NCBI RefSeq assembly: GCF_009914755.1
Contig: NC_060940.1
Reading direction: 5' to 3' (one strand)
Length of the DNA stretch: 64,000 nt
DNA from: the human T2T-CHM13v2.0 reference genome, Homo sapiens
This document shows, in pieces, positions 1-64,000 of this stretch. The notes under the pieces were generated by a model that was not told the origin of the DNA, did not search any database, and was given only the letters and a program-made list of their open reading frames with translations. A program made the position numbers and the translations under genes. Position 1 is the first letter of the stretch; each line of letters begins with the position of its first letter.

Positions 1-287
1 CGGGACTGAAATCATCCAGCGTTCCCCTTAGTCAAGCTGTGAGTCCTGGTACCCACTGCCTCAGGCGGGAGGAAGGGCCCATTTTTGTAATTCCACCACC
101 CAAACAAAGGTGGGAGGAGTGCTTTGGGCAACTCACTGGCACCCATGGGGTGCCTTTTTGTGATTCCCACAAAGGCATCATACGTGCTAGAAGTGATCCC
201 AGAGTTTTGATACACAAAGCCTGGAACTGCCCAAATTTTGTCCCTCTAGTTTCTTCCCTGACTCGTTCCTGGTTATGGTGGGGTTTA

Positions 288-659
<372 letters not shown>

Positions 660-964
660 TTACCACGGTCTGTGAGATCCGGCTCCCGGCCAGCGCTCCA
701 GCCTCATTTTCTCCCCATCCTTCCTGCTCACTGCCTGTCCCCGTCACAGACCTCCTAAGCGTTCACAAATATGCCAAACCATATTCCCACCTCTGGACCT
801 TTGCATGGGCCTGGAATGTTCTTCCCACACATGACCACATGGCTTGCTTCTTGACTGCATTTTGCGTTCTTCAAACATCACCCTCGTGTTGCACTCTTCC
901 TTGCACACCCCATTAAAAATAACAGCTCCCTACCACCTTTTCTCCTCTGCAGTATAATTTTCTT

Positions 965-1034
965 TCTTTTTTTTTTTTTTTTTTTTGAGATGGATTCTCA
1001 CTCTGTCGCCCAGGCTGGAGTGCGGTGGCATGAT
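965..1034 (-). mobile_element. Severely 5'-truncated Alu with 20-bp TSD
   Basis: poly-T plus ~48 nt of Alu 3' end, flanked by CTCTGCAGTATAATTTTCTT at 945-964 and 1035-1054. Confidence 0.9.
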
Positions 1035-1229
1035 CTCTGCAGTATAATTTTCTTACCACTTCCTGACATATTTGTATTTATTTATTATCTTCCTCTCCCA
1101 CAGTTTATGGGGAAATCTTTGCCTTGTTCACAGTGTCTGGGATATCATAGGTGTCCAAGAATGATTGGTGAATGAATAAGCAAATTGGTCAGTCAGTTGA
1201 TTATATCCAATTCATATTATGAAAATTCC

Positions 1230-1555
1230 AGCCAGGTGCAGTGGCTCGTGCCTGTAATCCTAGCACTTTGGGTGGCCAAGGTGGGAGGATTGCTTGAGCC
1301 CAGGAGTTCAAGACCAGCCTTGGCAACATGGTGAGACTCCATTTCTATAAATATTTAAAAATTAGTCAGGCATGGTGGATTGCACCTGTAGTCCCAGCTA
1401 CTCAGGTGGCTGAGGTGGGAGAAGTGCTTGAGCCCGGGAGGTCAAGGCTGCAGTGAGCCATGACCACACCACTGCACTCCAGTTTGGGTAACAGAGTGAG
1501 ACCCTGTCGGAAGAAAGAAAGAGAGAAAGAGAGAGAGAGAAAGAAAGAAAGAAAA
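1230..1555 (+). mobile_element. AluJ-like element with (GAAA/GA)n tail
   Basis: GCTTGAGCCCAGGAG / GTCAAGGCTGCAG AluJ diagnostics. Confidence 0.9.
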
Positions 1556-1861
1556 CTCTGACTATATTCCTATGCCCTCATTATTCCCCACATCCCAGCC
1601 ACCGATCCATGGTGCCACTTTTAAAAGTTTGTATAGAAGGGGAAATGTTAGGTCTCACTGCACCCCATAACCTTGCGTATTGAGTATGATGGGCATAAAA
1701 TACCATCTACTAGATGATGGAATTGTAAAGACTGAGGGGGATGATTCAATAAAGAGGTTGGCAGTGTACGCTGGGTCAGCACCCAATAAACATTATGTAC
1801 ATTTACTATCATTATAATGGGAAGTGAAATCAGATCATTTGGAGATGCAACAAAAGAGAAT

Positions 1862-2570
<709 letters not shown>

Positions 2571-2603
2571 AAGGTAATCATAAATGTTGTCTCTTCTGTT
2601 TAG

Positions 2604-2682
2604 AAACATCTTTTTGAAAATATCAATCATTGGCATTCTTTGTTACTATTGGCTCAACACCGTGGCCCTGTCTGGTGAAGAG
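2604..2682 (+). CDS. TMC5: TMC5 internal coding exon ((R)NIFLKISIIGILCYYWLNTVALSGEE)
   Basis: tttag| acceptor and |gtgag donor; 79 nt (1+26 codons), in phase with next exon; TMC-family transmembrane segment. Confidence 0.93.
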
Positions 2683-3613
2683 GTGAGATTCTATGCTTCT
2701 CTGCCTTAAGTTTGGTTTCTTAGCATTTGACCAACAGGGAGGACAGGGGTTTCTCAAGAGCCATCACACTCCGTATTTGGTATTAATCCCTTGTGGGAAG
2801 AGAATGAAAACTAATCTGGAAAGCAACATAAGGCAAAATGGGTCTCAACAAAAAAGCTCAGGTTCTAGAGTCAGGAGGACCTGATTTGAAGGCCAGCTGT
2901 GCTGTGTCATCTTCCGAGTCACTTAATCTCTTTGAGCCTCAGTTTTCTCATCTGTAAAATTGGGATTAAATGATATCATGTGTAGTATAAGTTCAGTGCC
3001 CAGCATATGCAATAGACACTAGTAATTTTAGTGCTAGTCTGTCCTAACAGCTTTGGGGTTGGACAAAATTCTTTTTGATCCTTGATGTTCTATTTTTCCT
3101 GTAACCTAGATACCCTGGGCTTTACCAATATGTAAACTCATAAATGCTGGCAGTAACAATTATGTCCTAATGCTGACTGTTTCTGGCCGTCCTTCACTTA
3201 ACTACAGTTTCTAGTCTTCACTGACCTCAGAGAATGGGTGCCTGAGGGTGGTGTCCCATGTGGATTTAGGAACAAGCCAGCCTCCCTGGCCTTCTCATTG
3301 GGATGCCTCTGCCCCTGCTACTGCATCCCCCATGAGAATGTGCCTTCACATCACACAGCAATCCTTAGCTGATGGTCATTGTGAGCTCTCAGATACCCAG
3401 GATGCCCTGGGGTTGGAAGTAGAGTCAGGAATCAGGAGTCTCTCTCTATTTCTCTGTCACCCATTATTCCTGGGCCCTAAAATAGCTCTGTTGTGTCTAT
3501 ACTCAAACCATCTTACATGAACATGGCACCCTCAACTTCTCTCCCTAATTGTCGAAGAGATTCAAAATCAGCCCTCCAAGTTAGTATGGTTAGAGCAGAT
3601 ACCATATTCTTCT

Positions 3614-3997
3614 TCCATGCATTCATCCATTCATGCATCCATCCATCCATTCCCCCATCATTCATTTATCCATCCATGCATCTATTCATCTGTCCATCCA
3701 TGTATCCATCTATCCATTCATTCATACATCCATCCACTTATCCATTTATCCATCCATGTATGGATCCATCCATCCATCCATATATTTATCTATTCATTCA
3801 TGTATTCATCCATCCATTTATCTAACCATCCATCCATTTATTCATCCACATATTCATTCATGCATGCATCCATCTATCTGTCAATTCATGTATTCATCCA
3901 GCCATCTATTCATCCATCCATTCATCCATCCATCTATATACCCATCTATCCACTCATCCATCATCCATCCATTTACCCATCCATCATCCATCCATCC
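3614..3997. repeat. Degenerate (TCCA/TTCA)n tetranucleotide array, ~380 nt
   Basis: repeated CATCCATCCATTCATTCAT units; source of the His/Pro/Ser/Ile ORFs. Confidence 0.95.
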
Positions 3998-4594
3998 TTG
4001 GGCTGTGCACCCAAAAGTTTCCTCTCCTCCTTCAGCCAAATCTAAAAGCTCCCAGTCTATCAGCTGATAGCACTGACTTCCTGCAGAAGTTCCTAGCCAC
4101 TAGTTTCATAAACTGACTAATTTGAGCTTCCAGTTTACACTAGCCTACTAAACCTCTAGGCCACTTTCTTAATCAAGCAGACATTAATTGATTTTTTGTA
4201 AGGTAAATAAGCAAAAAGAGTGAAGGCATTCTTAGCCATTGGCACTTCTGGCTCTGTTGAAGAAACCGATTACCCTTGGCTGAGAAATGGGATCCAGAGA
4301 GGATAGGGCAGGGAAGAAAAGTTTTACGGGGAGAGATCATGAACAGGGAAAGTTTGGGTATGTGTGGAAGGCAAGCTTTAATGGGAGAAAGAAGGAAACC
4401 CAAAAGAGAACAACATCCCTGGGAACAAACTCAGCTGCATTTTTTCAGAGTGGGTCTACTTTTTTGAGTACACAAGGACTTGGTCAAACCCAACCATTAG
4501 CTATGTCCTGATGGGTACATAGAGCCAGGAACAGAGGAGAATTGAGCTGAGGCCACAGCCCCTTCCCACATCCTGACTCTTGTTTGCCTTCCAG

Positions 4595-4692
4595 TGTTGG
4601 GAAACCCTCATTGGCCAGGACATCTACCGGCTCCTTCTGATGGATTTTGTGTTCTCTTTAGTCAATTCCTTCCTGGGGGAGTTTCTGAGGAG
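4595..4692 (+). CDS. TMC5: TMC5 coding exon ([33 protein letters not shown]), start of TMC domain
   Basis: ccag|...|gtaaat; encodes the TMC-family signature CWETxxGQxxYRL; 98 nt. Confidence 0.96.
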
Positions 4693-4975
4693 GTAAATAT
4701 TTGCCATTCTTAAGTAATTAGGGCCTGATGCTGTAAACAGAACCTGATTCCTGGCTGAGTGGGACATACAGGTGCCTGACATACTCAAAGCGTGCGTTGT
4801 TCCAAGTCTGCCTGTTGTCCTTGGGGATACTGTTCACTTCTAAATTAGCTAAAATTTCACCTTAACCTGACAGTTCTGTTGTCATAGTTCACTCGGTTCA
4901 GTTGACCTTTTACAACCTTTTGAAAACAAATTCTAAAAATAAAAGACAGAAACTGAGCCATTTGAAATCTTATCC

Positions 4976-6033
<1,058 letters not shown>

Positions 6034-6531
6034 TCATCTTTATGAATAAATTAATATGAAATCAAGTTTCCCCAGAGTAAATGGAAACTTGGTTTCCTTC
6101 TTGTGGATTTAGAACACAGGGAAACATAATTTGATAGCAGCAACCAAAAATTTAAAAATGTTTATTTGAGTTGAGAGGTGCTGAGTTCATCTGGTTCATG
6201 AAAAAATAAGGTTTAATTAGCAAAGAGGGGTATAAGATAATAGTGGGATAATTTAAATGTTCAGGGTAACAAATATTCTCTAGAATTTTTTAAATCACTT
6301 TAGCAGTACCCCCACTAGACTGCATTGTGTTAAATTAGTTTTCCCTCAATCCCTTCAATTACTTCTTCAAAAACATGCTTATAGATTTAGAACTTTTGAA
6401 AAATTTTCAAGGGAACTTACGACTTTATTTCAAGCTGGGGAGGGTCTCTTTTGTTGATTGTCCTAGTCTGTGGGGGATCTTCTGAAAGTGGGAGTTATGG
6501 TTTGGGTACTAAACTCAGTATGTTTTCACAG

Positions 6532-6627
6532 AATCATTGGGATGCAACTGATCACAAGTCTTGGCCTTCAGGAGTTTGACATTGCCAGGAACGTTCTAGA
6601 ACTGATCTATGCACAAACTCTGGTGTG
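6532..6627 (+). CDS. TMC5: TMC5 coding exon (IIGMQLITSLGLQEFDIARNVLELIYAQTLVW)
   Basis: cacag|...|gtaagt; EFDIxxNVLxLIYxQ TMC motif; 96 nt, phases match neighbours. Confidence 0.96.
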
Positions 6628-6917
6628 GTAAGTTTTGTGACTCAGCAAAATGCCCAGTGGTTCCCACATGACTGTGGAGCTGGTGTTTTGGTGGCAAAGT
6701 CCCAGAATCTGTTGTTTTTAAAGCTGCAGGGGTGATACCCCATCCAGCCAGTCTGAGAACCATGAATTTAGCATTTAGACTATCATTTTCCTTTATGAGA
6801 GCTTAAGGACTTCAGACAAGAATCAGCATAGAGCAGGGATCGCAACCTGGAAGCCCACAGGTCGTGTCCAGCTTTGCAGGTGTGTTTCTTTTGTCCCTAA
6901 AAATATGAATTAACCAC

Positions 6918-7584
6918 TGCTATGGTCTCAATGTTTGGGTCTCCCCTCAAATTCATATGTTGAAACCTTACTTCCAATGTGATGGAGGTGGGGTCTTTGG
7001 GAGGTGATTTGATCTTTGACATGGCCCTTAGGAATAGGATTAGTGCCCTTATAAACAAGGCCTGAGAGACCCCTTGCCCCTTCTACCACGTGGGGACATG
7101 GAGAGAAGGCAACATCTGGGAATCACTAAGCAGGGCCTCACCAGACACTGAATCTACCAGCACCTTGATCTTGGACTTCCCAACCTCCAGAACCATAAGA
7201 AATAAATTTCTGCTGTTTTATTTATTTATTTTTATTTTTTAGACGGAGTCTCCCTCTGTCGCCCAGGCTGGAGTGCAGTGGTGTGATTTCGGCTCACTGC
7301 AACCTCCGCCTCCTAGGTTCAAGTGATTCTCCTGCCTGTCTCCCAAGTAGCTGGGACTATAGGCATGTGCCACCATGCCCAGCCAATTTTTGTATTTTTA
7401 GTAGAGATGGGGTTTCATCATGTTGGCCAGGCTGGTCTTGAACTCCTGACCTCAGGTGATCCGCCCACCTTGGTGGATCCCAAAGTGTTGGGATTACAAG
7501 CATGAGCCACCACACCCAGCCTCTGCTATTTATAAGCCACCCAGTTTATGGAGTTATAGTTATAGCAGCCTGATGGACTAACAC
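6918..7584 (+). mobile_element. MaLR LTR (MLT1A-like) interrupted by an antisense Alu (~7216-7521)
   Basis: TGCTATGG...ATTCATATGTTGAAA...GATCTTGGACTTCCC...AATAAATTTCTG...TTATAGCAGCC...CTAACACA. Confidence 0.8.
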
Positions 7585-8041
7585 ACCACCTATATTTAAA
7601 CTTCAGGAGATTTCACATAACACCTAAATTTCTGGCTTCTCTCCAGAAACATCTGGCTTCTCTCCACAAAGATCTGTGGCAAACTGAGCATCTCCAGTTT
7701 GTCACAATCTCCACCTTTAACTGTTGTCTGTTAGCATTGATTTGCCATTTTGCTTTGTCCTTAGGTTGTTTCAATGCAAACTTTACTTTGCATCCATGTC
7801 TCCACAGCAATGGGAGAATAAAGAAACACACAGAGAGGGCTGTGTGTTTCTTATATTTGATACACCATTTGGTGGGTTCTCTATAGTTTTTTGGATTTGT
7901 GACGTCTGTTTTAGAAACTCTGCGTGCATTGAGAATAGCCAACTGCTTGCAGCAAATATTTTTACAAACTCACCTAGACACTGCAAACAATTAGCCAGTG
8001 GCTGTGTTTCCTTATTTATTTATTTATTTATTTATTTTTAA

Positions 8042-9945
<1,904 letters not shown>

Positions 9946-11287
9946 AATTACCATTATGACTTCTGGGCCTTTGAGATTTTTGTTGATAAATCATGAATAA
10001 GCACCATCAAAAACACATCTTTTTTTTTTTTCTCCATGGTTATTTCAGTTCTAACCTTTGTGGGTTTTAGGAGAATATTGCCTTTGATGATGAGTTTTAC
10101 AAGAAGATAATATAATGACAGAAAAGGATATATGTTAGGGACAGTAGTAGAGATGAAGTGAGGAACATGTTTCCCAAGTTTTAGTCTATTGTACACTAGC
10201 CTGCCTATTTTTTGGTATAGTGACGTTTCACCTGTACCATTATCTACTTAATTTTTTTTATTATTTGCCTTTTTTTTTTTTTTTTACTCAAATAAGTTTT
10301 TTTTTAATGCCATGGTAGATGATAACTGCTTTTCATCAGCCTCCCAAAGTGCTGGGATAACAGGAGTGAGCCACCATGTCCATTTATTCTTCTCAAAAAA
10401 CCCTGTGAGTAGGTACTAGTACGTCCACCATTTAAAGATTAGAAAACTAAGGTTTAGAGAGAGTTTAAGTAACTTGCCCAACGGCATCCTAGTTGAAATA
10501 ATGCAGAAGAAAGGCCTTTGTAAATGGCCAGACTGCTTTTCCCAACATCGGCAATCTTCCTGGGGTCAGTAAGACCCTAGATGTCAAAACGTCAGGTGCC
10601 TGCCACCACGCCCAGCTAATTTTTGTATTTTTAGTAGAGATGGGGGTTTTGCCATGTTGGCCAGGCTGGTTTCGAACTCCTAACCTCAGGTGATCTGCCC
10701 GCTTCGGCCTCCAAAAGTGATGAGATTACAGGCATGAGCCACCACGCCTGGCCTCTCACATATATTTTTAAGGGAGTCTTTATTTACAATCATAAATGGA
10801 AAACCAGTGCCATTTGAAAGAAATCACAAATAACTGGAAAAATAAAAGCAATCCCATTCCAAAAAGTCATTAAATTCTAGCGAGATGTTACAGTTTGCTA
10901 AGGCTCTCAGCCCGAAGCCTACTCCTTTCTTGTTAAAAAATGGGAGAATGGCATTCTAGAACCACACTGAGATTTTCTCCTTTTGTTGCTCACGAGCACC
11001 GCGGGAGAGTTGTGAAGGGAATGCCTTTCTCATTTGGAACTCAGTGCTATTCAGTGCCTTGTCCCTACAGGACCTCAGACCTTGAATACCATGGGGGAGG
11101 AAGAAGGAGAGGGGCAAGGCATGTGGGACATGCTAGCTTAGGGCATGCTGAATACCATCTGTTGGTTTAATAGGTGGGTGGGAGATTTCTCTATAAAATC
11201 TCTTTTCCAGAGCTGGGAAGAAGGCAGCTGAGGATACTGGGTATGGTGGGAATCTGCCTAATTTGCTGGGATGGAAGCAGGCCCCCT

Positions 11288-12008
<721 letters not shown>

Positions 12009-12100
12009 TATCTTCTTTCTCTTCCCCCCAACCATCCCAGATTCACCCCGACTCCTTGTGTCTCCGCCAGCCTCTGACACTCACCCTCTCTCCCTCACAG

Positions 12101-12176
12101 GATTGGCATCTTCTTCTGCCCCCTGCTGCCCTTTATCCAAATGATTATGCTTTTCATCATGTTCTACTCCAAAAAT
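12101..12176 (+). CDS. TMC5: TMC5 coding exon (IGIFFCPLLPFIQMIMLFIMFYSKN)
   Basis: cacag|...|gtgagt; GxFFCPLLP TMC motif; 76 nt. Confidence 0.96.
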
Positions 12177-12348
12177 GTGAGTCAGTCCGACATTGCCATC
12201 AATCAGCTTTGTTCAGTCACCTGTGACCTGGTGGCGCTTAAAGCTGGGGAAGGGGGCTCTGCAAAGGTGTCAGGAAGCCAGGCCTGGCTGGGGTCCCTCT
12301 GCCGCTGCTCCGGCTGCAGATGGGAGGTGGCTGCCTCTCTCTCTTCAG

Positions 12349-12482
12349 ATCAGCCTGATGATGAATTTCCAGCCTCCGAGCAAAGCCTGGCGGGCCTCAC
12401 AGATGATGACTTTCTTCATCTTCTTGCTCTTTTTCCCATCCTTCACCGGGGTCTTGTGCACCCTGGCCATCACCATCTGGAG
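12349..12482 (+). CDS. TMC5: TMC5 coding exon (ISLMMNFQPPSKAWRASQMMTFFIFLLFFPSFTGVLCTLAITIWR)
   Basis: ttcag|...|gtagga; 134 nt; matches ORF-track 12193..12486 peptide. Confidence 0.95.
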
Positions 12483-12561
12483 GTAGGAGAAGGTGGCCTT
12501 GGGGGAGGTTTTAGAGACTGGGTGGATGGGTGTGTGTTTTAAAACGTAGGTTTTATTATAA

Positions 12562-13406
<845 letters not shown>

Positions 13407-14139
13407 AGTGCCTAACTCAAGTTCCCTGGCTAACCAACAGACACTAAAAGCCAGGGAGGGAATGCATCCTAGTTTGATCACCACCCATCCGATGCCCACG
13501 GTCAGGAGTAGCTTTCTCACTTCTGCCAAGAACTGAAGCTTCCCAGAATGGGGAGATGCCCCCCCACCCCGTTCCTCCACATCCAGAACAGAACTTCATC
13601 TAAATTAACAGAAAGGCAGGACTCATCTGGCTCCTCCCACCTCTCCAACCCCACTTCCCTTTGGCTCCACTGTTCCCCGCCCCACCACCCTCACCCCATT
13701 CCTGGAAGCCAGCAAGCCCCTCCCAACAAGGGCAGAGTCCTCTGAGTGAAGTCCTTTTCCCACTCCCTTTGCTTGGCTGCCTCCTCTCCACCCTCTGATT
13801 CTCAGCTCCAAGGCCCTCTCCAAGATCTGATCTTCACAGCCCTCCTTGTCTGCTCTCAGTTCCCCACTGCTTCTCTCTCTCAGACCTGAGTTTCTTTCCT
13901 TCATTCTATCATTCATAATCAGGAATGCCTCTGTGTGAGTCTTTAATTGTTACTCAACGATTGTCCGTTTTTCCCACCAGAATGTAATCCCAATAGGGCA
14001 GGAACTTGCTTAATATGAAGTCCCCAGAGCCTGACTAGAACAGTGCTTAACAGAATAAGCCATGGTTGAATGAACAATTGAATGAATTAATGAACAAGGG
14101 AGATGATTTTTAGGACACATGTGAAACTGGGGCTCTCAG

Positions 14140-14249
14140 TTCCTTGCTCCACAACACCCTTGCTCCTCTTGGCATATCCACTCTCTTCTCTCTCTTCCTT
14201 GCTCCACAACGCCCTTGCTCCTCTTGGCATATCCACTCTCTTCTCTCTC
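14140..14249. repeat. 55-bp tandem duplication (2 copies, 1 mismatch)
   Basis: 14140-14194 vs 14195-14249. Confidence 0.95.
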
Positions 14250-14339
14250 TTCCTCACCAGTTCCTTGTTGCCCTATAGTTTCTGCTCATTCCTCCATAGC
14301 TAACAGGCTTCCCTCTTTATGCTTCTTAATTCAATTTCT

Positions 14340-15240
<901 letters not shown>

Positions 15241-15549
15241 TAATTCAACTTCTTAAGAAAAAAAGTCTGACTGCCCCCATTCATATCATTGAGCCAAGTT
15301 ACTGCAGAAGTCACTGCTTGGCCTTTGGATTGGCTGCTGTTGGGTCAGCTCTGATCTGAGAGCCGGTCCTTAGAGTACAGGTCACCCCAGCAAGGCTGAG
15401 AGCAAGAGGGTTTCTTTGGGAAGTGGGTGTGATTGGATCAGGCAAGACTTGATGTTTTCAGGCCCAGAGCCCAGAAGGGACACCCTGATTCTAGAATAAC
15501 CATCCCTGAGTCTTGTGCTAGAGATGTTCTTCCATCTTTGTTTTACCAG

Positions 15550-15723
15550 ATTGAAGCCTTCAGCTGACTGTGGCCCTTTTCGAGGTCTGCCTCTCTTCAT
15601 TCACTCCATCTACAGCTGGATCGACACCCTAAGTACACGGCCTGGCTACCTGTGGGTTGTTTGGATCTATCGGAACCTCATTGGAAGTGTGCACTTCTTT
15701 TTCATCCTCACCCTCATTGTGCT
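15550..15723 (+). CDS. TMC5: TMC5 coding exon (LKPSADCGPFRGLPLFIHSIYSWIDTLSTRPGYLWVVWIYRNLIGSVHFFFILTLIVL)
   Basis: accag|...|gtgagt; PSxxCGPF TMC motif; 174 nt. Confidence 0.96.
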
Positions 15724-15860
15724 GTGAGTGTGGTACCCGGGGAATCTAGCAGGGAAAGCCAGGAGCTCTCGAGGGAAACAGCAGTAGGGATGTTTGGTTG
15801 GAAAGCAAATGGCTATAGCATAGCTCAGTGTTCTGGGTGACTCTACCCTTGCATAGGTAG

Positions 15861-16190
15861 TTTTCTTTCCTTCCTTCCTTCCTTCCTTCCTTCCTTCCTT
15901 CCTTCCTTCCTTCCTTCCTTCCTTCCCTTCCTTTTTTTCTTTTCTCTTCTCTTCCCTTCCCCTCCCTCCCTCTCTTTCTCCCTTTCTCCCTTCCCTTTCC
16001 TTTCAGTTCCGTTCCTTTCCTCTTCATTTTTTCTTCCTTCCTTCCTTCCTTCTTTCTCCCTTCCCTTCCCTTCCCTTCCCCTTCTTTCTCCCTTCCCCTC
16101 CCTTCCCTTCCCTTCCCCTTCCCCTCCCTTCCCTTCCCTTCCCCTTCTCCTTCCTTCCTTCCTTCCTTCCTTACTTCTCTCTTTCTTTTT
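15861..16190. repeat. Polypyrimidine tract with (TTCC)15 and (CCCTT)n
   Basis: perfect TTCC run 15867-15926; nearly purine-free for ~330 nt, abutting an antisense Alu. Confidence 0.95.
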
Positions 16191-16697
16191 TGGTTGAGAC
16201 AGGGTCATGATCTCTCACTCAGGCTAGACTGTAGCGGCATGGTCATGGCTTGCTGCAACCTCAACCTTTCAGGCTCAAGCCATCCTCCCACCTCAGCCCC
16301 CAAGTAGCTGGGCTTGCAGGTGTGCACCACTACACTTGGCTAATTTTTAAATTTTTTGGAGAAATGGGGTCTCCCTGTGTTGCCCAGGCTGGTCTCAAAC
16401 TCCTGGCCTCAAATTATCCTCCTGCCTCAGCTTCTCAAAGTGTTGGGATTACAGGTGTTAGCCACCTTGCCCAAGCTTGCATTGATAGTTTTTTTGAAGT
16501 TACTTAGCCTGGTGCAGTGGCTTGTGCCTGTAGTCTGAGCTTCTTGGGAAGCTGAGATGGGAGGATTGCTTGAGCCTAGGAGTTTGAGGCTGCAGTGTTC
16601 TCTGATCGTGCCACTGCACTCCAGCCTGGGCAACAGAGCAAGACCCGATCACTGGGGGAAGGGGGGAAAGGTTATATATACTATCTTCTTGTCTTAG

Positions 16698-16907
<210 letters not shown>

Positions 16908-17315
16908 TAGCCAGGATGATCTCGATCTCCTGACCTCAAGTGATCCGCCCGCCTTGGCCTCCCAAAGTGCTGGGATTCCAGGCATGAGCCACTGTGCTGG
17001 GTCATCTTAGGGACTTTTTTTTAACTTATTCTATTAAGAAAGCAATACCTGCTTTGCTCCTCTTAAGGAGATGACATGCCCAGAGATGCTCAATTAATTG
17101 GTCTGAAGAGGAGCTGTGGCATGGGCTTATTTCCCCCTTCAGGAACCATTGTTCCAATGTATTTAACCTATAACTCTCCCTGACATGACTTTTCAGAAAC
17201 ATGTTTGGGCCAAATCCATCTGCAAGCACAGATTCCAGTTCCTTTGCATCCAGTGGAAATTCAGAGCCTGCAAAACATTTGCAAGAGTGTCATTCTTTCT
17301 TTTCTCCTCTTCCAG

Positions 17316-17394
17316 AATCATCACCTATCTTTACTGGCAGATCACAGAGGGAAGGAAGATTATGATAAGGCTGCTCCATGAGCAGATCATTAAT
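17316..17394 (+). CDS. TMC5: TMC5 coding exon (IITYLYWQITEGRKIMIRLLHEQIIN)
   Basis: long pyrimidine tract ttccag|...|gtaagt; 79 nt. Confidence 0.95.
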
Positions 17395-17630
17395 GTAAGT
17401 CCCCTTGGATCCCTCTGATGTCCGCCCTCACCCTTTTTAAATGCTGTATAAACATCCTCCAAAATAAAGAGAATACTACAATGAACTCTCATATCCCTGC
17501 TCTCAGCCCTAACAACCATCAATGTTTTTATATTCTTATTTCATCTACACTTTCTCTTCCCAGCAAATCCCTTATTTTTATTCTTAGTATTTATTTATTT
17601 TAATTATGATGATGATGATTATTATTTTGA

Positions 17631-17912
<282 letters not shown>

Positions 17913-17986
17913 TAGAGGTGGGGGTCTTGCTATGTTGCCCTGGCTGGATTCAAATTCCTGGGCTCCTGCCTCAGCCTCCGGAGTAG

Positions 17987-18448
<462 letters not shown>

Positions 18449-18626
18449 TAAAGACTTTTAAAAATAACTACAATATCATCATCACACTTAAAAAACTTAC
18501 CAATAATTTATTATTATCATCTTATATCCAATGTTTACATTTCCCCAACTGTCCCCTTAAGTGTCTTTTTATACTAGAACTGCACAAATCAGGATCTGAA
18601 AAGGGGGTACATGTTGCATTTGGTTA

Positions 18627-18664
<38 letters not shown>

Positions 18665-19455
18665 TTTTTTTTTGAGACAGAATCTCACTGTGTCTCCCAG
18701 GCTGGAACGCAGTGGCATGATTTTGGCTCACTGCAACTTCTGCCTCCTGGGTTCAAGTGATTCTCCTGCCTCAGCCTCCTGAGTAGCTGGGATTACAGGT
18801 GTGTGCCACCACGCCCAGCTAATTTTTGTATTTTTAGTAGAGACGGGGTTTCACCATGTTGACTAGGCTGGTCTCAAACTCCTGACCTCAAGTGATCCAC
18901 CCGCCTTGGCCTCCCAAAGTGCTGGGATTACAGGCGTGAGCCACTGCGCCCAGCCAATATGCCTAACTTTCTTTTACTCTATAACCATTTACCACTTCCC
19001 CTCCCCACTTCCTCTTTTCTTTTTATTGTTAAAGAATGCAGGTCATCTGTTTCATATTTTCCATATCCTACATATATCTTTTTTTTTGTTTTGACATGGA
19101 GTCTTGCTCTGGGGCACGTGCCTATGGGGGATACTGGAAACCATTTTTCCTGGCTATTGAGACGTGGCATGTAAGTTGCTTCCAGCAGCCGACTTCTGGA
19201 GGCTACTTTCTCAAGCCTGTTAGGGGAATTGCTTTAGAGGAGAATATTACAGTGCAGGAAGGCTCTGGGGGATAATTCGGTTTTACTGTGAAATGTTTCT
19301 TTTCTTTCACCAAAAGATGGCAGTAACCTCCATCCAACTTCTAGGATCCTAGCTGCCTGAAAACCGACGTTCTTCCCATCAATTGCTTTCTCAATTCCAT
19401 ACCATCATTCATTCATATTTTTGTTTCTTTCTGGTTTTGTTTTCCTTCTTGGTAG

Positions 19456-19560
19456 GAGGGCAAAGATAAAATGTTCCTGATAGAAAAATTGATCAAGCTG
19501 CAGGATATGGAGAAGAAAGCAAACCCCAGCTCACTTGTTCTGGAAAGGAGAGAGGTGGAG
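19456..19560 (+). CDS. TMC5: TMC5 coding exon (EGKDKMFLIEKLIKLQDMEKKANPSSLVLERREVE)
   Basis: ggtag|...|gtgagt; 105 nt; EGxDKxFL C-terminal TMC motif. Confidence 0.95.
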
Positions 19561-19720
19561 GTGAGTCTGGAGGCTGCCTTGGGGACCCCTGGGACACGAG
19601 CCTGCCTCCATGTAAAAAGCGCATCAGAGAACTACAGACCAAGCTCTTGGGATCATGGAAGGGCCCTTCACTCTCTGTCTTAAGAATTTCTGTGGTTTTT
19701 ACTTAAAAAGTAATATTCAT

Positions 19721-21787
<2,067 letters not shown>

Positions 21788-21994
21788 GAGTATCTGTGGA
21801 ATGAATGAATGGAATCACTCTCCCTAAAAAACAAAACATGTTCAATATTTCTATGGCGGAGACTTGGCCTTAATCTCTCATCCCTTAACTTCTATAAAAT
21901 GGTGAGGGGCTCACAAATTGTGCCAAATATGTGACAAGACCCAGAATCTGCATTCTTCCTCCGTGACGTGGCTGCTTGTTTTTTTCTTTTTCAG

Positions 21995-22037
21995 CAACAA
22001 GGCTTTTTGCATTTGGGGGAACATGATGGCAGTCTTG
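21995..22037 (+). CDS. TMC5: TMC5 penultimate coding exon (QQGFLHLGEHDGSL)
   Basis: tttttcag|...|gtgagt; 43 nt, phase 0 in and phase 1 out. Confidence 0.9.
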
Positions 22038-22793
22038 GTGAGTAATTAAACTGGGACAGAATAAGACACTAATTTATTTCTGGTGAAATATCCTAAGACA
22101 AGTGTAAGAATTGCTCATGTGTCCGTTACTTTTTGAGTTGCAAATTGGATCCAAACTGGCTTAAACAAAATTCCAAGAATAATTCTTGCTTTAGGCCTTG
22201 CCTAACGCAGGAACTCACAGTGTCACCAGAACCCGGTTTCTTTCAGTTCCGTTCTTACCCATGTTAGTTCCTTTTGCAATAGACTCTGCCTAATAAGTGC
22301 AAGACAGCTTTATCAACTTCTTATATCTTCTCAGAGTCAGTCTGGTGGGAAAGACTGAGGGACCCAGGATTCTCATGGTGTTTCATAGGATCTGACTGGG
22401 TGATGTCCCCGTCTATGAACCAATTGTTGTGGGTGCAAAAATGTGGCAGTTCCCTTGATCACATGATTTCATCTGTAGATGCAGGTGGTGCAACCATGAA
22501 GACCATAGGGACCAAGAGTAGGGAAGGGTGACTTCCTAAAGAAAATCTGGGGCTGATGCCAGGAGAGCGAATTCTGGGCAGGAAACAAACAAGCAAACCC
22601 ATTTATTTTTGGGGGATAGCATTTACTGATGACTTCCAGTGATGGGAGTTCAAGGGAAGGATTATAGAAACTAAAAGGAAGAGGCAAAGAAGGCATGAGA
22701 AGCTATGGAATCTTGAAGGCAAGCTGGTCTTTCCCTTGTAGAGATGGGGCAGAGTGTGCCTGCGTTAACTTCTCTTTCCTGTGTCAAACCTAG

Positions 22794-22840
22794 ACTTGCG
22801 ATCTAGAAGATCAGTTCAAGAAGGTAATCCAAGGGCCTGA
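22794..22840 (+). CDS. TMC5: TMC5 last coding segment (DLRSRRSVQEGNPRA*)
   Basis: cctag| acceptor, phase matches previous exon, TGA at 22838-22840 followed by a second TGA. Confidence 0.9.
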
Positions 22841-23483
22841 TGACTCTTTTGGTAACCAGACACCAATCAAATAAGGGGAGGAGATGAAAATGGAATGATT
22901 TCTTCCATGCCACCTGTGCCTTTAGGAACTGCCCAGAAGAAAATCCAAGGCTTTAGCCAGGAGCGGAAACTGACTACCATGTAATTATCAAAGTAAAATT
23001 GGGCATTCCATGCTATTTTTAATACCTGGATTGCTGATTTTTCAAGACAAAATACTTGGGGTTTTCCAATAAAGATTGTTGTAATATTGAAATGAGCCTA
23101 CAAAAACCTAGGAAGAGATAACTAGGGAATAATGTATATTATCTTCAAGAAATGTGTGCAGGAATGATTGGTTCTTAGAAATCTCTCCTGCCAGACTTCC
23201 CAGACCTGGCAAAGGTTTAGAAACTGTTGCTAAGAAAAGTGGTCCATCCTGAATAAACATGTAATACTCCAGCAGGGATATGAAGCCTCTGAATTGTAGA
23301 ACCTGCATTTATTTGTGACTTTGAACTAAAGACATCCCCCATGTCCCAAAGGTGGAATACAACCAGAGGTCTCATCTCTGAACTTTCTTGCGTACTGATT
23401 ACATGAGTCTTTGGAGTCGGGGATGGAGGAGGTTCTGCCCCTGTGAGGTGTTATACATGACCATCAAAGTCCTACGTCAAGCT

Positions 23484-23957
<474 letters not shown>

Positions 23958-24279
23958 GTAAATTAAAAGTCTTATTCAAACCAAATATGAAACTGGTGGT
24001 GATGTGTGGAATGTGTGTGTGTGTGCACATATGTAATGAATACGTGTGTGTATAATGTTTTTGCAGGTTTGCCAAATGATTCACAAGCCACGTGGCTGTT
24101 CTTAACACTGAACAGCAGAGGTGCAGCAGAAAGGTCCAGCAGAAAGGTGCAGTTACTCAGGAGAGAGGAGCCTCCTCTTAAGTAATCACTCGCATAAAAC
24201 CTAATTGGAACTGAATTTAGAAAGCAGTTAAGATACATTCGAAACACAAGCACCCAACCAGTGCTGTCATTTATTCCCT

Positions 24280-27532
<3,253 letters not shown>

Positions 27533-28342
27533 AAGCTGTGACTTTTGAGGCAACCCCTTCCCTTCCACAGAGTTTAGTTTCCTCATTTGTAAAATGAGGA
27601 CAAACCTAGATATTTTTGGAAGTTTCTTCCAGTTCTAATTGCCTATGATCAGATCACATCTGTTGCAGAGCTTCCTAAAAAGCCTGGAAAAGTGCAACTC
27701 TGCCCCCTGGTGGTTTGCAGCTCTCTATTCAAGATGCTATAAATCCCTCATTGGCTTCAAGACCTCCCTACCATTTTGGTTGCTGTACACTGAAGCCTCA
27801 CTGGATTGCATGGTGGCTTCCCCAAATTCCGTATGCCTTAGGATATGATGCTTGGCACACAGTTTTCCTTTAGTGCTCCTTTTAATAATTTTATTAGTAT
27901 GGCCACAAGTTTGATGTCTACAGTACATGTTAACATAGCTGAGTACAAATATTTGAAATAAGTGTGGCAAGTTTTAAAATGTCAACTCTGAGTTATCATG
28001 CATGTCCCATGCATTTACATCTGCATCTGCAAATTGTACAATTCAATCTGTGCTTATCCTCACTGGGTCTCCCTGTGTGCCTCAGCTAGGGCAGGGCAGG
28101 GGCTCTTGTGCGTTTTTTCAGACCCAGATTTTCAAGAGCAACAGTGTTGAACTCTGGCATGCCATGGTGCATGGTGGCAACACCGGGTTTAGCTTTGGTT
28201 CAGGTAAAAATGCAGTGACCAACTATTGCATTTGTGTGAGTCACCTGATTCCCCAGGGCCTGGGCTAGCACAAAGGGTATTTTGATATCCCTGTATGAGG
28301 CCCCTGGCAGTTTCTGAACCCGTTTCGTCCCACCGTGAAAGT

Positions 28343-28490
28343 CTAGAAGTGAGGTTCGCAGTCTTCTACCATGCTGTCAGTGATATAGCTGGAACCAAGA
28401 TGGGATTCGTAGTAACTCTTTTCATCAAAGGTATTAACAGTCCAACCAACAACCTGGATTCCTTTAGCTGACCACTTCTTCAAGTAGGCC
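28343..28490 (-). CDS. GDE1: GDE1 exon 6 coding part (AYLKKWSAKGIQVVGWTVNTFDEK...YITDSMVEDCEPHF*)
   Basis: ccccag| acceptor; WTVN and ITD GDPD motifs; TAG at 28345-28343; six exons total 996 nt = 331 aa. Confidence 0.96.
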
Positions 28491-28579
28491 CTGGGGAAAG
28501 AGGAAAGCCAATCCTGTTAGAATAATAAGCAGCTGTCTCAGGAATCCATAATGGCCACTAAGTATGGTGTTCACTGCAT

Positions 28580-29245
28580 ACCAATGGTGCCCAGAGAATG
28601 CCTCCTAACTGGCCTCTGCACTGTGATCAGAGGGACTGTTCCAAAACCCAGGATGCCATGAACCTCCTCTACACTGTCCCAGCTTAAAACATTTCAGTAG
28701 CTCACTAATGATCGCCACCCCCAAATGTCCTTGGCACAGCCACTGAAGGTGTGCCTGACCTGGCCCCGACCTGTCTCCTTGGCTTCATCTCACACCACAT
28801 TCCCCCTTTCTTTTCTGTGCTGATTAATTTTAAATTAATTGAAAGAATATTAATTTTCTTTCACTTCCTGGAAAGAACCATGTTCCTTCCTGCCAGAGCA
28901 CATTACATGTATTTTTCTCTCTGATCTGGATTCCTCCCAATTCCCACTCACCCTTCAGATCTTAGCTTAACTGTCACTTCCTTGGGGATGCTGTTTCTGA
29001 CAACCCAGACCAGATTAGATTATAGCCCATGCACAGTTTTCTCTGACATAGCCTGTATCTTAGTTTTAACTTTATATTGATTGGATTTTTATTTGATTAG
29101 CATCTCTCACTCTCCCACTTGGCTATAAACGTCACGAGGGCAGAGATCATGGCTTTGATTCTTTACCCACTGCATCTTCAGCTTCTCAACATGGAACCTT
29201 GCAATAGTATAGGCACTTACCAAATATTTATTGAACTGAATCATG
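28580..29245 (-). mobile_element. LINE-2 fragment
   Basis: degenerate L2 3' motifs (CTAACTGGCCTC, CTGACCTGGCCCC, GAGGGCAG, TAGGCACT...AAATATTTATTGAA). Confidence 0.55.
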
Positions 29246-29753
29246 TATGTCTGAAATAATACTAGACCTACAACTCTAATTAGCTGAAATATACAGATAC
29301 AGAATTGCCAAAGAAATGATTCCGAGATCGCTAGCAGGTTAGGAAATGGAAATTTTATGGGGAGAGGTGGGGGAGTGCCTATAACATAAGACGGTAGTGG
29401 GGAGGCTGGTGCCCACAGGATGTCTTCACTGTGGTTCTGCCCAGGATCCTGTGTTGGCTTTCAAAAAAACCAGTCACAGAAATAAAATCCCTTGCTCAGC
29501 ATAGTGTCACAGGTTCATTTTTTTTCTTCAAAATACACTAAAAAACCGAAAATATGTGATCGACTCGGTCTGAAAACAGTGAAATATGCCTGAACTCTTC
29601 CCACCTAAGAAGCGAAATTGGTAATCCAATTTAGAGGTATGGTAAGCTTTGCAGGTCAGAACCAATTCAGGTTGTCTACTCTGTTAATCCTTCCTTTCAA
29701 ATAAGAGCATTCAGGATGTCTGTCTGGGTAAAATAAAAAACCTTCCAACTTAC

Positions 29754-29965
29754 GGGGATACAAAATCCTTTTGCATGAGGAAAGCTGAAATTCCACACAG
29801 GTACCACAAGATATTATGCATGCTCCAATCGAGCAAAATGTCCATCATAACAAATATAAAATGTTTCCAGAAAGTATCATAGCGTGGTTTCCCATCTCCT
29901 GTATGGCTTAGGCTCCAAGGTCTGTGAGTTAATGCTGTTATTACATCCCGATCTGTTTGTCTCAT
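29754..29965 (-). CDS. GDE1: GDE1 exon 5 (MRQTDRDVITALTHRPW...FLMQKDFVSP)
   Basis: ttgcag|...|gtaag; 212 nt. Confidence 0.95.
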
Positions 29966-31230
29966 CTGCAAAGGAATTTGGGGAAGTAAAATAATGATCA
30001 TATGTAAAGTTGAATACTTATTAGTTTAGATTTAGCCAATGTGCTCAATCAGATGAGGTGGTCATGGTTGGTACCCTGCCCCGGTATCTACTAAATAAGT
30101 TCTCAATCATAAACCCTTTGAGAAAATAATGTGAAGAATGTAAAGCACTAATATGCAGCACATATGAGAACTTTTTTTTCCCAGTCCTTAAAAACTGCAA
30201 TCCTATCTTTAAAATGGAAAAATTAAAACTTCAGGATCAAATTTTAATAATGTCACGAGAATAAACTTTTAATTGGCTATTGACTTAAATCCTGGCCAGA
30301 GATAATTAATTAGAACTCAATGAGGAGGGAACCAAGGTCAGTTCAAGATGGGCTGTTTAGTTTTGACCCTTTCCAGAGCAAATGGCTGAAGAGTTGTAGG
30401 GGTGAGGAGGGGGATGGGGAAGTGAGGTGGGAAGGGAGAGAAGGGATTGTGACAAGAGAATGGGAGAGGACAACAGAGAAATGGAGAGATGTGGATGGAG
30501 TTCCTTTAGTCTCTGCTCTTGTGCTCCTCTGGGGGAATGTCTTATACGTTTTAAAGGACTCTGTGGTCAAGGAAGTTTGGGAAACACTGTTCCAAATGTC
30601 TGCAAGCCCCATGACCCTATTCAACTCCATGACAGCTTCTATTGATAGGCTCTATCCTCACTGTAAAAATTTTCAATGTATGCTCTGTTGGTCACTGGTA
30701 AAGAATGCTACGGAACCAGCTTGTTATTCTGGAAACTGGTAAATAAAAGGAAAGATAAAGCATTTATTCTGCCTATTTGGTAACTAAATAGTAGAGGAGG
30801 AAAAGTTTCTTTTTAAAGATCTATTTCAGCTAATGCAAGAAGTAATAGAATTAAAATATCAGCATTTTGTAGCTCCCTAGAAAATGGACAGATCTGGCCA
30901 ATGAGCATCAATAGCAGCCAAAAACAACAGGAGTCAACCAGATGTCAAGTGCCTCCTGACGGAAAAACACCCTCATCTCTAGAGTTATCTTGCCAAGAAT
31001 AACCAACCCTAACCTCATCAAGGCAAGCTTCCAGCTCTCGCTACCAGTTTATAGAAAATAAAGAGAAAAAAATATTAAGCCATATCATGGCATAATCAGC
31101 AAAATTTGGACTTGGGTAAACTCTACAAAACAATAATCCGGTTTCTTCAGTAAATACAAAACAAGGACCCCCCCCAAAACAAACAAACAAAAAAAACAGA
31201 GAGAGAGAGAGACAGAACCTGCAAGTTTTA

Positions 31231-31554
<324 letters not shown>

Positions 31555-31842
31555 TTACTTGGGTCCTATTCGAATGAGCAATTTATGAAAAACAACCATT
31601 TATGACATTTCCGAGACAAGTCAAAATTTATACACTGGATATTTGATGATATGAATAATTTATTGTTAATAATTTTTAGATGGGACAATGGCATTGTGGC
31701 TATGTTTTTAAAAAGGCATCACTAGGCTGGTTACTGTGGCTCATGCCTGTAATCCCAGCACTTTGAGAGGCTGAGGTGGAAGGATTGCTTGAGCTTAGGA
31801 GTTGGAGAACTGCCTGGGTAATACAGGGAGACCCTGTCTCTA

Positions 31843-32076
<234 letters not shown>

Positions 32077-32555
32077 TTAATGCAATTTTATGGATGGAAT
32101 AAGATTTGCTTCAAAATAACACTGGGGAGGATCAATGGGGTTATGGGTGAAATGAGCTGGATCACAGTTAAAGGGGGGGTACACTACTACTTTATTTTAT
32201 GCATGTTTTAGATTCTCCATAATTAAGAATTTATTTTATGAAGGTATGTTCTGCTGTTAGTTGGTGAGAAGTAGGGGCTACATAATTCTTTTCTGTTGTG
32301 AGAATTTTACTACAGTAATCTGAGTGAGCCTATAAACAACATAAAAGAAGGGGCAAAAGAGGAATAATGGCATTCTGTAAGGGGTATGAGTACATTCCCC
32401 TTCTGGAATTTCTCTGGTTAATTTAAAAGAGGAGCTTCTCAACTGTGACCCTGATGCAGTTCAATTTAATAGGCATCTATCCTGTGCTTACGCAGCCCAT
32501 TGCAATTATCTACACCAGCTCACCTAATATGTACAAGAAAAATCCCGAATGTTAC

Positions 32556-32648
32556 CTTGTAGATAACTTCTGGCAAGAAAGAACAGACCACACTATTATT
32601 ATACAGTTGAGGAAATTCCATATACATTTTCTTTAGAGCCTCAGTAGC
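32556..32648 (-). CDS. GDE1: GDE1 exon 4 (ATEALKKMYMEFPQLYNNSVVCSFLPEVIYK)
   Basis: ttacag|...|gtaac; 93 nt, phase 0/0. Confidence 0.95.
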
Positions 32649-33839
32649 CTGTAAAATAAAGAGATTCATATATTTAAAATTGATTAAAATGTGATAGATA
32701 GCCCCAGCCAATAACTATCACATATTAAGTACAACCCTATGGAATAAAACAGAAGTTTACTAGAAATGGAGGTACTGAAAGTATTGGTAGAGTCTATTAT
32801 CCACTGGGATGCATTTTAAACTCACACCAGCAGCAAACAAGGAAGAAGGTGGAGTACTGCTGCTTTACTCCCTCTGAGGGCCTCACCCCTTTTGGAATAC
32901 TTTTGAAAAGTGTGGTAAGCCGTAGGTCAGATGAGGCCAGAGGCAAAATTTTCCTTGCCTTATACCCTAGTTTAGCCACTATGAAAAGTCCTTTCATACC
33001 CACAGCTCTATCACTCTGTGCCTTTTCTAAATGAAACATGAGCCAGCCAGTCTGGGAACTACAGAGGATAGATTTCTCAGTCCAGGGGACTGAGAGGACG
33101 CATTACCCATCACCAATATGGAGGGAGAAGTAATGGGGCAAGGGTAGGAGGGACTGGGAAGAGTTAAGGGGCTCCCAATTCTTCCCAAGGTGAACAGAAG
33201 TTTCTTTTTATAGTAGTCTAGCTACGAAATGAAGAAGACATGATAGAATTTAAGTATTATTTGGTAACCCCTAGTGAAGTGACATCAATAGCAGCTAACA
33301 ACAAGAAAGTCACCAGCCATGTGGGACGCAATGCTGCTGCTGCATAATTTGTGAAACACTGCTAATTTTTGGAATGTTACACATACCCCTAACCAAATAT
33401 GATGAGCAAAATGCATTCCCCCACCAAAATAAAAAAGGACACAAATTATCCATGTCATGCCTCCTCTTCGCTAATGCAACTGAAGGCAAGCTATAGAAAG
33501 CATTTTTTTTTCTGTTTGAACAAAGACATGCACTGTAAACTCTTAGCATTTACATTATTTAATTCTCACAACAACCTTATGTGGTAACTGCTTTTAGTAT
33601 CCCCATTTTACCCATGAAGAAACTGAAGCTCATCAAAGTTAAGGTTACCCTGTAGTAAGAGCTCAGTCAAGGACTGTTGGAGTCCCAAGCCCATGATTTT
33701 GGCCACTGTGCTCTACTAGCTCCACTTTGTTGCCTACACTTGTGCCTTTCTACTACCATCTTGGTGAATTAGGTCACTATGTTCTACCCAGTCTTGGCTG
33801 AACACCCATGAGCACCCATTCAGAAGACTCAAATAGCTA

Positions 33840-34226
<387 letters not shown>

Positions 34227-34548
34227 CTATCAGGGTTCCCAAATGTGGGCTGCAACATCAACAATGAGCACCTGAGGTGCTCATTAAAAATACATGTTCC
34301 TTGAGCCCACCCTAGACATTTTCAGAATCTCTTCCCTAGGGAGAATGGCCCAGGAATTTATATTTTAAAATAGGTACAGGTGATTCTAACGCAGACCAAT
34401 TGGAAAACCTAGACGTATACAACTATCGGTTTACTAGAATAATAAATTAGTTACCATTATCTTCCTTCTTCAAAAATAGGAATTAACTGTTAATAAAATT
34501 AGAGTGTATACTTAGGCTCCACATTTCAGGTTTTTTTTTTTTTTTTGA

Positions 34549-34767
<219 letters not shown>

Positions 34768-35707
34768 TGATCCACTCCCAAAGTGCTGGGATTACAGGTG
34801 TGAGCCACTGCACCCGGCCCATTTTGGGTTTTAACAACTGGTTTCAATGATATCATGGGATTAATTAAAAAAAAAAATTGGCATCATCAGAATTCTCAAC
34901 CAGTAGATGGCCCTTACCGATTATTAATATTGCTAGGGGAAAAATACTCAAGTTGCCCAAATGGGGAAAAAAGTACTTGCACTTGAAAAGCTGGTTATAA
35001 GAGAACAAATGTAATCAGAATCATATCTTCCCACTGATTTTCACTGTAATAATATGTTCTTATGAGTGTAAGTGCAGGCCCTAAAATTTAAGCAAAATTT
35101 TATCTAGGAATGTCAAATACATTTGAAGAAAATAAATGATTTTCTGATAAAAGTATAACTGCTAAAATCAATGAATAAAAAACTATACATAAGGGATATA
35201 AATTATACAAAGGGATAAATCTATGTAAAAGGTATATGTTCTGTTAACTATTAGAAGCTTTTAATATAGGAATTCTCTTTAAATGCAGTCCATAGTTGTA
35301 CATATAAGGCCCTTAACTTTTAAGCTAGATAAAATTGGTCTTGTGTACAACTTCGGAATTCCTTTTTTTCAAGTAACTCAAGGTTACTACAGTGGTTTTT
35401 TTCTAGAAATGCCTTTTTTACTGTTTACTTAATATCTTTTGTAAATGCTTTATGTAAATAATAGAAACTTGACTCTTCCATTTTATGCTGGTTTTGTAAA
35501 GTTTCCATAAAAGGTTAAAAAGTTCCATAATGCACTGTTTCCTTAAATGATATAGATTCCTGCATTGTACACTTCCATTAAACAAATACAATTTATAAAA
35601 ATAAGTTTTAAAAAGAATAAATAACAAAATATATGTAACTTCGGAAATGACCGTCAATGAAATAAGATGTCTTTTTAACAAAGTGAAGTCCACAATTTAA
35701 ACTGTAC

Positions 35708-35813
35708 CTTGTGTGCATGGCCTTTGACATCAAAGAAGATTGTGAGGTTATGGTTTAGGCACTCTGCAACAGCTTCCCTTAGGGTAGGGATCTTTTCATC
35801 AGGGAAATCATTC
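35708..35813 (-). CDS. GDE1: GDE1 exon 3 (NDFPDEKIPTLREAVAECLNHNLTIFFDVKGHAHK)
   Basis: ttacag|...|gtacag; IPTL and DVK GDPD motifs; 106 nt. Confidence 0.96.
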
Positions 35814-35861
35814 CTGTAAGAGAAGAGAAAATACGTTGTAGGAAAAAAGAGAAACAGATAA

Positions 35862-36119
<258 letters not shown>

Positions 36120-36309
36120 TGACACCACGCCTGGCTAATTTTTTGTGTTTTTAGTAGAGGCGGGGTTTCACCATGGTGGCCAGGCTGGTCTTGAACTCCT
36201 GACCTCAAGTGATCTACCTGCCTTGGCCTCCCAAAGTGCTAGGATTACAGGTGTGAGCCACTGCGCCTGTCCTACTGTAATAATTTGAACCAAATTATAG
36301 ATATTCTTT

Positions 36310-37793
36310 TTTCCACATTTTTATTGCTATACACTTAGACATATTTTTGTGATATGCGCATAATGTATAATGATAAAATCAGGGTATTTAGGATGTCCAT
36401 CACCCCAAATATTTATCATTTCTTTGTGTTAGGAACATCTAAATCTCCTAGCTATTTTGAAATATACAACAGATTGTTAACTATAATCACTTTACTATGT
36501 TATTGAACACTAGAATTTATACCTTCTATCGAACTGTATGTTTGTACTCATTAACCAAATTCTCCTTATTCTCCTCTTCCCCCAACCCCAAACCCTTCCC
36601 AGCCTCTGGTAACTATCATTCTCCTCTCTACCTCCATGAGATCAACTTTTTTAGCTCCCATATATGAGTGACAACATGTAATATTTGCCTTTCTGTGCCT
36701 GGCTTATCTTATTTCATTTAACATAATACCTTCAGTTCCATCCATGTTGCTGTAAATGACAGGATATCATCCTTTTTTATGGCTAACTACATAGTATTCC
36801 ATTGAGTATATTTACCACAGTTTATCCATTCATCCACTGATGAACACTTAGGTTGATTCTGTATCTTGGCTATTGTGAATAGTGTTGCAATAAACATGGG
36901 GGTGCAAGTATGCCTTTGATACACTAGTTTCCTTTCTTTTGGATAGATACCAACTAGTGGGATTACTGGATTGTATGGTAGTTCTATATTTTTAGTTTTT
37001 TGAGAAACCTCCATACTGTTTTCCATAATGGCTGTACTAATTTACATTCCCACCAACAGAATATAAGAGTTCCTTTTGCTCTGTATCCTCGCCAGCATCT
37101 GTTATTTTAAAAATCTTTTAAATAATGGCCATTCTAACTAGATAAGATGGTACTTCATTGTGGTTTTGATTTGCATTTCCCTAATAATTTGTGGTGTTTT
37201 TTCATATGCCTGTTGGCCATTTGTGTGTCCTCTTTTGAAAAATGTTTATTCAAATTAGGATTTGAATAGATGTTTTTAATGGGATTATTATTGTTTTTGC
37301 TGTTAAGTTCCTTGTATATTCTGGATATTAGTTACTTGTCTGTTGAATAGTTTGCAAATATTTTCTCCTATTCAACAGGTTTTCTTTTTACTCTGTTGAT
37401 TATTTCCTTTGCTGTGCAGAAGCTTTTTAGTTTAATATAGTCACATTTGCCTGTTTTTGTTGCCTGTGCTTTTGAGGTCTTAGCCATAAAATCTTTGCCT
37501 AGATCAATGTCCCAGAGCTTTTCCCCTGTGTTTTCTTCTAGTAGTTTTATAGTTTCTGGTCTTAAATTTAAACTTTTAATCCATTTTGTGTTGATTTTTT
37601 AAATATAGTGAGAGATAGGGGTCTAGTTTCATTATCCTGCATATGGATATCCAGTTTACCCAGTACCAGTTATTGAAGAGAGTTCCTTTCCCCCACTGTA
37701 ATGTTCTTGGTGCCTTCATGGAAAATCAGTTGGCTGTAAATATATGGATTTATTTCTTGGTTCTCTATTGTATTCCACTGGTCTATGTATCTG

Positions 37794-37838
<45 letters not shown>

Positions 37839-38500
37839 AGTATTTATACCAATACCATGCTGTTTTGGTTACTGTGGCTTTGTAGTATATCTTGAAATGA
37901 GGTAGTGTGATATGTCCAGCTTTGTCCTTTTTGTTCAGTATTGCTTTAGCTATTTGGGCTTCTTTACGGTTCCATATGAATTTTAGGATTGTTGCTTTTC
38001 TATTTCTCTGAAGAATGTCTTTGATATTTTGATAGGGATTGCACTGAATTGTAAATTATTTTGAGTAGAATGGTCACTTTAGGAATATTAATTCTTCTGA
38101 TCCATGAGCATGGGATGTCTTTCCATTTGTGTCCTCTTAAGTTTTCTCATCAGTGTTTTGTAGTTTTCCTTGTAAGAGCTCTTTCACCTCTTTGGTTATA
38201 TTTATTCCTAGGTATTTTGTTATTTTTTTTTTGGTAGCTATGTAAATGGGATTACTTTCTTGATTTCTTTTACAGCTAGTTCATTATTTACGTATAGACA
38301 TGCTACTGATTTTTGTACGTTGATTTTATATCCTGCAATTTTACTAAATTTGTTTATCAGTTTTAACAGTTTTTTGGTGAAGTCTTTAGGTTTTTCTACA
38401 TACAAAATCATGTTGTCAGCAAAGAGGTACAATCTGACTTCCTCTTTTTCCAATTTGGATGCCTTTTATTTCTTTCTCTTTCCTGATTGCTCTGGCTAGT
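36310..38500 (-). mobile_element. 5'-truncated old LINE-1 (L1MA-type), ORF2 RT to 3' UTR, degenerate
   Basis: minus-strand peptides 'LFADNMILY...INKFSKIAGYKIN' and '[18 protein letters not shown]...TPMFIATLFTIAK' are L1 ORF2; multiple stops and frameshifts; internal (TG)n. Confidence 0.9.
37797..37837. repeat. (TG)~20 microsatellite inside L1
   Basis: perfect dinucleotide run. Confidence 0.95.
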
Positions 38501-38994
38501 CAATCATTCCATATTTAGCAAAATTGATATGAAGGTCGAAAGAATCATGGAGGAAGTAATTAACCATATTATCCAGAGTTTGCTGTACTTGGAACTGATA
38601 AAACTGAAAGTATCCAGTAAGTACAGACTAAATGTAATCATAAACTTCCCTTTTATTGCATAAGACTTTCAAACATGCTGTGGTTGCTTTTAAACACAAG
38701 TAGGTTGGGCTGTAATTGTGTAAGAAGCAACAAGTAAATGGTTTGCACAAGCACTTTTAGAAAGGTTAAGACAACTGGACCACATGGTGGTGCCCAAGAC
38801 ATTTTTAATTCATATCCTGGTGACAAGTGAGCATTGAAAACCCAAGACTCGTAGATGAGAAGAATTGAAGCACACAGACACCTGAGCACAGAGATTAGAG
38901 ATTGATGGTCTTTGGTTTCTTATATTGTATAATGGATGTTATTTTTCTGTTTTTTGTTTTGTTTTGTTTTGATTTGTTTTCCTTTTCTGGTAAT

Positions 38995-39230
38995 TCTGTG
39001 CTTCTGACACTAGCTATAAATTGGGGTTCCCACCTCCTCCTCCTTGGGTTCAATTAATTTGTTAGAGTGGCTTGCGGAACTCAAACACGTTTACAGGTTT
39101 ATTATAAAGTATGTTACACAGCATACAGATGAAGACATGCATAGGGTGAGGTATGGGGAAAGGGGCATAGAGCTTCCATGCCCTTTCTGAGTGCTCCATC
39201 ATTCAGGAACCTCCATGTGTTCAAATACAG
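38995..39230. mobile_element. MER21-like LTR fragment
   Basis: GGTTCCCAC...CCTTGGGTTCAATTAATTTG...GAGCTTCCATGCCCT...GGAACCTCCATGTGTTCA. Confidence 0.55.
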
Positions 39231-39789
39231 ATATTCTTGACCAAAGACCAGCAACAACAACAAAAATCATTTAATTTTTAAGAAATCACTGAATTTCTAT
39301 TGAATTAATAACATTATTAATAACCCTACTTCCCAAAGGGCAGAGTATATGCCACCTTTGGAAAACTCAAAGACTTAATTTTCAGATTGTAATTTCCCTA
39401 ATAGAATGCTATGCAGGAGGAATTCTTAGGAATACATAAATCTGTTAACTGTATTGTGTATTTATTTAAGTGCAACTGTTTAAAATAAATAATGTTCTAA
39501 GACATAATTTTCTGATAAAGAAAATGAAAACTAAGTGCTTGATACAAAAGAAATTAGCTTTTCTCTCATAATAAAATTATTATTTAACTTAATGCTAATT
39601 CAACTGCATTATTTCAACTGTAAGATCATGCTTTTAAAAAAGGGTAAGGATAGGCCAGGTACAGTGGGCTCATGCCTGTAAATTCAGCACTTTGGGAAGC
39701 TGAGGCAGGCAGATCACCTGAGGTCAGGAGTTCGAGACCAGCCTGGCCAACATGGCGAAACCCCGTTTCTACTAAAAATGCAAAAATTA

Positions 39790-39933
<144 letters not shown>

Positions 39934-41244
39934 TCAAAAAAAAAAAAAAAAAAAGATAAGGATAATTTAAACATTACAGGCAATTATCCCAGCCATTCTA
40001 ATCAATTTCTATTCCCTGAGAGTGAAAGATGGGAGACCTGAATTTGTTATTCCTTTGGCTGATCTTAGTTTCCTCCTTATCCTCCTCTCAGGACAAGCAT
40101 CTCATCACACTGAGCATAATTCTAGAGAAAATATCTATTTTTTCCCACAACATAATCCGTAAACACAAGCCAATTACTTCATTTAGTTTTCAATCATAGA
40201 ACACACTCTGTTCCAATAGTGGAGCAAAGACTGGTTGTGTTAAAGACACTGAGATAATATGTTGCCTTTGCTGTCTTCTTAAGGGATTTTTTGAAAATCA
40301 CAATTTTTTTTCCTAGGATGCACAAATTCCAGAGAAATGGACTCAGTGCTCCCTTAAAGGATTTTTAAGGGTAATGATGACCCTAAACATTTTTGCTTTA
40401 AGTATTAACTTTGAACCTGACATTTTATTAGCTGCAATGTCATTATAATATTCAAACCAGCCTTTCCCTTGCATAAGCAGAGCAATACAGTATCTGATGA
40501 CACTCAAGAACAATTCTAGCAACTTGGACTCATAATTCTCAAGTGTTACCAATATTCTTTCCTGCCTACAGTATGACTTCCTTCGGCAGACTAATGTTTT
40601 TCAGATCCTAGGAAAACAGGTCTGGATCATCTTTTAGGAAAAAGTATAACTTAACTGTTGGGTCAAATACTTAATTTTCCAAGAGAATCGATCATTGTCT
40701 GGATAATTGATATTACATGAATAACCAGTGAGCACACCCTTTTCAGTACTGCAAAGATGACAAGCAGAGAGGGATTTAAATAACCACATTCCAAAGTACA
40801 GTATATTACTCAGCATACCAATTCCAAGGGTGTTTACCGCTGTAAGTGGGGAAGAGGATGTAGGTTCTGTGATCATGTAAGTTTGAGAAAAGCTAAGTTA
40901 CAAGTAAGAATCAGCTGATGTGGACTGTTTATCCACAACAGAAGTATTCAGAATACACTGTTTGATCTTACTTGAACCCTGTTTTTGCAGAACATCTTGT
41001 AAGATTAGCTCTAGTGTATATACTTTGGAAGCTACGTTTACACTCTACCAGGAAGGAATTAAATTAGACACTGAAAGAACTTTTGCTCTTACAGGGTTGA
41101 AAGACATTGGGGGCAGCTAAAAACAGCATGATTTGGACTAAAACTTGGGATAGATTCTAGTTTTGGCTTCTTTATGAACTAGTTATTTGCCCTTGAGTAA
41201 ATAATTTAACTTTTCTGGGATTATATCTAAAGGCAAGATTGATC

Positions 41245-41440
41245 TAGATCTGTAGTATCCTATATGGTAGCCACACATGGCTATTTCAGTTTAAATTTAC
41301 ATTTAAATTAAAAATTCACTTCCTTGTGTCACTAGCCACATATCAAGTGCTCAATAGCCACAAGTACCTACCATATTACACAGTGCAGATATAAAATATT
41401 TCCATCATTGCAGAAAGTTCTACTGCAAAGTGCTATTCTA
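41245..41440. mobile_element. MER3/MER33-like hAT-Charlie DNA transposon fossil
   Basis: TATGGTAGCCAC...CTAGCCACATATCAAGTGCTCAATAGCCAC...CCATCATTGCAGAAAGTTCTA. Confidence 0.65.
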
Positions 41441-41883
41441 GATGATTTCTAGGATACTCTCTATTCCTACAATTCTGTGATTCCTCAGAAGTTTGTTATG
41501 AGGATCAGAAGAATTAAATGGGTTAAGTTAAAATGTGATATTATAATGTTACTTGAAGCTTTTAATGAATGTATAATTTGCTTCTTGGTACACCTGAAGG
41601 CAAGAAGATTGCCAAGCAATGACTTTCAGCCTCATGATTCTATGACTAGACAGTATTATCTTGACAATAATTCTGAAGCCAAATTTAGCCTCAGTGGGAA
41701 AGATTAAAAACATAATGCCAAATTTCTGTTGTTCCTGGCACTTGCTCATTACTTACAAGACCTACGTACAGTTCAAAACAAAACAAGACAACTCTCCTGG
41801 GGCAGATGTAATTAGAAGGCACCAGTGTCTGTCATTTCCAATAAAAGCTAAAAGATCTGTTTAAGTGACAATAAACTACTTAC

Positions 41884-42059
41884 CTGAGTCTGTGGTTTGC
41901 TGCAGGATTCAGCTTCCTAATTTGTTCAAATGTCAAATCACACAATCGCCCAGTCCCATCAGTCGTCCTATCTACTGTGTTATCGTGCATTAAGACAGGA
42001 ATCCCGTCAGAAGTAAACTCAATGTCCAACTCCACGCCTGTTGCTCCATTCTTAGCTGC
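41884..42059 (-). CDS. GDE1: GDE1 exon 2 (AAKNGATGVELDIEFTSDGIPVLMHDNTVDRTT...NHRLR)
   Basis: ttaag|...|gtaag; GDPD catalytic E-x-D and HD motifs; 176 nt. Confidence 0.97.
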
Positions 42060-42748
42060 CTTAACAAAAACATCAAGAATATTACTGTCAAATGGCCACA
42101 AACATTATTTTGCATCTAACCACCCAAAAGACCAGCAGGGCTCCTAAGACAGCTGTCCTTTTTGATTCATTTTCCTTCCACTTCCCCCACCAAACAGCAA
42201 TCCTGATCTGTTTCTGTTTTCTGTGTATATAACCTTACTTCAATTCCTAACTGATGGATTCCTTAAAAACTTTAATTTTCCCACTCTTCTTACTTTCACA
42301 GTGGAAGACTAGGAGACTTCAGGAACTTATGTTTTCTCTGGATGTTTAACTATATGGGTCATCAATGGCTTATGAATACTTAGACAATTCCACTGTTTAC
42401 CTACACTATTTGTTGGTACAGCAGTTCTGATGATCACCCTACGGTTGTTGATTAGTCAGATATTTCACTACTTTGGCATAAATGAGTCAGGTTTTTGTTG
42501 GTTTAATTCCACCCTCTACCACAAAGACACCACGCCTGCTTCTAGGACATATCACATTTTGTTTATGTAAGCAGCACTGGCTGTTGGCCCATAAGTTGTT
42601 AAGCTTGATGAGGTAGATTAGAATTTATCTAAAAAGAGAATTTGAACCTTAAATTACACGAGCCATGCTCCTCTGGAGACACACTATTTAATGTTTGCTT
42701 CCTTGGCTTCCTCATCACAATAAAGATGTGAAATGCTCATTACGATGA

Positions 42749-43132
<384 letters not shown>

Positions 43133-43724
43133 TAACATATGTGAATATTTTGACCTAATTTCCTCAGTCTCTTTCTGTACTAAAACAAAAACAAAAACAA
43201 AAACTATTATTTATTGAGCCTTTTCTACTTGCCAGGCACTCTTCTAAGTGCTTTAAATGTATTAACTTATTTGATCCTCACAACCCTGAAGCAGGTACTA
43301 TTAATATTCTCATTTAACAGATAAGAAAACTGAGACAAAGAAAGAGTAGGAAACTTGCCCAGGGCTGCACAAGCTAGGATGCAGTAGAAGTTGCACTCTT
43401 ATCCGCTTCAGTTTTACTATCAACACTACAGATACAGCTGAAATTCTCCCTTTCATTCTCCTCCTTTCCTCTCCAGAGGTAATTACCATCTTAAAGTTGG
43501 TGTATATCATTCTCATGTCACTCCCTTACCGGTTTTTATTTAAGTACCCATAAACAACACAGAGCACTGTGCTAGTGAATAGTTAAGATTTCAATAAATG
43601 TTAGCCATTGTTATTTATTATGTCCTTTTAAACACATCTTTAAAGGTAATATAGTCAAATTTATCAATAACGTCCTTTATGGGTGGAGATTTTTCTGCTT
43701 TATTTAAATCTTTTCCTTTTCCCA

Positions 43725-44300
43725 TGTGATACAGATGTACGACTATTTTGGAAAAACACATCACATTTTCCCTCTGCTCTCACAACAATCAACCCCGACG
43801 TCTGTGACCAAAAATGTGGGGGTTTTTCCCCACCAATAAGTAGTGGACACCAGCTGGGTATCCTCCAACTCAATTTTGACACTATCTACCTGGAGATAGT
43901 GTCAGATCATAGGTTGAGGGCTTGGTCCCCAAGACTGCACCCCACCCTCCTCCAGACACAAATAGCAAGCTGGGGCCTATGGAACTTCTGACCAATTGGC
44001 TTCAAGTCCTCTTAGGTTTATTTTAGTTTTTATTTTTTTAATTCCTCTTAGGTTTTTATGGAAGCTTCATGATGTCAGCATTCCTTCCCCCAGGGTATAG
44101 GGTGGGGTCCCTCTCTGAGGAGGGTCTTAAGACTCACAATTTGAAAGACAGGGAAAGATTCCAGTCCTGCCTTGGGGTAGGTGAAAGGAGGGCAGGAGAG
44201 ATTCTGTTTCCCAAGGCCTGCTCCTAAGGCCTAGGATGCCTAACAAAATACTGTAGCAAGGGCTGAGAGTTATGAGCCAGGAACCATGGATGAAAACCTA
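43725..44300. mobile_element. MER21-like LTR
   Basis: CTGTGACCAAAAATGTGGGGGTTTTTCCCCAC...CACTATCTACCTGGAGATAG...GAGTTATGAGCCAGGAACC. Confidence 0.65.
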
Positions 44301-44361
44301 TATATGTGTGTGTATGTGCATATATATATATATATATATATACATACACAATACTTAATAG

Positions 44362-44490
44362 ATTACAATATAGTGTAAACATAACTTTTATATGCACTGG
44401 GAAACCAAAAAATTTGTGACTCCCTTTATTACTATATTTGCTTTATTGACTATTTACTCAGGTCTGGAACTGAACTTGCAATATCTCCTA
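44362..44490 (+). mobile_element. Tigger1-like 3' fragment
   Basis: TACAATATAGTGTAAACATAACTTTTATATGCACTGGGAAACCAAAAAATTTGTG...GCAATATCTCC. Confidence 0.6.
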
Positions 44491-45044
44491 TATATACTAA
44501 TATGTGAATTAGAACCAGGGATTCATCTTTTTATCTCAATTACTGGAATAACATAGAAGTACTGGTAAAGCTGGCCAGGCAGTGGCTCATGCCTGTGATC
44601 CCAGCACTTTGCCTGTAATCCCAGCACTCTGTAATCCACTGAGGCAGGTGGATCACTTGAGGTCAGGAGTTTGAGACCAGCCTTGCCAACATGGCAAAAC
44701 ACCATCTCTACTAAAAACAAAAAACAAAAATTAGCTGGGAGTGGAGGAGTACATCTGTAATCTTAGCTACTTGGGAGCCTGAGGCACAAGAATCGCTTCA
44801 ACCTGGGAGGTGGAAGTTGCAGTGAGTTGAGATCGCCCCACTGCACTCAAACCTGGGTGACAGAGAGAGACCCTGTCTCAAAAATAAATAAATAAATAAA
44901 CAAAATTATTGGTAAAGTCGAATGTATACATACATATATACATTTCTGACAGTGCTAGAATTTCTGGTAGATTATAAATGAGATATAGAAGGAAAAACTT
45001 GATAAATGTGAGTTGAGTGTATTCCAAAAACAGATACACTACTA

Positions 45045-45329
<285 letters not shown>

Positions 45330-46499
45330 TCATGCCTGTAATCCTAGTACCTTGGGAGGCCGAGGCGGGTGGATCACTTTGAGGCCAGGAGTTTGAGACC
45401 AGTCTGGCCAACATAGCAGAACCCCATCTCTACTAAAAATACAAAAATTAGCTGGGCGTGGTGGCACACGCCTGTAATCCCAGCTACTCCGGAGGCTGAG
45501 GCACGAGAATCGCTTGAACACGGGAGGCAGGGGTTGCAGTGCGTGGAGATTGCACCACTGCCCTCCAGCCTGGGTAAAAGAGTGAGACTCTGTAAAGTAA
45601 AAAAAAAAAAAAGAAGAAGAAGGAAGGAAGAAGAGAGAGAAAAATAAAAAAGAAGAGAATCAGATATATTTACACAGATGCAAAAGTGCCTAATCCACTG
45701 AAAAGCCCTCTCTGTAAGCTGTCATTATTATGAAGCTAGGAGAATGCCAAGAGCTGGGAGGTATCAAAAGTTTCAGGAGTGCCTTGTGAAAAGGAGGGGG
45801 CAGAAACTGATGTGAGTCCAGCTGCCAGGGTTGTGCGAGTGCGAATGTGTGTGTCTGGGGAAAAGGTGATAAGGAAATGACTCAAGTGATTTACAAGACA
45901 AGCAAACGTATGTCTTGTGAAGGGTGATCTATTTAGACTAACCTCAATTACTGACCAAGAACCTATTTGACCTGACCCATTTTCTACTTCATTCACACAC
46001 CAGTCTTTGTTCTCTTCCTTGAAGTCAGGCCACACACTGCCTCTTCTGTTACCTGAACACCCCTATATTATTCCCATCTCAGGACCTTCTGCACCTGCCT
46101 GGCTCCTTATAATTCCGGTTTCTGTTCAAATGTTGCTTCTTCGGAGACGATTTCTCTTGACTATTCCATCTAAATAAAATAGCGTAACTCTTTCCTTCGA
46201 GTTCCCCCGATTTCTTCATTGCACCTTTCACTCTCTTAAAGTTATCTCATTTATGTGTTTACTTGTTTAAGGCTTGCCTCCCCCATTCCGATGTACACTC
46301 TGTAAACCAGGGACACTTTTGACCTTGTTCCTGGCTGTATGTAACCTTAGCGTCAGGCGCACAGAAACTATATACATATCTGCTGTCTTCTGTAAATATA
46401 AAACCTCAAGTCCGGAGATCCCTAGACACTGGGAGCGATCAAGGGCCGGGAGTGTGCCTTGTGGACGAATGAGGAAGTGGGAAGGCCGTCCTGAGAAGA

Positions 46500-47120
46500 T
46501 CGGGGAACCCTGGGAAGGAAAAGTAGAAGTCCGAGCTCTCGGGAGGACCGAGGGGCGCGAACGTGGGGGTCTCACCTGCCGAATGGCCGCCAGCGTGTTC
46601 TCGGGCGCGTCGTGGCTGCCGCCACGGTGGGCGATGGCAGAAATGCGGTCCCGGGGCTTGAGCACCTGCAGGGCCCTGCAAGAGGGCACCGGCTCAAAGC
46701 TGAAGACGCGCAGTAGAACGAAGAGGCTGCCGGTGAGGAGGCAGGCATTGACCGGGCTCCGCGTCACCAGCAGCAGCACTAGCAGCAGGAAGGAGAAAGG
46801 GCCCAGGAGGCCGCCCTGGTCCTCCCACAGCCACATGCCGGCGCCCGCACCGGCACGGACGGGAGTCCCGGACCCGCCGGGCTCCTGGGGCAGTAGAACG
46901 AGAAGCGAGGGGGAGGGTCCAAGGCACCGGCAGCAGCAGGAACCCTCTGAGGGGACCAGCGCCGCACAATGGCGGCAGCAGACACATCCAGAGAGGGAGT
47001 CGGCCGCCCAGCCAATCAGGGATCGGGATTCGCAGCGCCAGTGGGCGGAGCCGCTCCATGGCAACGGGGGAGGGCCCAGGCCCCAGGCCCCAGGCTCACG
47101 TTCCAAATCTAAGGTGGGTT
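46500..47120 (-). promoter_or_regulatory. GDE1: GDE1 CpG island / core promoter
   Basis: CpG-rich; CCAAT box 47012-47016, GC box GGGCGGAG 47043-47050, RFX-type CCATGGCAAC 47056-47065, YY1-like ATGGCGG ~46969. Confidence 0.75.
46576..46836 (-). CDS. GDE1: GDE1 exon 1 coding part (MWLWEDQGGLLGPFSF...IAHRGGSHDAPENTLAAIRQ), glycerophosphodiester phosphodiesterase 1 / MIR16
   Basis: ATG at 46836, N-terminal hydrophobic segments, GDPD signature HRG...PENTL; donor gtgag; 261 nt. Confidence 0.97.
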
Positions 47121-47292
47121 AGGGTTTTCCGAGGTCTGAACTTCAACCTGGGCGTTCAGACTCCTAGGCGAGAAAAGGAGGGATAAGAACCATCCTAAAG
47201 CTGTAGGACTGGAAGGGATTTTAGTGACTCCTTTATCTGCCCTTGAGGAAACTGAATTCCAGGGAACCTGGAGAGGCAGGATGCTTAGACTA

Positions 47293-47336
47293 TCAATTCA
47301 ATTCAATTCAATTCAGTTCAGTTCAGTTCAATTCAA
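47293..47336. repeat. (TTCAA/TTCAG)n pentanucleotide repeat
   Basis: TCAATTCAATTCAATTCAATTCAGTTCAGTTCAGTTCAATTCAA. Confidence 0.85.
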
Positions 47337-48085
47337 GATGTGCCAAATACCGGTCCAGGTGCTCCGGACACAGTTGAACAGGACCTACAGGGTTTTTGCT
47401 CTTATGGGATTCACATTCTTGTGGGAGGAAATAAAAGTTAGCAAGTACACCTAACGTTTACAGAGCACTTACCATGTCCCAGGTACTTGACGAGCAAACA
47501 CTTTATATGCTTATCTCATTCTCAATACAGCCTAACAGTTACTATCAGGAGACTGATTTCAATCGACTTTATTTTCCAGATTCTGGGGGACTGGAAGAGC
47601 CTAGCAAAGAAGGCACAATCGGATTATAAAACTGGAAGGGGTTTTAAGGATTCCCTTATTTCATAGATGCGGAAACTGAGGATAGGTGAATTAAGCAGTT
47701 AATGGCAGGGTGGGGACTGACATAAAGGCCTCCCCAGTGATTTGTGACATTTTCACTCCTCCTCCCCCTAATCTTACTTCTGCTAAGGGCTTTTGTACCA
47801 GGCACTGTACAGGAGTTACCTCAACTGTGCCTCACAACCACCCTTGTGATAGGCACTTTTAAAACCCCCATTTTACATATGCAAAAACAGGCACTGGAAG
47901 GAGGGTAAGAGAGATAGACCATGAAGCCGAGTTAGGGAGTGAAAAGGGGCCCCTGGACATATTTTGGAGGGCTGGTAACATTTTTATGTAGAGAACTTTG
48001 CAAAAATATTCAGGGATTTTTCTGTTACCTTTTTTTCCTTTAGTGCATTTTCCCACTGATTTGCAAAAGGGGATAGATGTCTTAA

Positions 48086-48408
<323 letters not shown>

Positions 48409-48599
48409 TGGGTTCAGCAAGTTTTTACCTACAAGAAAATATTTTGGTGAATGTTACATGTTTTCTAACGGCTGCATAGAAAGGGGTTATCTTTATACAG
48501 ATAAGAAAAAAATGGCAACTTCAAGGAACACTTCAGGGGGCTTCAGACCCTGAGGGGTGTTCCTATTCTACTAAATAAGTAAATTTATTAATAAATTCT

Positions 48600-49450
48600 A
48601 GTCTCTAGCTTGCAAGGAAGACTACGTTTCCCGGCGTGCAGCGTGCTGGCCGTAAGCATTACGTCCTCCATCGCGGGCGCGCAATGCACCTCGGGGATGG
48701 TAGTGTTCTGGTGGCCCAACGGTTTTTAACAGCCCGGGAATCAACCACCGGAAGTGCCGGCCCTGAGAGGTGGAGTCGGGGTGGCAGCGGCGGCGGTTGC
48801 CAGGAGCCCGCGTTGCAGCCTGAGATCCGTAATATGGCGGGGAGGAGGAGGAGAAGGCGGCGGCGGACCGAGCTGCGCTCTGTCAGTACCATTTGAGCCA
48901 TTCGCTTCCTGACAAGGCCCGTGGCGAGGGGAGAGGAGCTGAAGGGGCCGTGGGGGATCAGGTGTGTGCATGAGGAGGGGGCTTGAGCCTTGACGGGTCC
49001 GGGCTGAGAGGTGGTCTGGCGAGGCGAAATTGGCGCCCTGAGAAGCTGAGGGCGGGCTCTGTGCTGGGCTCCCGGGCCTCGAGCCCCCTGGAAAGGCGCC
49101 GGCTGTTGGGAGGCGGGACCCCGGGGGCAGCCAGCACCGGGCGCTGAGGTGATGCTCCGATGCTGGCCCCGCCTGGAGGGCCCTCGGTTTGGAGTCTTAA
49201 ATCGGAGGAGCTGGAGGAGGTGGGCATGGGGCGCTGGGGAGAGGGCAGGGGGCCGTCCCTGGTGAATAAAACTCGGGCCAGAGCCGGAGAACCCCATCGT
49301 GGTGATCAAATTGTTTGGGCCGTTTTTCTTCTCCCTCCCACGGTGCTGGAGAGGGAGGCTTCCCCGGGGTGTGCATTGGCCATTTATGAGCCCCTGTTTC
49401 CACAACCAAGGCCCTAGGAGCGCTGCTTACTTCGCCTTTGCCACTCTGGG
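48600..49450 (+). promoter_or_regulatory. CCP110: CCP110 CpG island / promoter
   Basis: CpG-rich; ZNF143/THAP11-type ACTACGTTTCCCGGCGTGCA 48621-48640, E2F-like GC elements, ETS/GABP ACCGGAAGTG 48747-48756, YY1-like AATATGGCGG 48831-48840. Confidence 0.75.
48770..48961 (+). other. CCP110: CCP110 non-coding exon 1 (5' end approximate)
   Basis: in CpG island downstream of ETS motif; donor CAG|gtgtgt at 48961/48962; next exon (52740) carries the ATG. Confidence 0.65.
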
Positions 49451-52400
49451 GCATAAACTTGAGGATAATAAAGTAATCGATTGCCCCTGGAGCTGCTAGA
49501 TGGTTCCCACCCTTTGATTCTATTCTGGTTACGATCCAAGCTCCCTACCCCCAGTTTAGGCAAATGGCAGCCATCTCGAGATTGATTTGACGGGGAGAGG
49601 TCTAGGGACAGGGAAATGAGGAAGCCGTTGTCCCCTTTTCTATATTTTTCAGTTTCATTTGAAACCTACGGGGAACCAAGCACTGTCGCTGCCCTCCAGG
49701 AATTCATACTCTACTGCTAAAAATCGTCATCATCATTATCCTCTTAATAAGAAAAGCAGTCCCCATTATTTGTTGCTTTCTGCGTGTTCTGCACTACGTT
49801 AATTGCCCTACATGCATTAGCTCATTGAATTCTTACAACATTCCTTTGAGACGGATACCGTGATCATCCCTCTTTTACAGAGGACGAAACAGGTGTGGGG
49901 ATGGTAACTGGCTTGCCAAGAACTTGCAGCTAGTACGCATCTGAATAAGAAATCTTCCCCTTTACCGCTTTTACAAGAAGTTTGCGTCTTTGGCGGAACT
50001 GATGGGCAAAGAAACACTAGGTTCTGCAAAAAAAAAGCAGGATCTGTTCTGTGTTACTTTTACCACTCTTTTCAGTGACATGTCTGGCAGAGCACGGGTA
50101 AGGAGCAGATAGGACCATGAGTCTACGGGGTTTGCAAAGAGGCTCATTTGCACAAGGGTCAGTGGTTCTCTGTGGTATAAATGGAGAAGACGGCATGTCT
50201 GAACCTGCTGTAGCTGACAAATTATTACTGGAAGTGGACCAGTGATGCCTGATGGCAAGATATAGAGCAGTAGATTTGTGGCTGGGGTAGCCTTGTAGTC
50301 AGGGCTCCCTTAAAATAAAACCTTGCTGACAGTGGTAATTGTAGTGTGAAAGGCATAGTGTCCTCTTGCTTAATCATGGGATACAGACTGCTCACTTCTT
50401 AAATGGTTACCTTTGCAGTTTAAGAGGTACCAGTTTCTCTGGGACTAGAGCCATGGTGAAATTTCCATTCTCTAAATTCCACTCTTCCTTGCTAGCTTCG
50501 GTGTATAGTCCGCCTTCTTTTTTTCTTCTGGTTTACATTATTGTTTGAGCTTATTATTATTCTTATTCATTTATTCAATACTTTTATCAAGTGCCTGCTG
50601 TGTGCTGATACTGTTCTGTGTAATGGGGATTCAGTGAACAAGACTGAAAAGGTACCTGTACTTATGGCGCTTACATTTTGGTGGAGGAAGACAGACAAAA
50701 ATCAAGGAAATAAACACGATAATTTCAGATAGTGGTAAGTGCTATGAAAATTGGGAAACAGCAGGGTAATGTGATAGTGATAGAGGCAGAGTTCATTTAG
50801 ATGGGGTCATCAGGGATGCCTTCTCTGAGGAGGGGATATCCAAGCCGAGACTGAAGAATAAGAAGGATCCAGTCATGCTCTAAGGATCATCTAGTAATTT
50901 GTATAATCTCCATATTAGCACTCATATTTGAATGAGTAATGCGTTGTCATATGCTGTGTTGTGCTGTAATAATAATATAGTACTATACATCTGCAAGATA
51001 TAGGACATATATGTACTATTTAAGGGATGTGAATAACTTTCTGAAACAATGAGGCATAGCTCTATGATGTTGAAAGAAAAATAAAACTATGGCCATAAAA
51101 GTATTATATTTCCTTAATAATTTCCCTCACTTCTAAAATTGAATTTCATGCTTTGCTTGAGTATCCATAGAAGATATATTACTTTATTTGTATAATCTAT
51201 TTACATTCTGTGTATTGCTGAATGCATGGCATGATTAAAAAAATAAAATATTTGAGCAGAAATGGGGTTAAGAAATAATGTGAGTTGAAACCTAGACCTA
51301 AAAAAAGGCTATGCCTTAAGGTGTTTTATTGTTTTTACTTTTGCTTTTTTAAAATAAATAAAAGCTTGTAAAATAGTCTCACTCACACTGTAGAGAACCA
51401 TTTGTTTGTCATTAGATTCCTACTTTGCATAGATTGAACACAAATAATTACAATTGATTGAATAGTAGGAAGAAGTTTTGTTATTGATTAAACTATTTAG
51501 AAAAAATAGCATTATATCTTATTTTTTTATAACCTGATTATAATTTTGACTATTTTTTTTTTCCCATTTCTCATTGCACTATAATTTGTCCCTGATACTT
51601 TGGTGTACTGAATTTTTAAGTACTTTGAGGCCTACCGAGGACATATCCTATTTCATCTTTGCATATCCCACATCATGAATTGAATTTCCCTGCCCTCTCT
51701 TTTTTTGTTAAGAAGCTAATTATTTTAAAATGAAGACATAAAGGAACATGATTGTATTCTATTTTCTGTTTCCATAGTTCATACCCTTGCTGGTTATGAT
51801 TCTGATAATGTCTTTTTATTTTCCCTTGCTTATTTAAAGGAAACAGTGCCACACATAATGCTGTGCAAATAAGCAATCAACATTTACTGTTTGCTAAATG
51901 AATGAATATGATGCCTAATCCCTCCTGGTTACCTTGTATTTTCATAATCACAATTTCCCAGAAACTGTGAAATTACTGGGATTGTTTTAAGTAGTTTGGT
52001 GATGGTTCCAATTTTCAACAATAAAATATAATTAATATCAGAGCCAATCGATTTGCTCTTTTTTACCTCTGACTGAGTTGGCTGGTGCTCATGCAGTCCA
52101 AGTATAGTGTTAAGATAGGCAAATTGAGGCAGGAGGATTGCTTGAGTCTCAGAGTTTGAGACTATAGTGCACTGTGACTGAACCTGTGAATAGTCACTGG
52201 AATCCAGTTTGGGCAACATAGTGAGACCCTGTCTCTTTAAAAAAAAAAAAAAAGATATGAGAGTAACCTCTGAACTTCAAAATAGAAAATTTTTAAAAGT
52301 AAATATTCTTTGATTTAAGTAGGCTTTTTTACTACAGTGTTTGTACCTTTGTATGATATAGTTTTTCTTGTGTAGATAAGTCCTGTTAAAGAAAATATAA

Positions 52401-52754
52401 TATCCTGTTTTACAATGTGAAGTTAGTAAAGATTTACAGAACTTTGTTTCCTTTAAGAAGGTTTTACTGAATTCTTAGCTAAATTAATCCCATTTAAAGA
52501 TTGATTTACATGCAATAATATTCAGAAATATTTAATATATAAAGTAAATCTTAATTGGACAGGTTCTTGAGGTGAATTACCATACCCAAGAATTAGCTCC
52601 TGATCAGTAAGACAATTCTGGGAGGACCAGTTATAGGAATTGTGAATTATAGGGACTCTCTCATGCTCTACAAAATCTGCCAAATAATTAAGATCTGTTT
52701 TTCCCAGTACATTAAAAATAACATTTTTCTCTCTTGTAGTGTGACTGTGGGAAG

Positions 52755-52895
52755 ATGGAGGAGTATGAGAAGTTCTGTGAAAAAAGTCTTGCCAGAATAC
52801 AAGAAGCATCACTATCCACAGAGAGCTTTCTCCCTGCTCAGTCTGAAAGTATCTCACTTATTCGCTTTCATGGAGTGGCTATCCTTTCTCCACTG
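52755..52895 (+). CDS. CCP110: CCP110 first coding exon ([47 protein letters not shown])
   Basis: acceptor ttgtag at 52739, AAGATGG Kozak, donor gtaaac; recognised CP110 N-terminus. Confidence 0.95.
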
Positions 52896-53485
52896 GTAAA
52901 CTTGCTTTGTTTTTAAATAGTTTTTTTCTGTAGTGAACAACTAAAACAGTTCGTGGAAAAACAAAAGAAAGGCTTATAAACATTTGAAGAGATGCCCTCA
53001 TTCAGAATTAGAGAAATACAAATGAATTAGCATTTTTTACTTACTATTATAGATTGGCCAAGACCTAATAGAACTTTGTGTTCCTTAGATTGTGGAGAAA
53101 ATGCACTTTTAATGCACTTTTGCTAAGAGAATCAGTTTATTTTATTTCTAGATGAGCAGTTTGGTAGAATTTAAAAGCATACATAGCCTTTGGGTCAGCA
53201 GTTCCATTTTTGGGTATATCCTACAATTATATGTGAGCCCAAAGAAATAAGTACAAAGTTACATTAGCATTGTTTAAAATAGCAAAGGTTGACGAACCAC
53301 CTAAATGTCCATCAGTAGTGGAGTAGTTTAACTATGGTCTATTTTATAAACTCTCATACATACCATTACAGTAAGGCAGATGTAAATGTTGAGGCATGGA
53401 AGGATCTCAATGATCTAGTGTAAAACACCGTGTGCAGCATGCTGTCAGGGGCAGTATAGAGTCATGATTAGAGGTCCAGACTCTG

Positions 53486-56882
<3,397 letters not shown>

Positions 56883-57288
56883 TCAATATTCAAGTGAAGT
56901 AATAAAAAACTCAGCAGTGGCCAAAAGGGCCTTAATTTTATTTCTGTCATTTTAGAACATTTGATTAGTGAACAAACTTTTTTCTTTTTAACCTTTTAAC
57001 TGAAAATAATTTACACATAGCAAAATGCACAAATCTTAAGTGTTAAAGTTCCATGAGTTTTGATATATGGCATACACATGTATAACTCACACCCACACAG
57101 GATTTTCTTCACCATGGAAAGATCTCTAATGCCCCATCCCACTCAGTACCCAGACCATTGTTCTGATTTCTTTCACTATACATTAGTTTTGCCTGTTGCA
57201 CATGTTTTTAATCTTTCTGATTCACAACTTCCCGATTTTATGATATTTTTATCGTGGGAAATAATTACATTTTTATGATGTTTTGCAG

Positions 57289-57417
57289 CTTAACATTGAG
57301 AAAAGAAAGGAAATGCAACAAGAAAAGCAGAAAGCACTTGATGTAGAAGCAAGAAAGCAGGTTAACAGGAAGAAAGCTTTACTGACTCGTGTCCAGGAGA
57401 TTCTTGACAATGTTCAG
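57289..57417 (+). CDS. CCP110: CCP110 coding exon ([43 protein letters not shown]), N-terminal coiled coil
   Basis: tttgcag|...|gtgtgt; 129 nt, phase 0/0. Confidence 0.95.
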
Positions 57418-58155
57418 GTGTGTGATTTTAGCTGTTTCAGTTATAATAAAGAAATCATAAGATAAGCGTTGATGATAATTTTTCTGAAATATATTTGCAC
57501 TTAACTAATTACTAATGTACTTTACTGTTACGTTTGAGAAGCTTCATAATTTGTGATTTTCCATTTCAGTTACTCCAAAGAGAATGTACTTGCTTGTTAG
57601 TAATGCCCAGTACTTGAATCAGAGGATATTTACACAATAGAACCATACACTGAATATAATTGCTTATTGTTTGCATCTTATGACTCTAAAAACATTGAAT
57701 TCTCAGTGACAAAATGACAGAATTGGGTATTATTGTTTACCCCAAACTAATTAGACTATTGACTAAATGACCTTATTCTCATTCTTTGCTTAAGTAAATA
57801 ACTGCCTCCAATTTTTTTTTGGTGAAAACTCTTAGATACACAAAATGCAGTTTAGATAACATTGAATTGTTTAGATGCATCCTATGTCTAAAAACTATTT
57901 AAACAACACATCTACACCTTGTGCAGTTATTTTTAGATTTGTATAAACAATTTGTTCTGACATGTGGATCATTTTGTACTAAAAAGAAAAACAAATGAAT
58001 TAGATTGAACGAATAATTTCTACAACATATAGCAGTGTTCTGCTGGTAACATCTTTTTGTTTTTTCATAATCTTAGGAGTTTGTGGTTTGTCTGTTTAAT
58101 TCGTATCGATGACACGTGTATAATGAACCTTAAGGGTTCATTTCTCTGTTGGTAG

Positions 58156-58990
58156 TGTAAACTGAAGAAAATGACTGAGGCAAGTCTCAATCGATTTAGA
58201 GGTTTGTTTTGCCAAGGTTGAGGATGTGCCAAGGAAAAAGAGACAAAAGTTACAGTAGAATCTGTGGCTTATGCTTTTCCAGAAGAGGTTTTGAGGACTT
58301 CAGTGTATAAAGGGGAGAGAACAGCAGGAGGGGAAAGAGGAAAGAAAAAAAAAGGAGGGTAGGTAATGAGATAAGCGATCACATTTTTGTGAGGCTTTGA
58401 TTAGCACTCACTGAATCCACAAGTCGCATGAGAAAGGTGGGGGTAGAGGAACAGTCAGTTATGCATTCATCTCAAGCTCAATAAATCTGCATTTTACATA
58501 GGATAAAGTAAGCAGAGTAGAGGAAGAAGTCAAATACACATTTGTCTCCAAAGGGATGATTTCTAGTCATCTTTGGTCTTTGTCCGTATCTTGTCAGAGT
58601 GAAATTCAGCAGAACTCTGGGTTGGTGTAAAGATTTTGGGGCCTACGAGGAATTTCCTTGTGAGCAATTTGCAAGAGAGTCTACCTGGGTAGATAGGTGG
58701 CCTTCTATTTTGCAGCTATCTGTTTAGGAATAAAAGGAAGGCAGTTTTTGTGTGACTCAGTTCCTAAGCTTTACTTTTTCCTTTGACATGTGATTTTCCA
58801 TTTCAGTTACTCGAAATCCCTATGTAATGAGTCTTCAGAATCTGATGAAAAAGTCAAAGGAATATATAGAAAGAGAACAATCTAGACGCAGGCTGAGAGG
58901 TAGTATTAAGAGAATTGTTAATGAGAGTCATAGTGACTCTCATGTGACATAGTTGAGTTTGGGGTCCTGAGATATTATTTCCCTTTCACA
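58156..58990 (-). mobile_element. Solo ERV1-class LTR (MER4-group like), interrupted by a 161-nt templated insertion
   Basis: TG...CA ends with 4-bp TSD GTAG (58152-58155 / 58991-58994); minus strand begins TGTGAAAGGGAAATAATATCTCAGGACCCCAAACTC, like MER4-group LTRs. Confidence 0.8.
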
Positions 58991-59467
58991 GTAGTATATA
59001 GTGTGTGGGTAGTAGATTTCATTTTGCAGATTATAATTACTGTCCATATTAAGTTTAAAAAATGTATTGAGTAGCACTAATTTAACAATAAGAGGTAGGT
59101 TTTTTACTTACTACGTATTTCCTGTGATTGAAATGAAAATGGCATATCATTCTTGGTCCATTGAGGGAAGATAAAATATACTACTAATAAAATTGTTAAA
59201 AGAGCATGTATAATGTTGAACTGTAATGAATTAATTATTCAGATAGGAAAATTTTATATAATACAATTAGATTTCTGCTTCACCTGTAAAACCTAAGATT
59301 CTATGATAGATTTTTTTCTTGTTGTTATTTAACTTGTCTAACTAAAGGCTCATTTTAGTGACGTATAAACAACATAGCTTCCGAATATCACAAATGTGAA
59401 ATATTTTACGTAAGGAAATCATCTGTTTTACTTAAACCTGTGAACATGTTCATGGATTTCATAAATA

Positions 59468-59644
59468 TGCATCCTTTTTGTTTTATTTTGGTCCTGAGGC
59501 TGTGACTAAGTATGTCTTGTACTCTTGTACTGTTGATTGCATAGTACCTGGAAACCTTTTTGCATCTTTTTTGTTTTATTTTGGTTCTGAGGTTGTGACT
59601 AAGTATGTCTTATTGTACTGTGTATTGCATAGTACCTGGAAACC
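59468..59644. repeat. ~90-bp diverged tandem duplication
   Basis: TGCATC...TGTGACTAAGTATGTCTT...ATTGCATAGTACCTGGAAACC at 59468-59556 and 59561-59644. Confidence 0.9.
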
Positions 59645-59744
59645 ATTACCTGTCTTGGGATTTGTAACGTAAAATAGGAGAGCCATGTGGTCTAGAAAAA
59701 AACAAGCACATTCAAAACAACCAAAAAATATTGTAATATTCAGA

Positions 59745-60053
59745 CTTTTTTTTTTTTTTTTTTTTTTTTCTGAGATGGAGTCGCGCTCTGTCGCCCAGGC
59801 CGGAGTGCAGTGACGTGATCTTGGCTCACTGCAAGCTCCGCCTCCCAGATTCATGCCATTCTCTTGCTTCAGCCTCCTGAGTAGCTGGGACTACAGGTGC
59901 CCACCACCAAGCCCAGCTAATTTTTTGTATTTTTAGTAGAGATGGAGTTTCACTGTGTTAGCCAGGATGATCTTGATCTCCTGACCTCATGATCCGCCCG
60001 CCTCGGCCTCCCAAAGTGCTGGGATTACAGGCGTGAGCCACCATGCCCCGCCA
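59745..60053 (-). mobile_element. AluY-like element
   Basis: GCAAGCTCCGCCTCC, GCCATTCTC, GTGTTAGCCAGGATG; long poly-T. Confidence 0.92.
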
Positions 60054-60812
60054 GTAGTCAGGCTTTTGATGTCTGTATTCATATGATAATACAATGATTT
60101 TTGCCAGTTTAATATACGGATGTATAATTACCTTTAGAAACTATCCTAGTTCTCTTTTTATTCTTTTGCAAAGTTGGATTATTTAGATACAAAATATCTA
60201 TTTTTACATTCATTCATTCATTCATTCATTCATTTTTGAGACAAAGTTTAGTTAAACTTTGGAGTAAGCATGTAGGTGCAGGAGTCTTATTACTGAATCA
60301 TTTTTGCTTAATCAATGTCCTGGACAAGTTAGTCTTTGTTAGAGAGGGAATCGTTTACGTAAGACATTTCATTACTTGCTGTTTATTGTATATATTATTA
60401 TCCTTGGATGATAGCTATCCTAGGAGGAACAGTTGGTAATGTTAATAACATATGACTAGAAGAAATTTAAGTGCTTGTATTCTAAGATTAAATTGCACAT
60501 GGATATATGAATATATGTGTGTGTGTATACACATATATATGTTCATATTTGTATCAGATTAGATGTTTCTTTTTATAACTCTTTTATAACTCTTTTAATA
60601 ACTTAGGCAGGATGACCAGTAGGCATCTTTTCAATAATAATTTGAGCCCCCTGTGATACAGGATACCGTAGAAACCTGTCATCTTAGTTTTTCTTTATGT
60701 TTTGAAATGTCAGAATTCTGAATTTTCAATTTCAATTTTATTTTAGAAAACAGTGAAATCAGAGACTTTTTGTGCAATGAGGAAATATTAATTTTTAAAT
60801 TTCCTGTTTCAG

Positions 60813-62460
60813 GTTAGAAAAGCACCTAATGCCAGTGATTTTGATCAGTGGGAGATGGAAACAGTTTACTCTAATTCAGAAGTCAGAAACTTGAATGTTC
60901 CTGCTACATTTCCAAATAGCTTTCCAAGCCATACGGAACACTCTACTGCAGCAAAGCTTGATAAGATAGCTGGGATTTTGCCATTGGATAATGAGGACCA
61001 ATGTAAAACTGATGGAATAGACTTAGCTAGAGATTCAGAAGGATTTAATTCTCCGAAGCAATGTGATAGTTCCAATATTAGTCATGTAGAAAATGAAGCT
61101 TTTCCAAAGACCTCTTCAGCAACCCCACAAGAAACTCTTATTTCTGATGGTCCCTTCTCAGTAAATGAACAACAGGATCTACCACTTTTGGCAGAAGTCA
61201 TCCCAGATCCCTATGTAATGAGTCTTCAGAATCTGATGAAAAAGTCAAAGGAATATATAGAAAGAGAACAATCTAGACGCAGTCTGAGAGGTAGTATGAA
61301 CAGAATTGTTAATGAGAGTCATTTAGACAAAGAACATGATGCTGTTGAAGTGGCTGACTGTGTAAAAGAGAAAGGCCAGTTGACAGGCAAACACTGTGTC
61401 TCAGTTATTCCTGACAAACCAAGCCTTAATAAATCAAATGTTCTTCTCCAAGGTGCTTCCACTCAAGCAAGCAGCATGAGTATGCCAGTTTTAGCTAGCT
61501 TTTCGAAAGTGGACATACCTATACGAACTGGCCATCCCACTGTTCTAGAGTCTAATTCTGATTTTAAAGTTATTCCCACTTTTGTTACCGAAAATAATGT
61601 TATCAAAAGTCTTACAGGTTCATATGCCAAATTACCTAGTCCAGAGCCAAGTATGAGTCCTAAAATGCACCGAAGACGTTCCAGGACATCATCAGCGTGT
61701 CATATACTTATAAATAACCCAATAAATGCCTGTGAATTAAGCCCTAAAGGAAAAGAACAGGCAATGGACTTAATTATTCAAGATACTGATGAAAACACAA
61801 ATGTGCCCGAAATTATGCCAAAGTTACCAACTGATTTAGCGGGAGTTTGTTCAAGCAAGGTTTATGTGGGCAAAAATACATCTGAAGTCAAAGAAGATGT
61901 GGTTTTAGGTAAATCAAATCAGGTATGTCAATCTTCAGGAAATCATTTAGAAAATAAAGTTACTCATGGACTTGTTACTGTGGAAGGTCAGTTAACATCC
62001 GATGAGAGAGGTGCACACATAATGAACAGTACCTGTGCTGCGATGCCAAAGCTGCATGAACCATATGCCAGCAGTCAGTGTATAGCAAGTCCAAACTTTG
62101 GAACTGTGAGTGGACTCAAGCCAGCCAGTATGTTAGAGAAAAACTGCAGTTTGCAAACAGAACTGAATAAGTCTTATGATGTAAAAAACCCTTCTCCTTT
62201 ATTGATGCAAAACCAGAATACGAGACAGCAGATGGACACACCTATGGTGTCCTGTGGAAATGAACAATTTTTGGATAACAGTTTTGAGAAAGTTAAACGG
62301 AGACTTGATTTAGATATTGATGGTTTGCAAAAAGAAAACTGCCCTTATGTCATAACAAGTGGAATAACTGAACAAGAAAGGCAACATTTGCCAGAAAAAA
62401 GATACCCTAAGGGATCTGGCTTCGTTAACAAGAATAAAATGTTAGGAACTAGTTCCAAAG
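60813..62460 (+). CDS. CCP110: CCP110 large internal coding exon (residues 91-639), includes RRL cyclin-binding motif at 586-588
   Basis: ttcag|GTT...AAAG|gtaagg; 1648 nt open frame (ORF-track 552 aa); CGG AGA CTT at 62298-62306. Confidence 0.96.
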
Positions 62461-62627
62461 GTAAGGAATCTTTGAAGCGTTTGATACCTTCTATGCAGAT
62501 ACCTTTATTTTAATACTCTTAATTGACATTTTTGGGAAAAAAGTGGTCTTTATTCATATGGGCACTTAATTTTATTTATCTTATTAGAAAGCATATTAGT
62601 CAGCTACAGTTTATTGCCATTTGATAG

Positions 62628-63999
<1,372 letters not shown>

Positions 64000-64000
64000 T

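What the first reader, a model, noticed from the sequence alone, without database searches (positions are those of the whole stretch)
58784..58950. Multi-template 'patchwork' insertion containing a copy of CCP110 coding sequence, inside an intronic LTR
Seen: 58789-58812 is an exact 24-nt copy of 57552-57575 (1.2 kb upstream). 58816-58931 is a 113/116 copy of CCP110 exon 4 61207-61322 (2.4 kb downstream). It ends in a perfect fold-back ATGAGAGTCA-TAG-TGACTCTCAT (58921-58943). The block is bounded by a direct repeat TGACAT (58784-58789, 58945-58950), and removing the 161 nt restores a continuous solo LTR with TG..CA ends and a GTAG TSD. Established: serial short copies from nearby DNA plus snap-back synthesis are signatures of templated-insertion repair (polymerase theta-mediated end joining, MMBIR/FoSTeS). 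Inference: a fossil germline break-repair event with at least 3 template switches, younger than the LTR.
Basis: partly seen in the sequence, partly recalled or inferred. Interest (0 to 1): 0.8.

Follow-up and report, generated by a model that had tools for sequence, protein, structure and literature searches.

The report
Patchwork repair scar in CCP110 intron
A 161-base patch stitched from two nearby pieces of the CCP110 gene plus a small fold-back sits inside an old retroviral LTR in intron 3; it is a well-preserved example of a known kind of error-prone DNA repair or replication scar, and it keeps an older version of one CCP110 codon.

Summary
58789-58812 is an exact copy of 57552-57575, and the match extends to 28 nt with one mismatch. 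58816-58931 matches exon 4 (61207-61322) at 113 of 116 bases. A perfect 10-bp/3-nt-loop hairpin follows, and TGACAT flanks the block on both sides. In the 3.1-Gb assembly the 24-mer occurs only at these two places and the exon piece only in exon 4 and here.

Other genomic copies of the LTR run straight through the site with one hexamer, and none carries the block. It is therefore a 161-nt insertion into a solo LTR with TG..CA ends and a GTAG duplication.

Orthologue comparison shows that the patch keeps a lysine codon (AAG). All 13 non-catarrhine mammals compared have lysine there, while the human exon now reads AAC. The event is therefore old and germline, not an assembly error.

Best reading: one multi-step, DNA-templated template-switching event of the MMBIR/FoSTeS kind, with a snap-back at the end. 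Tract length and template distance do not fit classical polymerase-theta end joining alone.

Germline insertions copied from several templates are already described, so this is a new member of a known kind. Interest is modest.

The parts
58152..58155 (+). Left copy of the 4-bp target-site duplication (GTAG) of the solo LTR
   Evidence: GTAG recurs at 58991-58994.
58156..58789 (+). Left part of the solo LTR (starts TG), up to the insertion point
   Evidence: Other copies in the assembly align to this part at 70-82% identity. Those copies begin TGTAAACC...
58784..58789 (+). Left copy of the duplicated hexamer TGACAT (the LTR's own sequence)
   Evidence: The family has one hexamer here, TGGCAT in the 12 copies that align exactly.
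58790..58816 (+). Segment 1: copy of intron 3 at 57553-57579. With the shared T at 58789 this gives 24 exact bases, or 28 nt with one mismatch at 58813.
   Evidence: (D7). The 24-mer is unique to these two places in the genome.
58816..58931 (+). Segment 2: copy of CCP110 exon 4 at 61207-61322, 113 of 116 identical, same orientation
   Evidence: (D1). AAG at 58908-58910 keeps the ancestral lysine codon.
58932..58933 (+). Two bases (AG) with no identified template. Together with T at 58931 they form the hairpin loop.
   Evidence: the exon reads TT at the matching position.
58934..58943 (+). Segment 3: TGACTCTCAT, the reverse complement of 58921-58930 (also of exon 4 at 61312-61321). This is a snap-back or a switch to the opposite strand.
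58944..58944 (+). One base (G) with no identified template, at the return junction
58945..58950 (+). Right copy of the duplicated hexamer TGACAT
58951..58990 (+). Right part of the solo LTR (ends CA)
   Evidence: Other copies align to 58945-58990 at 78-92% identity and end ..TTTCCTTTCACA.
58991..58994 (+). Right copy of the LTR target-site duplication (GTAG)
57552..57579 (+). Donor 1, in CCP110 intron 3, 1,237 nt upstream of its copy. It contains a motif that looks like a 3' splice site (TTTTCCATTTCAG).
61207..61322 (+). Donor 2, inside coding exon 4 of CCP110, 2,391 nt downstream of its copy
   Evidence: Reading frame.

Best explanation
This is a single old germline mutation. A broken or stalled 3' DNA end inside a solo LTR in CCP110 intron 3 was extended by copying DNA from nearby in several short bouts.

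The order of copying was:
1. 24-28 nt from intron 3, 1.2 kb upstream.
2. After a switch at a short patch of similarity between the two donors (CCAAA/CCAGA), 116 nt from exon 4, 2.4 kb downstream.
3. About 10 nt copied backwards, either on the new strand itself or on the opposite strand of the exon, which made a hairpin.
4. A rejoin to the LTR 6 nt behind the point of departure, which duplicated TGACAT.

This is microhomology-primed serial template switching of the MMBIR/FoSTeS kind, or synthesis-dependent repair with repeated invasions. The last steps (2 unexplained bases, a snap-back, 1 unexplained base) resemble polymerase-theta behaviour.

Shown: the anatomy, the uniqueness of the donors, the empty-site state in other LTR copies, and that the copy predates a codon change in the exon. 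Inferred: that it was one event, that the template was DNA, which enzymes acted, and the date. The patch most likely has no function.
For: The donors are the only other places in 3.1 Gb that carry these sequences. That rules out a retrocopy or a repeat as the source.

No match to the LTR query in the assembly covers 58798-58944: 63 matches from 40 scored candidates out of 1010. Of 29 fetched copies, 22 were alignable on both sides. Twelve of these show a single hexamer exactly at the site, nine more are continuous there but with trimmed alignments, and one has an unrelated Alu-like insertion. None has the block.

Both hexamer copies carry the same A where those 12 copies have G. The hexamer was therefore duplicated from this very LTR.

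Junction details: 1 nt is shared at the first junction. At the second junction the two donors are alike at 4 of 5 bases. Fillers of 2 nt and 1 nt lie at the last two junctions.

Age: the patch reads Gly in LRGS, a state seen only in the 3 anthropoid sequences among the 16 compared. It reads Lys (AAG) where Sapajus and all 12 other non-catarrhines have Lys, while the human exon has Asn (AAC) and the Old World monkey cluster representative has Met.

Literature: germline templated insertions with up to five templates and junction microhomology or 'microhomeology' are described in humans (passages of PMC8421209). Template switching and insertion bias at meiotic breaks are also described (passages of PMC7615360).
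Against: Microhomology is weak: 1 nt at junction 1 and none at junctions 3 and 4.

A clean 6-bp duplication fits a staggered double-strand break filled in and then patched just as well, so the replicative reading is not forced.

The operational MMBIR-insertion signature used by Osia et al. is an inverted copy of a template within 100 bp. Only the 10-nt fold-back meets it. The two large pieces are direct copies from kilobases away.

Both large pieces have the sense of the CCP110 transcript, so an RNA template is not excluded.

No other primate genome and no sequencing reads could be examined. The empty site is inferred from paralogous LTR copies, not from an orthologous locus.
Confidence: 0.78

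Rival explanations
1. RNA-templated patch. A cDNA was copied from CCP110's own nascent pre-mRNA, with an internal jump from exon 4 back to intron 3, and was used to fill a double-strand break. This would be a class-2 'templated sequence insertion', or an L1 ORF2-assisted event.
For: Both large segments lie in transcript sense and in transcript order. The break lies in the same transcription unit. Insertions derived from RNA at breaks are documented, and class 1 events carry a duplication of at least 5 bp (passages of PMC5110952). The duplication here is 6 bp.
Against: There is no poly(A) tract at either end of the patch and no TTTT/A target motif. The target reads CCTT/TGACAT. No splice junction is captured: donor 1 is followed by GA, not GT. 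Sense orientation of both pieces has a 1 in 4 chance expectation. Class 2 events as described lack duplications and use distant templates.
Confidence: 0.1
2. Several separate mutations. An insertion of the exon piece came first. The 24-28 nt intron piece and the inverted repeat were added later by independent short template-switch events.
For: Short-range template switches that create perfect inverted repeats are frequent in great-ape genomes (passages of PMC7954356). The hairpin alone could be such a later event.
Against: All pieces are contiguous with at most 3 unexplained bases, and the whole is bounded by one clean 6-bp duplication. Several hits at one point are less parsimonious than one event.
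Confidence: 0.07
3. Classical polymerase-theta-mediated end joining of a double-strand break, with all synthesis done by Pol theta.
For: Features consistent with this pathway are single-nucleotide priming at junction 1, reiterated priming, snap-back copying, short unexplained fillers, and mismatches near switch points (58813). These match passages of PMC5068794 and the abstract of PMC4912351 (listing).
Against: In that study inserts were mostly under 25 bp. About 85% were primed within 10 bp of the break and only about 3% came from distant sites. Here one tract is 116 nt, the templates lie 1.2 and 2.4 kb away, and there is a duplication with no deletion.
Confidence: 0.04
4. Not a real event: an assembly artefact, or a native part of this LTR family.
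For: None was found. No reads or other assemblies could be inspected.
Against: The copies differ from their sources at 4 of 144 positions, counting the 28-nt segment and the 116-nt segment separately. One of these differences is the ancestral codon state. A chimeric assembly would be identical to the modern exon. None of the related LTR copies examined contains the block.
Confidence: 0.01

Closest known systems
Germline MMBIR-type templated insertions (MMB-TI), 'complex' class, Osia et al. 2021 (PMC8421209; passages read)
   Same: A heritable insertion made of copies of nearby sequence, taken from several templates in forward and reverse directions. Some junctions show microhomology or interrupted microhomology. 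There is no gross rearrangement, and it lies in non-coding DNA.
   Different: Their search finds inverted templates within 100 bp. Here the two main templates are direct copies from 1.2 and 2.4 kb away, one tract is 116 nt, and a coding-exon fragment is copied. Two of the four junctions have no microhomology.
FoSTeS/MMBIR complex rearrangements at genomic-disorder loci (named from recall and from the introduction of PMC8421209)
   Same: Serial template switching among nearby templates, with short templated insertions at the junctions.
   Different: Those events usually create kilobase-to-megabase copy-number changes. This one ends by returning to the original template, for a net gain of only 161 nt.
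Polymerase-theta templated insertions (van Schendel et al. 2016, PMC5068794, passages read; Kent et al. 2016, PMC4912351, abstract start only)
   Same: Single-base priming, repeated priming and dissociation, snap-back copies, untemplated bases, and errors near switch points.
   Different: The scale differs (116 nt against mostly under 25 bp). The template distance differs (kilobases against within about 10-20 bp). This site has a duplication where those events usually have a deletion.
Short-range template switch mutations, four-point model (Walker, Loytynoja and Goldman 2021, PMC7954356; passages read)
   Same: The last 10 nt create a perfect inverted repeat by copying the opposite or nascent strand, as in their model.
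   Different: That model covers one reverse-oriented switch within tens to hundreds of nt. It does not cover the two direct, kilobase-range copies.
Templated sequence insertion polymorphisms, classes 1 and 2 (review PMC5110952; passages read)
   Same: An insertion of a copy of unique genomic (here genic) sequence whose donor is left intact. The flanking duplication of at least 5 bp matches class 1.
   Different: There is no poly(A) and no TTTT/A target, so it is not class 1. The templates are local rather than distant and come from several places, and there is a duplication, so it is unlike class 2. RNA origin is not shown.

Membership tests
MMBIR/FoSTeS-type templated insertion | The inserted bases are copies of nearby genomic templates, and the donors are left intact | tested here: met
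   Both donors lie within 2.4 kb, are intact, and are the only other occurrences in the genome.
MMBIR/FoSTeS-type templated insertion | Microhomology or microhomeology at the switch junctions | tested here: inconclusive
   Junction 1 has 1 nt. At junction 2 the donors share 4 of 5 bases (CCAAA/CCAGA). Junctions 3 and 4 have 2-nt and 1-nt fillers and no homology.
MMBIR/FoSTeS-type templated insertion | Operational MMBSearch signature: an inverted copy of a template within 100 bp | tested here: not met
   Only the 10-nt fold-back meets it. The 28-nt and 116-nt segments are direct copies from 1,237 and 2,391 nt away. This is a limit of that search tool, not of the mechanism.
MMBIR/FoSTeS-type templated insertion | Dependence on break-induced replication factors or translesion polymerases | not testable with these tools
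   This needs genetics. None is possible for a fossil event.
Polymerase-theta-mediated end joining (templated insertion scar) | Short insert templated from DNA immediately flanking the break | tested here: not met
   The insert is 161 nt, the longest tract is 116 nt, and the templates are 1.2 and 2.4 kb away. The study reports mostly under 25 bp, with about 85% primed within 10 bp.
Polymerase-theta-mediated end joining (templated insertion scar) | Snap-back (reverse-complement) synthesis and untemplated bases | tested here: met
   A 10-nt perfect inverted copy with a 3-nt loop, plus fillers AG and G.
Polymerase-theta-mediated end joining (templated insertion scar) | Loss of bases at the break (a deletion with an insertion) | tested here: not met
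   Comparison with other LTR copies shows no loss and a 6-bp gain.
L1 ORF2-mediated templated insertion (TSIP class 1) | Target-site duplication of at least 5 bp | tested here: met
   TGACAT occurs twice here and once in the related LTR copies.
L1 ORF2-mediated templated insertion (TSIP class 1) | Poly(A) tract at the 3' end of the insert, and a TTTT/A target | tested here: not met
   The insert ends ..CTCTCATG and begins GTGATTTT. The target is CCTT/TGACAT.
Solo LTR of an endogenous retrovirus (the host element) | TG..CA termini, a short target-site duplication, and many dispersed related copies | tested here: met
   TG at 58156, CA at 58990, GTAG on both sides. There are 63 matches from 40 scored candidates in the assembly. 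By eye, 4-bp duplications are also seen at four other copies: L006, L007, L021 and L030. The family name was not determined because no repeat library was on hand.

The most novel reading that the evidence does not exclude
The patch was copied not from DNA but from CCP110's own nascent pre-mRNA at a break inside the gene. That would make it a natural germline fossil of transcript-templated break repair in cis. Both large pieces are in transcript sense and order, and the break lies in the same transcription unit.

A second bold reading, less likely still, is that the copied splice-acceptor-like motif plus the exon fragment is occasionally spliced in as a poison exon. Read in the phase left by exon 3, it reaches TAA after six codons.
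Probability: 0.1. Interest if true: 0.6.

Novelty: new member of a known kind. Interest (0 to 1): 0.3.

Why it matters
This is a very clean natural example of multi-template insertion. Every base but three can be assigned to a donor, both donors are unique in the genome, and the host LTR supplies an internal 'empty-site' control through its paralogous copies. Such cases are useful for benchmarking tools that call templated insertions. Current tools look only for inverted templates within about 100 bp and would miss this one.

It also shows that a scar of this kind can freeze an older state of a coding exon. Here the frozen state is a lysine codon that the human CCP110 gene later changed to asparagine. 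That gives a relative date without needing an outgroup genome.

It does not open a new mechanism. No effect on CCP110 is indicated, and RefSeq lists no exon at this position.

Tried and rejected
1. LTR-native sequence: rejected. None of the related copies examined has the block.

2. Retrocopy or dispersed repeat as the donor: rejected. The exon piece and the 24-mer each occur only at donor and copy.

3. L1-mediated insertion: rejected for lack of poly(A) and of the target motif (criteria).

4. Integrase- or transposase-type insertion: considered because of the 6-bp duplication. Rejected because the 155 nt between the hexamers begin GT and end TG, have no terminal inverted repeats, and have no other copies.

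5. Splicing as the origin of the intron/exon junction: rejected. AG precedes 61207, but donor 1 is followed by GA, not GT.

6. The reading 'HSD' just after the exon copy matches the ancestral protein (HSD against human HLD). This suggested that the copy might run 6 nt further. Rejected as coincidence: the Ser codon in the patch is AGT, whereas the human TTA implies an ancestral TCA. That would need three adjacent changes, while the hairpin explains those bases 10 of 10.

7. An alternative register of the flanking repeat, CATGTGA at 58787-58793 and 58941-58947, would imply a 154-nt insert. Rejected because it leaves 7 extra bases relative to the other LTR copies.

8. A molecular-clock date from the 3 mismatches: abandoned as imprecise. 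One mismatch is a change in the exon, and the other two could be copying errors made at the event. Error rates of about 1 in 30 for POLQ and 1.2% at meiotic breaks are reported.

10. No primate genomes, reads, pangenome or repeat library were available. The orthologous empty site, fixation in humans and the LTR family name therefore remain untested.

11. Literature: 'CCP110' with 'templated insertion' found 0 papers. 'CCP110' with 'template switch' found 1 paper, unrelated by its title and abstract start. Supplements of the cited papers were not opened, so a listing of this locus in their event tables cannot be excluded.

Full report
**What is there.**
- 58789-58812 is an exact copy of 57552-57575. 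The match continues to 28 nt with one mismatch, 58789-58816 against 57552-57579 (family D7).
- 58816-58931 matches exon 4 at 61207-61322 in 113 of 116 positions. The mismatches are at 58892, 58907 and 58910.
- 58921-58943 is a perfect 10-bp stem with a 3-nt loop.
- TGACAT stands at 58784-58789 and again at 58945-58950.

In a k = 12 scan of the whole window on both strands, the block shares words only with these two donors.

**Is it more than chance?**
The assembly that holds the window could be searched.
- The 24-mer, allowing up to two mismatches, occurs twice in 3.1 Gb, at donor and copy. The reversed control pattern occurs 0 times.
- The 167-nt block matches only itself and exon 4. There is therefore no CCP110 retrocopy or dispersed repeat that could have been the source.
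- Perfect hairpins with a stem of 10 bp or more, a loop of 6 nt or less and a stem that is not low-complexity occur at 4 distinct places in the 64-kb window. Twenty block shuffles gave a mean of 0.8.
- This hairpin sits exactly at the end of the exon copy. As single-stranded DNA it folds at -9.1 kcal/mol, z = -3.67.

**The host element and the empty site.**
The stretch 58156-58990 found 63 matches from 40 scored candidates (1010 first-look candidates) elsewhere in the assembly, at 70-82% identity.
- These matches cover query positions up to 642 (window 58797). Six rows also cover positions from 790-799 up to 835 (window 58945 onwards). No match covers 58798-58944.
- Twenty-nine copies were fetched. 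In 22 of them both sides of the site could be aligned.
- In 12 of the 22 the two alignments overlap by exactly six bases. Those copies carry one hexamer (TGGCAT) where the window carries TGACAT, 155 nt, then TGACAT.
- Nine more are continuous through the site but with alignments trimmed a few bases short, or 88 bases short in L017.
- One (L004) has an unrelated 326-nt Alu-like insertion close to the same position.
- None has the block. Two pairs of these copies (L015/L016 and L018/L023) are near-identical to each other and are not independent.
- Both hexamers in the window share an A where those 12 copies have G. The second hexamer is therefore a duplicate of this LTR's own sequence.
- Family members begin TGTAAACC.. 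and end ..TTTCCTTTCACA. By eye, four of them (L006, L007, L021, L030) show 4-bp flanking duplications like the GTAG pair here.
- I did not determine the family's name because no repeat library was on hand. That a 4-bp duplication points to class I elements is my recollection, not a result.

**Junctions.**
- Junction 1, LTR to intron donor: one shared base (T).
- Junction 2, intron donor to exon donor: the switch falls where the two donors resemble each other (CCAAA against CCAGA, 4 of 5). The patch reads CGAAA, so 58813 G matches neither donor. It is either a later substitution or a copying error at the switch point.
- Junction 3, exon donor to inverted copy: two bases (AG) have no template. 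The next ten are the reverse complement of 58921-58930, which is also the reverse complement of exon 61312-61321. A snap-back on the new strand and a switch to the opposite strand of the donor cannot be told apart.
- Junction 4, return to the LTR: one unexplained G, then re-entry six bases behind the point of departure.
- In all there are three donors, four junctions and three unassigned bases.

**Age.**
A search with the exon-4 protein returned 149 proteins at E <= 0.001 among 170 candidates, of which 120 were listed. The named rows among them are CCP110 orthologues. I chose 15 of these to span primates and other mammalian orders and aligned them with the human exon.

Around the three mismatches the sequences read as follows:

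| Sequence | Residues |
|---|---|
| Human exon | [12 protein letters not shown] |
| Patch | [12 protein letters not shown] |
| Old World monkey cluster representative | RRNLRGSMMRIV |
| Sapajus | RRSLRGSTKRIV |

- Sapajus, Carlito, three strepsirrhines and eight other mammals (13 non-catarrhines in all) have Lys where the patch has Lys (AAG) and human has Asn (AAC).
- The exon changed on the human lineage in any case. If it had changed before the copy was made, the patch would need one specific back-mutation at that very base. It is far more likely that the copy predates the change and preserves the older codon.
- The Gly of LRGS is found only in the three anthropoid sequences and in the patch. 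The donor was therefore already an anthropoid-type exon.
- The Ile codon (ATT) of the patch is one step from the catarrhine Met (ATG). It could be a change in the patch or a true intermediate of the exon. The nucleotide sequences needed to decide were not available.
- The Arg codon (AGG against AGT) looks derived in the patch.
- I infer that the event occurred after the tarsier split and before the Lys-to-Asn change, probably in a catarrhine or hominoid ancestor. A figure in years would rest on recalled rates and on one to three changes, so I do not give one.
- The old codon also excludes an assembly chimera, which would copy the modern exon.

**Mechanism.**
The pattern is that of serial template switching by a free 3' end, followed by a return to the original duplex.
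- Germline insertions of this kind are described in people. About 100 events of at least 25 bp were found per individual, 26-33 of them 'complex'.
- Template switching and a bias towards insertions are also reported at human meiotic break sites (passages of PMC7615360).
- Short-range switches that create perfect inverted repeats are common in great-ape genomes (passages of PMC7954356).
- Polymerase-theta scars share single-base priming, repeated priming, snap-back copies and errors near switch points. In the worm data, however, they are mostly under 25 bp, about 85% are primed within 10 bp of the break, and they accompany deletions (passages of PMC5068794).
- The 116-nt tract, the kilobase template distances and the 6-bp gain therefore fit an MMBIR/FoSTeS-like or multi-invasion synthesis-dependent process better. 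Polymerase-theta-like behaviour is plausible only for the last few steps.
- The 6-bp duplication can be read in two ways: as re-entry behind the departure point, or as fill-in of a staggered break before a patch was joined. The sequence does not decide between them.

**Rivals.**
- An RNA template (CCP110 pre-mRNA) is not excluded, because both large pieces have transcript sense and order. No poly(A), TTTT/A target or splice junction supports it.
- Stepwise origin is possible, especially for the hairpin, but is less parsimonious given the single clean duplication.
- Artefact and LTR-native sequence are effectively excluded.

**Function.**
None is indicated.
- Segment 1 carries a motif that looks like a 3' splice site (TTTTCCATTTCAG). 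A hypothetical exon starting after it would reach TAA after six codons in the phase left by exon 3.
- The gene table supplied with the finding lists no exon there, and no expression data were available.

**Novelty and verdict.**
- I found no paper that mentions this locus in this context: 'CCP110' with 'templated insertion' found 0 papers, and 'CCP110' with 'template switch' found 1 unrelated paper. Supplementary event tables were not opened.
- It is a new, unusually legible member of a known class of germline mutation.
- Interest is modest (0.3). The locus is a good teaching and benchmarking case, with the small bonus of a fossil codon.

Noticed in passing
window 59468-59647: A tandem duplication of about 90 nt in intron 3. 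59468-59518 matches 59561-59611 at 94%, and 59518-59559 matches 59606-59647 at 86%. The spacings are 93 and 88, so there is a 5-nt indel between the units (families D3 and D5).
   Followed up: no
L004 about 2141-2466 (another copy of the LTR family, on C3): A 326-nt Alu-like element in antisense orientation (a T-run, then GAGACAGAG..) is inserted within a few bases of the LTR position that carries the patch in the window. One coincidence does not show a fragile spot.
   Followed up: no
window 57556-57569 and its copy at 58793-58806: Donor 1 contains a motif that looks like a 3' splice site (TTTTCCATTTCAG), and the motif was copied into the patch. A hypothetical exon starting at 58807 would hit TAA at 58825-58827 in the phase left by exon 3. 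No exon is annotated there.
   Followed up: partly
window 61299-61301 and 61323-61325 (CCP110 exon 4): The human exon has Asn where 13 non-catarrhine mammals have Lys. It has Leu (HLD) where they have Ser (HSD). The Old World monkey cluster representative shares Leu but has Met at the Lys/Asn site. This short stretch of CCP110 has changed repeatedly in catarrhines.
   Followed up: partly
L015/L016 and L018/L023: Two pairs of LTR copies on different chromosome regions (C4/C1 and C2/C2) have identical sequence around the site. They probably lie in segmental duplications, so they are not independent witnesses of the empty site.
   Followed up: no
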